From Oscillospiraceae bacterium (GTDB taxonomy: Bacteria; Bacillota; Clostridia; Oscillospirales; Oscillospiraceae), in assembly GCA_021769865.1 (NCBI GenBank), contig JAETSB010000005.1, forward strand, positions 4,219 to 68,218: a DNA stretch of 64,000 nucleotides, written 5' to 3'. How positions within the stretch are numbered: the stretch's first letter is position 1; each line of letters starts with the position of its first letter. The position numbers and the translations under genes were made by a program. Below the pieces are notes generated by a model. That model had not been told where the DNA came from and made no database searches. It saw only the letters and a program-made list of their open reading frames with translations. This document shows positions 1 through 64,000 of this stretch, one piece after another.

Positions 1-426
1 CTGGAGGAAGATCCACTGGGTCCACTTGTAGTAATCCGGGTCCGTGGTGTTGACCTCCCGGTCCCAGTCGAAGGAGTAGCCCAGCATGCGCAGCTGCCTG
101 CGGAAGTTCTCCACGTTGTCGTGGGTGACCTTGGCGGGGTGGATGTGGTTTTTCACGGCGTAGTTCTCCGTGGGCAGGCCGAAGGCGTCGTAGCCGATGG
201 GGAAGAGGACGTTGTAGCCCTGCATCCGCTTCTTCCGGCAGATGATGTCCATGGCGGTGAAGGGCCGGGCGTGGCCCACGTGGAGACCCTGCCCGGAGGG
301 GTAGGGGAACTCGATGAGGCCGAAGAATTTTTCGCGGCTCTTGTCGCCGTTGACGGCGGTGAAGGGCTTTTCCTCCAGCCACTTCTGCTGCCATTTCTTC
401 TCAATGGCGGTGAAATCGTATTTCAT
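1..426 (-). CDS. leuS: Leucyl-tRNA synthetase, N-terminal part (runs off the window)
   Basis: Manual translation from ATG at 426: [13 protein letters not shown]...[13 protein letters not shown] (HIGH-like)...[11 protein letters not shown]...[25 protein letters not shown]. Confidence 0.96.
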
Positions 427-466
427 GTGTGTTCTCCTTTATGATGAAAATAAAATGATGATATCG

Positions 467-856
467 TCAAGTCCGCTCGAAGGACAGATACCGCGTGCCC
501 TGGAAGGTCAGGGTCCCTTGGTCCCCCTCCGCCAGCATGCCGTATTCCGGGCCGCTGACGGTAAATTCCATCCGGTCCCCGCTCTCCACCTGGAAGGTGG
601 CGTAGTAGTGGGTGGAGGCGGTGGCATGGCCGATGCCGTCGTCATGGTGACGGCGGCTTGTGACGCTGGTCCGCTTGGTGACCACCTGGGCGGAAACCGT
701 CAGCTTGGGGGAGGCGTTGTTTTTACTCCAGGTACTGACGCCCCGGACCGCCGTGACGACGAACATGCCGACGACAGCCACAAAGATCACAATGATAAAA
801 ATCGGGACGATCGAAAACATCACATCAAATCCGCCCATTCCAAATCCTGCGCTCAT
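467..856 (-). CDS. DUF2500-like membrane-anchored protein
   Basis: N-terminal TM helix; NNASPKLTVSAQVVTKR...YYATFQVESGDRMEF...YGMLAEGDQGTLTFQGTRYL is typical of the family. Confidence 0.8.
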   Translation of the reverse strand: MSAGFGMGGFDVMFSIVPIFIIVIFVAVVGMFVVTAVRGVSTWSKNNASPKLTVSAQVVTKRTSVTSRRHHDDGIGHATASTHYYATFQVESGDRMEFTVSGPEYGMLAEGDQGTLTFQGTRYLSFERT

Positions 857-879
857 TTCCTCTCTCCTTTCTCAGACGA

Positions 880-1112
880 CGAAAACGCCCCCAGCCGAAC
901 GGCCAGGGGCGTTGGTCAAAACGCGGTACCACCCTGTTCAGCCGCCGGAGGCGGCCCTCATGGCCCGGTAACGGGGGCGAACCGCCCCGCCCTACCTGTC
1001 GGGCGGGAGACTCCGGGACCAGTCATGCACAGGGGCTCCCCCGCCGGCTCGCACCATCCGCCGGCTCTCTGAGGGCGGGACCCTCCCCCGTCTTCTTCCC
1101 TTCATCGTCGTT
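880..1112 (-). promoter_or_regulatory. T-box riboswitch (Leu, CUG specifier)
   Basis: AGGGTGGTACCGCG T-box at 922-935 (minus strand); stem I with AGAGA and GGTGCGA motifs; CUG specifier at 1022-1020; terminator hairpin at ~882-912; upstream of leuS. Confidence 0.9.
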
Positions 1113-1123
1113 CAACAGGCCCT

Positions 1124-1152
1124 ATTGTACGGGGAAGGGGCCGGTTTGTCAA
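1124..1152 (-). promoter_or_regulatory. Sigma-A promoter of the T-box/DUF2500/leuS unit
   Basis: TTGACA-17 bp-TACAAT on the minus strand. Confidence 0.8.
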
Positions 1153-1205
1153 GGGGAAAATGACCAAAAAACCGCCCGGGACAGGGCCCCGGGCGGCGTT
1201 TCCGC

Positions 1206-2738
1206 TTACTTTTCCTTCACGTCGTCGAAGAGCTTCCCGATCCCCGCGTCCGGGGCCGGGGTCAGCAGGCTGACAATCACGATGGCGGCCAGGCCCACCA
1301 CAAAGGCGGGTAGCAGCTCATAGATGTCCAGGGCGCCGCCCATGGGGCGGACCAGGAACTTCCAGACGAAGATCATCACGCCGCCGGCCACCAGGCCCGC
1401 CATGACGCCCTGGCGGTTGCTCCGCTTCCAGTAGAGGGCGCAGAGGATGGCCGGGCCGAATGTCGCGCCGAAGCCCGCCCAGGCGAAGGACACGATCTGG
1501 AACACGTTGCTGTCCGGGTCCGAGGCCAGGAAGAGGGCGATGACGGCGATGACGACGACGGTCAGCCGGGCGATGAGCATGGTCTGCTTCTCCGTCAGCT
1601 TCACGCCGAAGACCTCCTGGACAATGTTCTCCGAGAAGGCGGAGGAGGCCGCCAGCAGCTGGCTGTCCGCCGTGGACATGGTGGCGGCCAGGATGCCCGC
1701 CAGGATGCAGCCCGCCACAATGGCGGGGAAAACGCCGTAGCCGGACAGCAGGTCCGAGAGCCGTACGATGATCGTCTCCGTGGCGCTGCCCTCCAGGAAA
1801 GGCACCCGGCCCTTCGCGGACACGGCGTGGCCCACGATGCCGATGAACACGGCCACGCCCATGGAGATCACTACCCAGGTGGCGGCGATGCGGCGGGAGA
1901 GGGTCAGCTCGTTCTCGTCCCGGATGGCCATGAACCGGACCAGGATATGGGGCATGCCGAAGTACCCAAGACCCCAGGCCATCATGGAGATGATGCGGAT
2001 AAAGCCGTAGGGCTCCGCCGCGCCGCTGGCGGCGTTGTAGGTCTCCGTAAAGCTGAAGAAGCCGGGAAGGGTCCGGGCATGGGCGATGACGGCGTCCATG
2101 CCCCCCGCCTGGACCACGCCGAAGACCACGATGACGGTCAGGGCGGCGGTCATGATGATGGACTGGATCAGGTCCATGGTGGCCACGGCGTTGAAGCCGC
2201 CGATGGAGGTGTAGCTGATGATGACAATGGCCCCGATGACCACGGCGGCCATGTAGTTCCAGCCAAATAAGCTGTTGAAGAGCTTGCCGATGGCGGCAAG
2301 GCCCGAGGCGACATAGGGCACGAAGAAGATCAGGATGATCAGGGCGGAGATGCACATGATGACGGGCTTCTTCTCCCCGTAGCGCTTGGAGATAAAGCTG
2401 GGGATGGTAATGGCATCCAGCTTCACGCTGTAGCGGCGGAGCTTTTTGGCAACCAAAAGGAAGTTCAGGTAGGTGCCCACGGCCAGGCCGATGGCGGTCC
2501 AGCTGGCGTCGGCCACGCCGGATAAATAGGCCAGGCCCGGGATGCCCATGAGCAGGTAGCTGCTCATGTCGCTGGCCTCGGCGCTCATGGCGGTGACCAG
2601 GGGGCCGATGCCCCGGCCGCCCAGGTAGAAGCCCTCGGCGCTCTTCTTGGAGCGGCGGCCGATCATCACTCCGGTGAAGATGACGAAACAGAGGTACGCG
2701 ATGATGGTACCCATAATGCAGATTTGTGCGGTAGACAT
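1206..2738 (-). CDS. putP: Sodium/proline symporter (SSS family)
   Basis: FYLGGRGIGPLVTAMSAEASDMS, WGLGYFGMPHILVRFMAI, ATMSTADSQLL, AWAGFGATFGP motifs. Confidence 0.9.
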   Translation of the reverse strand: MSTAQICIMGTIIAYLCFVIFTGVMIGRRSKKSAEGFYLGGRGIGPLVTAMSAEASDMSSYLLMGIPGLAYLSGVADASWTAIGLAVGTYLNFLLVAKKLRRYSVKLDAITIPSFISKRYGEKKPVIMCISALIILIFFVPYVASGLAAIGKLFNSLFGWNYMAAVVIGAIVIISYTSIGGFNAVATMDLIQSIIMTAALTVIVVFGVVQAGGMDAVIAHARTLPGFFSFTETYNAASGAAEPYGFIRIISMMAWGLGYFGMPHILVRFMAIRDENELTLSRRIAATWVVISMGVAVFIGIVGHAVSAKGRVPFLEGSATETIIVRLSDLLSGYGVFPAIVAGCILAGILAATMSTADSQLLAASSAFSENIVQEVFGVKLTEKQTMLIARLTVVVIAVIALFLASDPDSNVFQIVSFAWAGFGATFGPAILCALYWKRSNRQGVMAGLVAGGVMIFVWKFLVRPMGGALDIYELLPAFVVGLAAIVIVSLLTPAPDAGIGKLFDDVKEK

Positions 2739-2970
2739 GAAATCTCTCTCCTTTTCCGTTCTCAGTGGGTGCTATCATAGCACACTTTCCACTAGAATGA
2801 AAGACAGAACGAGGTATAGAATGCGGTCTACACCTCGTTCTGTAAGATTTCACTAAAATGTCGGAATTACAAGGCTTTTCAGCCGTACAATTTTTAGGGG
2901 AAATTCCCGTCCGAAAGTAAAATCCCCTCTTGACGCGGCTCAATCCGACCCTGCCGGGAAGGGACAGTGG

Positions 2971-3663
2971 TCACGCCGGGTCCCCCGGAAAGGTCTCCAG
3001 CGCCCGCTCCAGGGTCTCCTCCACCTCCGTCCTTCCATCCGGTTCCCCCACGATGTGGACATCGTACAGCACGCCGTCCCGGATCAGGTAGGCCGTGCGG
3101 GAGCAGTACCGCTCCGTGTTCTCCGAGATCACGTGCAGCACGCCGTCCGCCGTCTGTTTCCCCAGGTCCAGGGTCCAGTCCCTGTCCGAGTGCTTGGCCT
3201 TGCTGGGGTCCCCGTACAAAAGGGCCGAGAGCATCACCCGGGTCTCGCCGGCGCGGTATCCGGCCTCGGCTCTGATCCAGTCCACATAGCCCTCCTCCGT
3301 GCCGTCCCACTGGAGGTCCACCCGGGGGGCGTCCAGAAAGCCCAGGGGCATGGCCGCATAGGTTCCCTTTTCCAGCCAGTCACAGTCCTCCAGGGGATTG
3401 GGGACGGAGAAGCCCAGGAAGTCCTCGCAGGCCGCCCAATCCTCAAAGCCCCGCTGGCACCAGCCGGGCGTGTGGCTGGAGATCACCTGTTCCTCCTCGC
3501 TCAAGGCGTTCCAGGACGTCCACTCCTCCTCCAGGGCCTCCCGCAGGTCCAGGGAGAGGGTCTCCTGGGGAATGGGGTCCACGGCGGCGGGCCCGGCGTC
3601 CGCTTGGCACCCGGCCAGCAGCGCGGCGCACAGCAGCCAGGCAAGTACTCGCCGTCCTCTCAT
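2971..3663 (-). CDS. Hypothetical lipoprotein
   Basis: Lipobox LLAGC; start overlaps the stop of the TetR gene. Confidence 0.7.
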   Translation of the reverse strand: MRGRRVLAWLLCAALLAGCQADAGPAAVDPIPQETLSLDLREALEEEWTSWNALSEEEQVISSHTPGWCQRGFEDWAACEDFLGFSVPNPLEDCDWLEKGTYAAMPLGFLDAPRVDLQWDGTEEGYVDWIRAEAGYRAGETRVMLSALLYGDPSKAKHSDRDWTLDLGKQTADGVLHVISENTERYCSRTAYLIRDGVLYDVHIVGEPDGRTEVEETLERALETFPGDPA

Positions 3664-4268
3664 ACCGCCGCCTCCTTTTTATCCGCCCCCCGCCAGCTCT
3701 CCAGGAACGTGGGGGTCATGGCGTCCGTGTAGGCAACCAGCGAGTACTCCCCGCCGCAGAGGCACCAGTCGTACAGCAGGGCCCGCTCCCAGAGGGCGTA
3801 GGCCTTCACGATCTCGTTCACCGTCCGGTCCGTCCGGAGCTGCCCCGTCCGCTGGCCCTCGGCGATGATGTTCCGCAGCAGCTTGAAATAGGTCCGGTTC
3901 CGGTCCAGCAGGTGTTTCTCTCCCCGGGTCAGCAGCTGGGTGGAGAGGAGCCGGGCCAGCAGGTCCAGGGAGATGCCCCCGTCGATCATGGCGAAGAGCT
4001 CGTGGTTCAAAAACACCAGTTTCTCAATGGCGTCCTGCTCCGGAGAGAGGACGGGAATCAGCTCTTCGTATTTCTCGTCAAAGACGTTGGAGAGGGTGCC
4101 CAGCAGCGCGTCCTTGCCGTCGAAATAGTGGTAGAAAGAGCCCTTGGAGGTCTCGGACTCAAACACGATGTCCTCGATGGTGGTGTCCTCATAGCCCTGC
4201 TCGTAGAAGAGCTTCCAGGCGGCGGAGATGATGCGGCCCTTGGTGTTTCGGGCGTTTTTCCGGGGCAT
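3660..4268 (-). CDS. TetR/AcrR family transcriptional regulator
   Basis: IISAAWKLFYEQGYEDTTIEDI...SKGSFYHYFDGKDALL; GGAGG RBS before ATG 4268. Confidence 0.92.
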   Translation of the reverse strand: MPRKNARNTKGRIISAAWKLFYEQGYEDTTIEDIVFESETSKGSFYHYFDGKDALLGTLSNVFDEKYEELIPVLSPEQDAIEKLVFLNHELFAMIDGGISLDLLARLLSTQLLTRGEKHLLDRNRTYFKLLRNIIAEGQRTGQLRTDRTVNEIVKAYALWERALLYDWCLCGGEYSLVAYTDAMTPTFLESWRGADKKEAAV

Positions 4269-4299
4269 GGCGGGGCCTCCTTTCCGAGGATTTTTATAG

Positions 4300-4328
4300 T
4301 TGACAGCCCGGGGAAGGGCTGGTATAAT
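4300..4328 (+). promoter_or_regulatory. Consensus sigma-A promoter driving a short non-coding RNA
   Basis: TTGACA(4300)-17 bp-TATAAT(4323). Confidence 0.85.
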
Positions 4329-4333
4329 CAAGG

Positions 4334-4434
4334 CAAGAGGGGCGCGACCGGGGCTACGGTCGCGGCTCAACCTCGTCAAGTTTCGAGCTTGGAGATTTGG
4401 CCGCTTCCTATAGCTGGGGGGCGGTTATTTCTTT
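4334..4434 (+). ncRNA. Putative antitoxin sRNA (type I TA)
   Basis: Consensus promoter, no ORF with an RBS, hairpin gcgaccg..cggtcgc, ends in hairpin 4399-4426 followed by a U-rich tract; convergent with the peptide gene. Confidence 0.6.
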
Positions 4435-4508
4435 GTCATCGCGCTGATGACGCCGAAAATCACAACGGCTAGAAGGTTCAGTAACGCAAGCGTTTCCAAA
4501 ACCGTCAC
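4425..4508 (-). CDS. 27-aa hydrophobic peptide, putative type I toxin (MTVLETLALLNLLAVVIFGVISAMTKK)
   Basis: AGGAGGTGA RBS at 4521-4513, GTG start, single TM helix with KK tail, own TTGACA(4589)-17-TATATC(4566) promoter. Confidence 0.75.
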   Translation of the reverse strand: MTVLETLALLNLLAVVIFGVISAMTKK

Positions 4509-4699
4509 GCTGTCACCTCCTATGTACGGAGGTCAAGCCGTTCCCCTCTCGCCTGATACTGATATAACATACTTCCACCGGCGTGTCAACGACGCCGCTC
4601 TTTACTGTTCGCACTTTTTGCAAGGTTTTCAGCACATTCTCCGGTATTCATTTGCGGAGAGTGCGATTATAATAAGGACCAGACAAGGAGGAAGGACCC

Positions 4700-5539
4700 A
4701 TGAGATTCTGGAAGATGAACGGGGCCGGAAACGACTTCATCATCCTGAACAACCTGGAGGAGCATTTGCCTTTGGAGGCTTTGCCGCAGATTGCCCGGAC
4801 GCTGTGCGAGCGCCGCATGTCCGTCGGGGCCGACGGGCTGATGGTGGTGGAGGCGGCGGACCAGGGCGGCGACTTCAAAATGCTGTTTTTCAACTCCGAC
4901 GGCAGCGTGGGGGAGATGTGCGGCAACGGCGCCCGGTGCATCTGCCGCTACGGCTTCGAGAACGGCCTGGCGGGAGAGGCCCAGGCCGTGGAGACCACCG
5001 CCGGGATGGTGTTCGGCCGGCGGATTGACCAGCGGCTCTACCGGGTCCGCCTCAACGACCCCGCCGCCATCAAGCTGGACTGCCCGGTGGAGATCGACGG
5101 CGTACGGTACGCCTGCTCCTACGTGGAGCTGGGGAACCCGGGCCTGCCCCACGCGGTGGTCCCCTACCACAATCTCCTGAACGCCGACGAGGGTGAGCTG
5201 CGGGAGCTGGGGCGGAAGATCCGCTGGAGCCCCGTCTTCCCCAAGGGGGCCAACGTGAACTTCTATGAGCTCACCGGGGAGGACCGCTTCTATGAACGGA
5301 CCTTTGAGCGGGGAGTGGAGGACTTCACCTACGCCTGCGGCACGGGCACCGGGTCCGTCACGGCGGTGCTGACCCTCCAGGGAAAGGTCAGCGGGCACCG
5401 GGTCCGGGCGGACATGACCGGCGGGACGCTGTATGTGGATGCGGAGCGGACCGACAGCCAGATTACGGAGCTGTGCCTCACCGGGCCTACCAACGTCGTC
5501 TGTAAGGGCGAAATTACCGACGAGGAGCTGACCTACTAA
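4700..5539 (+). CDS. dapF: Diaminopimelate epimerase family protein
   Basis: KMNGAGNDF, FNSDGS..EMCGNG, GNP..PH, ERGVEDFTYACGTG. Confidence 0.88.
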   Translation: MRFWKMNGAGNDFIILNNLEEHLPLEALPQIARTLCERRMSVGADGLMVVEAADQGGDFKMLFFNSDGSVGEMCGNGARCICRYGFENGLAGEAQAVETTAGMVFGRRIDQRLYRVRLNDPAAIKLDCPVEIDGVRYACSYVELGNPGLPHAVVPYHNLLNADEGELRELGRKIRWSPVFPKGANVNFYELTGEDRFYERTFERGVEDFTYACGTGTGSVTAVLTLQGKVSGHRVRADMTGGTLYVDAERTDSQITELCLTGPTNVVCKGEITDEELTY

Positions 5540-5570
5540 TTTCTGTGTGCAAAAAAGCAGGAGGGACATT

Positions 5571-6845
5571 ATGGAAAAGAAATCCATCGCGAAGAACTAT
5601 GCCTTTTTAGCCATTATGCTGGGGGCCATGATCCTGGGCGCCATCCTGGGCTGGGTCTGGCCCGCCGAGGTGGACGCGGACGGAAGCGTTATCTCCGGCA
5701 CCGGGGCCACGGTCCTCAAGCCCCTGGGCACTGTGTTCATCAACATGATGTTCTGCGTCGTCGTTCCCATGGTCTTCGCCTCCATCTCCAGCGCTGTGGC
5801 CAACATGGAGAGCCGGAAGCGGGCGGGGAAGATCATGGGCGTCACCGTGGGAACCTTCGTGGTCACCGGGGCCATTGCCGCCGTCATCATGTACGTGCTG
5901 ATGGTCGTCTTCCCGCCGGTGCCCGCCGCCTGGACGAATCTGGCCGCCGAGGAGATCGGCGAGTATGCCACGCTCCCCGATATGATCGTCAACTTCTTCA
6001 CCGCCAGCGATTTCAGCGGCCTGCTGACCCGCCGGGCCATGCTGCCCCTGATCGTGTTCTCCCTGCTCTTCGGCTTCGCCGTGAACCTCAACGGCGGCAA
6101 GGACACCCCCGTGGGCCGCTTCCTGGACGACCTGGCCGGGGTCATGCTGAAGTTCGTGAAGATCATCACCTACTATGCCCCCATCGCCTTCTTCGGCTTC
6201 TTCGCGGACCTGGTGGCCACCTACGGCCCCCAGATTACCGAGAATTACGCCCGGGCCCTGGCGGTGTACTATCCCCTCTGCTTCGTCTACATCTTCACCG
6301 CCTGGCCCCTCTTCGCCTGGTTCGGCGGCGGCAAGGGTGCCATCCGGGTCATGTTCCAGCACATCACCAAGCCCGCCGTGGTGTCCCTGGGCACCTGCTC
6401 CTCTGTTGCCACCATCCCCACCAACATGGAGGAGGCCGCCGACACCGGCATCCGCAAGGACGTGGCGGACATGGTGCTGCCCCTGGGGGCCACGATGCAC
6501 ATGGACGGGTCCTGCTTCTCCTGTGTGCTGAAGATCGCCTTTGTGCTGGGGGTTTTCGGCCAGCGGCTGGACCTGGGGATGCTGATTCCCGTGGTGCTGG
6601 TGGCGGTCCTCAGCTCCGTGGGCATGAGCGGCGTCCCCGGCGGCGGGTATATTGGCGAGTACATCATCTGCTCCATCTTCTTCCCCGCCCAGATGGAGAT
6701 CGCCTTCCCCATCCTGGTGGTCATCGGCAACCTGGTGGACCCCCCTGCCACCATGATCAACGCCGCCGGAGACTACGTGACCTGCTTCATCGTCTCCCGC
6801 TTTGTGGACGGGAAGGACTGGCTCCAGAAGCAGCTGAAAAAGTAA
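5571..6845 (+). CDS. Dicarboxylate/amino acid:cation symporter
   Basis: GTCSSVATIP, PLGATMHMDG, GVPGGG motifs; multiple TM helices. Confidence 0.9.
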   Translation: MEKKSIAKNYAFLAIMLGAMILGAILGWVWPAEVDADGSVISGTGATVLKPLGTVFINMMFCVVVPMVFASISSAVANMESRKRAGKIMGVTVGTFVVTGAIAAVIMYVLMVVFPPVPAAWTNLAAEEIGEYATLPDMIVNFFTASDFSGLLTRRAMLPLIVFSLLFGFAVNLNGGKDTPVGRFLDDLAGVMLKFVKIITYYAPIAFFGFFADLVATYGPQITENYARALAVYYPLCFVYIFTAWPLFAWFGGGKGAIRVMFQHITKPAVVSLGTCSSVATIPTNMEEAADTGIRKDVADMVLPLGATMHMDGSCFSCVLKIAFVLGVFGQRLDLGMLIPVVLVAVLSSVGMSGVPGGGYIGEYIICSIFFPAQMEIAFPILVVIGNLVDPPATMINAAGDYVTCFIVSRFVDGKDWLQKQLKK

Positions 6846-6918
6846 GCCCCGGAACGGACCTCAGGGCCGGGAGGAAGCGTTCCTCCCTGCTCCCTTTTCC
6901 ACAGGGGCCCGTCCCCGC

Positions 6919-6958
6919 GAAAAGGGTCCCCTTCCCACAGAGGAAGGGGACCCTTTTT
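6919..6958. terminator. Bidirectional intrinsic terminator
   Basis: aaaagggtccccttcc-loop-ggaaggggacccttttt between convergent genes. Confidence 0.8.
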
Positions 6959-6973
6959 CTTGTCCTGTTCTGC

Positions 6974-8002
6974 TCAGGCGTCGTTGTGGTGCGCCACGTA
7001 GAACGCGTCGTAATCCCTCAGCATCTCCACCAGCAGGTTCGGGGTGTCCAGCCCGTAGGGGCAGCGGCTTTTGCAGGCGTCGCAGTGGACGCATTCCTCT
7101 ATCTTGTGCATCTTGGCGTGCCATTCGTCGGACATGTAGGGCTGGTAGGGCGACCGGCGCAGCAGGGCGGACATCCGGGCCGCCTGGGGAATGTCGATCC
7201 CCGCGGCGCAGGGGAGGCAGTAGCCGCAGGAGCGGCAGAAGCTGCCCACTAGCTCCTTCCGGTCCGCTTCGATGACGGCCTTGAGCTCGGGGGTCATATG
7301 GGGGTCCCGCTGGCTGAGCTCCAGCCACTGGTCCAGCTCCCACTCGTGCTGGATGCCCCAGATAGGCACTACGTTGGGAAACTCCCGCATAAAGGCGTAG
7401 CACGCCTCGGCGTTGCTCAGAAGCCCGCCGGAGAGGCCCTTCATGGCAATATAGCCCATGTCGGCCTTTTTACAGTCCTCCACCAGCCCCAGCTCCTTCT
7501 CGGTGGTCAGGTAGCAGAAGGGGAACTGGAGGGTCTCGAAGTTCCCGGAGGCGATGGCCTCCTGAGCGATGAACAGCCGGTGGTTTGTGATGCCGATGTG
7601 CCGGATATAGCCCTTTTCCTTCATCTCCAGGGCGGCGGCGAAGGGGCCGTCCGGATCGTGGATGTCCGGCAGTTTGGCGGGGTTATGGAACTGGAAGAGG
7701 TCGATGTAATCCGTCCGCAGGGACCGGAGGCTTTGCTCAATGTGACTGAGGACGGTTTTCTTGTCCCCGCCGCCGCTCTTAGTGGAGATGACGACGTTCT
7801 GCCGCACGCCCTCCAGGGCCTCGCCCAGCTTTTCCTCGCTGTCGGTATACATGTTGGCGGTGTCGAAGTAGTTGATCCCGGCCTCATAGGCCCGGCGGAC
7901 CAGCTTCACCGCATCGGCCTTGGAAATCCGCTGAATGGGCAGGGCGCCGAAGGCCGTCTTGGTCACCATCAGCTCCGTGCGGCCCAGTCTTACTTTTTCC
8001 AT
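6974..8002 (-). CDS. Aldo/keto reductase with C-terminal 4Fe-4S dicluster
   Basis: GINYFDTANMY, LRTDYIDLFQFH; CRSCGYCLPC and CVHCDACKSRCP. Confidence 0.9.
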   Translation of the reverse strand: MEKVRLGRTELMVTKTAFGALPIQRISKADAVKLVRRAYEAGINYFDTANMYTDSEEKLGEALEGVRQNVVISTKSGGGDKKTVLSHIEQSLRSLRTDYIDLFQFHNPAKLPDIHDPDGPFAAALEMKEKGYIRHIGITNHRLFIAQEAIASGNFETLQFPFCYLTTEKELGLVEDCKKADMGYIAMKGLSGGLLSNAEACYAFMREFPNVVPIWGIQHEWELDQWLELSQRDPHMTPELKAVIEADRKELVGSFCRSCGYCLPCAAGIDIPQAARMSALLRRSPYQPYMSDEWHAKMHKIEECVHCDACKSRCPYGLDTPNLLVEMLRDYDAFYVAHHNDA

Positions 8003-8022
8003 AAAATTCTCCCTTTGTTTCA

Positions 8023-9033
8023 TCAAAAATCAGGGCCGCAGCTGTTGGTCAGGGCCTCCAGGATCTGATAGCGGTCCATCTGGAAGGTCTTGGTCATAGC
8101 CAGGGCCTCCTCCATGTCCAAATCCGTCAGGCGGCCGTCCAGAATGCCGATGATGCGGTTTCCCCCGCCCTCGGCCAGGACCTTCACCGCCTCGTAGCCC
8201 ATGCGGCTGGCGGTTTCCCGGTCCCGGGCGGAGGGAGAGCCGCCCCGCTGAATGTGGCCCAGCACCGTCACCCGGGGATCGATGCCCAGCTCCTCGTGGA
8301 TGCGCTGGCTGATCTCGATGGCGCTGCCCGCGCCCTCGGCCACCACCACCATGTAGTGGGTGGTGCCCGCCAGGCGGGCCCGGCGGATCTTCTCCACGAT
8401 GTCCCGCTCGAAGTCCGGCTCCCGCTCGGGGATCAGCACGGCGGTGGCGCCCACGGAGATGCCCACGTAGAGGGCAAGGTACCCCGCGTGGCGGCCCATG
8501 ACCTCCACCACGGAGCAGCGCTCGTGGGACTGCATGGTGTCCCGCAGCTTGTCGATGCACTCGATGGCCGTGTTGCAGGCGGAGTCGAAGCCGATGGTGT
8601 AGTGGGAGCAGCCGATGTCGTTGTCGATGGTGGCGGGAATGCCCACCACCCGGAGGCTCATGCCGTCCTTGGCGGCCTGGCGGGAGATGGCCAGGGCCCC
8701 CCGGAAGGTGCCGTCGCCGCCGATGGCCACGATGCCGTCCAGGCCCAGCAGGCGGCAGGTGGCCAGGGCCTTGGCCCGGCCCGCCTCCTCCATGAACTCC
8801 AGGCTCCGGGCGGTGTAGAGCATAGTGCCGCCCTTGTTGATGATGTGGCTGACGCTGGAGGAGGTCAGCGGGACGAAGTCGCTGGTAATGAGGCCGTTCC
8901 AGCCCCGGCGGATGCCGATGCAGCTGATGCCCCGGGCAATGGAGGCCCGGACCACCGCCCGTACCGCCGCGTTCATGCCCGGCGCGTCGCCGCCGCTGGT
9001 GAGGACGCCGATTCTCTTTACCTTTTTCTCCAT
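8023..9033 (-). CDS. pfkA: 6-phosphofructokinase
   Basis: LTSGGDAPGMNAA, IGGDGTFRG, TIDND, EVMGRHAG, LGHIQRGG. Confidence 0.95.
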   Translation of the reverse strand: MEKKVKRIGVLTSGGDAPGMNAAVRAVVRASIARGISCIGIRRGWNGLITSDFVPLTSSSVSHIINKGGTMLYTARSLEFMEEAGRAKALATCRLLGLDGIVAIGGDGTFRGALAISRQAAKDGMSLRVVGIPATIDNDIGCSHYTIGFDSACNTAIECIDKLRDTMQSHERCSVVEVMGRHAGYLALYVGISVGATAVLIPEREPDFERDIVEKIRRARLAGTTHYMVVVAEGAGSAIEISQRIHEELGIDPRVTVLGHIQRGGSPSARDRETASRMGYEAVKVLAEGGGNRIIGILDGRLTDLDMEEALAMTKTFQMDRYQILEALTNSCGPDF

Positions 9034-9238
9034 AGGAAAACCCTCCTGACGAATTTCACCGGCAGAGCCGATTTTTTCCTGTATATCATGATACCGCCGG
9101 GATGGCTTGATGTCAAGCTGGGTTTGATTTCCAGGCGGGGACGGCCCCCAGGGAAAACTGTCACTTTTTTGTTACCACTTCCGGCGGAAAACCTGTTATA
9201 TTGGGTCCAGTTGATCTTGATGAGAAGGGATCGTGAGT

Positions 9239-9919
9239 ATGCGCCATTTGCTGATTTTAACGCTGGCCCTGCTGCTGCTCTCCGCCTGCGCCGCACCGAC
9301 AGCCCCCGCTCAGGCGGAGACGGAGGATGCCCTGCCGGTCCAGGAGGCCCCGACGGCCGCCGCCCCGGAGGAGAAATCTTCGGATGTCCCCTCGGAGGAC
9401 CAAGTCCTTTTGACCCTGGACGCGCCGCTGGCCGGCGGGCGGACGCTGACGCTGGAGGCCGTGGGGAAGAAAGTGGACGAATACAGCGTAGGCGTCCGGC
9501 AGGTCCGGGTGTACGACGGAGAGGAACTTCTCCAAACCATCCCGGCTCGGGAGGCCATCGAGGCCGAGTGGGGCGAGGGTATGGCAGAGGAGTTCTACGA
9601 CTACACCGAGTGCTGGGTCCCGGAGGAGACCATGGAGGCCCTGGACCTGAATTTCGACGGCAATACGGATTTCGGCCTGTTCGGCTGGCCCTGCAACAAC
9701 ACGATCCCGTATTACTACTGGATATGGGATGCCGAGGCGGAGCAATACCGTTACGCCTTCACCCTCCAGGGGGCGGAGGTCCATCCGAAGACGGGGGAGC
9801 TTACTGCAGAGTATAAAGACGGCCCCGCCGGGTCTCTGTGGGTCACGGAGCACTACAGGTTCGACGAAAACGGCCAGCTGATTCTGACCAGCCGGGAGGA
9901 GGATCCTTATGAAGACTAA
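9239..9919 (+). CDS. Hypothetical acidic lipoprotein
   Basis: Lipobox LLSAC; DLNFDGNTD Ca-binding-like loop. Confidence 0.7.
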   Translation: MRHLLILTLALLLLSACAAPTAPAQAETEDALPVQEAPTAAAPEEKSSDVPSEDQVLLTLDAPLAGGRTLTLEAVGKKVDEYSVGVRQVRVYDGEELLQTIPAREAIEAEWGEGMAEEFYDYTECWVPEETMEALDLNFDGNTDFGLFGWPCNNTIPYYYWIWDAEAEQYRYAFTLQGAEVHPKTGELTAEYKDGPAGSLWVTEHYRFDENGQLILTSREEDPYED

Positions 9920-10265
9920 TCCTGACCTCCGCCTTGCCGTCACCCTCCGCCTGCTGGACGGGGAGGGCCAGCGGCGCTTTGGGCCCGGCGTGGCCGCGCT
10001 GCTGGAGGAGGTCCGGGAGAAGCGCTCCCTCCGGGCGGCGGCGGGATCCATGGGTATGGCCTACTCCAAGGCGTGGCGCATCGTCCGCACTGCCGAGGAC
10101 GCCTTCGGCCGCAAGCTGCTGGACAGCACCATCGGGGGCCGCCACGGCGGCGGCGCGGCCCTGACGGCGGAGGCGGAGGCCCTGCTGGCCGCCTACCGGG
10201 CCCTCCGGGAAGAGGTGGACGCATACGCCCGCCAGCGGTTCGAGGAGCGCTTCCGGGACCTCTGA
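9909..10265 (+). CDS. ModE-like winged-helix regulator (HTH only)
   Basis: FGPGVAALLEEV...SLRAAAGSMGMAYSKAW...GGRHGGGAALT. Confidence 0.85.
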   Translation: MKTNPDLRLAVTLRLLDGEGQRRFGPGVAALLEEVREKRSLRAAAGSMGMAYSKAWRIVRTAEDAFGRKLLDSTIGGRHGGGAALTAEAEALLAAYRALREEVDAYARQRFEERFRDL

Positions 10266-10317
10266 GCCCCCTTGCGCATAGGATGGAATACATCTTATGG
10301 AATAAGGAGGTCCTCTT

Positions 10318-10590
10318 ATGGAACCTGTCTGCAACGAGTGCACCGAGCGCGCCGAGTGCCGGGAGCCCGTCACGATGAACGCCCGCGTCCTGCGGGTGAA
10401 CTGCTGCGACCTGCTGGTCTGCGACCTGTGCGGCTGCCAGGAGGTGCTGGTCCATACCAACGACGCCTGCTGTTTCCGTCCGGGCGAGTGCGTCTGCATC
10501 CAGTACAGCGGCGCCATGACCATGAGCATCCCGCCCCAGATCAGCGCGGACTGTGTGAAGCGCGTCCCCTGCGGCGGTTGCTGCTGCTGA
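10318..10590 (+). CDS. Cys-rich 90-aa protein
   Basis: TAAGGAGG RBS, 17 Cys, YSGAMTMSIPPQISA segment, followed by a terminator. Confidence 0.8.
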   Translation: MEPVCNECTERAECREPVTMNARVLRVNCCDLLVCDLCGCQEVLVHTNDACCFRPGECVCIQYSGAMTMSIPPQISADCVKRVPCGGCCC

Positions 10591-10604
10591 CCGTTTTAAC
10601 GGTG

Positions 10605-10640
10605 AAAGGGGCCCGGGAATCATTCCCGGGCCCCTTTTTT
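10605..10640. terminator. Intrinsic terminator
   Basis: aaaggggcccgggaat-c-attcccgggccccttttt. Confidence 0.85.
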
Positions 10641-10938
10641 ACATCCCCAGCCTCTCCCGGAGGGTGGCCGCGGCGCACAGGCAGGTCAGCAGCGCCAGGG
10701 CCCCCTGGCCCCAGAGGAGGTTATAGCTCACCGCCTCCCTGTCCCGCCTCCGCCCCGCCGCCACGGAGGCGAAGACGTACAGGGATACCAGGGCAAAGGC
10801 CAGGCTCAGCACGTCCGCCGCGCCCTGCCAGCCCAAAGCGGCGGTCCCCAGGTACAGCAGAAAGCCGATGCCGGAGACGATGGCCCCCAGGTTCAGCTGC
10901 TTCACGCCCTGCAAAAGCAGGGAGTTTTTTCGCTTCAT
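10639..10938 (-). CDS. Small membrane protein (about 3 TM)
   Basis: Hydrophobic 99-aa ORF with GGAGG RBS. Confidence 0.65.
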   Translation of the reverse strand: MKRKNSLLLQGVKQLNLGAIVSGIGFLLYLGTAALGWQGAADVLSLAFALVSLYVFASVAAGRRRDREAVSYNLLWGQGALALLTCLCAAATLRERLGM

Positions 10939-10983
10939 TCGTATACCCTCCGTCAATTTCCTATCTGATTTTACAAATAGTTG

Positions 10984-12354
10984 TCATTTCTCGTAGCCGT
11001 TGACCATGACGTCCAGCACCCGCGCGGCCACGTTTCCCGCCACGCTGCTGCCGCCGCCGCCGTTTTCCACCAGCGCCACGAAGGCGTAGGGCGCGTCCTC
11101 GTTCCGCAGGAAGCCGGCGAACCAGGCGTGGGGGCTCTGGCCCTCTCCCACCTCGGCGGTGCCGGACTTGGCGCAGAGGTCCATATTGGGGAAACGGCTC
11201 TGGCCGTAGGTCCTCTCCACGTTCCCGGCCATCAGCTCCGTCAATCGTTCCGCCGTGTCCCGGCGGACGAGGGTCCCGGTCCGGCTGGTCAGGCGAGGCA
11301 GGGAGGGGATGCCCAGGCCGTTTCTGGTCTTTAAAATCAGGTAGGGCTCCGCCGCTTTTCCTCCGTTCGCAACGGCCCCCATGTAGACCATCAGGGCGCA
11401 GGGGTTCACCAGGTCCTTGTCCTGGCCCACCCCCGCCCAGCCCAGGCGGCCGTCGTCCAGGTCCCAGTCAAAAGAGCCCCTGGCGGTGGACAGGCCGTCC
11501 AGGCGGCAGCTGGAGGTGAGGCCCGCCTGCTCCGTGTACTTCCGGAGGGTCTCCGCCCCCAGCTCCACGGCGATCTCGGCGAAGGCGGCGTTACAGCTGT
11601 TGGCGAAGGCGGCGGCGATGTCCTGCTCTCCGTGAACGCCGGAGCAGACGATGGTCTCCTCCCCGATCTGGACGGACCCGGCGCAGTTCCAGGTCCGGCT
11701 CTCCAGGTCCGGCAGACTCTCCAGCGCCGCCGTCAGGGTGACGGTCTTGTAAACGGAACCGGGGGTGAAGGCGGAGGACAGGAAGCGGTTCAGGTAGGCC
11801 CCCTTCCAGCGGTCGCTGGTCTCGATGTCCTCCGGGACATGCAGCGGGTCGTAGCTGGGGGCGGAGACCATGCAGAGGACCTCCCCGGTCTTGTAGTTGT
11901 ACACGGCCACCGTCCCGGCGTGGCCGTTCAGGGCTTGGTACGCCTCATAGTTGTACCGGGCGTCGATGGTCAGGGTCAGCTCTCCGCCCCGGTCCGCGCC
12001 AAACGCCCCGCCCACGAGGTTCCAGCCTGTCAGCTTGTCGGCAAAGGCGTTCAGCGCCCCGGTGCCGATGTTCCCCTGAAGGTCCCCCACGGCGTGGAGG
12101 GTGGCCTTCCGGACGGTCTCGCTGTCGTAGTAGGTCCGCTTTCCGTCCTCGGCGGAGGACAGCACGTCCCCGTCCCGGTCCAGCACCGTCCCGGCGGTGA
12201 GTTGGCCCTGGGCGTTGTAGAGGTGACGGTTAAAGGCGGAGGAGGCCCAGCTTCCCCCCTGGGTGAGGTACCGGAAGAGGAAGAACGCCATCCCAACCGC
12301 CAGCGCCAGGGCCAGCAGCAGGCACACCACCGCCCGGTTCTCAATTTTTTTCAT
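10984..12354 (-). CDS. Class B penicillin-binding protein (PbpA-like transpeptidase)
   Basis: PGSVYK (SxxK), SCN (SxN), KSGTAE motifs; N-terminal TM. Confidence 0.92.
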   Translation of the reverse strand: MKKIENRAVVCLLLALALAVGMAFFLFRYLTQGGSWASSAFNRHLYNAQGQLTAGTVLDRDGDVLSSAEDGKRTYYDSETVRKATLHAVGDLQGNIGTGALNAFADKLTGWNLVGGAFGADRGGELTLTIDARYNYEAYQALNGHAGTVAVYNYKTGEVLCMVSAPSYDPLHVPEDIETSDRWKGAYLNRFLSSAFTPGSVYKTVTLTAALESLPDLESRTWNCAGSVQIGEETIVCSGVHGEQDIAAAFANSCNAAFAEIAVELGAETLRKYTEQAGLTSSCRLDGLSTARGSFDWDLDDGRLGWAGVGQDKDLVNPCALMVYMGAVANGGKAAEPYLILKTRNGLGIPSLPRLTSRTGTLVRRDTAERLTELMAGNVERTYGQSRFPNMDLCAKSGTAEVGEGQSPHAWFAGFLRNEDAPYAFVALVENGGGGSSVAGNVAARVLDVMVNGYEK

Positions 12355-14080
12355 GACCGGCCTCCTTCCGTCCGGCGGCGCGGCGTCCGCCGCCCCGCCG
12401 GATCGCAAAGCTCGCGTTCTCCCTTGTGTCCGTGGCCTTCAAAAAGGCCAGCAGGCCCCAGGCCGACATCATGGCGGAGCCGCCGTTGGAGACGAAGGGA
12501 AAGGTCACCCCCGTCAGCGGCAGAATATCCACGGAGCCGAACACATTCAGGCAGGTCTGGAACACCAGCAATGACCCGGCGGCGCAGGCGGCCAGGCAAT
12601 AGAAGCTGCTCCGCCCCGCCCGGCAGGCCCGGACGGTGAAGAACGCCAGGGCCGCAATGGCCCCCACGGCAAAGAAGGCGATGACCAGCCCCCACTCCTC
12701 GCAGAGCATGCCGAACACCAGGTCTGTGTCCGCCGCCGGAACCCGGTGGAGCCAGCCGTTCCCCGCCCCCATGCCGAGTAAGCCCCCGGAGGCCGCGGCG
12801 GACATGGTGCGGGTCTGCTGATACCCCCGGCCCGCCGGGTCCGCCCAGGCATGGCCCCAGGCGGCGAAGCGATCCAGAATGTAGGGCTTGAACTTCACGA
12901 TGATGCCCGCCCCGAACACCGCCCCGCCGCAGATGAGGGAGAGCGTGGCGAAGTCCCCGGAGCGGAGGTAGGCCAGCACCAGGAAAGTGACGAAGAAGAT
13001 CGCCGCCGTGCCGAAGTCGCTCATCAGACCCAGAAGCCCCACACAGAGGCCGGTGAGGACGATGAAAAGGGTCAGGTTCCGCTTGCGGAACAGCCGCTCC
13101 AGCGTGGCGGACCCGGCGAAGATGTAGCAGATCTTGGCAATCTCCGAGGGCTGGAAGCTCAACGGGCCCAGGGAGATCCAGTTCACCGCGCCGTATTTCC
13201 GGTTTCCCAGCGCCAGCGTCACCGCCAGAAGCCCAATGGAGGCCGCCGCCATGACCCAGCGGTTCCGCTGGACCCGGCCCAGGTCCCGGAGAAAGAGCCC
13301 CAGGGTGAGGAAGAGCGCCAGCCCCAGCACCACTGCCAGGAGCTGCTTATAGAGGCTCCCCGGCGCGCTGGAGGCGGTGACCGACAGGGAGAGGGTGGAG
13401 AGGAAAAAGGCGATGGTCTCCATCTCAAAGCCCACGCAGCGGAACAGCCGCAGGGCGGCGGCGTAGAGCCACATCACCGCCGTCAGCCCCAGGAAGGCCA
13501 GGGGCAGGTTGGGGGACGCGTCCTCCCCGGCGGCAATCATCAATTGGACACAGGCCAGCAGCTGAAAGACGGTGAGCCAGAGGAAGGAGGGCCACATGGC
13601 GGCGGGGCGCTCCGCCCGGCGCTTTGCCTCCTGCTCTTCCCGCTCCTCCACGGTCTGGGGCAGAAACAGCAACGGCACGCCCCCCAGGTCGATCGTGTCC
13701 CCCATCCGGACGGGGGCGGAGTCCTCCACCTTTTCCCCATTCAGCAGCACCCCGCCCTTGGAGTCCAGGTCGTACAGGGTCCACTCCCCCTCCTCATTCC
13801 GGCAGAGGGCGGCGTGCTGGCGGGAGACGCTGGGGTAGTTCAGCCGCACGTCAGCGTTCTTCCCCCGGCCCAGGATGTTCTCCCAGTGGGTGAGGGGGAC
13901 GGAGCCGCCGCCGGGGAGGCTCAGCTGGCCCCAGGTCTCCGGCGTGTGGGGGGCCCGGAGGAGGGACTTGACGGCTCGATAGAGAATGGCCCCCGCCAGG
14001 ACCGGGAAGAGGAAGCGGACGAAGGCGGTATAGAAGGTCCCGGCGGCGGGGTACGCCGCCAGGAGCTCAGGCAACGTCAT
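12341..14080 (-). CDS. FHA domain-FtsW/RodA (SEDS) fusion protein
   Basis: LGRG...SVSRQHA...DLDSKGGVLLNG (FHA) then FQPSEIAK, DFGTA, TDLVFGMLCEEWG, PLTGVTFPFVSNGGS (SEDS). Confidence 0.9.
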   Translation of the reverse strand: MTLPELLAAYPAAGTFYTAFVRFLFPVLAGAILYRAVKSLLRAPHTPETWGQLSLPGGGSVPLTHWENILGRGKNADVRLNYPSVSRQHAALCRNEEGEWTLYDLDSKGGVLLNGEKVEDSAPVRMGDTIDLGGVPLLFLPQTVEEREEQEAKRRAERPAAMWPSFLWLTVFQLLACVQLMIAAGEDASPNLPLAFLGLTAVMWLYAAALRLFRCVGFEMETIAFFLSTLSLSVTASSAPGSLYKQLLAVVLGLALFLTLGLFLRDLGRVQRNRWVMAAASIGLLAVTLALGNRKYGAVNWISLGPLSFQPSEIAKICYIFAGSATLERLFRKRNLTLFIVLTGLCVGLLGLMSDFGTAAIFFVTFLVLAYLRSGDFATLSLICGGAVFGAGIIVKFKPYILDRFAAWGHAWADPAGRGYQQTRTMSAAASGGLLGMGAGNGWLHRVPAADTDLVFGMLCEEWGLVIAFFAVGAIAALAFFTVRACRAGRSSFYCLAACAAGSLLVFQTCLNVFGSVDILPLTGVTFPFVSNGGSAMMSAWGLLAFLKATDTRENASFAIRRGGGRRAAGRKEAGHEKN

Positions 14081-14305
14081 GGATGGGCCTCCTTTCGGAG
14101 AGATGATAGTCCAGCATACCACGGATTTGTGAAAAAATCTACCGGAAATCGAAGAACCGCCGGGACCGCCGGGACCCTTTGCGCCGGGGCGGGCTTGTGA
14201 GGCCCACGTTGACATTCCGCGGCGCCTGGGGTAAAGTGAAATCGATAGACGGCAGCCGCACGGCTTCCATGGATAAAATGAAAATGAAAAGGAGGAGGGC
14301 GCGGG

Positions 14306-14866
14306 ATGAGCGAAATTCTGGAATTTGCAAACAGGGAGGAATTCCGGCAGTGGCTTTGGGAACACTGCCAGTCGGACGAGGGCGTCTGGCTTCTGTTTGG
14401 CAAGGCCGGGGGACCGAACACGATCAGAGCGGGAGAGGCGCTGGAGGAGGCCCTCTGCTTTGGATGGATTGACGGGCAGATGCAGAGCATCGACCGTAAG
14501 ACTTACCGGAAATACTTTTCAAAGCGTCGGGAGAAGAGCAAGTGGTCGGAGAAAAACAAGGCGCTGGCCGAACGCCTGGAAGAGCGGGGGCTGATGACCG
14601 AGTTCGGCAGAGCGAAGATCGAGGAGGCCAAGCGGGACGGCCGGTGGTACGCCCCAAAGCCCCCGGCGGTCACGGAGGAGGACGTCGCCCAGGTGCTTGC
14701 CTTGCTGGAGGGTCATGAGCCCGCCTGTGCGAATTTTCAGGCCATGTCCTTATCGGTGAAGAAAACCTATGCAAGAGCCTATTTTGATGCGAAGACGGAC
14801 GCCGGACGGGAGCGGCGGCTCGCCTGGATGGTGGACCGGCTCAACCAAAATTTGAAGCCGATGTAG
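14306..14866 (+). CDS. YdeI/OmpD-associated family protein
   Basis: FRQWL...ALCFGWIDG...SKWSEKNK...AKTDAGRERRL. Confidence 0.85.
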   Translation: MSEILEFANREEFRQWLWEHCQSDEGVWLLFGKAGGPNTIRAGEALEEALCFGWIDGQMQSIDRKTYRKYFSKRREKSKWSEKNKALAERLEERGLMTEFGRAKIEEAKRDGRWYAPKPPAVTEEDVAQVLALLEGHEPACANFQAMSLSVKKTYARAYFDAKTDAGRERRLAWMVDRLNQNLKPM

Positions 14867-14892
14867 CGCTTCCCCAAAAATTTCCGCCGGTC

Positions 14893-14921
14893 CCTTCACT
14901 TTTCCGGCGTTGTGCCGATAT
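14893..14921 (+). promoter_or_regulatory. Putative sigma-28 (SigD/FliA) promoter
   Basis: GCCGATAT -10 box at 14914-14921; weak -35 (TTCA) at the expected spacing. Confidence 0.55.
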
Positions 14922-14968
14922 AAGTAATATAGAGCTTTCACAAATTTCACGAAGGAGTACCAGGGGAT

Positions 14969-16090
14969 ATGGACCAGATCAACGGTTCCGCCGGTCTTGG
15001 CGAGTATGTGCGGTTTGGAAAATGGACTTTTAAAAATGTAACGAGCCAGCTTAAAAAAGTGACGGACCCGGAGGAGATTCAGAAGTTCCAGGACAACTGC
15101 GTCGTCTTCAACCCCACGGAGGTGGAGCAGAAGGACCGGTTCCGGGCTGCCTTCAGCGACTTCGCCATGAGCAAAAGCCCCTTGATTTCCGACGCCAAGC
15201 AGGAGGTCTACCAGCAGGCGGAAACAGCCATCGGCAAATTTTTTGACGGAACCATGTCCGCGGAGGAACTCTCCGGCGTCTATCAGGACCTGTCCGGCCA
15301 GCTTATGGATGCCTGCAAGGACCGGGGATACCCCATGCCCTTATGGGGCGGGATGATGGGCCCCGCCTTTCAGGAGACCTTTTACGGCGAGTTCCGCCGC
15401 ATGGTCCTGGACGAGGCCGTGAACCGGAACAACGCCGAGGGAAAACAGTACGTCACCGGGGAAATGAACGCCCAGCGGAATTGGAAATACTATAATTCTG
15501 ACTATTACTACAAGAGCGAGGAGGCCGTCTCCGCCCTGACGGAGAAATTTTCCGCCATGGCGGAAGATCGGGGCTGGGAGGACACGGTCTCTGTCCCGGA
15601 TTACAAGGCCAAGGGCCTGAACCTCTACTATAATTTCAACTCCGCTCTGTCCAACCACTTCAACGTAGACGACCAGTTTGTCAAGGACCCGGACCAGGCC
15701 CCGCCCAAGGACTTCCGCTGGTTCTACCAGTCCGGCGGAAACGACGGAGACGGTGTTGTAACATCCCTGACTATGATCGCGCCGGACGGCACCGAAACCG
15801 TGATCGATTACGCCGGGAAGGGCTTTGACCCCACGAATCCCACAAAGGGCACCACTTGGGCCGCCTATAGGGATGTGAGCGGAACGTGGAGGTATCAAAG
15901 CACCGACTTTACCTACAACTTTTCCAAGGACGACCTGAAAAACGTGGCCGGCCTGTTGAAATTCTCCGGGCAATCCGGCGGCGCACAGGAGGCTGTAAAC
16001 CAGTTTTTGAAAAACCTTCAGCTCTACCCCGGCGGGTATTTCAGCCGCTTCCCCCAGTATGGGGCGCTGAGCATGAACCTGCGGGCGTAA
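14969..16090 (+). CDS. Hypothetical protein (373 aa)
   Basis: Long ORF with RBS, visibly lower GC than its neighbours; no family recognised. Confidence 0.75.
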   Translation: MDQINGSAGLGEYVRFGKWTFKNVTSQLKKVTDPEEIQKFQDNCVVFNPTEVEQKDRFRAAFSDFAMSKSPLISDAKQEVYQQAETAIGKFFDGTMSAEELSGVYQDLSGQLMDACKDRGYPMPLWGGMMGPAFQETFYGEFRRMVLDEAVNRNNAEGKQYVTGEMNAQRNWKYYNSDYYYKSEEAVSALTEKFSAMAEDRGWEDTVSVPDYKAKGLNLYYNFNSALSNHFNVDDQFVKDPDQAPPKDFRWFYQSGGNDGDGVVTSLTMIAPDGTETVIDYAGKGFDPTNPTKGTTWAAYRDVSGTWRYQSTDFTYNFSKDDLKNVAGLLKFSGQSGGAQEAVNQFLKNLQLYPGGYFSRFPQYGALSMNLRA

Positions 16091-16120
16091 CCGCAGATAT
16101 CCAGGAAAGGAGGCCCCGCC

Positions 16121-16861
16121 ATGGGCAGCATGCAAGTAAACAGCGCCGTCTCCACCGGGGCGTCCTCCTGGCAGAGCCGGCAGTCCCAAAGCGCCGCCCA
16201 GGCGGCGGAGAAGAAGGACGCCGGTCCCGACCTCTACGAGATGATGCGGGACGCCCGGGAAAAGGCGGAGGCCACCCGGGAGAAATTCAACGCCATCAAG
16301 CCCAAGCCCCGCTACGGCGACGCGCCCATGGAGGCGTACTCCCGGCTGGCCCGGGCGAAGCGGCCCTCGGAGGTCAACGCCGCCGCCGGATACGCCCGGC
16401 GGCAGATTGCCCGGCTGAAGGCCGCCAAGCAGACGGACCCGGACAACGCCAAGCGCATCCAGGCCGCCATCAACCAGCTCCAGAAGGCCGTCCAGCGGGC
16501 GGGGAAGAAGAACCGGGAGCTGGACCGGGAGAAGCTCGCCCAGGACCGGCAGAAAAAACTGATACAGGAGAAGCGGACCCGGGAGGCCCGCCGCCAGAAG
16601 CAGGAGCTGCTGCGCAAGCAGGCCATGCGGCGGATCCGGGAGTCCGGCTATCTCCGGGAGGCGGAAGTGGACAACCGAATGCAGTCTCATATCGCCGCCG
16701 TGGACATGGAGCTCCGGGAGCAGGCCCAGAAGCTGGCCTCCTCCATCCAGCCCTCCATGGAATCGGTGGCCCAGCAGTACGCCGCGGACAGCGCCGCCAT
16801 GGCCCTGCCCGAGGAGCTGCCCCCCGCCGCCACCGGCGGGGAGATCAACCTGCAGGCATGA
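16121..16861 (+). CDS. Hypothetical coiled-coil protein
   Basis: AGGAGG RBS; Q/R/E/K/A-rich helical sequence. Confidence 0.75.
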   Translation: MGSMQVNSAVSTGASSWQSRQSQSAAQAAEKKDAGPDLYEMMRDAREKAEATREKFNAIKPKPRYGDAPMEAYSRLARAKRPSEVNAAAGYARRQIARLKAAKQTDPDNAKRIQAAINQLQKAVQRAGKKNRELDREKLAQDRQKKLIQEKRTREARRQKQELLRKQAMRRIRESGYLREAEVDNRMQSHIAAVDMELREQAQKLASSIQPSMESVAQQYAADSAAMALPEELPPAATGGEINLQA

Positions 16862-16996
16862 TACTTTCTTGAAAGATATGGGGCCTCTTGGCGGCTTTGC
16901 CGTTTAGAGGCCCCGTATACCCGGAGGGTAAAGTATCCAAAGAACTTTATCTCGCTCTGGCAGTCCGGCAATAGACCGGGCCGAAGCGACGGCAAC
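16862..16996 (+). repeat. Structured intergenic repeat, copy 1
   Basis: Aligns by eye with the reverse complement of 20716-20853; hairpin ggggcctct..ggcggctttgccg..agaggcccc. Confidence 0.85.
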
Positions 16997-17002
16997 CGAG
17001 AT

Positions 17003-17041
17003 AACAACCAGCCCCCGGCGGAAAGCCGGGGGCTGGTTGTT
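17003..17041. terminator. Terminator-like hairpin between convergent genes
   Basis: aacaaccagcccccggc-ggaaa-gccgggggctggttgtt. Confidence 0.75.
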
Positions 17042-18191
17042 ATACTTCCGGCGTCTCCGCCTCCAGGCCCACGGGGAGGCCGTTGACTTCCACGCCCTCC
17101 CCGGCGGGGATCAGCAGGTACTTCCGCCCGTCGATGACCCGGGTCTCCACCAGATAGCTGTAGGCCGGGTCGATGGAGATGGCGGCGTGCTCCGTCTTCA
17201 CGTCAAAGCGCTTCACGTCGATGAGGTTCTCCGGATTCAGCGCCGCGCCGCCGAAGGCCCGGCCGCACTGCTCCGTGAACGCCGCCGCCTTTTCCTCTGC
17301 CACGCCGCAGTCCCGGAGGATGCCGCCCACCTCCCCGGCGGAGAGGGCCAGGGGCTCCGCCTCCTTGTCCTCACGGTTCGCCTCGATCTTCTCCAAAAGC
17401 CGCCCGTGGACGGCCTGGGCCACCTCCAGGCTGAACTCCTCCTCCAGCGCCCCGGCCAGGGCCCCCTCGAAGGCCTCCCGCTGCTCGGCGGCGGACATGG
17501 GGGGCTCCGTGCGGAACACCGCGTCCAGGAACTCCTGGTGGATCTGGTCCGGCTTCCGGGAATAAAAGAGGGCGTTGTAGATATTCGCCGCCCGGCCGTC
17601 AAAGGCGGGGAAGAGGAAGCCCAGCTCCGGGGCGGAGACCACCTGCCCGGCGGCGCAGCTGTGGAACTCGTTCTCCCCGGGGAAATAGCCCAGCTCCATC
17701 TTGCAGTTTTTCACCGGGCAGACGCTGCATAGGATGTAGGAGAACACCTCCTCGGACCGGTCGGGGTCGGTCTCCCCGTCCTTCCCCCGATGGGGCACGT
17801 CATAGGCGTCGTGGGCCAGGAGGATCAGGTAGTTGCTGTCCCCCATGTCCAGGGCGTCGATGACCGTGCGGTAGAAGGTCTCCCGGATTTCCCCGTCCTT
17901 GAGCCCGGACTCCCGCAGGGCGGAGAGGAGGCGGTGCTCGTCGCTGTCCATCACCTGGGCCGTGGAGAAGACCACGTCGATGAGATTCTTTCCCAGGGCC
18001 CCGGAGAGGGATTTTTTCAGCAGGCTTAAGTACTTCTCCGCCTCCTCCAGGGGCATGTTCCCCAGGGACTCGTCCAGATAGGAGATGATCTCCCGGCTGG
18101 AGCCGTTGACATAGCAGCCGTAGACCCGGCTGACGGCGCTCTTCTCCGGCCGGAAGCGGCGGCGGAGCTCGCTGACTTCTTTTGTGTTCAT
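17040..18191 (-). CDS. DUF4317-like protein
   Basis: MNTKEVSELRRRF...YGCYVNG...YILCSVCPVK...GFLFPAFDGR...IDGRKYLLIP. Confidence 0.75.
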   Translation of the reverse strand: MNTKEVSELRRRFRPEKSAVSRVYGCYVNGSSREIISYLDESLGNMPLEEAEKYLSLLKKSLSGALGKNLIDVVFSTAQVMDSDEHRLLSALRESGLKDGEIRETFYRTVIDALDMGDSNYLILLAHDAYDVPHRGKDGETDPDRSEEVFSYILCSVCPVKNCKMELGYFPGENEFHSCAAGQVVSAPELGFLFPAFDGRAANIYNALFYSRKPDQIHQEFLDAVFRTEPPMSAAEQREAFEGALAGALEEEFSLEVAQAVHGRLLEKIEANREDKEAEPLALSAGEVGGILRDCGVAEEKAAAFTEQCGRAFGGAALNPENLIDVKRFDVKTEHAAISIDPAYSYLVETRVIDGRKYLLIPAGEGVEVNGLPVGLEAETPEV

Positions 18192-18411
18192 GGTAATACC
18201 TCGTGTTTCAGCGGCGGAGCCGCTGGGATTTCCGACAGTGCTGTCAAACATACATTCTACTGGAAAGCGGGCGGAAATGCAACCGCTTTTTTCAGCCCGG
18301 CCAAAAGGTGTAAATTTCCTGTAAAGAACTCCGGGGTTCCTTGCGGAAGAGGCCGGTTTTGTGCTAAGATAGACCATATTCTGATTTGCGCTTGGAGAGG
18401 AGGCGGGAGGC

Positions 18412-19953
18412 GTGGGCAGGCTTGGACGCTGGAAGGACCGGATGGGCCGGACGAAGACCGTCCTGGGAGAAAAGGTCCGGGAGGCCCTTGCCTCCGTGCT
18501 GCCCATCACGGCCATCGTGCTGGTGCTCTGCCTCACCGTGGCCCCCCTGCCGGTGGACGCGCTGCTGGCCTTCCTGGCGGGGGCGGTGCTGCTGATTTTG
18601 GGCATGGGCTTCTTCACCCTGGGGGCGGAGGCCGCCATGACCCCCATCGGCGAACAGGTGGGCACCCACATGGCAAGCTCCCGGAAGCTCTGGGTCATCG
18701 TCTCCGTCAGCTTCCTCATCGGCGTGGTGGTCACCATCTCCGAGCCGGATCTCCAGGTCCTGGCCTCCCAGGTCCCCGGCATCCCCAACGCCGTGCTGGT
18801 GGGGGCCGTGGCCGCCGGGGTGGGGGTCTTCCTGGTGGTGGCCCTGCTGCGCATCCTGTTCCAGATCTCCCTCCAGTGGCTGCTGATCGGGTCCTACGCG
18901 GCGGTGTTCCTCCTGGCGGCGTTCTTCGTGCCGGGGGACTTTTTGGCCGTGGCCTTCGACTCCGGCGGCGTCACCACCGGCCCCATGACCGTGCCCTTCA
19001 TCATGGCCTTAGGGCTTGGCGTGTCCTCCATCCGAAGCGACGAGAACGCCGCCCAGGACAGCTTCGGCCTGGTGGCCCTGTGCTCCGTGGGACCCATTCT
19101 GGCGGTGCTGGTTTTGGCGATGATCTACCCCGCCTCCGGGGCCTATCACCCCTCCGCCATGCCCCAGGCGGCGGACAGCCGGGAGCTGGGGGGCCTGTTC
19201 CTCTCCGCCCTCCCGGAGTACGCCGCGGAGGTCTTCAAAAGCCTCTTTCCCATCGCCGCCTTCTTCGGCCTGTTCCAGGTAATCGCCCTGCGGCTGAAAC
19301 GGAAGAAGGTCTGGAAGATCGTCATCGGTCTCCTCTATACATACGCCGGCCTGGCGCTGTTCCTCACGGGGGTCAACGTGGGCTTCCTCCCGGCGGGCAC
19401 CTACCTGGGCCGCCAGATCGCCTCCCTGCCCTTCAACTGGCTGCTGATTCCCATCGGCATGCTGATGGGCTGGTTCATCGTCCAGGCGGAACCGGCGGTC
19501 CACGTGCTGAATAAGCAGGTGGAGGAGATCACCTCCGGGGCCATCCCCGGCGGGGCCATGAGCGCCAGCCTGTCCATCGGCGTGGCGGCATCCATCGGCC
19601 TTGCTATGGTGCGGGTGCTGACGGGGGTCTCCATCTTCGCCTTTCTGGTCCCCGGGTATCTGCTGGCGGTGGTTTTGTCCTTCTTCGTGCCGAAGATCTT
19701 CACCTCCATCGCCTTCGACTCCGGCGGCGTGGCCTCGGGGCCCATGACGGCCACGTTCCTGCTCCCCTTCGCCATGGGGGCCTGCGAGGCCCTGGGGGGA
19801 AACATCGTCACCGACGCCTTCGGCGTGGTGTCCATGGTGGCTATGACGCCGCTGCTCACCATCCAGCTCCTGGGCCTCGTGTATCAGTGGAAGCTGAAGG
19901 CCCAGCTGGCCCAGGCGGCGGAGGACGAGGAGATCATCGACCTCGCGTATTGA
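18412..19953 (+). CDS. DUF1538 membrane protein (two repeats)
   Basis: Two copies of EP..VL and AFDSGGV(TT/AS)GPMT. Confidence 0.85.
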   Translation: MGRLGRWKDRMGRTKTVLGEKVREALASVLPITAIVLVLCLTVAPLPVDALLAFLAGAVLLILGMGFFTLGAEAAMTPIGEQVGTHMASSRKLWVIVSVSFLIGVVVTISEPDLQVLASQVPGIPNAVLVGAVAAGVGVFLVVALLRILFQISLQWLLIGSYAAVFLLAAFFVPGDFLAVAFDSGGVTTGPMTVPFIMALGLGVSSIRSDENAAQDSFGLVALCSVGPILAVLVLAMIYPASGAYHPSAMPQAADSRELGGLFLSALPEYAAEVFKSLFPIAAFFGLFQVIALRLKRKKVWKIVIGLLYTYAGLALFLTGVNVGFLPAGTYLGRQIASLPFNWLLIPIGMLMGWFIVQAEPAVHVLNKQVEEITSGAIPGGAMSASLSIGVAASIGLAMVRVLTGVSIFAFLVPGYLLAVVLSFFVPKIFTSIAFDSGGVASGPMTATFLLPFAMGACEALGGNIVTDAFGVVSMVAMTPLLTIQLLGLVYQWKLKAQLAQAAEDEEIIDLAY

Positions 19954-19992
19954 ATTTGAGCGCCCGGGCGCTTTGAGAGAGGAGGACCGCCC

Positions 19993-20670
19993 ATGGACAG
20001 AGCCGACCTCATGATTGTCATCACGGACCGGAGCCGGGGCGGGGAGTTCGCCGCCTGGTTCCAGGCCCGGGGGGCCACGCTGGTCCTCTCCGCCCTGGGA
20101 CAGGGCACCGCCGCCACGGAGGTGCTGGACTACCTGGGGCTGGAGGCCACGGAGAAGGCCGTACTGCTGTTGGCGGCCCCCCGGTCGAGGCGCCTGGTGC
20201 GGAAGGCCGCCCGGGAGTTGTGGCTGGACGTACCGGGGCGGGGGATCTTGATGGCCGTGCCCATTTCCAGCATCGGCGGGGCCCGGGCCAGGGACTATCT
20301 GCTGTCATGGCAGGCGGAGGAGGACGAGGACATGGAACGTGACATCACCCACGAGCTCATCGTGGTCATCGCCAACCGGGGCCACACCGACCAGGTGATG
20401 GACGCCGCCCGCTCCGCCGGGGCCGCCGGAGGCACCACCATCCACGCCAAGGGCACGGGAACGGAGCTGGCGAGGAAATTTCTGGGCGTGTCCCTGGCGG
20501 CGGAGAAGGAGATTGTCTTCATCCTGGCCAAGGAGGCGGACCGGAAGCCCATTATGAAGGCCGTCATGACCCAGGCGGGGATGCAGACCAAGGCCCAGGC
20601 CGTGGTGTTCTCCCTGCCGGTGACGGACCTGGCGGGGCTGCGGCTGCTGGAGGAGGACGGGGAGTCCTGA
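19993..20670 (+). CDS. P-II-like regulator (tandem domains)
   Basis: VMDAARSAGAAGGTTIHAKGTG...EKEIV; follows the DUF1538 gene. Confidence 0.8.
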   Translation: MDRADLMIVITDRSRGGEFAAWFQARGATLVLSALGQGTAATEVLDYLGLEATEKAVLLLAAPRSRRLVRKAARELWLDVPGRGILMAVPISSIGGARARDYLLSWQAEEDEDMERDITHELIVVIANRGHTDQVMDAARSAGAAGGTTIHAKGTGTELARKFLGVSLAAEKEIVFILAKEADRKPIMKAVMTQAGMQTKAQAVVFSLPVTDLAGLRLLEEDGES

Positions 20671-20715
20671 ACAAAAAGGGAAAGGCCCGGAGCTGTTTCG
20701 CTCCGGACCTCTTTC

Positions 20716-20853
20716 GTTGCCGTCGCTCCAGCCCGGATAAACACCGGGCAGCCAGAGCGCGCCAAAGTTCTTTTGGCTACTTTTACCCTTCGGATATACG
20801 GGGCCTCTAAGCGGCAAAGCCGCCAAGAGGCCCCATATCTTTCAAGAAAAGTA
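20716..20853 (-). repeat. Structured intergenic repeat, copy 2
   Basis: Inverted copy of 16862-16996. Confidence 0.85.
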
Positions 20854-20855
20854 GC

Positions 20856-21812
20856 TCAGGTCACCAGAAGCACCACATAGCCCGCGTACAGGCCCAGCAT
20901 GACGACGCCCTGCCAGCGGTAGAACCGCTCCGTCACCAGGGGCGGGATCACCGCCACGCAGCAGATCAGCAGGCAGGCTGGCAGATCCAGGGCCGTGGTC
21001 TGAGCCCCGATGGTCAGCGCCCCGCCGCTGACGGCGGAGCAGATGGGCAGGATCATGGTCAGGTCGATGACGTTGGCCCCGATGATGTTGCCCACGGACA
21101 TGGAGGCTTCCTTTTTGGCGATGGCCGTCAGGGTGGTCACCAGCTCGGGGAGGGAGGTTCCGATGGCCACCATGGTCACGCCGATGATGCTGGCGGGCAC
21201 TCCCATCAGCAGGGCCAGCTCGCTTCCGTAGTTGATCAGCAGCTGGGAGCCGATGACGATGGCCGTGATGCCCAGGGCGAAGAGGAAGAGCTTTTCCACC
21301 ATCTGCCGCCGGGAGATGGTGCGGCGTTTGGGATGGGCTTCCCGTTCCTCCGCCATGCCCGCTTTGGCGTCCCGGAGGTTGCTCCAGAGATAGACGGCGA
21401 AGATGACGAACAGCGACAGGCCCGGCAGGGCCCTCAGCGTGCCGCCCCGGCTCAGCACCAGCAGCAGCGCCGCGCCCAGGACCATCAGCAGGGCCTTCAG
21501 CTGGAACTGGGCCCGCTTTACCGCCGAGGGGATGCACACCAGGGAGATGCCTAAGATAAGCCCCAGGTTCGCCGTGACGGACCCCACGGCGTTGCCCACC
21601 GCCAGGTCCACCTCCCCTTGAAGGGTGCCGGTGACGGAGACCGTCAGCTCCGGCAAAGTGGTCGCCAGGGAGACGATGGTGGCCCCGATGATGAACCGGG
21701 GCACACCGGTGGCCTCCGCGATCCAGACCGCCCCGTCCAGGAACCAGTCGCCGCCCTTGATGATCAAAAGCAGGCCCAGCAAAAACAACAGCACCGTGAT
21801 CCAGATTTCCAT
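20856..21812 (-). CDS. CaCA/YrbG-family cation antiporter
   Basis: Alpha repeats ATTLPE...GNAVGS and GTSLPE...GNIIGAN. Confidence 0.9.
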   Translation of the reverse strand: MEIWITVLLFLLGLLLIIKGGDWFLDGAVWIAEATGVPRFIIGATIVSLATTLPELTVSVTGTLQGEVDLAVGNAVGSVTANLGLILGISLVCIPSAVKRAQFQLKALLMVLGAALLLVLSRGGTLRALPGLSLFVIFAVYLWSNLRDAKAGMAEEREAHPKRRTISRRQMVEKLFLFALGITAIVIGSQLLINYGSELALLMGVPASIIGVTMVAIGTSLPELVTTLTAIAKKEASMSVGNIIGANVIDLTMILPICSAVSGGALTIGAQTTALDLPACLLICCVAVIPPLVTERFYRWQGVVMLGLYAGYVVLLVT

Positions 21813-21892
21813 AATGTTCACCGCTTTCCAAAAATTCAGCGAGACCTCTATCCCCCGGGGCAACGCCGGAAACCGGCAGTTGTCCCACGGGA

Positions 21893-21984
21893 TAAAAGTC
21901 TCGCTTTTCAGCGGGCCCGGATGGCGGTGAAACCATCGTGATGACGAGCCGCGCCACGTTTGAAACGTAAGCTACTCCCTTTTA
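21893..21984 (-). promoter_or_regulatory. yybP-ykoY (Mn2+) riboswitch
   Basis: Minus strand: UAAAAGGGAGUAGC...CGUCAUCAC...CCGG...GCGAGACUUUUA; competing hairpin arm at 21839-21854. Confidence 0.85.
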
Positions 21985-22094
21985 CGAAGCCATGAGCTGT
22001 GAGACCACTATAGGGAATCATACACGTTTTGTCAACCCTAACCTTGCCGAAATTTGGCGGGCGGACAAAGTATTTACGGAGTCTTTACGGCCCC

Positions 22095-23162
22095 TCAGAT
22101 CTCCGGGTCAAAGCCGATGGATTTCCGCCAGAGCCTCCGGCCCTCCCGTGTCCCCTCCTCCGGCGCGAAGCCGCAGTCCCGGAGGTACGCCTCCCCCGGC
22201 CCGCCGGGGGTCCGCAGGGCGGACAGCTCCTCTCCGCCCCGCTCCCGGGTACGCTGTACCGCCTGGCCCAGGAGCTGGACGCCGAAGCCCCGGCGGCGAC
22301 AGTCCGGACGGATGTAGGCCAGGGAAATCCGCCCGGTTTCCGGAGTCATATGGAGCAGGCCCACAGCCTCCTCCCCCAGAAGCCCCTCCAGGGTCAGGGA
22401 GGCGGCGGGAACCGGCCCGGCCTCCCCCGCCTCCGCCCAGGCGGCGGACAGGCGCTCCGCCCCGCCCTCCAGGGGACGGAACCACAGTCCCGGCTCCAGG
22501 GCGTAGGCCCGCTTTGCCTTGGCGGGCTTCTCCCCGGCCAGGTATTCGGGGGTCTGGAGGTGGCGGTTGTCGTTCATGAAGACCACCCGGAGGCGCTCCC
22601 CGTCCCACTCCAGCAGGGACACGGCGGTGTTGTCCCCGGTGGGCATCTTCTCCCCGGTGTCCCGGAGGGAGATCCCCTGGAGGTTCGCCAGCAGGAGGCG
22701 GATGGCGTAGCCGTGGGAGAAGAGGGCCAGGGTCCTTCCCGGGTTCGCCCGGGCGATGTCCTCCACCGTGAAGCGGACCCGGGCCAGCACCTCCGCGGGG
22801 GTCTCCGCCCCGGGGATGGACCAGCGGTCCATGCGCTTACCGAAGTCCGACATGGCCTCCGGCGTGCGGCGGATGATGTCCCCCCAGGTCCGGCCCTCCC
22901 AGTCCCCCACGCAGATCTCCCGGAGGCCCGGGCAGCGGCGCAGGGGCAGGTTTTTGGGCCTGTAAACGGCCGTGGCGGTGGCCCGGGTGCGGTAGAGGTC
23001 GCTGGCGTACACCGCGTCGATGGGGATGTCCGCAAAGCGGCGCTCCAGGGCGTTCACCTGCCGCCAGCCCCGGTCCGTGAGATTGCTCTCGTGCTGGCCC
23101 TGGGCGATGCGGTAGAGGTTGCCCTCCGCCTCGGCGTGGCGGATGAGATAGATGGCAGTCAT
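22095..23162 (-). CDS. Histidine phosphatase-GNAT acetyltransferase fusion
   Basis: IRHAEAEGN, ASDLYRT, SHG; C-terminal YIRPDCRRRGFGVQLL. Confidence 0.85.
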   Translation of the reverse strand: MTAIYLIRHAEAEGNLYRIAQGQHESNLTDRGWRQVNALERRFADIPIDAVYASDLYRTRATATAVYRPKNLPLRRCPGLREICVGDWEGRTWGDIIRRTPEAMSDFGKRMDRWSIPGAETPAEVLARVRFTVEDIARANPGRTLALFSHGYAIRLLLANLQGISLRDTGEKMPTGDNTAVSLLEWDGERLRVVFMNDNRHLQTPEYLAGEKPAKAKRAYALEPGLWFRPLEGGAERLSAAWAEAGEAGPVPAASLTLEGLLGEEAVGLLHMTPETGRISLAYIRPDCRRRGFGVQLLGQAVQRTRERGGEELSALRTPGGPGEAYLRDCGFAPEEGTREGRRLWRKSIGFDPEI

Positions 23163-23288
23163 GGCGGTCCCTCCCAGAAAGAAACATTTATTTTCCATAG
23201 TATACCGCGTCTGGCGGGCTTTGGCAAATGGTCCGGCGGATTTTTTCTCCCCTCCGGGGCAAACTGGTGGGGCACGGAAAAGGAGTGA

Positions 23289-23477
23289 ATGAAGATGAAG
23301 AAGAGCACCGGGTTTTTCCTCGGCATCGGCGCCGGCATGGCCGCCGGTGCGGTGGCGGGGATGATGGCGCCCCAGAGCAGCCGCCGGACCGTGAAGAAGC
23401 AGGTGGATCAGGGCATCCACAAGCTGGGCACGGCGGTGGACCAGGCCGTGGACAGTATGACCGGCAATATGCAGTGA
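23289..23477 (+). CDS. Small protein with Gly/Ala-rich hydrophobic N-terminus (YtxH-like)
   Basis: AAGGAG RBS; FFLGIGAGMAAGAVAG; followed by a terminator. Confidence 0.7.
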   Translation: MKMKKSTGFFLGIGAGMAAGAVAGMMAPQSSRRTVKKQVDQGIHKLGTAVDQAVDSMTGNMQ

Positions 23478-23498
23478 GGCAGTCCCGCGGCACAGCGG

Positions 23499-23533
23499 AA
23501 AAAGGAGGGCGCGAACACGCGCCCTCCTTTTTT
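23499..23533. terminator. Bidirectional terminator
   Basis: aaaaaggagggcgcg-aaca-cgcgccctccttttt. Confidence 0.85.
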
Positions 23534-23555
23534 ATCCCATTTTGGAAGGAAGCCC

Positions 23556-24632
23556 TCAGCCCTTGCACACGGGGACGATCCAGCCCTTGGTGTCGGGGAG
23601 CTTGCCCCACTGCATGCCGGTCATGGTGTCGTAGAGCTTCTGGGTCACGGGGCCGATCTTCCCGTCGTTGATGAAGACCTTGTCGCCCTTCCAGTCCAGC
23701 TCCTTCACCGGGGAGACCACGGCGGCGGTGCCGGTGCCGAAGACCTCCTCCAGCTTGCCCTCGTGGCCCGCCTTCATCACGTCCGCGATGGCCAGGGGGC
23801 CCTCGACGACCTCATAGCCCCAGTCCTTCAGCAGCTCGATGCAGCTGCGGCGGGTGACGCCGGGCAGCACGGTGCCCGTGCAGGCGGCGGTGTAGACTTT
23901 CCCGTCGATCTTGAACATGATATTCATGCTGCCCACTTCCTCGACGTACTTCTTCTCCACGCCGTCCAGCCACAGCACCTGGGCGAAGCCCTTCTGCTCC
24001 GCCATCTCGCCGGCCTTGATGGACGCGGCGTAGTTGCCGCCGCACTTGGTGAAGCCCGTCAGGCCCGGGGCGGCGCGGATGTACTCGTCCTCCACGTAAA
24101 TGCGCACCGGGTCGATGCCCTCGGCGTAGTAGGCGCCGGAGGGAGCGCAGATGATGCAGAAGGTGTAGTGCTTGCTGGCGTGGACGCCGAGGCCCACGTC
24201 GGTGGCGAAGACGAAGGGGCGGATGTACAGAGACGTGCCGTCGGCGTGGGGCACCCAGTCCTTCTCGATCTCCACCAGGGCCTTCACCGCCTGGATGAAG
24301 TCGTCCACGGGGACCTGGGGAATGCACATGCGGTCGGAGGAATCCTGCATCCGCTGGGCGTTGCAGTCCGGGCGGAAGAGCTGAATGGTGTTGTCCACGG
24401 AACGGTATGCCTTCATGCCCTCAAAGAGCTCCTGGGCATAATGGAAGACCACGGTGGCGGGGTCCATAGGGAAGGGGGCGTAGGGGACGATGCGGGGGTC
24501 GTGCCAGCCCTGTCCGTCGGTGTAGTCCATCAGGAACATGTGGTCCGAGAAAATCTTGCCGAAGCCCAGTTTGCTCTCGTCAGCGGGCTTGGCCTTGGGG
24601 GCGGTGTTTTTGGTGATCTTGATATCCAGCAT
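23556..24632 (-). CDS. ilvE: Branched-chain amino acid aminotransferase
   Basis: HYAQELFEGMKAY, LYIRPF, KCGGNYAAS, EEVGSMN, EVFGTGTAAVVSPV. Confidence 0.95.
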   Translation of the reverse strand: MLDIKITKNTAPKAKPADESKLGFGKIFSDHMFLMDYTDGQGWHDPRIVPYAPFPMDPATVVFHYAQELFEGMKAYRSVDNTIQLFRPDCNAQRMQDSSDRMCIPQVPVDDFIQAVKALVEIEKDWVPHADGTSLYIRPFVFATDVGLGVHASKHYTFCIICAPSGAYYAEGIDPVRIYVEDEYIRAAPGLTGFTKCGGNYAASIKAGEMAEQKGFAQVLWLDGVEKKYVEEVGSMNIMFKIDGKVYTAACTGTVLPGVTRRSCIELLKDWGYEVVEGPLAIADVMKAGHEGKLEEVFGTGTAAVVSPVKELDWKGDKVFINDGKIGPVTQKLYDTMTGMQWGKLPDTKGWIVPVCKG

Positions 24633-24808
24633 TGTGAACACTCTCCTGTTTTCCATATTGGGGGGAAATCCCCCCTGCCGGGCGGGGCGCAGACCGGGCC
24701 CGGTTTTGCGCTTTAAATGATTATATGCTTGCCGGGAGGCAAAGTCAAGCGGTAAAGAGACAAAAGGGAGGAGCGGGCGCCGGCCCTCTCCCCCCTCTGC
24801 GTTTTTCG

Positions 24809-25351
24809 TCAGGCGGACTTCCCGCACTCCAGTCCCCGGTGCAGGGCTTCCAGGTTCAGCGGGACCAGCTTCGCCTTTTTGCCGGTGAACATCTCGGCGA
24901 TCATAGTCTCAATGGTCTCGGGCTTCAGCGCGCCGGTGGCCGCCACGTAGGCCCCCAGCATCACCATGTTGGCCACCTTGGCGTTCCCCAACTCCACCGC
25001 GATCTCATCACAGGGGACGTAGACGGCTTTCACGTCCACCCGGGTCACCTTGTCGGGAATGATACTGCTGTTGACGAACACCGTGCCGCCGGGGGCCACG
25101 CGGCTTTCAAACTTGGCCAGCGCCGCCCGGTTCATGGCGACTACCTCGCTGGGCTCTTCCACCAGGGGGGCGCCGATGCGCTCGTCGCTGATGATGACCG
25201 TGCAGTTGGCGGTGCCGCCCCGCATCTCGGGGCCGTAGGAGGGCACCCAGGACGCTTCCAGATCCTCCGCCACGGCGGCCTCCACCAGGTTCTTTCCGAT
25301 GGACATGACGCCCTGGCCGCCGAAGCCGGACAGAATGACTTCCTTTTTCAT
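24809..25351 (-). CDS. 2-oxoacid:ferredoxin oxidoreductase gamma subunit
   Basis: GFGGQG, PSYGPEMRGGTANC, ANMVMLGA. Confidence 0.92.
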   Translation of the reverse strand: MKKEVILSGFGGQGVMSIGKNLVEAAVAEDLEASWVPSYGPEMRGGTANCTVIISDERIGAPLVEEPSEVVAMNRAALAKFESRVAPGGTVFVNSSIIPDKVTRVDVKAVYVPCDEIAVELGNAKVANMVMLGAYVAATGALKPETIETMIAEMFTGKKAKLVPLNLEALHRGLECGKSA

Positions 25352-25352
25352 C

Positions 25353-26096
25353 TTACATCGCCTCCGTATCCTTGATGACGCCCAGGGGGTAGTAAGCCGC
25401 CATGTTGTCCATCAGCCACCGGTTGGCCTCCTCGATCTCCATGCCCCAGTTGGTGGGGCAGGCCGCCAGCACCTCCACGAAGGTGAAGCCGTCCCCGGCC
25501 ATCTGCCGGGCAAACGCCTTCTTCAGGGCCTTCTTGGCCTTGTTCAGGTGAGGGACGTCCGTGACGCAGACCCGCTCGGCGTAGACGCAGCCGTCCAGGG
25601 TGGACAGCATCTCGGCAACCCGGATAGGCATGCCCGCCTGCTCCTTGGTGCGGCCCAGGGGGGCGGTGGTGGCCTTTTGGCCGATGAGGGTGGTGGGGGC
25701 CATCTGGCCGCCGGTCATGCCGTAAATGGCGTTGTTGATAAAGATGGTGGTGAACTTCTCCCCTCGCATGGCGGCGTGGACAATCTCCGCCGCGCCGATG
25801 GAGGCCAGGTCCCCGTCCCCCTGGTAGGTGAAGACGGGCTGGGTGGGATGGGTGCGCTTCACCGCGGTGGCCACGGCGGGGGCCCGGCCATGGGCGGCCT
25901 CAATGGTGTCGAAGGAGAAGTAGTTCCCGGCGAAGACGGCGCAGCCCACGGGGCAGATGCCGATGGCGGCGCCCAGGGCATCCATCTCCTCCAGGACCTC
26001 GCCGATGAGCTTATGTACGATGCCGTGGGCGCAGCCGGGGCAGTAGTGGAGCTCCGTATCCTGGAGGCCCTTGGTCTTCCGATAGATTGTCGTCAT
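25353..26096 (-). CDS. 2-oxoacid:ferredoxin oxidoreductase beta (TPP-binding) subunit
   Basis: HYCPGCAHG, HGRAPAVA, YQGDGD...NNAIYGMTGGQ, CPTNW. Confidence 0.92.
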   Translation of the reverse strand: MTTIYRKTKGLQDTELHYCPGCAHGIVHKLIGEVLEEMDALGAAIGICPVGCAVFAGNYFSFDTIEAAHGRAPAVATAVKRTHPTQPVFTYQGDGDLASIGAAEIVHAAMRGEKFTTIFINNAIYGMTGGQMAPTTLIGQKATTAPLGRTKEQAGMPIRVAEMLSTLDGCVYAERVCVTDVPHLNKAKKALKKAFARQMAGDGFTFVEVLAACPTNWGMEIEEANRWLMDNMAAYYPLGVIKDTEAM

Positions 26097-26097
26097 G

Positions 26098-27165
26098 TCA
26101 CTTGACCTCCTTCCAGGCTTCCACGGCCGCCTGTTCCACCTCGGACACGTGGGGAATGGCGCCGCCGCAGCGCCCGTAGAACTTCACGGGCTTCCGCTCC
26201 GCCACGGCCAGGTTCACGTCGTCCAGCATCTGGCCCAGGCTCATCTCCACCGTGAGGAACGTCTTCACCCGGTCCAGTCCCGCGATTTCCCGCAGCCGCG
26301 CATAGGGATACGGCCACACGGTGATGGGGCGGAACACGCCGGCCTTGATCCCCTGCTTCCGCAGGTTCTCCGCGGCGGTCTGGGCCACCCGGGAGGGGGT
26401 GCCGTAGGCCACGATCACCAGCTCGGCGTCGTCCAGCAGGATCTCCTCCCAGCGGCACTCGTTCTTCTCCATCTCCGCCGTCTTTTTGGCCAGGTCCAGG
26501 TTGTGGGCCTCGCAGGCGGGGGCGTCGATCAGCAGGGAGGTGATGAAGTTGTTGTGGTCCCGGCCTCCCCGGCCGCAGGCGGCCCAGGTCTTCTCCGGGA
26601 GGGTTCGGGGGGTGCGCTCCTTCCAGACGATGGGCTCCATCATCTGGCCGATAAGGCCGTCCGCCAGCAGCACCACGGGGTTGCGGTACTGGTCGGCGAT
26701 ATCAAACGCCTCCTGGGTCAGGTCCACCGCCTCCTGAATGTTGGCGGGGGCCAGGACCACGGTGCGGTAATCGCCGTTGCCGCCCCCCCGGGTGGCCTGG
26801 AAGTAGTCTCCCTGGGCGGGCTGGATGGACCCCAGGCCCGGGCCGCCCCGCATGACGTTCACCACCACGGCGGGCAGCTGGCAGGCGGCCATGTAACTGA
26901 TGCCCTCCTGCTTCAGGCTGACGCCGGGGGAGGAGGAGGAGGTCATAGCCCGCACGCCGGAGGCCGCCGCGCCGTAGACCATGTTGACGGCGGCCAGCTC
27001 GGACTCCGCTTGGACGAACACGCCGCCGCTCTGGGGCATATGGTAGGACATGTACTCGGGGATCTCGTTCTGGGGGGTGATGGGATAGCCGAAGAAGCAG
27101 CGGCAGCCCGCCCGGATGGCGGCCTCAGCGATGGCCTCGCTGCCCTTCCAGATTTCTCGTTTCAT
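26098..27165 (-). CDS. vorB: 2-oxoacid:ferredoxin oxidoreductase alpha subunit (VorB-like, branched-chain keto acids)
   Basis: FFGYPITPQNE, QAESE, TSSSSPG, RGGPGLG; co-located with ilvE. Confidence 0.88.
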   Translation of the reverse strand: MKREIWKGSEAIAEAAIRAGCRCFFGYPITPQNEIPEYMSYHMPQSGGVFVQAESELAAVNMVYGAAASGVRAMTSSSSPGVSLKQEGISYMAACQLPAVVVNVMRGGPGLGSIQPAQGDYFQATRGGGNGDYRTVVLAPANIQEAVDLTQEAFDIADQYRNPVVLLADGLIGQMMEPIVWKERTPRTLPEKTWAACGRGGRDHNNFITSLLIDAPACEAHNLDLAKKTAEMEKNECRWEEILLDDAELVIVAYGTPSRVAQTAAENLRKQGIKAGVFRPITVWPYPYARLREIAGLDRVKTFLTVEMSLGQMLDDVNLAVAERKPVKFYGRCGGAIPHVSEVEQAAVEAWKEVK

Positions 27166-27180
27166 GGGACGCGGCTCCTT

Positions 27181-27390
27181 TCAGTCTTTTTCAATGGTGA
27201 TGATGGAATCGGGGCACATCTTCGCGCAGCTGGCGCAGCCGATGCAGGCGGCCTGATCCGTGCAGGCGGCGGGGTGGTAGCCCTTCACGTTGGTGCCGCC
27301 CTCCAGGGCCAGAATGTGCTTGGGGCAGACGGCCACGCAGAGGCCGCAGCCCTTGCAGCGGTCCTGGCGGAAGGTGAGGTGGATTGCCAT
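27181..27390 (-). CDS. 2x[4Fe-4S] ferredoxin (delta subunit)
   Basis: CKGCGLCVAVCP and CIGCASCAKMCP. Confidence 0.92.
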   Translation of the reverse strand: MAIHLTFRQDRCKGCGLCVAVCPKHILALEGGTNVKGYHPAACTDQAACIGCASCAKMCPDSIITIEKD

Positions 27391-27437
27391 GGTGCAAGAT
27401 CTCCTTTCCTCTGATGTCTGTTACTCTGCTATATCTG

Positions 27438-28112
27438 CTATTCCCAAGGCTTTTTCATCCGAATCTCCATGGGAAACGGGTCCAGGTCCCGGAGGCTGTC
27501 CGCAAAGCGGGCCTCCGCCGCGTGGCAGACGACGGGAACGCCGGTGAGCCGGGACACCTCCCCAGCCAGAAGCGCGCCCTCCCGGACGTCCTCCGGCGCG
27601 GTCTCGCCGCAGAGGTGGGTGTTGTTCACCAGCCCCGTGCAGCGAAGGCCCGTCACGGCCTCAATGCCCCGGAGGTATTCCACGGACCGCTCCGCCGTGC
27701 GGACCTCCGGGCGGCGGGCGTTGACCACGTAGAGAAGCTGGTAGTCCTCCTTTGCGATCTTCGGCCGGTAGCGGGCCAGCACCCGGGCCCCGGAGGGGTC
27801 CCCGCCGATGTCCAGCACCCCCCGGACCGTCCGGTCCTCCAGCAGGCCGTGGAGCTCTGCCGGAAGGGCGGGCACGTCCGCGTCGGCCAGGGCCTGGGAG
27901 GTGGCGATCAGCCGGACCCCCGCCGCCTCCAGCAGACCGCGCTGTTCCCGGCTGCGGAAATAGGGGTTCACGATGTCCAGGTCCGCCAGGGCGGTCCGGG
28001 CCCCCTCCCCCGCCAGAGCCAGGGCCAGATTCACGGAAAACTCGGTCTTTCCCGTGCCGTAGTGCCCGGTGACCAGGGTCAGGCGGTGGGGGAAGCGCTC
28101 CATGGCGGTCAA
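27438..28112 (-). CDS. P-loop ATPase (MinD/ParA-like) heading the vor operon
   Basis: GHYGTGKTE, DLDIVNPYFRSRE, DIGGDPSGA. Confidence 0.8.
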   Translation of the reverse strand: MTAMERFPHRLTLVTGHYGTGKTEFSVNLALALAGEGARTALADLDIVNPYFRSREQRGLLEAAGVRLIATSQALADADVPALPAELHGLLEDRTVRGVLDIGGDPSGARVLARYRPKIAKEDYQLLYVVNARRPEVRTAERSVEYLRGIEAVTGLRCTGLVNNTHLCGETAPEDVREGALLAGEVSRLTGVPVVCHAAEARFADSLRDLDPFPMEIRMKKPWE

Positions 28113-28311
28113 AAGGACCCCTCCTTCCAGAAACTAGTAAACAAGTTGTCTATTTTGCATTTACGTTGTATGATGTCATTTTATACTAAATCGCATCGGA
28201 TGTCAAGAGCCTTCTTGTTTTTTCCGGCAAAAGGCGGTATAGTACATTTACGATAAAATTCTGATAAGCGGACACGTGCCCGGCGGGTTCGCCGGAGGAT
28301 GGAGGTATACG

Positions 28312-28992
28312 ATGGAAGGCAAACGCGCCAAGCTGTCCGAGCAGACGGCGGACCGGCTTTACGAGTGGATCGTGGAGGAGCACCGCTACCCTCCCAGCAG
28401 CAAGCTGCCCAACGAAAACGAGCTCAGCGGGGCCATGGGGGTCAGCCGCACCACCCTGCGGGAGGCCATCTCCTTTCTGGTGGCCCAGGGGGTGCTGGAC
28501 ATCCGGCGGGGGAAGGGCACCTTTGTGGCCGAGAGCCTCCCCGCCCCGGGGATGGACCTGACGGCCCTGGCGGGGGTCCGGTCCCGGGTGAGGGCCAAGG
28601 ACCTCTTTGAGATGCGGCTGATCTTCGAGCCCGCCACGGTGGCCCTGGCCTGCCAGCGGGCCAGCGACGAGGAGCTGGAGCAGATTCGGAAAAAGGCGGA
28701 GCGGGTGGAGCGCATCGCCGCCGAGGGGGGCAACTGGCCCCTGGCGGACCAGGAGTTTCACTGGGCCATCATCAAGGCGTCCCACAACGAGTATATGCGG
28801 CGGCTCTACCCCATCATCAACAGCGCCGTGGACGAGATCCTTCAGATCTCCCCCAGCCGCCAGCGGATGCAGGACATCGCCCTGGGGGACAACCGGACCA
28901 TCCTGGACTTTCTGCTGAAGCGGGACGAGGAGGGGGCGCGCTGCGCCATGAGCATCCACATGAAGCACCTCATCAACACCCTTCAGGACTGA
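28312..28992 (+). CDS. FadR/GntR family regulator
   Basis: KLPNENELS..MGVSRTTLREAI..RRGKGTFV; FCD domain DQEFH..ASHN. Confidence 0.92.
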   Translation: MEGKRAKLSEQTADRLYEWIVEEHRYPPSSKLPNENELSGAMGVSRTTLREAISFLVAQGVLDIRRGKGTFVAESLPAPGMDLTALAGVRSRVRAKDLFEMRLIFEPATVALACQRASDEELEQIRKKAERVERIAAEGGNWPLADQEFHWAIIKASHNEYMRRLYPIINSAVDEILQISPSRQRMQDIALGDNRTILDFLLKRDEEGARCAMSIHMKHLINTLQD

Positions 28993-29303
28993 GAGACGGC
29001 CTGCTCTGGGGACAAGTTCACCAAAAACTTCGGCAAAACCGACAAAGAAACTCCAAAATCTTTGTCGGTTTTGCCGCTTGTAGTTCCGGCTTTTCCCAGT
29101 TTGCCTTGGCGAAACCCACAATTTCACCGGGCTCATTCACAAATTGTACACAAATTTGTTCAAACCCTCTTAACAAATTGCCGGGGAAGGTGTATAATGC
29201 GTTCGCAAGCTGGGGTTCTTTCAGGAGCTCCACGAAGGGGGCGTCCCCTTCGCCGCCGTTTTCTCCGGAAACCGGCGGGTCTGGACGGACGAAGGAGGCC
29301 GGT

Positions 29304-29819
29304 ATGGAGAGAACCCCCCAGGAGTGTTTTGAGAAACTGCTGAACGCCTATTCCCACAACTACGATCTCACCCGGGACGTGGAGACGGAAGAGGGCGGCT
29401 CCTTTCCCGCCATGGCCCATTATTTCCTGCGGGATGAGCACTACCTGGTCCGCCGGGATAAGCAGTTCTACGCCACGGAGCAGCACGATTACACCTATTT
29501 TTACGTGACGGAGCACCTGGACGCCGACGGGGCCAAGGCCCTGACGGAGCGGACCCTGAAGGCGGGCCTGGCCGCCATCCGCCCCCACAAGGAGCACATG
29601 AGCTCCTTCGTCACCCTGGTGGTCCTGGCGGAGACTATGGACCCGGAGGCGAAGAAGGTTTTGAAAAAGACCCGCTTCCACAAGAACTACAGGCTGGCAC
29701 TCCATGGCTGGATGGAGTATCACATAGCCGCAATGGAATGTTCCACCCGGACGTTCCTCTCCAATCCAGCCGGGAGGGGAGCGCGCAAGACCCTGGAGGC
29801 CAACTTCGGCCCCCAATGA
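29304..29819 (+). CDS. Hypothetical protein
   Basis: AAGGAGG RBS, 171 aa, host-like codon use. Confidence 0.75.
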   Translation: MERTPQECFEKLLNAYSHNYDLTRDVETEEGGSFPAMAHYFLRDEHYLVRRDKQFYATEQHDYTYFYVTEHLDADGAKALTERTLKAGLAAIRPHKEHMSSFVTLVVLAETMDPEAKKVLKKTRFHKNYRLALHGWMEYHIAAMECSTRTFLSNPAGRGARKTLEANFGPQ

Positions 29820-29875
29820 CCCTGGGGGCGGACCGCCTCCGAAATCGAGAATCATGAAAGAGGGAGAGTGTTTTC

Positions 29876-31594
29876 ATGAACGGATTAGTACTTCTGATCA
29901 TCAGCGTCGCTGTGCTGGTCTGCGGCTACATCTTCTATGGCCGCTGGCTGTGCAAGCAGTGGGGCGTCGGCGAGCTTGACAAGCCCACCCCGGCCCACGC
30001 CCTGGAGGACGGCATCGACTACGTCCCCGCCAAGGCCCCCATCCTGATGGGCCATCACTTCTCGTCCATCGCCGGCGCGGGCCCCATCACCGGCCCCATC
30101 GGCGCGGCCGGCTTCGGCTGGCTTGCCTGCACTCTGTGGATCCTGATCGGCGGCATCTTCTTCGGCGGCGTCCATGACTTCGGCGCCCTGTTCGCCTCCG
30201 TCCGCCACGACGGCAAGTCCATCGGCGAGATCATTTCCACCAACATGAGCAAGCGGGCCAAGATGCTGTTCCTGATCTTCGCCTACCTGACCCTGATCCT
30301 GGTGGTGGCGGCCTTCGCCTCCATCGTGGCCGGCACCTTCGGCGCCACCTTCACAGAAAGCGGCGCGGTGGATATGGCCGCCTCCGAGGCCAACGCCCGC
30401 GTGGCCATGGTCTCCCTGCTGTTCATCGCCATCGCCATTGTCTTCGGCTTCCTGGTGTACCGCCGGAACGCCCCCATGAGCGTGGCCAGCGTCATCGGCG
30501 TTCTGGCCATCGTGGTGATCATCGCCATCGGCATGAACTTCCACCCCATCTACCTGAGCAAGGACGCCTGGATGTGGATCTGCGGCATTTACATCGCCAT
30601 CGCCTCCGTCACCCCCGTGTGGATTCTGCTGCAGCCCCGCGACTACCTGAGCTCTTTCCTGCTGTACGCCATGCTGGCCCTGGCCGTAGTGGCCGTGGTC
30701 CTGGCTCGGCCGGACATGGGCAGCATGGCCACCGTGGCTCCCACCAACCCCGCCGGAGCGCCCATCTTCCCCGTGCTGTTCACCACCATCGCCTGCGGCG
30801 CCATTTCCGGCTTCCACTCCCTGGTCTCGTCGGGCACCACGTCGAAGCAGCTGGATAAGGAGACCGACGCGAAGCCCATCGCCTACGGCGGCATGCTTCT
30901 GGAGTGCGTCCTGGCTATCCTGACCCTGTGCGCCGTGGCCTATGCCTATAGCTGGAACGCCGCGAATCCCGACTCCGCCCTGAACGGCGCCACCGCCATC
31001 TTCGGCGGCGGCCTGGCCCACATGATCGACGACACCATCCCCGGCACCTACAGCATCCTGTACACCCTGCTGGTGCTGACCTATTCCGCCTTCTGCCTGA
31101 CCTCTCTGGACACCGCCACCCGTCTGGCCCGGTTCATGTTCCAGGAGTTCTGGCTGGATTCCAGCAAGGGCGAGACCCCGGAGAATGTCACCGGCTACAA
31201 GAAGGTCCTCTCCAACATGTATGTGTCCACCGGCATCACCGTGGTGCTGGGCGTGCTGCTGGGCCTGAACGGCTATGAGAAGATCTGGGCGCTGTTTGGC
31301 TCCGCCAACCAGCTGCTGGCGGGCCTGGGCCTGCTGGCGGTCGCCACCTGGCTGGGCAACATCGGCAAGAACAACAAGATGTTCCTGTTCCCCATGGGCT
31401 TCATGATCATCGTCACCATCTGCTCTCTGCTGGTCAACACCAAGACGCAGATCGGTCTGATCTCCGCCGGCGGCGCCGACTGGGGCCCCTATGTCCAGGC
31501 GATTCTGGGCATCCTGCTGGTGGTCCTGGCGGTCATCCTGGCCATCGAGGGCATCGGCACCATCATGCATCCCAAGAAGAATCAGAAGGTCTGA
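29876..31594 (+). CDS. cstA: Carbon starvation protein A (peptide/pyruvate transporter)
   Basis: GHHFSSIAGAGPITGPI, PVWILLQPRDYL, IACGAISGFHSLVSSGTT, WALFGSANQLL. Confidence 0.93.
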   Translation: MNGLVLLIISVAVLVCGYIFYGRWLCKQWGVGELDKPTPAHALEDGIDYVPAKAPILMGHHFSSIAGAGPITGPIGAAGFGWLACTLWILIGGIFFGGVHDFGALFASVRHDGKSIGEIISTNMSKRAKMLFLIFAYLTLILVVAAFASIVAGTFGATFTESGAVDMAASEANARVAMVSLLFIAIAIVFGFLVYRRNAPMSVASVIGVLAIVVIIAIGMNFHPIYLSKDAWMWICGIYIAIASVTPVWILLQPRDYLSSFLLYAMLALAVVAVVLARPDMGSMATVAPTNPAGAPIFPVLFTTIACGAISGFHSLVSSGTTSKQLDKETDAKPIAYGGMLLECVLAILTLCAVAYAYSWNAANPDSALNGATAIFGGGLAHMIDDTIPGTYSILYTLLVLTYSAFCLTSLDTATRLARFMFQEFWLDSSKGETPENVTGYKKVLSNMYVSTGITVVLGVLLGLNGYEKIWALFGSANQLLAGLGLLAVATWLGNIGKNNKMFLFPMGFMIIVTICSLLVNTKTQIGLISAGGADWGPYVQAILGILLVVLAVILAIEGIGTIMHPKKNQKV

Positions 31595-31660
31595 GCGGAC
31601 CCTTGAGCGGAGTGCCAGTCTCCGCCGGACGCAAAGCCTTTTGTCCCGGATGAAAAGAAG

Positions 31661-31698
31661 AGAAAGGCCCGGCGGGGAACTCCCCGCCGGGCCTTTCA
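31661..31698. terminator. Terminator hairpin
   Basis: gaaaggcccggcgggga-ac-tccccgccgggcctttc. Confidence 0.8.
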
Positions 31699-31699
31699 G

Positions 31700-31849
31700 C
31701 TACTCCTGGTCCTTGGCCAGGGCGATCTTGTCCAACAAGTCCAGGATTTCCTGCCTTGTGTAATCCTCCTTTTCCCCAGTGCTAAAAATCAGACGGAGGT
31801 CATACAGCAAAGCCTTCTGCGTGTCCCTGCGTTCTTTTTCAGTACCCAT
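31700..31849 (-). CDS. 49-aa charged small protein
   Basis: GAGGAGGTG RBS, TTGCGC-17-TATAAT promoter (31899-31871); MGTEKERRDTQKALLYDLRLIF...KDQE. Confidence 0.7.
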   Translation of the reverse strand: MGTEKERRDTQKALLYDLRLIFSTGEKEDYTRQEILDLLDKIALAKDQE

Positions 31850-31984
31850 AAACAGCACCTCCTCGCGTCTATTATACCGGCTTTCCCTCTCCGGCGCAAG
31901 CCGTATTTCCCGGCGCCGACAGATTCCCCCTGCTTTTTTGCCGCCGTTCCGGTAGAATGGGACAAATTGGAAGGAGGCGGTCCC

Positions 31985-32791
31985 ATGGGAGAGGAAAAGC
32001 GGGTGCTGCGGCTGGAGGTGGAATCCATCCGCCCCAACCCCCGCCAGCCCCGGCGGCTGTTTGACGAGGGGGCCCTGCGGGAGTTGGCGGCATCCATCCG
32101 CCGCCACGGCGTGGTGCAGCCCCTGGTGGTCCGGCGGAGGCCCGACGGCTGGGAGCTGGTAGCGGGAGAGCGGCGGCTCCGGGCGGCCCGGCTGGCGGGG
32201 CTGACGGCGGTGCCCTGCGTGGAGGCGGAGGTGGACGAGCGGGAGTCCGCCCTGCTGGCGCTGGTGGAGAATTTGCAGCGGCAGGACCTCCACTACTTCG
32301 AAGAGGCCGCGGCCATTGCGGACTATCTCCGGAGAACCGGGGCCACCCAGGAGGAGGCGGCGGCCCAGATGGGGCGGTCCGCCTCGGCGGTAGCCAACAA
32401 GCTGCGGCTCCTCCGGCTGTCCCCGGCCTGTCAGGCCCTGCTGCTGGAAAAGGGACTGTCCGAGCGCCACGCCCGGGCCCTTCTCCGGCTGGAGGACCAG
32501 GAAGAGCGGCTGGCTATGGCCCGGCGGGCAGCGGAGCGGGGCTGGAACGTGGCCCAGACGGAGCAGCATGTGGAGCGGCGGCTCCAGGAGCTCCAAACGG
32601 CGGCCCCGGCGGGCCGGCGGACGTACATTTTGAAAGACGTGCGATTGTTTTTAAACAGCGTGGACCGGGGGCTGCGCATCGTCCGGGAGGCGGGCGTGGA
32701 GGCCCGGTGCCTCCGGGAGGACACGGAGGAGGAGATCGTCATGACGATCCGCATCCCCCGGCGGCCGGGAAGCGGGGCCTCCGGAGGATAG
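31985..32791 (+). CDS. ParB/Noc family protein
   Basis: IRPNPRQPRRLF, LVAGERRLRAA, ALVENLQRQDL, VANKLRLL; Noc-like C-terminus DVRLFLNSV. Confidence 0.88.
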   Translation: MGEEKRVLRLEVESIRPNPRQPRRLFDEGALRELAASIRRHGVVQPLVVRRRPDGWELVAGERRLRAARLAGLTAVPCVEAEVDERESALLALVENLQRQDLHYFEEAAAIADYLRRTGATQEEAAAQMGRSASAVANKLRLLRLSPACQALLLEKGLSERHARALLRLEDQEERLAMARRAAERGWNVAQTEQHVERRLQELQTAAPAGRRTYILKDVRLFLNSVDRGLRIVREAGVEARCLREDTEEEIVMTIRIPRRPGSGASGG

Positions 32792-32897
32792 TCATTCTTG
32801 TTACTATATTGTAATCACTTTTTCCGGGAATCTGTGTTAGAATACCCAAAGAGAGAAAACGGCCCCGGGTGTGTGGGGGTCGAAAAGGAGGGACTTC

Positions 32898-34694
32898 ATG
32901 GGACAGCTGACAAATGAAGTCAAGACCGGCGGCACACGGGTGAAGAAGGGCTCCGCCGCGCCGGTGTTCATCGCCCTGGCCCTCACCGCCGCCATCATGG
33001 CCGCCGGGTACGCCGGGCTCTGCGCCTGGGCGGGCTCCCGAACGACCTTCTACCCGAAGGAGACGATCAGCGGCGTGGATGTGGGGGGCCTCACCGTGGA
33101 GCAGGCCGGCCAGGTCCTGGCCGGGGCTCTGCCGGGGAGAACGCTTGCCGTCTCCCCCGCCCAGGCGGCGGAGGACGAGGGCTGGCCCCCGGAGGCCGGG
33201 GGGACCTCCATCACCTTGGGAGAGCTGGGCTATGCCGCCGAACAGTGCCCCGGCATCGCCCAGCGACACTTCGACCAGCAGGCCGCCGCGCCCTTCCTCA
33301 GCCGCGGGGCCCGGGTGCTGTCCCTTCTCACCGACAGCAGCGGGGACGGCCTGACCGCCCAGGACCGGGACGAGGAGACCTTCCGCCAGGGCGTGGCCCG
33401 GGTGGCGGCGGACCTGGCCCTGGAGCCGGCGGACGGAAGCTATGAGATGCTGGACGACCAGATCCTGCTGACCAAGGAGGCCAACGGCCGCTCCGTGGGA
33501 GAGGAGGGCCTGGCCCTGGTTTTGGAGGGCGCCGCCGCCGCTGGCGCGTCGGAGGTCCAGGTGGACGTTACCACCCGCCCCGCCCAGGCCCTGTCCATCC
33601 AGGAGGTCTATGACGCCGTGTCCGGCGAAATGGAAAACGCCCGTTATGACCAGGCCACCGGGGGCATCCTGCCGGAGAAGCGGGGCGCTTCCTTCGACAC
33701 CGTGTCCGCCCAGCGGGTGCTGAATGCCGCCGCCCCCGGCGAGACCGTCTCCGTCCCCGCCGACATCCAGGAGCCGGAGATCACGGCGGAGGACCTGAAG
33801 GCCGTGCTCTTCCGGGACCTGCTGGGAGAGTGCACCACCCATGTCAGCGGCACCGCCGCCCGGGTCAGCAACGTGAAGCTGGCCTCCGCCGCCTTTGACG
33901 GCACGGTGATGAACAGCGGGGACGTGTTCTCCTACAACGAGACCGTGGGCCAGCGGACGGAGGCCAAGGGCTACAAGGCCGCCCCCGCCTACGTTCAGGG
34001 AGAGACCGTGGACGAGATCGGCGGCGGCGTGTGCCAGCCCTCCTCCACCCTGTACTACGCCTGCCTGCTGGCCAACCTGGAGATCACCGAGCGCTACGCC
34101 CACCGCTACATTCCCGCCTACATCACCCGGGGCATGGACGCCACGGTGTCCTGGGGCGGGCCGGACTACAAGTTCACCAACAATACCAAGTATCCCATCA
34201 AGCTCGTGGCCAAGTACGACAAGGGCTACCTCACCGTCCAGCTCTGGGGCACCAAGACCGACGACCTGACGGTGAAGATGACCTATGAGACCCTGTCCAC
34301 CACCCCCTTTGAGGAGGTGGAGCAGCTGGACCCCTCCCTGGCCCCGGGCCAGCGGCAGGTGAAGGTGACCCCCTACACCGGCTATCGGGTGAGGACCTAC
34401 CGGAACATCTTCGACGGCAGCGGGGCCCTGGTGTCCAGCGACGTGGAGGACACCAGCGACTACAAGCACCGGGACCGCCTGGTCCTGGTGGGCCCGCCCA
34501 AGGAGGAGGCCCCGGCCGCTTCCGCCCCCGTGGTGCCCGGCACTCCGGCGGAGCAGGAGCCCGCCTCGCCTCCCAGCGCCCAGGAGCCCAGCACCCCGGC
34601 GTCCGGGCCCGCCGATCTCCCGGCGGAGCCGGAGACCCCGGCGGAACCGGCGGAGCCGCCCTCCATCGTGGTGATTCCTCCCGCGGAGGAGTAA
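32898..34694 (+). CDS. VanW family membrane-anchored protein
   Basis: FSYNETVG, GGGVCQPSSTLY, GMDATVSWG; Pro/Ala/Glu-rich tail. Confidence 0.88.
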   Translation: MGQLTNEVKTGGTRVKKGSAAPVFIALALTAAIMAAGYAGLCAWAGSRTTFYPKETISGVDVGGLTVEQAGQVLAGALPGRTLAVSPAQAAEDEGWPPEAGGTSITLGELGYAAEQCPGIAQRHFDQQAAAPFLSRGARVLSLLTDSSGDGLTAQDRDEETFRQGVARVAADLALEPADGSYEMLDDQILLTKEANGRSVGEEGLALVLEGAAAAGASEVQVDVTTRPAQALSIQEVYDAVSGEMENARYDQATGGILPEKRGASFDTVSAQRVLNAAAPGETVSVPADIQEPEITAEDLKAVLFRDLLGECTTHVSGTAARVSNVKLASAAFDGTVMNSGDVFSYNETVGQRTEAKGYKAAPAYVQGETVDEIGGGVCQPSSTLYYACLLANLEITERYAHRYIPAYITRGMDATVSWGGPDYKFTNNTKYPIKLVAKYDKGYLTVQLWGTKTDDLTVKMTYETLSTTPFEEVEQLDPSLAPGQRQVKVTPYTGYRVRTYRNIFDGSGALVSSDVEDTSDYKHRDRLVLVGPPKEEAPAASAPVVPGTPAEQEPASPPSAQEPSTPASGPADLPAEPETPAEPAEPPSIVVIPPAEE

Positions 34695-34778
34695 CCGCCG
34701 CCTTCCCGGGCCTCCGTATGGAACGTAAAATCACCCGCTCCCCCAGGGGAACGGGTGATTTTTTACGGCCTCCTCCGT

Positions 34779-35426
34779 TCAGCCGCCCTCCGTCATTTCC
34801 TCAAAACTCTCAATATAATACTCCGCCAGGCGGCGCATCTCCTCCTGGTCCGGCTCCGAGGGGTCGTACACCGCCGCCGTGCGGAAGCCCGCGTCGTGGG
34901 CGGTCCGCAGGGCGTGGAGAGCGTCCTCGAAGACCACGGTGTCCTTCTTTGTGGACCGGAGGCGGCGCAGGGCCCGCTCGTAAACCTCCGGCCCCTCCCG
35001 CTTGGTCTGGCCCGCCTCCCGGGTGGTAATCATCCCCCGGAAGAAGCCGTCGACGCCCGCGGTTTTCAGGGCTGCCTCGGCCAGGGGCCGGTCCGTGGCG
35101 GTGGCCACGTACATCCAGACCCCCTCCATCTTCAAAATGGAGAGGAAGCGGACCAGGCCCGGCTTGGGGCGCACATCATGGCGGTAGAAGTGTTCAATGG
35201 TGCCCCAGATCTCCTGGACCAGCTCGTCCACCGTGCCGGGGAGGCCGCAGACCTCCTTACAGTAGGCCGTCCCCTCCCACAGGCCCAGGGAGGCCACCTG
35301 CCGGTCCAGATCCGGCGGGGCCGTTTTGCCGTGGTTTTTCGCCAGGGCGCTCCCCAGGGTCCGCCACATGCCCATGGAGTCCAGCAGCGTCCCGTCCATA
35401 TCAAAAATCGCGCTTTGCAGTCTCAT
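34779..35426 (-). CDS. HAD family phosphatase
   Basis: IFDMDGTLLDS, VFEDA. Confidence 0.9.
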   Translation of the reverse strand: MRLQSAIFDMDGTLLDSMGMWRTLGSALAKNHGKTAPPDLDRQVASLGLWEGTAYCKEVCGLPGTVDELVQEIWGTIEHFYRHDVRPKPGLVRFLSILKMEGVWMYVATATDRPLAEAALKTAGVDGFFRGMITTREAGQTKREGPEVYERALRRLRSTKKDTVVFEDALHALRTAHDAGFRTAAVYDPSEPDQEEMRRLAEYYIESFEEMTEGG

Positions 35427-35439
35427 CGTTCCGTCCTCC

Positions 35440-36726
35440 TCACTCCGGCAGCTTCACAAGGCCCGCCTCCGCCAGCTTCTGGAGGCTCATCAGGATCCCC
35501 AGCTTTGCGTGCTGCCAGGTGAGCCCGCCCTGAAAGTACACGGCGTAGGGGGGCCGGATGGGCCCGTCGGCGGAGAGCTCGATGGAGCTGCCCTGGACGA
35601 AGGCCCCGGCGGCCATGACCACCTCGCTGTCGTAGCCCGGCATGGCCCAGGGCTCCGGGGTGACGTAGCTGTCCACCGGCGCGGCGGCCTGGATGCCGCG
35701 GCAGAAGGCCAGCATGGCCTCCCGGCTTCCCAGGGTCACCGCTTGGATGATATCGTGGCGGTCCTCTACGGCATTGGGCACACAGGGGAAGCCCAGGCCC
35801 TCGTACAGGTTCGCGGCGAACACCGCCCCCTTCAGCGCCCCCGCCGTCACCGTAGGGGCCAGGAAGAGGCCCTGGTAAAAGGCGGGCATGAGCCCCAGGT
35901 TGGCTCCCACCTCCTGCCCCAGGCCCGGGGCGGAGAGGCGGTAGGCGCAGCGCTCCACGCACTCGCTGGTTCCGCAGATATACCCGCCGATGGGGGCCAG
36001 GCCCCCGCCGGGGTTTTTGATGAGGCTGCCCACCACCATGTCGGCTCCCAGGTCCGAGGGCTCCCGGGTCTCCACGAACTCGCCGTAGCAGTTGTCCACC
36101 ATGACCTTCACGTCCGGCTTCACGGATTTGCAGAAGGCGGTGAGGGCCCCGATCTGCTCCACGGAAAAGCTGGGCCGGGTGGCGTAGCCCTTGGAGCGCT
36201 GGATGGTGACGAGCTTGGTCCGGGCGTTGATCTTAGACCGGATGGCCTCGTAGTCGAAGCCACCGTCCGGCAGCAGGTCGGCCTGCTGGTAGGTGACGCC
36301 GTATTCCTTCAACGAACACTTGGAGGGCCGGATGCCGATGACCTCCTCCAAGGTGTCGTAGGGGGCCCCCACGGGGGAGAGGAGCTCATCCCCGGGGAGG
36401 AGGTTGGCGGACAGGGCCACGGTGAGGGCGTGGGTGCCGCAGGTGATCTGGGGCCGGACCAGGGCGGCCTCCGTGTGGAAGACGGCGGCGTAGACCCGCT
36501 CCAGGTTGTCCCGGCCCTCGTCGTCGTAGCCGTAGCCGGTGGTGGCGGCGAAGTGGGTGGCGTTGACCCGGTTTTGCTGCATGGCATAGAGGACCTTGGC
36601 CTGGTTGTACTCGGCGGTGCGGTCAATGGCGGCGAAGCGGTCCCGGAGGCGCTCCAGCGCCGCCTCTCCATAGCGGGTAACGGCCGGGCTGACGCCCAGG
36701 GCCTGATACATGGCTTGCAGTTCCAT
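35440..36726 (-). CDS. Methionine gamma-lyase-like / YnbB-family PLP enzyme
   Basis: TTGYGYDDEGR, IQRSKGY, VDNCYGEF, GSLIKNPGGG. Confidence 0.88.
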   Translation of the reverse strand: MELQAMYQALGVSPAVTRYGEAALERLRDRFAAIDRTAEYNQAKVLYAMQQNRVNATHFAATTGYGYDDEGRDNLERVYAAVFHTEAALVRPQITCGTHALTVALSANLLPGDELLSPVGAPYDTLEEVIGIRPSKCSLKEYGVTYQQADLLPDGGFDYEAIRSKINARTKLVTIQRSKGYATRPSFSVEQIGALTAFCKSVKPDVKVMVDNCYGEFVETREPSDLGADMVVGSLIKNPGGGLAPIGGYICGTSECVERCAYRLSAPGLGQEVGANLGLMPAFYQGLFLAPTVTAGALKGAVFAANLYEGLGFPCVPNAVEDRHDIIQAVTLGSREAMLAFCRGIQAAAPVDSYVTPEPWAMPGYDSEVVMAAGAFVQGSSIELSADGPIRPPYAVYFQGGLTWQHAKLGILMSLQKLAEAGLVKLPE

Positions 36727-37037
36727 AAAAGGACTCCTTCTCGATGGTTTTCAACAGAGCTTATCATAGGCGATGGGGGCCGGGCTGTCAAGGGGGGAGT
36801 ATCGGGGCCCGCCGGGACGGCGGCGGGCGGCGGAGGGGTTTGGATTGTGAAAATTATGCCGCCATTCGACAGGAACCGCAAGGTCCGGGCAAGACCTAAA
36901 AATATGTTTTCCGATCCCCCAAAATATGGTTTACAAAACCGCGTCCCGGTGTTACAATAACCATTGCCGAGCCGTCCGGCCCCGCCGGGCGGCCGTCTCT
37001 TTGCGACCGCTGTTAAATACGGAAGAAAGGACGCCTC

Positions 37038-37595
37038 ATGAACGATCTGACCGACCTGCAAGCCCGCCTGCGGGAGCACCGCCCCGTGGACTGGGACCAA
37101 TTGCCGGACTTCTCCCTGTACATGGATCAGGTCCTCTCCTACATGGACCGGCAGGTCATCCACTTCGACGGGGAAGACGGCCTCACCGCCGCCATGGTGA
37201 ACAACTACACGAAAAGCGGCCTGGCCCCCCGGGCCGAGGGGAAGAAGTACGGCCGGGAGCACCTGGCCTATTTCACCGCCATCTGCGTGCTGAAGCGGGT
37301 CATGTCCACCCGGGACATGGACCTGCTGATCCGGGAGGAGCTTCAGGACCGCCCGGTGCGGGAGGGCTATGACGCCTTCCGCCGGAGCCTGGACAAGGCC
37401 CTGAACATCACCGCCGACGAGCTGGCTGCCCGGACCGGGGACGGGGAGCTGGACGCCCCCGCCCTGGCGGACGCGGCCATTCACTTCGCCCTGCTGAGCT
37501 ACGCCGCCGGCGTGGCGGGGAGCCGCTGCGTGGCCCTCCTCCGGGAGCGAAAGGGGCCGGAGCCTAAGGGCAAAAAAGAAAAGGAGCGTGACTAA
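37038..37595 (+). CDS. DUF1836-like protein
   Basis: LPDFSLYMDQV..LTAAMVNNYTK..KKYGREH. Confidence 0.8.
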   Translation: MNDLTDLQARLREHRPVDWDQLPDFSLYMDQVLSYMDRQVIHFDGEDGLTAAMVNNYTKSGLAPRAEGKKYGREHLAYFTAICVLKRVMSTRDMDLLIREELQDRPVREGYDAFRRSLDKALNITADELAARTGDGELDAPALADAAIHFALLSYAAGVAGSRCVALLRERKGPEPKGKKEKERD

Positions 37596-37597
37596 GC

Positions 37598-38470
37598 GTG
37601 TCTGAATACGTCATCATGACCGACAGCTGCTGCGACCTCACCGCGGAGCTGGCGGTGGAGCTGGAGCTGGAGGTGCTGCCTCTGCGGCTGGAGCTGGAGG
37701 GGCAGTCCTATCGGAACCTGCTGGACGGCAGCGAAATCGGCTTCCGGGAATTTTACGACCGGGTCCGGGGCGGGGCCATGCCCGTCACCTCCGCCGTCAA
37801 CGTGGGGGAGTTCGACGCCGCCATGCGGCCCATTCTGGAGGCGGGGAAGGACATTTTGTGCCTGTGCTTCTCCTCCGCCCTCTCTACCACCTACCAGTCC
37901 GCCGTCATCGCCGCCAGGGAGCTGGAGGAGGCGTTCCCGGAGCGGACGGTCCGGGTGGTGGACAGCCTCTGCGCCTCCATGGGGCAGGGCCTCCTCCTCT
38001 GGCTCTGCGCCCAGGAGAAGAAAAAGGGAAAGACTCTGGAGGAACTCCGGGACTACGCCGAGGGGGCCAAGGCGAACATTTGCCACTGGTTCACCGTGGA
38101 CGACCTGAATCACCTGAAACGGGGCGGCCGGGTCAGCGCGGCGGCGGCGTTGTTCGGGACCATGCTGTCCGTCAAGCCCGTCCTCCACGTGGACGACGAG
38201 GGGCGGCTGATCCCCATGGAAAAGTGCCGGGGCCGGAAGGCCTCTCTGCTGGCCCTGGTGGACCATATGGAGAAGACCGCCGTGGACCCGGAGGACTATC
38301 CGGTGTTCATCAGCCACGGGGACTGCCTGGAGGAGGCGGAGTTCGTGGCGGAGGAGGTCCGCCGCCGCTTCGGGACCAAGGATATCCGGATCAGCTATGT
38401 GGGCCCCGTCATCGGAAGCCACACCGGCGCGGGGGTCATGGCGCTGTTCTTCGTCGGCAGAGGCCGGTGA
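37598..38470 (+). CDS. DegV family fatty-acid binding protein
   Basis: TDSCCDL, TSAVN, SSALSTTYQS, LKRGGRVS, GPVIGSHTG. Confidence 0.92.
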   Translation: MSEYVIMTDSCCDLTAELAVELELEVLPLRLELEGQSYRNLLDGSEIGFREFYDRVRGGAMPVTSAVNVGEFDAAMRPILEAGKDILCLCFSSALSTTYQSAVIAARELEEAFPERTVRVVDSLCASMGQGLLLWLCAQEKKKGKTLEELRDYAEGAKANICHWFTVDDLNHLKRGGRVSAAAALFGTMLSVKPVLHVDDEGRLIPMEKCRGRKASLLALVDHMEKTAVDPEDYPVFISHGDCLEEAEFVAEEVRRRFGTKDIRISYVGPVIGSHTGAGVMALFFVGRGR

Positions 38471-38494
38471 GAGCTGGGGAAAGGCGGTGTTGAG

Positions 38495-39457
38495 ATGCGC
38501 TGGCTGGAGGTACACATCGACACGAACCACGCCGGGCTGGAGACGGTCCAGACTCTGCTGTCCGGGCTGGACGTGGACGGCGTGATGATCGAGGACGAGG
38601 AAGAGTTCCAGGACTTCCTGGAGAACAACCACGAGTACTGGGACTATGTGGACGAGGACCTGGAACGCCATATGGCGGGCCGGTCCCGGATCACCTTCTA
38701 CCTGGAGGCCAGGGAGGCGGGCTTTGCCAAGCTGGGAGAGGTCCGCATCGCCCTGGAGGGCCTGAAGAAAGAGGGCCAGGACCTGGGCACCCTGCTGATG
38801 ACCCTGGAGAACGTGGAGGACGCGGACTGGGAGAACAACTGGAAGCAGTACTACAAGCCCATGGAGATCGGAAAGCGGCTGCTGGTGATCCCCCAGTGGG
38901 AGGAGGCGGACCCGGGGGACCGGGTGCCCCTCTATCTGGACCCGGGCCTCACCTTCGGCACCGGGGCCCACGCCACCACCCGGCTGTGCCTAACGGCCCT
39001 GGAGGGCCTGATCCGGGGCGGAGAGCGGGTGCTGGACCTGGGCTGCGGCAGCGGCATTTTGTCCGTGGCCGCCCTGCGGCTGGGGGCCGGGTCCGCCCTG
39101 GCGGTGGACATCGACGACAAGTGCCGGGATGCCGCCCGGGAAAACGCCGGGCTGAACGGCATCGGCCCGGAGCGGCTGGACATCCTGGTGGGGAACCTGC
39201 TGACGGACGAGACCGTGGCGGCAAAAATCGGCGGGGGCTATGATATTGTCCTGGCCAACATTGTGGCGGACGTCATCATCGCCCTGGCCCCCCGGGCCCG
39301 GGGACTGCTGAACCCCGGCGGGACCTTCCTCTGCTCCGGCGTTATCGAGGGCCGGGCGGCGGAGGTGAAGGCCGCCTTGGCCGCCCATGGACTGGAGGTC
39401 CTGGAAGAGCGGGAGGACGGCGGCTGGTATGCTTTCATAACTTCTGCGAAGTTATGA
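38495..39457 (+). CDS. prmA: Ribosomal protein L11 methyltransferase
   Basis: DWENNWKQYYKP, DPGLTFGTGAHATT, VLDLGCGSGILS. Confidence 0.93.
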   Translation: MRWLEVHIDTNHAGLETVQTLLSGLDVDGVMIEDEEEFQDFLENNHEYWDYVDEDLERHMAGRSRITFYLEAREAGFAKLGEVRIALEGLKKEGQDLGTLLMTLENVEDADWENNWKQYYKPMEIGKRLLVIPQWEEADPGDRVPLYLDPGLTFGTGAHATTRLCLTALEGLIRGGERVLDLGCGSGILSVAALRLGAGSALAVDIDDKCRDAARENAGLNGIGPERLDILVGNLLTDETVAAKIGGGYDIVLANIVADVIIALAPRARGLLNPGGTFLCSGVIEGRAAEVKAALAAHGLEVLEEREDGGWYAFITSAKL

Positions 39458-39649
39458 AAGATTTGATTGAAATGGTGCAGGAAACCCCTCCTGGGTTTCT
39501 CTCCGCGCTAAGAGCCGCCGCCAGCGGCGGTTGCGCTCCGAAACGCGCCTGCGGGCGCAGCCGCACACACGCTTCCTTCCCGTCGAATGAATCTTCCTGA
39601 TTTCTTAGAAAACAGAGCGGGCGGACCCGAAAGGGTCCGCCCGTTTGCC

Positions 39650-40828
39650 TCACTTCTGACGGCTGTACACGGTGGTAAAGCCCATGGCGTCGATCAGGCC
39701 GGAGAGGGGGCCCCACTGGTCCCAGTTCACCTTGCCGTTCTTCTCCAGCTCGCAGGCAGTGTAGGTATCCTCCTCCCGGTCCACGCCGGTGAGGATCAGC
39801 ACCCGCTCCACAGAGTCGAACCGGATGTGAAGCACATCCCCCGCGGACAGGGTGCGGAAGTTCCGGTGCTGGGTGATGGGGGTCTCCTCGCCGAAGACGA
39901 AGTCGCTGACCGCCAGCCCGAAGGAGAGACAGCCGTGGGTGGGGCTGAATTGGGGCGCGCGGTAGTTATAACGTATGGTGTCGCTCCAGACCGTGCCGTC
40001 GGGGCAGCCCTGCTTCACCAGCTCCAGCAGCTCTTGAATATTTTCCTCGGTCCGGGACTTGCCGTTGGGGAGGCGGCCCTCCCGGCAGAGGGGCGTGGCG
40101 CGGTTGACGCGGTCCATCATCTCCTGGACCGTCTCCTCTCCCTGGAGGCCGAAGGCGGGCATGTCCTGAATCTCCACGCCCGCGTCGGGGTCCGCCGGGA
40201 CCTCCCGGGGCCCGTTGAACAGCACGTCCAGGCGGGACCAGATCACGGAGGCCTGAGCCCGGTTCAGGTGATCCTCCCCGGCGAAGCGGCCGTCGCTCCG
40301 CCCCTGGAGAAGGCCCATGGACCAGCAGGTGGAGACGGCGGTGCGGAAGCCCTCGGGAATCTCGTTCCAGTCTCCGATTTCCGGCACGGCGGCCTGGGAG
40401 GATTCTTCGCCGGGGGCCGCGCCCCGTTCGGAGGCCAGGTTGTAGAGGACCTGGGCCATGTCATAGCGAGTCAGGGGCTCGTTCACAAAGCGGTCCCAGC
40501 GCCGTCCCCGCTCCCGGTAGGCGGCCTCCACCGACGTGCCCTTGAGGACCGGGAGGCACGCCTCCATGGCCTGGTACTTCCCCTCCTCCGCGGCGGCGGT
40601 CTCCTCCGCGAGGAAGGAGCGGGAGAGCATGGCGCAGAACTGGGCGGCGGTGACCTCCCGGCCCGGCTGGAAGGAGCCGTCGCCGTAGCCGTTCACCACC
40701 CCGGCGTCCAGGGCCTGCTGAATTTCCGCCGCGGCCCAGTGGTCCGCCGGGAGGTCGTAAAAGCCCGCCGCCTGGGCCGGGAGGATCAGGCAGAGGAGGG
40801 CCAGCAGCGGCAGGAAGATCTTTTTCAT
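39650..40828 (-). CDS. Secreted S-layer homology domain protein
   Basis: Signal peptide; FYDLPADHWA..GVVNGYGDGSFQP; GLLQGRSDGRFAG..LNRAQA. Confidence 0.88.
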   Translation of the reverse strand: MKKIFLPLLALLCLILPAQAAGFYDLPADHWAAAEIQQALDAGVVNGYGDGSFQPGREVTAAQFCAMLSRSFLAEETAAAEEGKYQAMEACLPVLKGTSVEAAYRERGRRWDRFVNEPLTRYDMAQVLYNLASERGAAPGEESSQAAVPEIGDWNEIPEGFRTAVSTCWSMGLLQGRSDGRFAGEDHLNRAQASVIWSRLDVLFNGPREVPADPDAGVEIQDMPAFGLQGEETVQEMMDRVNRATPLCREGRLPNGKSRTEENIQELLELVKQGCPDGTVWSDTIRYNYRAPQFSPTHGCLSFGLAVSDFVFGEETPITQHRNFRTLSAGDVLHIRFDSVERVLILTGVDREEDTYTACELEKNGKVNWDQWGPLSGLIDAMGFTTVYSRQK

Positions 40829-40998
40829 AGACAGGGTTGCTCCTTTTCTAAAAAATTGTCTCACCATTGTAGCACGTCCGGCGGCAAAACGCAAGGGCGG
40901 CCCGTGGGAGTGTCCTCTCGCGCATTCAGATAGCAAATTGGCCGCTTTGTCAAGAGTGACAGGGCGGCTTTTTTGATGACCAGGGGGTCAGGCCCCGC

Positions 40999-43900
40999 TC
41001 AGAGGTCCACCGCCTCGCCGGGGGCGAGGAAATAGAGCACACGGCGGGCGACGGGCCGTCCCAGGACCCGAGCCAGGGCCAGGCTGTACGCCTTCAGCTG
41101 GGGACGGTAGACCTCCGAGCGGTCCCGGACCTCTTCGGCGGTGAAGACGCGGTCGGTCTTGAAGTCGACCACAGTCAGGCCTCCCGGCCCCTCGAAGCAC
41201 AGGTCCGCCACGCCCTGGAGGAGGATGGCGTCCTCCTCCGACGCCTGGGGGTCGTATTCCCGGGCGGGGACCAGGAGGGTGAAGCGATACTCCCGGAGAA
41301 CCTGGGGGCTTTGGCGGACCTCCTCCGCCAGAGGGGAGGCCAGGAGGCGCTCCAGGGCGGGAACGTCCACCGCCTGGGACTGCTGGGGGGTGAGGAGGCC
41401 CTTTTGCTCCAGGGCGGCGACCTGGGCAGGGACGGCGGGGTCTCCGAAGTCCAGGTGCTGGAGGACCAAATGGGTGGCGGAGCCCCGCTCGGCGGGGGTG
41501 AGGCCCTTTTGTTCCCGGCGGAAGAGGGGCTGGGAGAGGGGGCGGAGGTAGGGAGTGTGGGCGGCGGCGGAGTAGCCCTTTAACTGGGTGGCCGTCAGCT
41601 TGGCGGGGAGGGCGCTCTCCCGGCGGTAGGGGTATTTAAAGGAGAGAAGGGCCGGGTCGAAGGGGGTTCCCCCGGCGGCGGCCTCCGCCCCGGCGAGGCC
41701 GGGGCGGGCGGGGACGTCCCGATACTCCGCGGCGTCGTGGAGGAAAATCTCCCAGGGGGCCCCGGGGCAGGGGGATGTGGAGACCTCCGCGTTCGCCAGA
41801 GCCCGGAGGGGCTCCGCCTCCGGGCGGCAGAGCAGGGGCAGCAGCAGCCACTCGCCAAAGGTCCGGCAGGCGGACACGGCCTCCGGCGCCGCGGGAAGGG
41901 AGGCGGAAGCCGCCAGACGCTGGAGGCGGGTCTGGGCGAAGTAGAGGGAGTCCACGAGGATCAGCTTTTCCTTGGGGCGGGTCATGGCCACATAGAGGAC
42001 CCGCTGCTCCTCCGCCAGGTTCTCCCGGCGGAGGGTCTCCTCAATGGCGGCGCGGGCCAGGGTGGGGTAGCGGATTTTCCGCTTTAAATCTACCCGGCGG
42101 GGGCCCAGGCCCAGAGAGGGGTGCACCAGGACGGAGGCGTCGAAGTCCTGGCGGGAGAAGGCGTGGTCCAGGTCCGCCAGAATGACGATGGGGAACTCCA
42201 GGCCCTTGGACTTGTGGATGCTCATGAGGCGGACGCCGCCGGCCCCGGAGGCGGCGGAGGCGGAGGGGGCCTCCCCCGCCTCCAGCAGGCGGCGGAGCCG
42301 GGCGACAAAGGCGAAGAGGCCCCGGCAGCCGCCGGATTCGAATTTCTCCGCCTGGCGGGCCAGGGAGATCAGGTTCTCCCGGCGCTCCAGGCCGCAGTCC
42401 ATGGCCCCATAGAGGCCCAGGAGGTTCAGCGTGTTGTAGATATGCCAGAGGAGGCGGTGGACGCTCATATCCCGGGCCGAGAGGCGGAGGGCGTTCAGAG
42501 TTTCCAGAAAGGCGGCGCAGTCCGGTTCCGCCGAGGCGGCCACGGCCTCGTAGAAGTCGCCGTCGGGGGCGGCGGCGCGGATCTCCGCCAGGCGGTCCGG
42601 CGTGAAGCCGAAGATGGGGGAGCGGAGGACGGAGATCAGGGGCACGTCCTGACGGGGATTGTCGATGAGCTCCAGCAGGGCCACGGCGGTGGAAACCTCT
42701 ATGGTCTCGAAAAAGCCGGACTGCTCCTGGAAGGAGCAGGGAATGTCCCGCTCCGCCAGGGCGGCGGCGAAGGCCGCCGTGCGGGTCCCGGGGGAACGCA
42801 TGAGGATGACAATATCCTCCGGCTTGCAGGGGCGGAGAGAGCCGTCGGGGTCCGTGACGGGGAAGCCTTCGTCCAGCAATTGGCGGATGCGGCGGGCCAC
42901 GAAGCGGGCCTCGGCGGTGAGCTTCTTGACGGGACGGGGGTCCTCCGCCGACTTCTGGCGGGCGGTGAGGAGGTGGAACTCCGTCCGGCAGTCCGCCCGG
43001 GGCGGGTAGTAAGCCGCGCCGAAGTGAAGGGAGGCGTCCTCGCCGTATTCAAGGTCGCCCATTTCAACGGAGAGTATATTTTCAAAGACGAAGTTGGCGG
43101 CGTTCAGAATCTCCTGGCGGGAACGGAAGTTCTGAGAGAGGGTAATTTTTCGGTCCTCGCCGTCCGCCGCCTCCGTGTGGGGCTTGAAGGCGGCGTACTT
43201 CCGGAGGAAGATGGTGGGGTCCGCCAGGCGGAAGCGGTAGATGCTCTGCTTGACGTCGCCCACGGTGAAGAGGTTTTTGCCCTCCTTGGAGACGGCGCGG
43301 AAGATGGCGTTTTGGACCTCGTTGGTGTCCTGGTACTCGTCCACCAGAATTTCCGCATAGCGGGCGGAGACCTGCTCGCCCAGCTCCGTGGGGGTCCCGC
43401 CGGGGCTTACCAGGAGGGTCAGGGCCAGGTGCTCCTGGTCGGAGAAGTCCGCGGCGTTCAGGCGGAGCTTTTCCAAGCGGAAGGCGGCGGAGAAGTCCGC
43501 CGTCAGGTCCAGCAGGGCCAGCATGGCGGGCGCCACGGCCCGGAGGTCCTCCAGGGCCTCGTCTCCGGCGACGTCCAGCCAGGCTTGAAGGGGTTTCAGG
43601 GCAGACTTGGCGGCCTCCCAGGTCTGCTTCAGGGAGACCAGCAGGGGGTCCTCCTTCCGGCCCCTGGGGGTGGTGAGGCGGGGGAAGGGGATAGAGGCCG
43701 CCAGGTCCCGGGCGGAGGCCCAGTCCGGGGCCTGGCTCAGGGCGTGGAAGCCTTGGGAGGACTCCAGGAACTTCGCGCCGTAGCCGGATTCCAGGGCGGG
43801 GTCGCTCTCGGTGCGCTCCGCGCCCCGGCGGAGCTGGTCCGCCCAGTGGGCGGCCCGGCGGCGGATGGAAGTCAGAAGGACCTGGGCGTAGGGGGTGGCG

Positions 43901-44529
43901 TCAAAGCTGGGGGCGGGCGCCTCCCAGGCGGTTCGGCTCTGGAGGAGCCAGGCTTCGGGGGAGGCGTGGCTCTGGAGCTTGTCAAAGAGGTCCAGGACCA
44001 GCTCCGCCAGGGCGCTGTCGTCCCGGCCCGCCCCCAGGGTATCCGCCAGCTGTTCCCCGCCGGGGGTGAGGGATTCGTAGAATTGGGAGAGGACCCGGTC
44101 CAGGACGCGGCGGCGGATCAGGGCGGCCTCGCCGTCGTCCAGCACCCGGAAGTCCGGGGTCAGGGCGTGCTGGTCCTCCTCCCGGGCCAGGAGGTGGGTG
44201 TTCTCCCGGAGAAGGGCCGTGCAGAAGGCGTCCACCGTTTTGATGTCCGCTTGATAGACCCGGAGGAGCTGACGGCGGAGGTGGGCGTTGGAGGGGTCGT
44301 CTCCCAGGCGGCGGGAGAGCTCGGCGGCGATCTTGCCCCGAAGCTCCGCGGCGGCGGCCCGGGTGTAGGTGATGATGAGAAAGTCGTCGATGTTGTGGCG
44401 CTCCTCCGTCACATAGCGGAAGAGGCGGTCCACCAGGACCCGGGTCTTGCCAGAGCCGGCGGCGGCGGAGACCAGGAGGCTGCCGCCCCGGTTCTCTACG
44501 GCGGCTTGCTGCTGGGGGGTGAGGGGCAT
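40999..44529 (-). CDS. addA: Helicase-nuclease AddA
   Basis: AAAGSGKT, VDEYQD, GDVKQSIYRFR, SIHKSKGLEF, LYVAMTR, nuclease GVAD..VDFKTD. Confidence 0.95.
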   Translation of the reverse strand: MPLTPQQQAAVENRGGSLLVSAAAGSGKTRVLVDRLFRYVTEERHNIDDFLIITYTRAAAAELRGKIAAELSRRLGDDPSNAHLRRQLLRVYQADIKTVDAFCTALLRENTHLLAREEDQHALTPDFRVLDDGEAALIRRRVLDRVLSQFYESLTPGGEQLADTLGAGRDDSALAELVLDLFDKLQSHASPEAWLLQSRTAWEAPAPSFDATPYAQVLLTSIRRRAAHWADQLRRGAERTESDPALESGYGAKFLESSQGFHALSQAPDWASARDLAASIPFPRLTTPRGRKEDPLLVSLKQTWEAAKSALKPLQAWLDVAGDEALEDLRAVAPAMLALLDLTADFSAAFRLEKLRLNAADFSDQEHLALTLLVSPGGTPTELGEQVSARYAEILVDEYQDTNEVQNAIFRAVSKEGKNLFTVGDVKQSIYRFRLADPTIFLRKYAAFKPHTEAADGEDRKITLSQNFRSRQEILNAANFVFENILSVEMGDLEYGEDASLHFGAAYYPPRADCRTEFHLLTARQKSAEDPRPVKKLTAEARFVARRIRQLLDEGFPVTDPDGSLRPCKPEDIVILMRSPGTRTAAFAAALAERDIPCSFQEQSGFFETIEVSTAVALLELIDNPRQDVPLISVLRSPIFGFTPDRLAEIRAAAPDGDFYEAVAASAEPDCAAFLETLNALRLSARDMSVHRLLWHIYNTLNLLGLYGAMDCGLERRENLISLARQAEKFESGGCRGLFAFVARLRRLLEAGEAPSASAASGAGGVRLMSIHKSKGLEFPIVILADLDHAFSRQDFDASVLVHPSLGLGPRRVDLKRKIRYPTLARAAIEETLRRENLAEEQRVLYVAMTRPKEKLILVDSLYFAQTRLQRLAASASLPAAPEAVSACRTFGEWLLLPLLCRPEAEPLRALANAEVSTSPCPGAPWEIFLHDAAEYRDVPARPGLAGAEAAAGGTPFDPALLSFKYPYRRESALPAKLTATQLKGYSAAAHTPYLRPLSQPLFRREQKGLTPAERGSATHLVLQHLDFGDPAVPAQVAALEQKGLLTPQQSQAVDVPALERLLASPLAEEVRQSPQVLREYRFTLLVPAREYDPQASEEDAILLQGVADLCFEGPGGLTVVDFKTDRVFTAEEVRDRSEVYRPQLKAYSLALARVLGRPVARRVLYFLAPGEAVDL

Positions 44530-44530
44530 G

Positions 44531-47500
44531 TCAGTCCGCCTCCTTTCCTTCAATTTCCCGCCAGAACTCCTCCGGCTTCACCGGGAGGATGTAGGTCAGA
44601 CGGTCGCCGTCCCGGCCGTCCTGGAAGTGGCAGGCGGGGGCCCACTCACAGTAGCGGCAGGGGCTGTCTTCCTCCGTGTGGCAGCAGGGGTCCGCGTCGA
44701 TGTTCCCCCGGCGGACCTCCCCGGCGATGTCGTGGAGCAGGGTCTCCACGTATTGGCCCAGCTTCCCCAGCTGGGCGGCGGAGGCCAGGCTCCCGGAGAG
44801 ATTCCCGCTCTTGTTCACCCGGAGGGGGAGGTAGCGGGGCTCGGTGAGAGCCTCGTGCTCCATGGCCTGGAGGACCTGGGGCTCCGCCAGGAGCAGGCCG
44901 GAACGGCGGAGCTGCTTTTCCCGCTCCGCCTGGAGCTTCTCCGGGGGGATGTTCCGCTGGGCAGTGAGAATGTCGTCCCGGGCGGGAAGGTACAGGACCC
45001 CGGCGGGCTCGATCTGGGCGCCGAAGCGGGCGGCGCCGGTTTTCTGGAGGGTGAAGAGATACAGCAGCATCTGGATGTCCAGGCCCATGCGGACCGCCGA
45101 GAGGTCGAAGGATTTCTTGCCGGACTTGTAGTCCACCACCCGGAGGTAGAGCTTCCCGTCCTTCAGCCAGCCGTCCACCCGGTCCACCTTGCCCCCTACC
45201 CGGAGCTCGCCGTCCGGCTCCGAGACCACCACGGCGGGGAGGTCCTTTCCGTCCCCGAAGGAGAGCTCGAAGGCCAGGGGAACAAAGTCGGAACAGCGGA
45301 GTTCCTCCGCCGCCTGGTCGATGACCGCGTAGGCCGTGTTCCGGAGACGGGCGAAGAGGTAGCGGAAGCGGGCGTTCCGGTTTTGGAAGTTGCGGAGCTC
45401 CTGTTGGACGTACTCGTCGATGTATTTCCGGATGAGGGCGTGAAGGGCCTCCTGGTCCACCTGGGCGAACCCCCCCAGGGATTGCACGTCACGAGTGACC
45501 CGCTCCAGGAGAAAGTGGAGGAAGGTGCCGATCTGGGGGGCGTCAAAGGCGGCGGGGGTCCGGGGCCGGGCCTTGAGGCCGTACTCCATGAAGTAGGAGA
45601 AGTGGCAGGTGCGGATGCGCTCCAGGCGGGAGGCGGTCATGCTGACCCGCTCCCCGTAGAGGGCCCGGACGGCCCGGGGGGACAGGGAGCCCCGGGTCTG
45701 GGCGGCGGCCCGGGCCATGGCCTCCAGCCGGGGGCGGAAGACGGGCTCCTCCTCCAGGTGCTTCCAGAGGGTCCCGCCGGGGACGGCGGCCTCCAGGGCG
45801 GGGAGGGGGGCGGTCAGGCGGTAGGGCTTCTCGGCGGGTTCCCGTTCCACCCGGAGGGCCGGGAACAGGGCCAGCAGGCGGTCTACCACGAAGGCGGGGC
45901 GGAGCTCGGCTCCGGAGACGTCCGTGACGGGCCAGCTCACCGTCAGGCCCTCGGTGGGCTGGGCCAGAGCCGCGTAGAGGTTCTGGAGCTCAATGCCCAT
46001 CTGATCCATGCCGGTGGGGGCCAGCTCCATGCCCCGCCGGGAGAGCTCCGCCCGGTCGTCCTCGTTTAAAATGCCGCCGCCCTGGCCGGGGGTGGGGAGG
46101 ACGTGGTCGTTGGCCCCCAGGAGAAAGAGGTATTTGGCGGTGTGGCGGTCGTTCCGGGCAACGCCCGAGACCTGGACCTGGTCCAGGGAGACGGGGATGG
46201 TGCCCACGCTGTACTCCGTCAGCACCTGCCGGAAGAGGCGGGTGAACTCCTCCAGCTCCATGGGTTCGTCCCCCACGATCTCCACAAACTGGTCCAGCAC
46301 GCCGCAGAGGATTTCCCAGAGCTGGGCGGTCTCCTCCGCCTCTTGGAGGCGGCCCGCCTGGACCTGGGACCGCATCTGGGCCTCCAGGGCGTCTTGGAGG
46401 CTCAGCTCCTCCATGAAGTCATAGAGGGCGTTCACCTTGGCGGCGGCGGTCTCGCCGGTTTTCAGGCCCTCCGCCAGGCGGGAGAGAGGGGCCTGGACCC
46501 GGCGGCGCAGAGCGTTGACCCGGGCCAGACGGGCCTCCCGGGCGGGGGTCCAGGGGGCCCCGTAGCCGTCGGGGTTCTCCGCCCAGTCCACATCCCGCAG
46601 CCACATGCCGCCGTGGACCTCCCACTTGAGAACGTAGTTCTCCAGCTCGTCGCACTCCTCCGGCTGAAGGCCCGCCAGGCCGGTTTTCAGCCAGCGGAAC
46701 ATGTCGTCGTACTCATAGCCTTCGCCCGCCGAGGCCAGGACCCCGGTGAGGAGGCTCAGGACCGGCTTTTCCAGGATGTCGCTGCGGCGGCTGAGGTAGG
46801 CGGGAATTTCATAGCGTTCAAACACGGTCTCGATGACGGGCTCGTAGACTTCGATGTTCCGGGCGGCTACGGTAATGTCCCGGCAGCGGCACTTCCCCTC
46901 CGCCAGGAGGCGGCGGATGGAGGCGGCGGTCTGTTCTACCTCGGAAAAGACCGTGTCCGCCTGGAGGAGGCGGACTTGGGAGGAATCGCCTTCGTAGGGG
47001 ACGGAGGCGCCGAAGAAATGGCGCTCCAAATGGCCCAGGGCGGAAGCGTCCTGGCTGGTCAGCGTTTCGATTTGGACGGGCTTCCCCTCCCGCTCCGCCA
47101 GGCGGCGGAGGCGCTCCAGGGTGCGGAGGGACGCCTCGAAAATTTCCTCCCGGCTGTTGGGCTCCCCCAGGAGGGTGACGGTGAGGGAGTGGGCCTGGCG
47201 AAGGAGAATCGAGAGGCAGCGGCGCTCCTGGGCGGTGAAGTAGGTGAAGCCGTCGATGTAGATATCCTTGTTTAGAGCGTAGCCGGAGGCTTCCAGGCTG
47301 TCGCAGAGTTTCGTCATCCGGTCCCGCGCGTCCAGGCCGGGGCGGAGGAGGCGGGCCTCATAGGCGGCGTAGAGAAGGCTCAGGTCCCGGAGTTTGTCAC
47401 GGGTGGCCCCGGAGATGGCCTGGGACTGCTCGTAGAGAAGCTCGGGGGAGACCTCGTAGCACCGCAGCTCGTCGAAGAGGTCCAGAAGCTGGCGGAGAAA

Positions 47501-47839
47501 GGCGGACTTCCGGGAGGGGCGGCGGTAGACCGTCAGCTCCGGGAGGACCTCCAGCAGGGCCTTTTCCAGGGTCAGGAGCTTGCCCCCCGCGTCCAGGGTC
47601 ACCTGGGCCGCGCCGCCGGTGATGGAGAGGACCCGGTCCGAGAGGCGGCGGAAGCTCAGCACCTCCGCGAAACGACTGGCCGCGTCGCCGCAGGCGCGGC
47701 AGAGGTCGATCTCCGCCTGGTGGGAGGCGTGCTCCGGCACCAGGAGAATCTGGTCCCGTCCGCCGGGATGGGCGGCGATGCGGTCCAGCACCGCCTGGGA
47801 TTTGCCGGTCTTGGCCCGGCCGGTCAGCAGCGTCAGCAT
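44531..47839 (-). CDS. addB: Helicase-nuclease AddB
   Basis: GRAKTGKS, LVPEH, GKVDRVD..VDYKSG, C-terminal Fe-S cysteines CRYCEWAPAC. Confidence 0.93.
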   Translation of the reverse strand: MLTLLTGRAKTGKSQAVLDRIAAHPGGRDQILLVPEHASHQAEIDLCRACGDAASRFAEVLSFRRLSDRVLSITGGAAQVTLDAGGKLLTLEKALLEVLPELTVYRRPSRKSAFLRQLLDLFDELRCYEVSPELLYEQSQAISGATRDKLRDLSLLYAAYEARLLRPGLDARDRMTKLCDSLEASGYALNKDIYIDGFTYFTAQERRCLSILLRQAHSLTVTLLGEPNSREEIFEASLRTLERLRRLAEREGKPVQIETLTSQDASALGHLERHFFGASVPYEGDSSQVRLLQADTVFSEVEQTAASIRRLLAEGKCRCRDITVAARNIEVYEPVIETVFERYEIPAYLSRRSDILEKPVLSLLTGVLASAGEGYEYDDMFRWLKTGLAGLQPEECDELENYVLKWEVHGGMWLRDVDWAENPDGYGAPWTPAREARLARVNALRRRVQAPLSRLAEGLKTGETAAAKVNALYDFMEELSLQDALEAQMRSQVQAGRLQEAEETAQLWEILCGVLDQFVEIVGDEPMELEEFTRLFRQVLTEYSVGTIPVSLDQVQVSGVARNDRHTAKYLFLLGANDHVLPTPGQGGGILNEDDRAELSRRGMELAPTGMDQMGIELQNLYAALAQPTEGLTVSWPVTDVSGAELRPAFVVDRLLALFPALRVEREPAEKPYRLTAPLPALEAAVPGGTLWKHLEEEPVFRPRLEAMARAAAQTRGSLSPRAVRALYGERVSMTASRLERIRTCHFSYFMEYGLKARPRTPAAFDAPQIGTFLHFLLERVTRDVQSLGGFAQVDQEALHALIRKYIDEYVQQELRNFQNRNARFRYLFARLRNTAYAVIDQAAEELRCSDFVPLAFELSFGDGKDLPAVVVSEPDGELRVGGKVDRVDGWLKDGKLYLRVVDYKSGKKSFDLSAVRMGLDIQMLLYLFTLQKTGAARFGAQIEPAGVLYLPARDDILTAQRNIPPEKLQAEREKQLRRSGLLLAEPQVLQAMEHEALTEPRYLPLRVNKSGNLSGSLASAAQLGKLGQYVETLLHDIAGEVRRGNIDADPCCHTEEDSPCRYCEWAPACHFQDGRDGDRLTYILPVKPEEFWREIEGKEAD

Positions 47840-47979
47840 GGATGCGCCTCCTTGGACAGCGTTTCTTGTCGAACAGTATACCATGATTCCGGGGCGGGCG
47901 GGAGAAAAATTTTTTCGGGGTGTATGCAAATGTGCAACTAAGCCGGAAGATCTCCGGGAGTTGTGAGGGGGAGTGCGAA

Positions 47980-48441
47980 ATGGAACGGGGAACATGGCTG
48001 AGGGAGTTCTGCGCCGCGTACCTGCGGACGATGGACCCGGAACAGGCGGCGGAGGCGGCGGGGCGGGAGGACGGCTTCGCCGCGCTGGCCCTGAAGAGTG
48101 TCCGGCGGCGGCTGGAAAAAATGCGGGGCGCGGCGGCCGGGGAGCTGCGGCGGGAGGACGCCCTCCGGCGGCTGGCCCAGCTGGCCTTCGGCCGGGCCAA
48201 CGACGCGGCGCGGCTGGCGCTGGCGCCGAAGGAGGTGGACCCGGAGGCGCTGGACCTCTCCGCCGTGGCGGAGATCAAAGTCACGGACAAGGGGGGCGTG
48301 GAGGTGAAGCTGGTGGACCGGGTGCGGGCCCTGGAAACCCTCTGCGGCCTTCTGGGAGAGAACGGAGGCGGCGGGGCCGAGGAGCTGTACCGGGCCCTGG
48401 AGGACGCCGCCGGGCAGCTGGAGGAGACCTATGGCGGGTAG
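47980..48441 (+). CDS. Terminase small subunit-like protein
   Basis: LAQLAFG..AVAEIKVTDKGGVEVKLVDRVRALE; overlaps the terL start. Confidence 0.7.
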   Translation: MERGTWLREFCAAYLRTMDPEQAAEAAGREDGFAALALKSVRRRLEKMRGAAAGELRREDALRRLAQLAFGRANDAARLALAPKEVDPEALDLSAVAEIKVTDKGGVEVKLVDRVRALETLCGLLGENGGGGAEELYRALEDAAGQLEETYGG

Positions 48442-49687
48442 GGGGCTCCGGTTCTCGGCAAAGCAGCTGCGGGTTTTGACCTGGTGGAGGAATCCTCAAT
48501 GGGAGGCCGTGATCTGCGACGGGGCGGTGCGGAGCGGAAAGACCTTCGCCATGGGGCTGAGCTTCTTCCTGTGGGCTCAGGCGGAGTTTGACGGGAAACA
48601 GTTCGGCGTGTGCGGAAAGACCATCGCTTCGGTGCGGCGGAACCTGCTGGCGGAGCTGGGCCCCTATCTCCGGCGGCTGGGCATGGAAGTCCGGGAACGG
48701 CGGGGAGAAAACGCGCTGACGGTCCGGTTCCGGGGGCACGAGAACACCTTTTTGCTGTTCGGCGGGCGGGACGAGTCCAGCGCGGCGCTGATCCAGGGAA
48801 GCACCCTGGCGGGGGTGCTGCTGGACGAGGCGGCGCTGATGCCCCGGTCCTTCGTGGAGCAGGCCGTGGCCCGGTGCAGCGTGGCGGGCAGCCGTCTGTG
48901 GTTCAACTGCAACCCGGAGGGGCCCCAGCACTGGTTTTACCAGGAGTGGATTTTGAAGGCGGAGGAACGGCGGGCCCTGCGGCTCCATTTTACCATGGAG
49001 GACAACCCGGCGCTTTCGGAGCGAATCCGGGAGCGGTACCGGCGGAATTACTCCGGGGCCTTCTACCGGCGGTTCGTGCTGGGGGAGTGGACGGCGGCGG
49101 AAGGGCTGGTGTACGACTTCTTCGATCCAAGGCGGGACGCGGCGGAGGTTCCGGAGGACGGGTTCTCCGCCTGGCGGATCTCCGCTGACTACGGAACGGT
49201 GAATCCGGCCTCCTTCGGGCTGTGGGGGCTCCGAGAGGGGGTCTGGTACCGGGTCCGGGAGTTTTACTACGACTCCAGGAAAATGGGGCGGCAGAGGACC
49301 GACGCGGAGTATGCGGAGGACCTGGAGCGGCTGGCGGAGGGACGGGAAATCCAGCGGGTCATCGTGGACCCGTCGGCGGCCAGCTTCATCGAGGTCCTGC
49401 GGCGGCGGGGCTTCCGGGTGGTCCGGGCGGACAACGATGTGGCGGACGGCGTCCGGGTGACGGCGGATCTGCTCCGGGAGGGGCGAATCGTCATTTGCAG
49501 AAGCTGTGAGGACTGCCTGCGGGAGATCGCCCAGTACTGCTGGGAACAGCGGGGAGAGCGGGACGCGCCCCGGAAAAAGGACGACCACGCTATGGACGAC
49601 CTGCGGTATTTCGCCATGGACCTGGCGGGGGACCGGGAGGAGGACGGCTTTCTGGCCCTGGCCGTGGAGCGGGAAGATGTTTTTTGA
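48431..49687 (+). CDS. PBSX-family terminase large subunit
   Basis: Walker A DGAVRSGKT, Walker B LLDE, NCNP, nuclease DYGTVNP, VDPSA, DDHAMDDLRY. Confidence 0.92.
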   Translation: MAGRGLRFSAKQLRVLTWWRNPQWEAVICDGAVRSGKTFAMGLSFFLWAQAEFDGKQFGVCGKTIASVRRNLLAELGPYLRRLGMEVRERRGENALTVRFRGHENTFLLFGGRDESSAALIQGSTLAGVLLDEAALMPRSFVEQAVARCSVAGSRLWFNCNPEGPQHWFYQEWILKAEERRALRLHFTMEDNPALSERIRERYRRNYSGAFYRRFVLGEWTAAEGLVYDFFDPRRDAAEVPEDGFSAWRISADYGTVNPASFGLWGLREGVWYRVREFYYDSRKMGRQRTDAEYAEDLERLAEGREIQRVIVDPSAASFIEVLRRRGFRVVRADNDVADGVRVTADLLREGRIVICRSCEDCLREIAQYCWEQRGERDAPRKKDDHAMDDLRYFAMDLAGDREEDGFLALAVEREDVF

Positions 49688-49701
49688 GAGGAGATGGGAC
49701 C

Positions 49702-50847
49702 TTGAAGTGGCTGAGGAAGAGAGAGGCGGCGGAACCCCGGCCGGAGGCGGTGCAGCTGCGGAACTGGGAGAAGCACCCCTTCAGGATGCTGGGGGAGTAT
49801 GTGCCCCTGCGGAACGGGGAGACCCGGCTCTACCGGGCGGTGCGGGAGGCGGTGCCGGTAGTGGACGCGGCGATTTACAAGCTCATCCGCATGGCGGGGG
49901 GCGTGACGGTCTCCTGTGAGGACAAACGGGCGGAACGGGAGCTGGGGGAGTTTCTGCGGACGGTCCCCATCGGGCGGGGACAGCACGGGCTGAACGCCTT
50001 TTTGGACAGCTATCTGGATTCCCTGCTGACCTGCGGAAGGGCGGTGGGGGAGATTGTCCCCGCCGCCGGGAACCGGTCCATTGCCGCTCTGCTGTGCGGG
50101 CGGGTGGAGGACATCGAGATCCGGGAGGGGGAGAATCCTCTGACCTTCTCCGTCTGGGGGCCGGACGAGAGCGGGCGGATGGCGGCGCTGCCCTATCAGG
50201 ACTTGATTCTCTTTACGCCGCTGAACCCGGAGGCGGAGAACCCCTATGGGGTGTCCCTGCTGCGGTCGCTGCCCTTTCTGGCGGACATTTTGATGAAGAT
50301 TTACCACACCGTCGGGGTGAACTGGGAGCGGTGCGGGAACCTCCGCTTCGCCGTCACCTGCCAGGGCGGCGAGGGGGCCGCGGAGCGGGGGAAGCTGCTG
50401 GCCGGGGAGTGGTCCCGGGCCATGCGGGAGACCCGGGGCGGCAGCGTGCGGGACTTCGTGGCGGCGGGGGATGTGGACATCCGGGTTATCGGCGCCGACG
50501 CAACCGTGCTGGACAGCCAGGTGCCCGTGCGGCAGATTTTGGAGCAGATCGTGGCGAAAACCGGCATCCCGCCCTTCATGCTGGGGCTCAGCTGGAACTC
50601 CACCGAGCGGATGAGCTCCCAGCAGGCGGACATGCTCACCACCGAGGTCACCGCCCTGAGGCGGACCCTGACGCCGGCGGTGGAACGGGTCTGCCGGCTG
50701 TGGCTCAGGATGCGGGGCTATGCCTGCGGGTTCCAGGTGGTGTGGGACGACATCAACCTCCAGGACCAGGTGGAGGAGGCCCGGGCGGAACTCTACCGGG
50801 AACAGGCCCGGAAGCTGCGGATTGAAAACGACGCCGCGGAGGCGTGA
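49702..50847 (+). CDS. Portal protein
   Basis: Position after terL; PYGVSLLR and TGIPPFMLG motifs; TTG start with GAGGAG RBS. Confidence 0.8.
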   Translation: MKWLRKREAAEPRPEAVQLRNWEKHPFRMLGEYVPLRNGETRLYRAVREAVPVVDAAIYKLIRMAGGVTVSCEDKRAERELGEFLRTVPIGRGQHGLNAFLDSYLDSLLTCGRAVGEIVPAAGNRSIAALLCGRVEDIEIREGENPLTFSVWGPDESGRMAALPYQDLILFTPLNPEAENPYGVSLLRSLPFLADILMKIYHTVGVNWERCGNLRFAVTCQGGEGAAERGKLLAGEWSRAMRETRGGSVRDFVAAGDVDIRVIGADATVLDSQVPVRQILEQIVAKTGIPPFMLGLSWNSTERMSSQQADMLTTEVTALRRTLTPAVERVCRLWLRMRGYACGFQVVWDDINLQDQVEEARAELYREQARKLRIENDAAEA

Positions 50848-50865
50848 GACTTGGGAGGAACGAGT

Positions 50866-51729
50866 ATGGAGGACTGGAAGGGATTGGCCGTCACGGCGGA
50901 GGATTTGGCGCTGATCAACGGCCTGGCCAAGGCCGAGCTGACGGCAGAGCAGGTGTATGTGTTCGCCCTGCGGCTGTGCGACAACGAGGTGGACCGGGAC
51001 TTTGAACGCTTCGACAACGAGGCGCTGGAGCGGCTGGGCGAGCTGCTGGCGGGGAAGAGCGGCATCTTCGACCACCAGTGGAGCGCCCGGGGACAGACGG
51101 CCCGGATTTACAAGACGGAGGTGATCCGGGAGCCGGCGGTCCGCACCCAGGCGGGGGATGAGTACCGCTGGCTGAAGGGCTGGGCCTATCTCCTGCGGAC
51201 GGAGAAAAACGAGGACCTCATCGCGGAGATCGAGGGCGGCATCAAGAAGGAGGTCAGCGTCGGGTGCAGCGCCGGACGGAGCGTGTGCTCCATCTGCGGG
51301 GCGGAGAACGGGGACTGCGGCCACGTGCCGGGGCAGGAGTACGACGGGGCGCTGTGCTTCCGGGAATTGCGGGATATTACGGACGCCTATGAGTGGTCCT
51401 TCGTGGCGGTGCCCGCCCAGAGGGCGGCGGGGGTGCTGAAGCGCTTCGGACAGGAGCGGGAGGGGGACCGGACCCTCCGCAGGGAGGCGGAGCTGGGGCG
51501 GAAGTACCTCAAGGAGCTGCGGCGGGAGGTGGTCCGCCTGGCCATGCTGGCGGACGACGGGCTGGACGGCGGCATCTTCGCCAAGGCGGCGGAACGGCTG
51601 GAGGAGCCGGAGCTGCTGGAGCTGCGCCGGACCTATGAAGCCCGGGCGGCGAAACGCTTCCCCGCCCCGGTGCAGCTGCGGAAAAGGGACGCCGGAAGGG
51701 CGGAGGACGCGGAGGCGTTCCGGGTTTGA
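50866..51729 (+). CDS. Prohead protease-like protein
   Basis: VDRDFERF, DHQW, EVSVG, CSICG..CGH insert, YEWSFVAVPAQ (E-x-S-x-V-x-x-P-A motif). Confidence 0.7.
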   Translation: MEDWKGLAVTAEDLALINGLAKAELTAEQVYVFALRLCDNEVDRDFERFDNEALERLGELLAGKSGIFDHQWSARGQTARIYKTEVIREPAVRTQAGDEYRWLKGWAYLLRTEKNEDLIAEIEGGIKKEVSVGCSAGRSVCSICGAENGDCGHVPGQEYDGALCFRELRDITDAYEWSFVAVPAQRAAGVLKRFGQEREGDRTLRREAELGRKYLKELRREVVRLAMLADDGLDGGIFAKAAERLEEPELLELRRTYEARAAKRFPAPVQLRKRDAGRAEDAEAFRV

Positions 51730-51784
51730 GAACGGACTGCGGGGCGAAGGCCCTGTGCCGGATATACAGAAGGAGGAAAGAGGC

Positions 51785-52855
51785 ATGAGCTATCATTTTG
51801 AAAACGTGCGGCTGGAGAAGGGGATGTACGGCCGCAGCGGGACCAGCTTCACCAGGACCCTGGAGGAGCTGGACCCCAGCGAGCGCTACCGGGGCACTCC
51901 CATGGAGGGCCTGGACGCCTTCCAGCGGCAGCTGAAGCGTTTTGACATCCACGTCAAGGGCGCGGACAGCGACCCCGTGGAAAAGTTCTTCCACACCACC
52001 GAGTCCTCGGTGCTGTTCCCGGAGTTCGTCTCCCGGGTGGTGCGCCAGGGGCTGGAGGAGGGCGGCATCCTGCCGGACATCACCGCCACGGTGACGAAGT
52101 TCGACGGGATGGACTACCGCTCCATCGCCTCCGTGCCCACGGAGGACGAGAAGAAGCTGGTACAGGTGGAGGAGGGCGCGGCCATCCCCGAGACCTCCGT
52201 CCACACCCAGGAGAACCTGGTGAAACTCCAGAAGCGGGGGCGGATGCTGGTGGCCTCCTATGAGGCCATCCGCTTCCAGCGGCTGGACCTGTTCTCCGTC
52301 ACCCTGCGGCAGATTGGGGCCTACATCGGGAAGATGCACCTCCAGGACGCCATCAAGGTGCTTCAGGAGGGAGACGGCAACAAGAACCCGGCGGAGGTGG
52401 TGAACCACAGCGGCGAGCTCACCTACGACGCGCTGCTGGAGTTCTGGAACAAGTTCGATCCCTACACCATGAACACCCTGCTGATGGGGGGCGACACCAT
52501 GCTGAAGCTGCTGAAGCTCAAGGAGTTCCAGAACCCCCTGACGGGGCTGAACTTCCAGGGCACGGGTACCCTGTCCACGCCTCTGGGGGCAAAGCTGCTG
52601 AGAACGAACGCCATGCCCGCCGGGACCATCATCGGCCTGGACAAGAACTACGCCCTGGAGCAGGTGATCGGCGGCGAGGTGACGGTGGAGTACGACAAGC
52701 TTATCGACCGCCAGCTGGAGCGGGCCGCCATCACCTCCATCTCCGGCTTCGCCAAGCTGTTCGCCGACGCGTCCAAGGTGCTGAAGATTAGCGCCGCCGG
52801 CGGCTCCGGCGGAACCTCCGGCGAATCCTCCGGCGGCACTCAGACCCAGGGCTGA
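51785..52855 (+). CDS. Major capsid protein
   Basis: Position; VEEGAAIP..KRGRMLVASYEAI resembles HK97-fold capsids; strong AAGGAGG RBS. Confidence 0.8.
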   Translation: MSYHFENVRLEKGMYGRSGTSFTRTLEELDPSERYRGTPMEGLDAFQRQLKRFDIHVKGADSDPVEKFFHTTESSVLFPEFVSRVVRQGLEEGGILPDITATVTKFDGMDYRSIASVPTEDEKKLVQVEEGAAIPETSVHTQENLVKLQKRGRMLVASYEAIRFQRLDLFSVTLRQIGAYIGKMHLQDAIKVLQEGDGNKNPAEVVNHSGELTYDALLEFWNKFDPYTMNTLLMGGDTMLKLLKLKEFQNPLTGLNFQGTGTLSTPLGAKLLRTNAMPAGTIIGLDKNYALEQVIGGEVTVEYDKLIDRQLERAAITSISGFAKLFADASKVLKISAAGGSGGTSGESSGGTQTQG

Positions 52856-52866
52856 GCAGTGCGGCC

Positions 52867-53226
52867 GTGAGCGAGCGGATTTTAAAGCTGGCCCTGGAAT
52901 TGACCGGGGGCGGCGAGGGGGACCGGATGCTTCTGGCGGCCCTTTGCGCCGTGGCGGAGGACGCCTGGCTGGCCCGCCTCCGGGAGGGCGTGACGGCGGA
53001 GGACTGCGGCGAGGCCCTGCCCTGCGCCGCCGCCTTCACGGCGGCGGCGGATCTGGCGGCGGGCGGGGACGGCGTGGACTCCTTCTCCGCCGGGGACATT
53101 TCCGTGCGGCTGGAGAGCGGCGGCGAACGGGCCGGACGGGCGGAGAGCCTCCGGCAGGCGGCGGAACGGCTGATGGAGCCATTTGTCCGGGCGGAGGGGC
53201 TTTGGGCCCAGGGGGTGGAAGGATGA
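52867..53226 (+). CDS. Head-tail adaptor-like protein
   Basis: Size and position; DSFSAGDISV motif. Confidence 0.6.
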   Translation: MSERILKLALELTGGGEGDRMLLAALCAVAEDAWLARLREGVTAEDCGEALPCAAAFTAAADLAAGGDGVDSFSAGDISVRLESGGERAGRAESLRQAAERLMEPFVRAEGLWAQGVEG

Positions 53227-53537
53227 CCCGCTGGGTGGAACGGATCCTGGCCCGGTACGGGCAGGAGGTCACCGTGGAGCGGGAGGGGACGGCGGAGGCC
53301 GTCCGGGCCTTTCTCCAGCCGGTGACGGAACGAAGCGAGGACGGGCCGGAGCCCTCGGCCATCGGACAGCTGGACGGGCGGCTGTGGCTGTACCTGGGAC
53401 GGACGGCCCTGGAGGCCGGGGACGCGGTTTGTTGGGACGGACGGCGGTTCCGGGTGCGGAGCGGACGGCCCCACTATATCGGCGGGCGGCTCAGTCACTG
53501 GCGGGCCGTGCTGGAACGGGCGAGGGAGGCGGAATGA
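53223..53537 (+). CDS. Head-closure-like protein
   Basis: ATGA overlap; YGQEVTV..AFLQP..GDAVCWDGRRFRV beta-barrel pattern. Confidence 0.55.
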   Translation: MTRWVERILARYGQEVTVEREGTAEAVRAFLQPVTERSEDGPEPSAIGQLDGRLWLYLGRTALEAGDAVCWDGRRFRVRSGRPHYIGGRLSHWRAVLERAREAE

Positions 53538-54037
53538 AGGAACTGAGACAGGTCCGGGACGCGGTGATCGCCGCCCTCCGGGCCGAAGGGCTGGCGGCGG
53601 AGGCCGCCTTTCCCGGCAAGTGGGCGAAGGAGCGGAAAACGCCGCTGGCCACGGTGGCCGTGGGGGCGGCGGAGGGCCGGGCCCTGGGCTTCTGCGGATA
53701 CCTGGGGGAGACCCGGGGGAAGGACGGCGAGGCCCGGGAGGTCTATGGCAAGCGGCTGGAGGGCGTCATCACCGTGGACGTCCGGGCCGAGCGGGCCGCG
53801 GACTGCGAGGAGGGCGGCGAAACCGCGGCGGCGGCGCTGCTGGGGAAGCTGCCGGAGGGCATTCGGCCCGGGGAGCTGAGCTGGGAGGCCCTGGTATGGG
53901 AAAAGCAGACGGGGCTGTTTCTCCGGCGGGGAAAACTCCGGTGCGAGGCGCTGTTTCTGGCGGAGGCCGGGAACGAGGAGCCGGAGTTCCTGGATTTTAT
54001 GTTGAAAGGGGTTTTGCGAAGTGAGCAATCTGCATGA
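53534..54037 (+). CDS. Tail terminator-like protein
   Basis: ATGA overlap; position just before the sheath gene. Confidence 0.5.
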   Translation: MKELRQVRDAVIAALRAEGLAAEAAFPGKWAKERKTPLATVAVGAAEGRALGFCGYLGETRGKDGEAREVYGKRLEGVITVDVRAERAADCEEGGETAAAALLGKLPEGIRPGELSWEALVWEKQTGLFLRRGKLRCEALFLAEAGNEEPEFLDFMLKGVLRSEQSA

Positions 54038-55079
54038 GCGGCCGGGGGTCTACTCGGTCTATGACACGTCCTCGGTGGTGTCCGGGGGACGGGCCGTCCG
54101 GACCATCGGCGTGGCGGCCAAGGCGGCCAAGGGCACCGTGGATAAGCCGGTGATGGTGACGGGCTGGGCCGCCGGAGTCTCTGCCTTCGGGGAAGACCAA
54201 ACGGCGGGGATGAGCACCCTTCTGCGGCTGCTGTTTGAAAACGGCGCGTCCGCCGTGACGGCGGTCCGGGTGGCGGATACCGGCACGACGGAGGACTATG
54301 CCCGGGCCTTTGCCGTCCTGGGAACGGAGGACGTGCAGGTCCTGGTCTGCGACAGCGGCGAGGAGGCGGTGCAGAAGGCCCTGCGCTCCGCCGTGGAGGA
54401 GGCCTCCGGCCTCCGGCATGAGCGCATCGCCGTGGTGGGCTGCGGGTCGGCGGAGGTTTCGGACCTGGTGGAACGGGCGGCGGAACTGAACAGCGAGCGG
54501 GTGGTCCTGGTGGGGCCCGACGCCCTGGACAGCGCGGGGAAGCCCTTGTCCGGCGTCTTCGCCGCGGCGGCGGTGGCGGCCCTGGCGGCTTCCGCCGCCG
54601 ACCCGGCGGTGCCGCTGAACGGGGCGGCTGTCAAAGGTTTGACGGGCCTCAGTGAGGAGTACGGCGACAACGACATCGACCTGCTGGTCCGGGGCGGCGT
54701 GACGCCCCTGGAGTGCGTGGGGGGCGTGGTGTCCCCGGTGCGGGGCATCACCACCCGGACCAAGACCGGCGGCGCGGCGGACGCCACGTGGCGGGAGCTG
54801 ACCACCATTTTGATTGTGGACGACGTGATTCCGTCGGTGCGGTCCGCCCTGCGGAGCCGGTTCTCCCGCAGCAAGAACAACGCCCGAAACCGGGCGGCCA
54901 TCCGGTCTCAGGTCATCGTGGAGCTGGAGAAGAAGCTGGCGGCGGAGATCATCGACGGCTATGACGACGTGACCGTCACCGCCTCTCCCGACGACCCCAC
55001 CGTGTGTTTGGTGGAGTTCGGCTTCGCCGTGGCCCACGGGCTGAACCAGGTGCGGCTGACGGTCCACATTGAGATTTAA
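54021..55079 (+). CDS. Contractile tail sheath protein
   Basis: HERPGVYS start; DPAVPLNG, GGVTPL, VRGITT, IVDDVI; C-terminal beta strand. Confidence 0.85.
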   Translation: MSNLHERPGVYSVYDTSSVVSGGRAVRTIGVAAKAAKGTVDKPVMVTGWAAGVSAFGEDQTAGMSTLLRLLFENGASAVTAVRVADTGTTEDYARAFAVLGTEDVQVLVCDSGEEAVQKALRSAVEEASGLRHERIAVVGCGSAEVSDLVERAAELNSERVVLVGPDALDSAGKPLSGVFAAAAVAALAASAADPAVPLNGAAVKGLTGLSEEYGDNDIDLLVRGGVTPLECVGGVVSPVRGITTRTKTGGAADATWRELTTILIVDDVIPSVRSALRSRFSRSKNNARNRAAIRSQVIVELEKKLAAEIIDGYDDVTVTASPDDPTVCLVEFGFAVAHGLNQVRLTVHIEI

Positions 55080-55088
55080 GAAAGGGGC

Positions 55089-55481
55089 GTGAAGAGCATG
55101 ACGGGATTTCCCACCAGCGCCGACATCTATCTGGAGATGGACGGCAAAAAGGTGGCGGTGGTACAGAGCTACACCGCCAAGGCGACGAAAACCTCCCAGA
55201 GCGTGGAGGCCTTCGGCGAGAGCGAGCCGGTGGCCACCATCGAGGGGCAGAAGCGCTACACCCTGGAGCTGACCAGGCTCTACGCCACGGACAACGCCGT
55301 GTCCGACGGGATCAACTTCTACGACATGGCGAACTTCTCCCTGGTGATCTGCAAGCCGGACCGGCGGGTCATCTACAGCGACTGCCAGTGGAGCGGCATC
55401 GAGGAGGACGGAAAGCTCAACGCCATGGTGGCGGAGAAGGTCACCGTGGTGGCGGCCAAGCGGATCGAGACCTCCGCATGA
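55089..55481 (+). CDS. Tail tube protein (probable)
   Basis: 130-aa beta-rich ORF immediately after the sheath gene. Confidence 0.65.
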   Translation: MKSMTGFPTSADIYLEMDGKKVAVVQSYTAKATKTSQSVEAFGESEPVATIEGQKRYTLELTRLYATDNAVSDGINFYDMANFSLVICKPDRRVIYSDCQWSGIEEDGKLNAMVAEKVTVVAAKRIETSA

Positions 55482-55789
55482 GGGACGTCGACGAGCTGCG
55501 GCCCCTGACGGCCGGGCGGCTGCTGGAGCTGTGGCAGGCGTGCCGGGGAGTGGAGGACCCGCTGGAGCGGGTGCTGCTGTGCAACGGGCGGATTCTGTCC
55601 GAGTGCTGTTTCTCTCAGGGGGAACGGGTCTACGGGGACGAGAGGGAGGTCCTGGCGGACCTGACGGGGCGGCAGATGGAGCGGCTGCTCCGGCGGCTGG
55701 GGTCGGACGGCGGGGACCGCCGCCCCCGGGCGGAGACGGTGAACCCGGAATTTGACGCGGCGCGGTTCGCCGCGCTGTGGAGGGAGTGA
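55478..55789 (+). CDS. Tail assembly chaperone-like protein
   Basis: ATGA overlap; LRPLTAG start; position after the tube gene. Confidence 0.5.
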   Translation: MRDVDELRPLTAGRLLELWQACRGVEDPLERVLLCNGRILSECCFSQGERVYGDEREVLADLTGRQMERLLRRLGSDGGDRRPRAETVNPEFDAARFAALWRE

Positions 55790-55794
55790 AACAC

Positions 55795-56691
55795 GTGGAC
55801 TATTTGGGCTGGGAGCTGGAGCGGCAGCGGGCGGCGCTGCGGGCGCTGCTGGGAGGCGGGGAGACGGAGGAGGGGGAAGCCTTCTCCGGGGAGGAGCCTT
55901 CTGACTGGGGCGGGCCGTCCGGTTGGGATGGAAGCGTCTCCGCGGAGGGAACGCGGCGGAGTCCGGAAGGCCTTGGGAAGGCGCGGGGGCGCGGCTCAGG
56001 GCGGACCGGGCGATACGCCGCAGGGCGCGGAGAGGCCGGGGGGCCCCTGATTGGGGCCCCTGGGGCCTGGGAAATGGTCCGGGAGGCGGATCGAGCCGCT
56101 TTGGCAAAGGGATTGGACGGCCCGCCGGTAAGCGCGGAGCTCCAAAGTGGAGAGGCGGGCTCCCCGGCCCGGGGACGGCGGAGTAGGGGGACAGGCGCCC
56201 GGCCGTTTTCCCGGCGGTATGCCCCGGAGGAGATGCGGAGAACGTCCCGGATTGGGACAGGCGGGACGGCGGAACTCCGAGGGTTCTCCGGCGGGCAGAG
56301 GGACTATGAGGAGGAATGGGAGACGGCGGACGGGACCGGAGCGGAAGCGGCGGTTGAAACCGCCGGGGGGAGACGCGCCGGAGATGTGTTTGCCGAGAGG
56401 GGCCCCGCCCTGGAAGCGGGCGGGGCTCCGTCTCCCGGGGGGAGCTCCGGCGGAGGGGGGGCCGCTGGAGATGCTCCCACCCCTATGAGCCGGGACGGGG
56501 CGGGGATGGTCCGGCCCGTTCGAGACGGTCTGGCCGGGGCGGCGGGGCCGGGAGAACGGCTGTCCCGGACCCTCCCCTGGGGGGAGGGCTGGGAGAGCCC
56601 CGCCCTCCGGGCGGAGGACGGGGCGAAGGCCCTGTCCCGGGCGGTGCAGCGGGACGCCCGGCGGTATGACGGCGGGTTTACGATCTATTGA
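55795..56691 (+). CDS. Low-complexity protein at the tape-measure position
   Basis: 298 aa; helical ends with a G/A/E/R/P-rich interior. Confidence 0.5.
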   Translation: MDYLGWELERQRAALRALLGGGETEEGEAFSGEEPSDWGGPSGWDGSVSAEGTRRSPEGLGKARGRGSGRTGRYAAGRGEAGGPLIGAPGAWEMVREADRAALAKGLDGPPVSAELQSGEAGSPARGRRSRGTGARPFSRRYAPEEMRRTSRIGTGGTAELRGFSGGQRDYEEEWETADGTGAEAAVETAGGRRAGDVFAERGPALEAGGAPSPGGSSGGGGAAGDAPTPMSRDGAGMVRPVRDGLAGAAGPGERLSRTLPWGEGWESPALRAEDGAKALSRAVQRDARRYDGGFTIY

Positions 56692-56745
56692 CAGGGTTTC
56701 GCCGGGGAGGCTTCCCCGGCGGAGTCGTGAGAGGGGGGACGCGGC

Positions 56746-57333
56746 ATGCGGCTGACGCCGATGCGGTTTAAAGAGTTCACGTGGCCGCACAACCCGGAGG
56801 TGTACACGGTGGAGCGGCGGCGGCGGATTGCCGTCCACCAGGTCCCCTTCGGGCCGTGCGTGATGCAGGAGCTGGGAGGCTCCTACCGGGTGCTGAAGGG
56901 GGAGGGCGTCTTTGTGGGGGAGGACGCCTATGAGCGCTTCAAGGAGCTAGCGGGGGTCTTCCAGGAGGAGGGACCGGGGCTGCTGGTCCACCCGGTCTGG
57001 CCGGCGGAGCGGGCCTATTTCGCGGTGCTGGAGGCCGTGGAGGAGCCCAGGCCGGACTTTGTGCGCTACCGCTTCGAGTTCTGGGAGGACGCGGGCGGCT
57101 ACGACGGCGGATGGAAGGCGGTGGAGACCGGGAACGGCGGAGGAAGCTCCGGCGGCGGCGCGGCCCCGGGAAATGACGCCGGGAATCAGAGGGTCCACAC
57201 CGTGCGGAAGGGGGACACCCTCTGGGCTGTGGCGAAGCAGTACGGCGTGGAGCTGACGGCCCTGATCCGGGCCAATCCCCAGATCAAAAACCCGAATCTG
57301 ATCTATCCGGGAGAGGCGGTGAAGGTGCCGTGA
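56746..57333 (+). CDS. LysM-domain baseplate/tube-initiator protein (XkdP-like)
   Basis: HTVRKGDTLWAVAKQYG..NPQIKNPNLIYPG. Confidence 0.85.
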   Translation: MRLTPMRFKEFTWPHNPEVYTVERRRRIAVHQVPFGPCVMQELGGSYRVLKGEGVFVGEDAYERFKELAGVFQEEGPGLLVHPVWPAERAYFAVLEAVEEPRPDFVRYRFEFWEDAGGYDGGWKAVETGNGGGSSGGGAAPGNDAGNQRVHTVRKGDTLWAVAKQYGVELTALIRANPQIKNPNLIYPGEAVKVP

Positions 57334-58274
57334 CGGGAACGCTTTACACGGCGGATCACCGGATGTTCCAGCTGCCGCCGCTTTTGAGCTGGCGGGTCAC
57401 CCACACGGGAAGCGTGCCCTGCGACAGCTTTTCCGTCAGCTTCGTCTATCAGAAGGAGATGGCGGAGGTGCTGAAGCTGGCGGCGGGCTTCGCGGCGGAG
57501 GAGGACGGAACGGTAATGCTCCGGGCCATTGTGGACGAGTATACGGTGGACCTGGACGGGAACGGGCTGACGGCCACGGTCTCCGGCCGGGGCTACGCCG
57601 CGAGGCTTCTTGACAACGAGTCCCGGCCCGTTACCTACCAGCAGGCCACGCTGGCGGAGATTCTGGCAAACCACGCGGAGCCCTATGGCATTACCTGCGG
57701 GGAGACGGCGGAGGTCCGGGCGGAGTCCGTCTACACTGTGGCGGCGGGGACCAGCCAGTGGAAGGCGGTGGAGAGCTTCTGCCGGACCTATGGGGGCTTT
57801 GTCCCCCGGTTCAGCCGGGAGGGGGAGCTGCTGGCGGGGCCGGAGAAGGAGGGGCGGACCCTTTCCATCGGGGAGAAGACGGCGGTGCTCTCCTGCACCC
57901 TGCGGGAGGACCACTACGGCGTGCTGACGGAGGCGCTGGTCATCGACAAGACCCAGAACAAGGATTTCTCTGTGAAAAATCAGGAGATGATCGACAAGGG
58001 GGGCCAGTGCCGCCGGGTGCTCTACACGCCAGGACAGAGCACTTGGGCCGCCATGCGGTACACGGGTGAGTATCAGATCGCGCGGTCCAAGGAGGACGCC
58101 TGGACGGCGGAGGTGACGCTGCCGGGGAGCTTCCTGGCCTTCCCCGGGGACCGGGTATCCCTGTCCCTGGAGCGGATGGGCCTTTCCGGGACCTTCCGGG
58201 TGACGGAGGCGGAAAACCGCTTCGACGGCCGGAGCGGGGCCGTGGCGGTGCTGACGCTGAAGCCCTTGGAATAG
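57330..58274 (+). CDS. Baseplate hub protein (XkdQ / Mu gp44-like)
   Basis: CDSFSV, SGRGYAARLLDNE; position after the LysM gene. Confidence 0.7.
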   Translation: MTGTLYTADHRMFQLPPLLSWRVTHTGSVPCDSFSVSFVYQKEMAEVLKLAAGFAAEEDGTVMLRAIVDEYTVDLDGNGLTATVSGRGYAARLLDNESRPVTYQQATLAEILANHAEPYGITCGETAEVRAESVYTVAAGTSQWKAVESFCRTYGGFVPRFSREGELLAGPEKEGRTLSIGEKTAVLSCTLREDHYGVLTEALVIDKTQNKDFSVKNQEMIDKGGQCRRVLYTPGQSTWAAMRYTGEYQIARSKEDAWTAEVTLPGSFLAFPGDRVSLSLERMGLSGTFRVTEAENRFDGRSGAVAVLTLKPLE

Positions 58275-58291
58275 AGACAGGAGGAAGGGTT

Positions 58292-58705
58292 ATGTGGCTT
58301 TCAAGACAAATCAAGCCCGCGGCGGCGACGGCGGACGCGGATCTGGGCATTACCACCATCAGCGGGCAGAAGGTGGGCGTGGTGACCCGGGGGGAGGTCC
58401 GGGACCTGCCGGTCTACGGCCCCGGAGGCTACCTCTGGACCCCCGCCAACGGGACGGCGGTGCTGGTGGTGAAGGGCGGGCCCGGCGGCGAGGAACAGTG
58501 CGTGGCCGGGGCCCGGCCCTTGGAGGAGGTCCCGAAGATCGAGCCGGGGGAGGTTTATCTCTACGGGCCCGGTGAGAATACGGTGTATCTGAAACAGGAC
58601 GGCAGCGTGGAAATTAAGGGGAGCCGGGTGTCCGTGACCGGGGAGCTGAGCGTCACGGGACAGCTCACCGTCAACGGGCAGCCCTACGCGCTCTGCAATT
58701 GCTGA
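58292..58705 (+). CDS. Baseplate spike protein (Mu gp45-like)
   Basis: PGGYLWTP, EPGEVYLY..VYLKQDGSVEI beta-repeats. Confidence 0.65.
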   Translation: MWLSRQIKPAAATADADLGITTISGQKVGVVTRGEVRDLPVYGPGGYLWTPANGTAVLVVKGGPGGEEQCVAGARPLEEVPKIEPGEVYLYGPGENTVYLKQDGSVEIKGSRVSVTGELSVTGQLTVNGQPYALCNC

Positions 58706-58718
58706 GGGAGGCGGAGGA

Positions 58719-59069
58719 ATGGAGCTGGAGATGAGGAACGGGGACTACCTGGCCGACGGCGTGGGGGGCCTGCGGCGGGTGGGGGGCCGGGAGGCCCTCC
58801 TCCAAAGGGTGCTCTTCCGGCTGACGGCCCGGCGGGGAAGCTTCCCCTTCTGGGAGACGCTGGGGAGCCGCCTCTGGGAGCTGGGCCGGGTCCCCGCCCG
58901 GGAGCGGCGGAGCGCCGCCCGGCAGTATGTGACGGAGGCCCTGGCAGAGGAGCCGGTGACGGTGGAGGACGTGGCCCTGAGCCAGGGCCGGGACGGCGGA
59001 GCGGCGGTGACGGCGAGGCTGCGCTATGAGGGAGAGGACCTGCCGGTGACGGTGCAGGTCCTCCCTTGA
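58719..59069 (+). CDS. Baseplate wedge / sheath initiator (gp25-like)
   Basis: LQRVLFRLTARRGSF..LGSRL..YVTEAL. Confidence 0.7.
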   Translation: MELEMRNGDYLADGVGGLRRVGGREALLQRVLFRLTARRGSFPFWETLGSRLWELGRVPARERRSAARQYVTEALAEEPVTVEDVALSQGRDGGAAVTARLRYEGEDLPVTVQVLP

Positions 59070-59088
59070 ACGGGAGAGGAACGGGAAT

Positions 59089-60159
59089 ATGCGGAGTATT
59101 GAGACGATTTATGAGAAGCTGCTGGCGGATTTCGCGGAGCGGGCGGGCTTCACGCCGGAGGCGGGCTGCGACCTGGCGGTGCGGCTGTGGGCGGCGGCGG
59201 CAGAGCTCCAGGCCTTGGAGATCCAGGCGGACTGGGTGCTGGACCAGAGCTTCCCCCAGACGGCCCAGGGAGTCTATCTGGACCGCCACGGGGCTATGCG
59301 GGGGTTGAAGCGGCTGGGGGCCACCCGGTCGGGGGGCGCCCTGCGCTTCTCCGTGGAAGCGGCCCCGGCCATGGAGCTCTCCATTCCGGCGGGGACGGTA
59401 TGCATGACGGCGGAGGAGGTCCGGGTGCGGACCACGGAGGACGCGGTGATCCCGGTGGAGGCGCTGTATGTGGACGTCCCCGCCGAGGCGGTGGAGGCCG
59501 GGCCGGGGGGCAACGTGGTGCCGGGGGCGGTGCGGTTCCTGACGGCCTGCCCCACGGCGGTGACGGCGGTGACGAATCCGAAGGCTTTCACCGGCGGGGC
59601 CGGGGAGGAGGACGACGAGACCTTCCGCACCCGCATTCTGGAGAGCTACCGCCGCCTGCCCAACGGGGCCAACACCGCCTGGTACGAGACCACGGCCATG
59701 AGCTACCCCGGTGTGACGGCGGCCAAGGCCGTTGGCCGGGCGGAGGGGCCGGGGACGGTGAACGTCTACGTCACCGGGGAGAACGGCCTCCCGGACGAGG
59801 CGCTGCTGGCGGGGCTCCAGGCGGAGCTCCAGGAAAAGCGGGAGATCGCCGTGACGGTGAAGGCTCTGGCTCCCACGGCCAAGACGGTGAACGTCGCCGT
59901 GGCGGTGGCCCCCAGGGAGGGGGCGGACAAGGAGGCGGTGCTGGAGTCCGCCCGGCAGGCCATGGCCGATTTCTTCGGCGGGCGCCTGCTGGGCCGGGCC
60001 GTGCTGCTGGCAGAGCTGGGAAACCGGCTCTACGAGCTGGAGGGCGTGGAAAATTACCGCTTCACCGCCCCGGCGGCGGACATCCCGGCGGACAGCACGG
60101 CCCTGCCGGTGCTGGGGACGCTGGAGGTGACGGAATACCTGGGGCCGGAGGAGGCGTAA
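59089..60159 (+). CDS. Baseplate J/gp47 family protein
   Basis: TAQGVYLDRHG, GPGGN, GGAGEEDDETFRTR, GPGTVNVY. Confidence 0.9.
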   Translation: MRSIETIYEKLLADFAERAGFTPEAGCDLAVRLWAAAAELQALEIQADWVLDQSFPQTAQGVYLDRHGAMRGLKRLGATRSGGALRFSVEAAPAMELSIPAGTVCMTAEEVRVRTTEDAVIPVEALYVDVPAEAVEAGPGGNVVPGAVRFLTACPTAVTAVTNPKAFTGGAGEEDDETFRTRILESYRRLPNGANTAWYETTAMSYPGVTAAKAVGRAEGPGTVNVYVTGENGLPDEALLAGLQAELQEKREIAVTVKALAPTAKTVNVAVAVAPREGADKEAVLESARQAMADFFGGRLLGRAVLLAELGNRLYELEGVENYRFTAPAADIPADSTALPVLGTLEVTEYLGPEEA

Positions 60160-60160
60160 C

Positions 60161-60739
60161 ATGTACGAGGAGTATCTGCGGAGGCTGCTGGCCCCCCTGG
60201 GGGTCTACCGGCTGGACCGGGACTCCCTCAGCGGGGCGGAGATTTATGCCCTGGGCAGGGGGCTGGACGCCGTGTCGGACCGGCTGGACGAGGTGGAGCA
60301 AGAGAGCGTCACCGCCACGGCGGAGGGCGAGGGACTCCGCCGCCGGGAGGCGCTGTTTCTCCGGCGGCCCGCCGCCGTCACGCCGGAGGAGCGCCGGGCG
60401 GCCATCGCGGCCCTGCTGCAAATCGACGGGGACAGCCTGACGCCGGAGGCGATTGGCCGGACGATTCGGGGCTGCGGCATCCGGGCCCAGGCCATCGAGC
60501 TGGGAACCAACCGGGTCCGGGTGGTGTTTCCCGGGACCGTGGGGGTCCCGGCGGAGTTTGAGCAGATTGAGAAAATTGTGATGGATATTCTGCCCTGCCA
60601 CCTGGGGGTGGAGTTTTATTTCCGGTTTCTCACCTGGGAGGAGTGCCATCGGGCGGGGTATACCTGGGGGTTTGTGGAGGAGCAGGAATATGACTGGGAG
60701 GGGTTCCAGAAGGCGATTCCTCCTGAGGAGGGGGATTGA
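60161..60739 (+). CDS. YmfQ/XkdU-like baseplate wedge protein
   Basis: TATAEGEGLRRRE, ILPCHLGVEF; follows the baseplate J gene. Confidence 0.7.
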   Translation: MYEEYLRRLLAPLGVYRLDRDSLSGAEIYALGRGLDAVSDRLDEVEQESVTATAEGEGLRRREALFLRRPAAVTPEERRAAIAALLQIDGDSLTPEAIGRTIRGCGIRAQAIELGTNRVRVVFPGTVGVPAEFEQIEKIVMDILPCHLGVEFYFRFLTWEECHRAGYTWGFVEEQEYDWEGFQKAIPPEEGD

Positions 60740-60794
60740 ACTTGCCCTGACGGGCAGGGGGATTACAGCTAGGATGCCAGCTGGTGCATTGCAC

Positions 60795-61030
60795 CCCCCA
60801 TTTTCTCTTTTTCTTCCAGAAGAAAAAGAGAAAACGGGCCGTGCACGGTCCAAAAGAGAAAAAGAAGGAACGCCCTGCGGGGGACGAAAGACGGAGGGAC
60901 GCGCAAGGCGTGCCTCCGCCTTTTTCGCAAGTCTTCGGACCGCGGCGTGGTGTGGGCGGGGGTTTTGGTGCTGGCCGAATGGACTTGCTCCTCTTTCCGC
61001 TGCCGCTGACTTGGCGGTTGGGGACGCTCC
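60795..61030. repeat. Palindrome-rich intergenic element
   Basis: ttttctctttttctt-ccag-aagaaaaagagaaaa hairpin, ccgtgcacgg, cggagg..cgc-aag-gcg..cctccg. Confidence 0.45.
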
Positions 61031-61059
61031 TGCTGGGGCATCATAACTTGGCGAGAATC

Positions 61060-61098
61060 AAAAAAGAGCGTCCGGCCTGCTGGCTGGACGCTCTTTTT
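61060..61098. terminator. Bidirectional terminator between the phage-like operon and the tRNA operon
   Basis: aaaaagagcgtccggcc-tgct-ggctggacgctcttttt. Confidence 0.85.
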
Positions 61099-61350
61099 AT
61101 AAATCATAGTTTTCCGTCCCCTCTCGGCCGAAAACCCAGCGAAGCGGATTTCGGCCGAAAGCGAAGAAATTCCCCGTCCGGCGGAAGGGACGACGCGCAC
61201 TCCCAAACATCGCGAGGAAAAGGGTGTATGCGGGAAAAACCACGGCGGGTTTTTCCTGCATGTTCAATAAAAACCCCGCCAACGGCGGGGCGGTTCGCGG
61301 AGCGAACCGTTGCGCACCAAAAAGAAACACGCCTACGGCGTGCTTCTTTT

Positions 61351-61438
61351 TGGTGCGCGAGGCGGGACTTGAACCCGCACGTCCGTAAAGGACACTAGAA
61401 CCTGAATCTAGCGAGTCTGCCAATTCCACCACTCGCGC
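61351..61438 (-). tRNA. tRNA-Leu(CAG)
   Basis: GCGCGAG acceptor stem, anticodon arm CTAGA-TTCAGGT-TCTAG, long variable arm, GTTCAAGTC, encoded CCA. Confidence 0.96.
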
Positions 61439-61516
61439 GCATCCATATGAACTTGCCGGCCCTCCGGACGGAGACGGAATGGGGTCCCGCCCCGGATGAG
61501 ACGGGACCCTTCCTTC

Positions 61517-61604
61517 TGGTGCGCGAGGCGGGACTTGAACCCGCACGTCCGTAAAGGACACTAGAACCTGAATCTAGCGAGTCTGCCAATTCCACCACTC
61601 GCGC
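61517..61604 (-). tRNA. tRNA-Leu(CAG), identical copy
   Basis: Same 88-nt sequence as 61351-61438. Confidence 0.96.
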
Positions 61605-61634
61605 ATGGCGCCGACGGTCTCTTGAGGGGACCTG

Positions 61635-61720
61635 TGGTGCGGCTGACGGGACTTGAACCCACACGTCGAATCGACACCAGCACCTCAAGCTGGCCTGTCT
61701 ACCAGTTCCAGCACAGCCGC
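61635..61720 (-). tRNA. tRNA-Leu(GAG)
   Basis: Anticodon arm CCAGC-TTGAGGT-GCTGG, variable arm, encoded CCA. Confidence 0.95.
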
Positions 61721-61755
61721 GTAAACTTGCGTCCCCCGGAAAAGACTGCTTGATT

Positions 61756-61784
61756 ATTATAGCCAGAACCGCTTCGCTTGTCAA
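61756..61784 (-). promoter_or_regulatory. Sigma-A promoter of the tRNA-Leu operon
   Basis: TTGACA-17 bp-TATAAT. Confidence 0.88.
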
Positions 61785-61873
61785 CACCCATTTTCCGTTT
61801 TTCCCGATTTTTTTCCTGGGGAAACCGCCCCGGCCCCTCCGCCAAACGGCGGAGGGGCCGCGTCTTTCAGCGC

Positions 61874-62590
61874 CTACAGCTGGGCCATTACCTCACCGAT
61901 GGGCTCCGTAATGACCAGCCCTGCGGAGAGGTCTCGGGCCACGGCGGACTTGTTGATGAGAACCAGCCGCTCTCCCTGGAAGTAGTTGATGAGCCCTGCG
62001 GCGGGCCAGACGTTCAGGGAGGTGCCGCCGATGATCAGCAGGTCCGCCCGGGCGATGGAGTTTACCGCGTCGTTCATGACCGCCTGGTCCAGGCCCTCCT
62101 CGTAGAGCACCACGTCCGGCTTGATGATCCCGCCGCATTCGCAGCGGGGCACGCCGCTGCCCTTCAGGATGTAGTCCAGGCCGTAGAATTTCCCGCACCG
62201 CTCGCAGTAGTTCCGGTGGACGCTGCCGTGGAGCTCGCAGACGTGCTTGCTGCCGGCGGCCTGGTGGAGGCCGTCGATGTTCTGGGTGACCACGGCGGTA
62301 AGCTTCCCCGCCGACTCCCACTCCGCCAGCTTCCGGTGGGCGGCGTTGGGCTGGGCCTCGGGGGCCAGCAGCTTGGCCCGGTAGAAGCGGAAAAACTCCT
62401 CGGGGTTGCTTTTATAGAAGGTATGGCTTAAAATGGTCTCCGGCGGATACTTCCACTCCTGATGGTAGAGCCCGCCGGTGGAGCGGAAATCCGGGATGCC
62501 GGACTCCGTGCTGACCCCGGCGCCGCCGAAAAAGGCGATGGCCCTGGCTTCCGCCACCCAGGTCTTTAAGGTCTCGACTGCTTCCGTCAT
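61874..62590 (-). CDS. cobB: NAD-dependent protein deacylase (sirtuin)
   Basis: GAGVSTESGIPDFR, TQNIDGLHQ, ELHGS, CxxC..CxC, IGGTSL. Confidence 0.93.
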   Translation of the reverse strand: MTEAVETLKTWVAEARAIAFFGGAGVSTESGIPDFRSTGGLYHQEWKYPPETILSHTFYKSNPEEFFRFYRAKLLAPEAQPNAAHRKLAEWESAGKLTAVVTQNIDGLHQAAGSKHVCELHGSVHRNYCERCGKFYGLDYILKGSGVPRCECGGIIKPDVVLYEEGLDQAVMNDAVNSIARADLLIIGGTSLNVWPAAGLINYFQGERLVLINKSAVARDLSAGLVITEPIGEVMAQL

Positions 62591-62641
62591 AATGATCCCT
62601 CCCTGCGGATTATAATAGAATCGTTTTAAGGAGAACGTCTC

Positions 62642-62977
62642 ATGAACATTCAGATCTTCGGCTCCTCCAAGTGCTTCGACACCAAGAAGGCTCAGCGCTG
62701 GTTCAAGGAGCGCCGGATCAAATTCCAGTACGTCGATCTCCCCTCAAAGGGATTATCCCCCCGGGAGTACCAATCCGTCAAGCAGAAAGTTGGCTTCGAG
62801 GCCCTGGTGAATACAAAATGCCGGGCCTATGAGGACCTGTACATGGCCTACATCGCCCCCGCCGCCCGGGAGGAGAAGCTGCTGGAGAACCCGGTTCTGT
62901 TCCAGACTCCCATCGTCCGCAACGGCAGGGAGGCCACCGTGGGCTACCATCCGGAGGTCTGGGAGACCTGGGAATAA
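62642..62977 (+). CDS. ArsC/Spx family protein
   Basis: KCFDTKKAQRWFKER..TPIVRNG. Confidence 0.85.
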   Translation: MNIQIFGSSKCFDTKKAQRWFKERRIKFQYVDLPSKGLSPREYQSVKQKVGFEALVNTKCRAYEDLYMAYIAPAAREEKLLENPVLFQTPIVRNGREATVGYHPEVWETWE

Positions 62978-63007
62978 CGCGTCCATGTTCATTCGGAAGG
63001 GCCGGTG

Positions 63008-63841
63008 ATGTCCTTGAAGCGCAAGCTGCCCCGGGGAATCTATCTTCTTATCCAGCGCTACTTCCGCCACGGCGTGGGGGTCCAGAGCGCCGCCCTGGCC
63101 TTTTACCTGCTGTTTATGATCTTCCCCTTCCTCATCTTCATCAGCGCCCTGCTGGGCCTGCTGGACCTGAACGTCACAGCCATCCTCCTGACCCTGGGGG
63201 AGTTCCTGCCCCGGGACGTGGTGGACATCATCCGGGCTTACCTGGTCCATGTGGGCCAGAGCCCCAGCCCCCAGCTGATGGTCTTCGGCCTGTTCTTTTC
63301 CATCTGGTTCCCCATGCGGGCCACCAACGCCCTGATGGTCTCCGTCCGGACGGCCTACCACCTGGGCCCGCCCAAACGGGCGGTGGTCCACCGGCTGAAA
63401 ACGCTGATTTACACCGTAGTGCTGATTCTGGCCATCGCCCTGACGCTGACCCTCATGACTGTGGGGGACCGGCTGCTGGGCTACGCCGTGGGGAACTTCC
63501 ACCTGCCGCTGTTTCTGGCGGAGCTGTGGGCCCGGATGCGCTTCCCGGCGGCGGCGGTGGTGGGCTACTTCGCCCTGTTCTTCCTCTACGCCCTGGCTCA
63601 GGACGCCCGGCGGCCCTGGGGGGACCTCTGGCCCGGGACCCTGGCGGCCCTGGCGGCTTGGATGGGCTTAAGCTGGCTGTACGCCATGTATGTGGATAAT
63701 TTCGCCAACTACTCCCTGCTCTACGGATCCATCGGAACGGTGGTGGTGCTGATGATCTGGCTCTACATGTCCGCCAACGTGCTGATTCTGGGAGCGGAGC
63801 TCAACGGGACCCTGGTGGCGATGCGGAAGGAGGCGCCTTGA
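63008..63841 (+). CDS. YihY/BrkB family membrane protein
   Basis: SAALAFYLLFMIFP, YSLLYGSIG..WLY..GAELN. Confidence 0.9.
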   Translation: MSLKRKLPRGIYLLIQRYFRHGVGVQSAALAFYLLFMIFPFLIFISALLGLLDLNVTAILLTLGEFLPRDVVDIIRAYLVHVGQSPSPQLMVFGLFFSIWFPMRATNALMVSVRTAYHLGPPKRAVVHRLKTLIYTVVLILAIALTLTLMTVGDRLLGYAVGNFHLPLFLAELWARMRFPAAAVVGYFALFFLYALAQDARRPWGDLWPGTLAALAAWMGLSWLYAMYVDNFANYSLLYGSIGTVVVLMIWLYMSANVLILGAELNGTLVAMRKEAP

Positions 63842-63866
63842 CAGCGCCTCCGGGAACTGCTATAAT
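63838..63866 (+). promoter_or_regulatory. Consensus sigma-A promoter overlapping the yihY stop codon
   Basis: TTGACA(63838)-17 bp-TATAAT(63861). Confidence 0.85.
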
Positions 63867-63871
63867 ACAGA

Positions 63872-63978
63872 TAAAGGGAACGCCGCGCAAGGCGGCTGGC
63901 CCTAGTAACTCAATTCGTTGGACGGATCAAAAACCGCCAAGAAACCGTCACTTGCCAGAGTGGCGGTTTCTGCTTTTT
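63872..63978 (+). ncRNA. Putative antitoxin sRNA
   Basis: Consensus promoter, gccgc-gcaag-gcggc hairpin, terminator gaaaccgtcac..gtggcggtttc followed by a U tract. Confidence 0.55.
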
Positions 63979-64000
63979 ACGACAATCGTCACGGTAAACC
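63948..64000 (-). CDS. 3' end of a short peptide ORF (..FTVTIVVKSRNRHSGK*), putative type I toxin, truncated by the window
   Basis: Hydrophobic-then-basic peptide ending at TGA 63950-63948, antisense to the sRNA. Confidence 0.45.
   Translation of the reverse strand, partial: FTVTIVVKSRNRHSGK

Follow-up and report, generated by a model that had tools for sequence, protein, structure and literature searches.

When phage head, packaging and tail genes occur in an Oscillospiraceae genome with no genes for replication or integration beside them, the question arises of what they build and why they are kept. The window analysed here is a stretch of 64,000 nucleotides, and the block within it (about 13 kb, single copy) encodes a phage head, DNA-packaging proteins and a short contractile tail. 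GTA-like packaging has been reported in the Oscillospiraceae with no operon assigned, the peak for Onthomonas being at 5.9 kb; against a GTA role, however, Borodovich et al. searched the Onthomonas MAG and reported no operon (PMC12946183), and in Pelethomonas no strong GTA cluster emerged from the work of Maier et al. The block may be the gene transfer agent of this family, hitherto without an assigned locus, and the reading that we favour, at slightly better than even probability, is that it forms part of a multi-locus GTA-like particle system.

The block consists of 18 co-oriented open reading frames on the forward strand, which all translate intact, with no internal stops or frameshifts, and which are separated by gaps of -17 to +55 nt. 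It begins with the terminase small subunit, TerS (47980..48441; PF03592 and alignment), the large subunit, TerL (48431..49687; TIGR01547, the PBSX/SPP1-type family), the portal (49684..50847; phrog_30703, PF04860 weakly), a putative prohead protease or scaffold (50866..51729; position and phrog_16951, of unknown function), the major capsid protein (51785..52855; PF25209 and phrog_3922, not the N4-gp56 family, with no match between its sequence and solved structures) and three neck or connector genes (52867..53226, 53223..53537 and 53534..54037; phrog_939 weakly, phrog_25177 and position). The tail genes are the contractile sheath (54021..55079; PF04984, PF17482), a putative tube (55089..55481; phrog_27038, phrog_985 weakly, and position), a putative assembly chaperone (55478..55789; position, within a conserved cluster), a miniature protein in the tape-measure slot (55777..56691) with conserved ends and a hypervariable low-complexity middle, a tube initiator with a LysM domain (56746..57333; PF07157, PF01476), the baseplate hub (57330..58274; phrog_177, with no hydrolase domain detected), a putative spike (58292..58705; position and phrog_25991, of unknown function), a gp25-like sheath initiator (58719..59069; phrog_120, PF10934 weakly), the baseplate J wedge (59089..60159; PF04865) and, as the last gene, a YmfQ/Mu gp48-like wedge (60161..60739; PF10076, phrog_521), after which the operon has no tail-fibre gene. 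The starts of the capsid, third neck and chaperone genes are given as corrected (51785, 53534 and 55478). The names that the earlier note had given are backed by databases for TerS, TerL, portal, capsid, sheath, LysM protein, hub, gp25, J and YmfQ; those of the protease, first and third neck, tube, chaperone, tape-measure-slot and spike proteins are positional, because these match only PHROGs of unknown function or nothing. The likely product of this chromosomally fixed, non-replicating operon is a small-headed particle whose contractile tail is very short.

The capsid gene is present in 177 of 400 family genomes (two weak matches having been removed from 179), nearly always once and in a gene order conserved between host genes, and in 22 of 234 genomes from outside the family. 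The block is missing from about 55% of the family genomes, two of them single-contig genomes that belong to carrier genera, and is broken in a few others (L043, L093), so that patchy distribution and pseudogenisation, which the earlier note had named as refuting its proposal, are in part observed. The dN/dS ratio, which it had named beside them, is well under 1: the genes are under purifying selection, with Nei-Gojobori ratios, rough owing to high GC3, of 0.12-0.44 against 0.21-0.24 for addAB, and with dS like that of addAB. The lowest ratio belongs to the putative tail tube (0.12), and by this measure the head genes are as conserved as the tail genes. The tree of the element agrees with that of RpoB at every strongly supported split (11 of 11), and the block is intact in all 20 genomes of the closest clade, to which its addAB neighbourhood is restricted (in the window the divergent addB starts at 47839 on the minus strand, 140 nt from the block). 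Among the GenBank and IMG/VR records examined there is no intact phage with this capsid; three GenBank “phage” records and 24 contigs from IMG/VR contain nothing but the block, in some cases with adjoining host genes, and viromes are likely to miscount it because it is catalogued there as phage. The best match to a cultured-phage capsid has 24% identity. Of the hallmarks of an active or defective prophage, no integrase, replication module or close phage relative was found for the block, which sits between host genes, and no flank repeat that could mark an att duplication is longer than expected by chance. The conserved order between host genes, the agreement with RpoB, the low dN/dS and the lack of a true phage with this capsid argue, as had been proposed, for a domesticated and vertically inherited block rather than a decaying one, which many gut Oscillospiraceae appear to have inherited with the chromosome.

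The block is linked to other loci by a motif at 47905..47938 (+), 59 nt before terS, which consists of an AT tract and an imperfect palindrome and is a putative activator site or promoter. Its consensus, an AT tract followed by TGCAC-N6-GTGCAAC, is conserved upstream of terS: the terS copy has the best score among the 1860 own genes of the window's genome, and 14 of 15 held-out family loci score at least 10. The motif precedes 20 of 35 fibre genes as against 11 of the 1860 own genes (maximum with shuffled PWMs, 2), which suggests that operon and dispersed fibre genes would be switched on together by a common signal. The candidate activator is a zinc-finger / 77-aa / sigma-4 HTH module that co-occurs with the block (C22:5481-6191, minus strand, in the window's genome); the motif is upstream of the module in 0 of 34 loci, and 32 of 400 family genomes have the sigma-4 gene but no capsid gene. 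Four RNA runs, which covered only relatives' contigs, were set aside as evidence of expression because operon and addAB were covered alike and DNA carry-over is possible.

The orphan fibre genes number 1-10 per genome and are mostly motif-preceded and tail-to-tail with S-layer genes; those of the window's genome lie outside the window (C28:5143-5655, minus strand, and C17:15430-16023, plus strand). Position in relatives identifies them as fibres, since in other families the gene occupies the operon's own fibre slot, being the next gene after ymfQ in 7 of 20 loci from outside the family. Of 40 capsid-positive genomes 32 have fibres, as against none of 40 from capsid-poor genera, but fibres are also present in 13 of 33 genomes from carrier genera in which the capsid is missing. 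Matches to PDB folds are weak (Z ~5), and matches in a viral library include tail fibres (E ~2-4e-4). The tips are hypervariable, only 2 of 276 pairs being similar, and each fibre gene beside an S-layer gene may supply an interchangeable tip recognising an S-layer type. Co-evolution of the two gains no support, as fibre and S-layer similarity barely co-vary, with a rho no higher for the S-layer C-terminus (0.13) than for the SLH end (0.18). For a delivery particle and the receptor it presumably uses, such adjacency would be an uncommon kind of genetic linkage.

Packaging appears to be the retained core of the system. TerL scores 186 bits against a TIGR01547 (PBSX family) cut-off of 105, and its motifs are intact, as first noted: of 57 full-length TerL sequences, all carry Walker A and both nuclease motifs (DPSA and DHxxD), and 56 carry Walker B. 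The DNA-binding region of TerS, on alignment evidence, appears eroded or lost in part of the loci, the HTH region not being found in 22 of 58; it is shortened in the window's clade, although the window's own TerS still has a recognisable N-terminal region. Known GTA TerS proteins are described as being without this domain (PMC6854486, PMC11841831). Relatives without sheath or tail (L067, L069, L124, L201, L210, L344-L348, L350) retain TerL, portal and capsid, and no ortholog of baseplate J is present in four of the genomes without a tail, a pattern that points to repeated loss of the tail with head and terminase kept. Filling of the head is predicted to follow a headful mechanism and to accept host DNA whatever its sequence.

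The strongest competing explanation, although rather doubtful, is a PBSX-like phage-derived bacteriocin whose packing of host DNA is incidental to the killing of competing strains, its fibres selecting an S-layer type and the producer's own S-layer conferring immunity. PBSX of Bacillus subtilis and PBSX-like particles (Bp15.1PLP of B. pumilus) are, like the block, chromosomal and non-replicating, with a head, a contractile tail and a PBSX-family TerL, and the sigma-like late activator Xpf of PBSX parallels the sigma-4 module; such particles are described as packing 9-13 kb of host DNA and killing (PMC8347963), and PBSX itself, whose layout is similar, takes up 13 kb and is described as a killer and not as an injecting particle (PMC12946183). 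The variable tips, with up to 10 fibres per genome, would also suit a killer, as would the targeting of the C. difficile S-layer by diffocins and phages (PMC10996793). The likeness to PBSX is one of layout and TerL family, and the block differs in its size (PBSX-type elements span 28-33 kb), in its miniature tape measure and in its fibres dispersed beside S-layer genes; of the linked xre repressor, xpf sigma factor and lysis cassette of the PBSX type, none is in the window. The diffocin of Clostridioides difficile, an R-type tailocin, shares sheath, tube, hub, spike, J and YmfQ wedge with the block and binds S-layer receptors, as the fibres here presumably would, but it has no head or terminase, whereas the block has head, portal and terminase under selection, and it has a long membrane-spanning tape measure, a hub hydrolase and a fibre gene inside the locus, which the block does not. 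Evidence against a killer is that relatives drop sheath, tube or the whole tail and keep head and terminase, the reverse of tailocin evolution, together with the equal conservation of head and tail genes and a tape-measure-slot protein without a pore-forming segment. This protein (142-329 aa stop to stop in 56 loci, maximum 19-residue hydropathy 1.05) is short, with few hydrophobic residues and no membrane segment, and by its sequence does not look like a normal tape measure. Tails targeting Gram-positives are proposed to need a membrane segment and a hub hydrolase to cross the envelope (PMC10996793), and the lack of both here also places DNA delivery in doubt.

It is unlikely that the domesticated particle has some other job, such as the release of protected DNA, a decoy function, or formation in a sporulating mother cell whose lysis frees it, although this last route would explain the missing lysis genes. 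The window's clade has no linked lysis genes, and neither the PF05105 holin nor the PF01510 amidase was found in the window's genome (81% complete), whose holin-like genes belong to a prophage on C35; the reported absence of holin and endolysin thus holds for this genome, while several clades retain holin-like genes at the operon end, some with an endolysin-like gene, which counts against the mother-cell route. In one clade the block is followed by a GH25 gene, which is read as a host enzyme because its ortholog in the window's genome has a hydrophobic N-terminal segment and no upstream motif. The LysM domain passes the SafA/ExsA model, but this is the same match as that to the LysM domain. 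The fourth-best motif match in the genome precedes a gene pair that we take to be yaaL-bofA. The capsid occurs in 3 of 30 spoIVA-negative and 174 of 370 spoIVA-positive genomes, but the negatives are a few related genera, and spoIVA, near-universal at 370 of 400 genomes, explains little, so that the sporulation link was set aside as weak and confounded. Fibres and a baseplate, moreover, imply the targeting of cells.

A helper or satellite-type module, which would lend heads or tails to mobile elements or co-infecting phages, or need them for lysis, is highly improbable: head-only variants resemble capsid-forming satellites in content and many clades are without lysis genes, but integrase, primase and att site are absent, descent is vertical across the family, and the block has its own putative promoter motif and fibres. 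Least probable of all is a functionless, decaying prophage remnant, which the absences and broken copies would suit but which the RpoB congruence across genera and the dN/dS ratios already contradict, as do the intact copies throughout the closest clade, the conserved motif and the dispersed fibres.

The GTA-like reading invites comparison with RcGTA of Rhodobacter capsulatus, which is regulated by GafA. The RcGTA tail is non-contractile, whereas that of the block is contractile and its fibres are multi-copy. In organisation, as distinct from sequence, the two share a structural cluster of ~13-15 kb with fibres and activator (for the block, a candidate) elsewhere, an activator site (for the block, a putative one) upstream of terS and vertical inheritance, and the block's TerS may be losing its DNA-binding domain as that of RcGTA has; transfer by RcGTA, which has a multi-locus design (PMC9638019), has been demonstrated. 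The particle would, GTA-fashion, deliver its packaged DNA to related cells. FpGTA of Faecalibacterium (Borodovich et al. 2026, PMC12946183) likewise has a gut Oscillospirales host, a replication-less operon and split loci, but it is podovirus-like, has two operons with lysis genes and packs ~8.5 kb (PMC12946183). The two are different and seemingly unrelated elements, set apart by capsid family (N4-gp56 in FpGTA, PF25209 without an NCBIfam match in the block) and tail type, the block having a sheath. A wider proposal, held tentatively and with the balance against it, is an ancient, order-wide myovirus-type GTA of gut Oscillospirales, whose fibre gene left the operon in the Oscillospiraceae and multiplied into fibre-S-layer cassettes, so that each S-layer type would travel with a matching address label; the DNA would then reach those cells that display a particular S-layer, and a single particle might have room for the cassette as well, at ~3-6 kb.

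Oscillospiraceae are abundant gut commensals and account for a large share of virus-like-particle DNA in the human and mouse gut, with no locus assigned (PMC12946183; PMC13371034), and PBSX and FpGTA are the only Gram-positive GTA-like systems described (PMC12946183). A search of open-access article text found no published description of the block; the terS-upstream motif, the motif-linked orphan fibres beside S-layer genes, the candidate sigma-4 activator, the eroded TerS, the tail losses and the short tape-measure-slot protein are new. Now that the structural operon has been named, along with its putative promoter motif and candidates for the activator and the receptor-binding genes, the system can be tested in cultured strains.

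The right flank and base composition agree in part with their first description. The tRNAs are there, as three tRNA-Leu genes at 61351-61720 (-), but the start of the flank (~60740-61000) is a dispersed repeat with more than 60 matches in the genome, not a terminator alone. The GC content of the block, 69%, lies above the genome mean of 63%, whereas its GC3 (0.78-0.93 against a host median of 0.89) is host-like; the resident C35 prophage has a GC content of 51-58%.

The 18 co-oriented phage morphogenesis genes at 47980-60739 (+) are a real domesticated particle system derived from a phage, which is very likely functional and whose design is like that of a gene transfer agent (GTA) or PBSX. The operon is stop-free on translation and tightly packed, as the earlier note described it. 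The gene names proposed there are backed by Pfam, PHROG and NCBIfam for TerS, TerL (PBSX family), portal, capsid, sheath, LysM initiator, hub, gp25, baseplate J and YmfQ, while those of the protease, two neck genes, tube, chaperone, tape-measure slot and spike depend on position. On the left, addB is indeed 140 nt away, and it is divergent; on the right, where a terminator and tRNAs had been read, there are three tRNA-Leu genes and also hairpins and a dispersed repeat (60740-61000) with more than 60 BLAST matches in its own genome and high depth in RNA-run contigs. The reported lack of an att duplication around the block, and of any adjoining integrase or replication gene, also stands, and the scanned flanking genes are housekeeping. 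The block is present in one copy, and its GC3 is host-like, which differs from that of the resident prophage on contig C35 (about 5000-42000; L129, L130), whose GC content is 51-58% and which carries recombination, replication, terminase, holin-like and CHAP-like genes. The 140-nt divergent region (47840-47979) is common to the operon and addB-addA, a recombination helicase-nuclease, and this neighbourhood is confined to the nearest relatives, an Oscillibacter clade of the rodent gut. Most relatives have a 115-aa virion structural gene (phrog_4588) between protease and capsid, e.g. at 8595-8954 of locus L039, which is missing in the window's clade (corresponding gap 51730-51784).

The vertical inheritance proposed earlier is borne out by comparison with RpoB, for which 60 genomes were searched for rpoB, 43 giving a usable locus and 39 having both head and tail genes. 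The ten-gene element tree contains 11 of 11 RpoB splits at support 0.99 or more, and at support 0.95 it has 16 of 20 in common, with two in conflict. The patristic correlation is 0.97 and label shuffling yields at most 2 common splits; kin inflate these statistics, and the topology still agrees from species to family depth. Purifying selection was likewise found, with median pairwise dN/dS of 0.12-0.44 for 17 block genes (slot gene left out) across 20 closest-clade genomes, beside 0.21 for addB, 0.24 for addA and 0.09 for rpoB at similar dS.

Named relatives belong to Oscillibacter, Dysosmobacter, Flavonifractor, Pseudoflavonifractor, Lawsonibacter and Intestinimonas. The capsid occurs in 28 of 36 same-genus genomes, in 179 of 400 family genomes that are each at least 90% complete (177 once two weak matches are dropped; two matches in 3), and in 22 of 234 genomes sampled from five further families within the order; carriage is all-or-none in several genera. 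Losses of the block are real, since ymfQ is also absent in 26 of the 33 capsid-negative genomes of carrier genera, two of the 26 being single-contig. All 16 core genes are called unsplit in 37 of 48 loci spanning the block; the remaining 11 comprise four without terS, three with gene-call misses or N, two broken, one without gp25 and one tail-less. The copy in the complete chromosome of G495 (L043) is decaying: terL and the gene for the capsid are about 25 kb apart, that for the protease is cut and baseplate J is split. Head-gene order is rearranged in some genera (L202, L203, L355), the capsid having moved before portal or protease.

No phage relative of the block was found among GenBank phage records and IMG/VR contigs with a capsid match. 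Eight GenBank phage records match the capsid, five being unverified faecal scaffolds, and the three examined are all chromosome pieces: L124 (MT835508.1), L125 and L126, entered as "Bacteriophage sp.", are bacterial chromosome pieces with the block, and L124 also carries a ribosomal protein operon. All 24 IMG/VR contigs with the capsid, 4-23 kb long, consist of the block by itself or together with a small number of neighbouring genes, and capsid identity to the best cultured phage is 24%. Literature searching found no account of the element, so the system is undescribed as far as found. One source (PMC12946183) places 3 of 25 GTA-like packaging events in Oscillospiraceae, with 5.9 kb for Onthomonas and no operon found there, and gives FpGTA an N4-gp56 capsid; another, on mouse virus-like-particle DNA (PMC13371034), has Oscillospiraceae over-represented and reports that Pelethomonas yielded no strong GTA cluster. 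GTA TerS, GafA, PBSX-like particles and diffocin are treated in further sources (PMC6854486, PMC11841831, PMC9638019, PMC8347963, PMC10996793).

With regard to function, a GTA-like particle is the reading that is moderately preferred. Several relatives have kept terminase, portal and capsid after losing the sheath, tube or whole tail, which points to DNA packaging as the function under selection. Headful packaging would be expected from the family of TerL, a protein with about 50% identity to terminases of Lactobacillus and Oenococcus phages. A killer of the PBSX type, which would share this design, is rather unlikely: the slot ORF (55777..56691 (+)), open in 56 loci at 142-329 aa with conserved ends, has no membrane segment, which argues against pore-forming killing and also leaves DNA entry without explanation. 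This ORF predicts a very short tail. Some other role for the particle is less probable still, a helper module is very improbable, and a mere remnant is scarcely credible. No holin-like gene was found for the window's copy (own genome 81% complete), which leaves release without explanation; such genes lie at the operon end in some clades. Out-of-family copies of TerS have a full-length N-terminal HTH region. In the window's clade this region is shortened, and in 22 of 58 loci it was not detected, among them one with a 153-aa TerS and four without TerS. In L045, L047, L048 and L049 terS is missing, and TerL, at about 432 aa, is a little longer. Gene calling gave neither sheath nor tube in the out-of-family loci L344-L347, L351, L359 and L355-L358, where hub and baseplate directly follow the neck genes; this may be a way in which a contractile tail becomes a very short one.

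Upstream of terS, mostly by 55-100 nt, there is a putative promoter motif, an AT tract followed by TGCAC-N6-GTGCAAC. Its consensus was drawn from 59 loci, 56 of which agree with it at 10 or more of the 14 positions. Scores of 10 bits or more were obtained in 14 of 15 family loci outside the training set vs 4 of 1860 own-genome upstream regions, and the own genome's three top scores belong to terS and two orphan genes. The block is followed in one clade by a gene of 77-82 aa and by a sigma-70 region-4 HTH gene; their own-genome orthologs are part of a zinc-finger / 77-aa / sigma-4 operon located on contig C22. The sigma-4 ortholog is found in 37 of 40 carriers, its 77-aa partner adjoining in 29 of 30 fetched loci, and among 400 family genomes 142 have capsid and sigma-4, 35 capsid only, 32 sigma-4 only and 191 neither, counts that include non-independent kin and rest on a cut-off by which divergent orthologs are missed. 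The sigma-4 model matches sigma region-4 folds weakly. This module is a candidate activator, with a putative role like that of Xpf in PBSX or GafA in RcGTA. Divergent from it across two tRNAs is an HTH and peptidase S24 (cI/LexA-like) gene (L192:6831-7535, on C22), possibly an SOS-linked repressor.

The two orphan genes, C28:5143-5655 and C17:15430-16023, are read as tail-fibre genes; they have a 30-residue N-terminus in common and unrelated C-termini. A profile of this N-terminus has matches in 27 of 40 capsid-positive genomes (1-10 copies each) and in none of 40 capsid-negative genomes from genera without, or nearly without, the block. A richer profile recovered 5 of the 13 missed carriers and none of 24 negatives; it is also positive in 13 of 33 capsid-negative genomes of carrier genera, so that co-loss of fibre and capsid is not strict. 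The terS-trained motif lies upstream of 20 of 35 fibre genes (two found via the motif), vs at most 2 with column-shuffled matrices. The family occupies the usual fibre position, directly 3' of ymfQ, in 7 of 20 out-of-family loci, and was not found in the operon at any of the Oscillospiraceae loci scanned. A tail-collar domain is present in one member, and the fibre model weakly resembles viral tail fibres. An SLH S-layer gene lies tail-to-tail with the fibre, 61-188 nt away, in 24 of 33 rows (one duplicated) from 22 regions, several other rows being cut by region ends; this is not a blind rate, because the regions were picked after their neighbours were seen. The fibres may bind the S-layer, a reading for which sequence co-variation between the two gave no support. 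Three S-layer paralogs are present in the window's genome (C28:1-5061, C17:16100-20896 and C28:104062-108207), and in two of them the sequence starts at the same residue, each time at a contig end, which suggests that their 5' part is common or switching.
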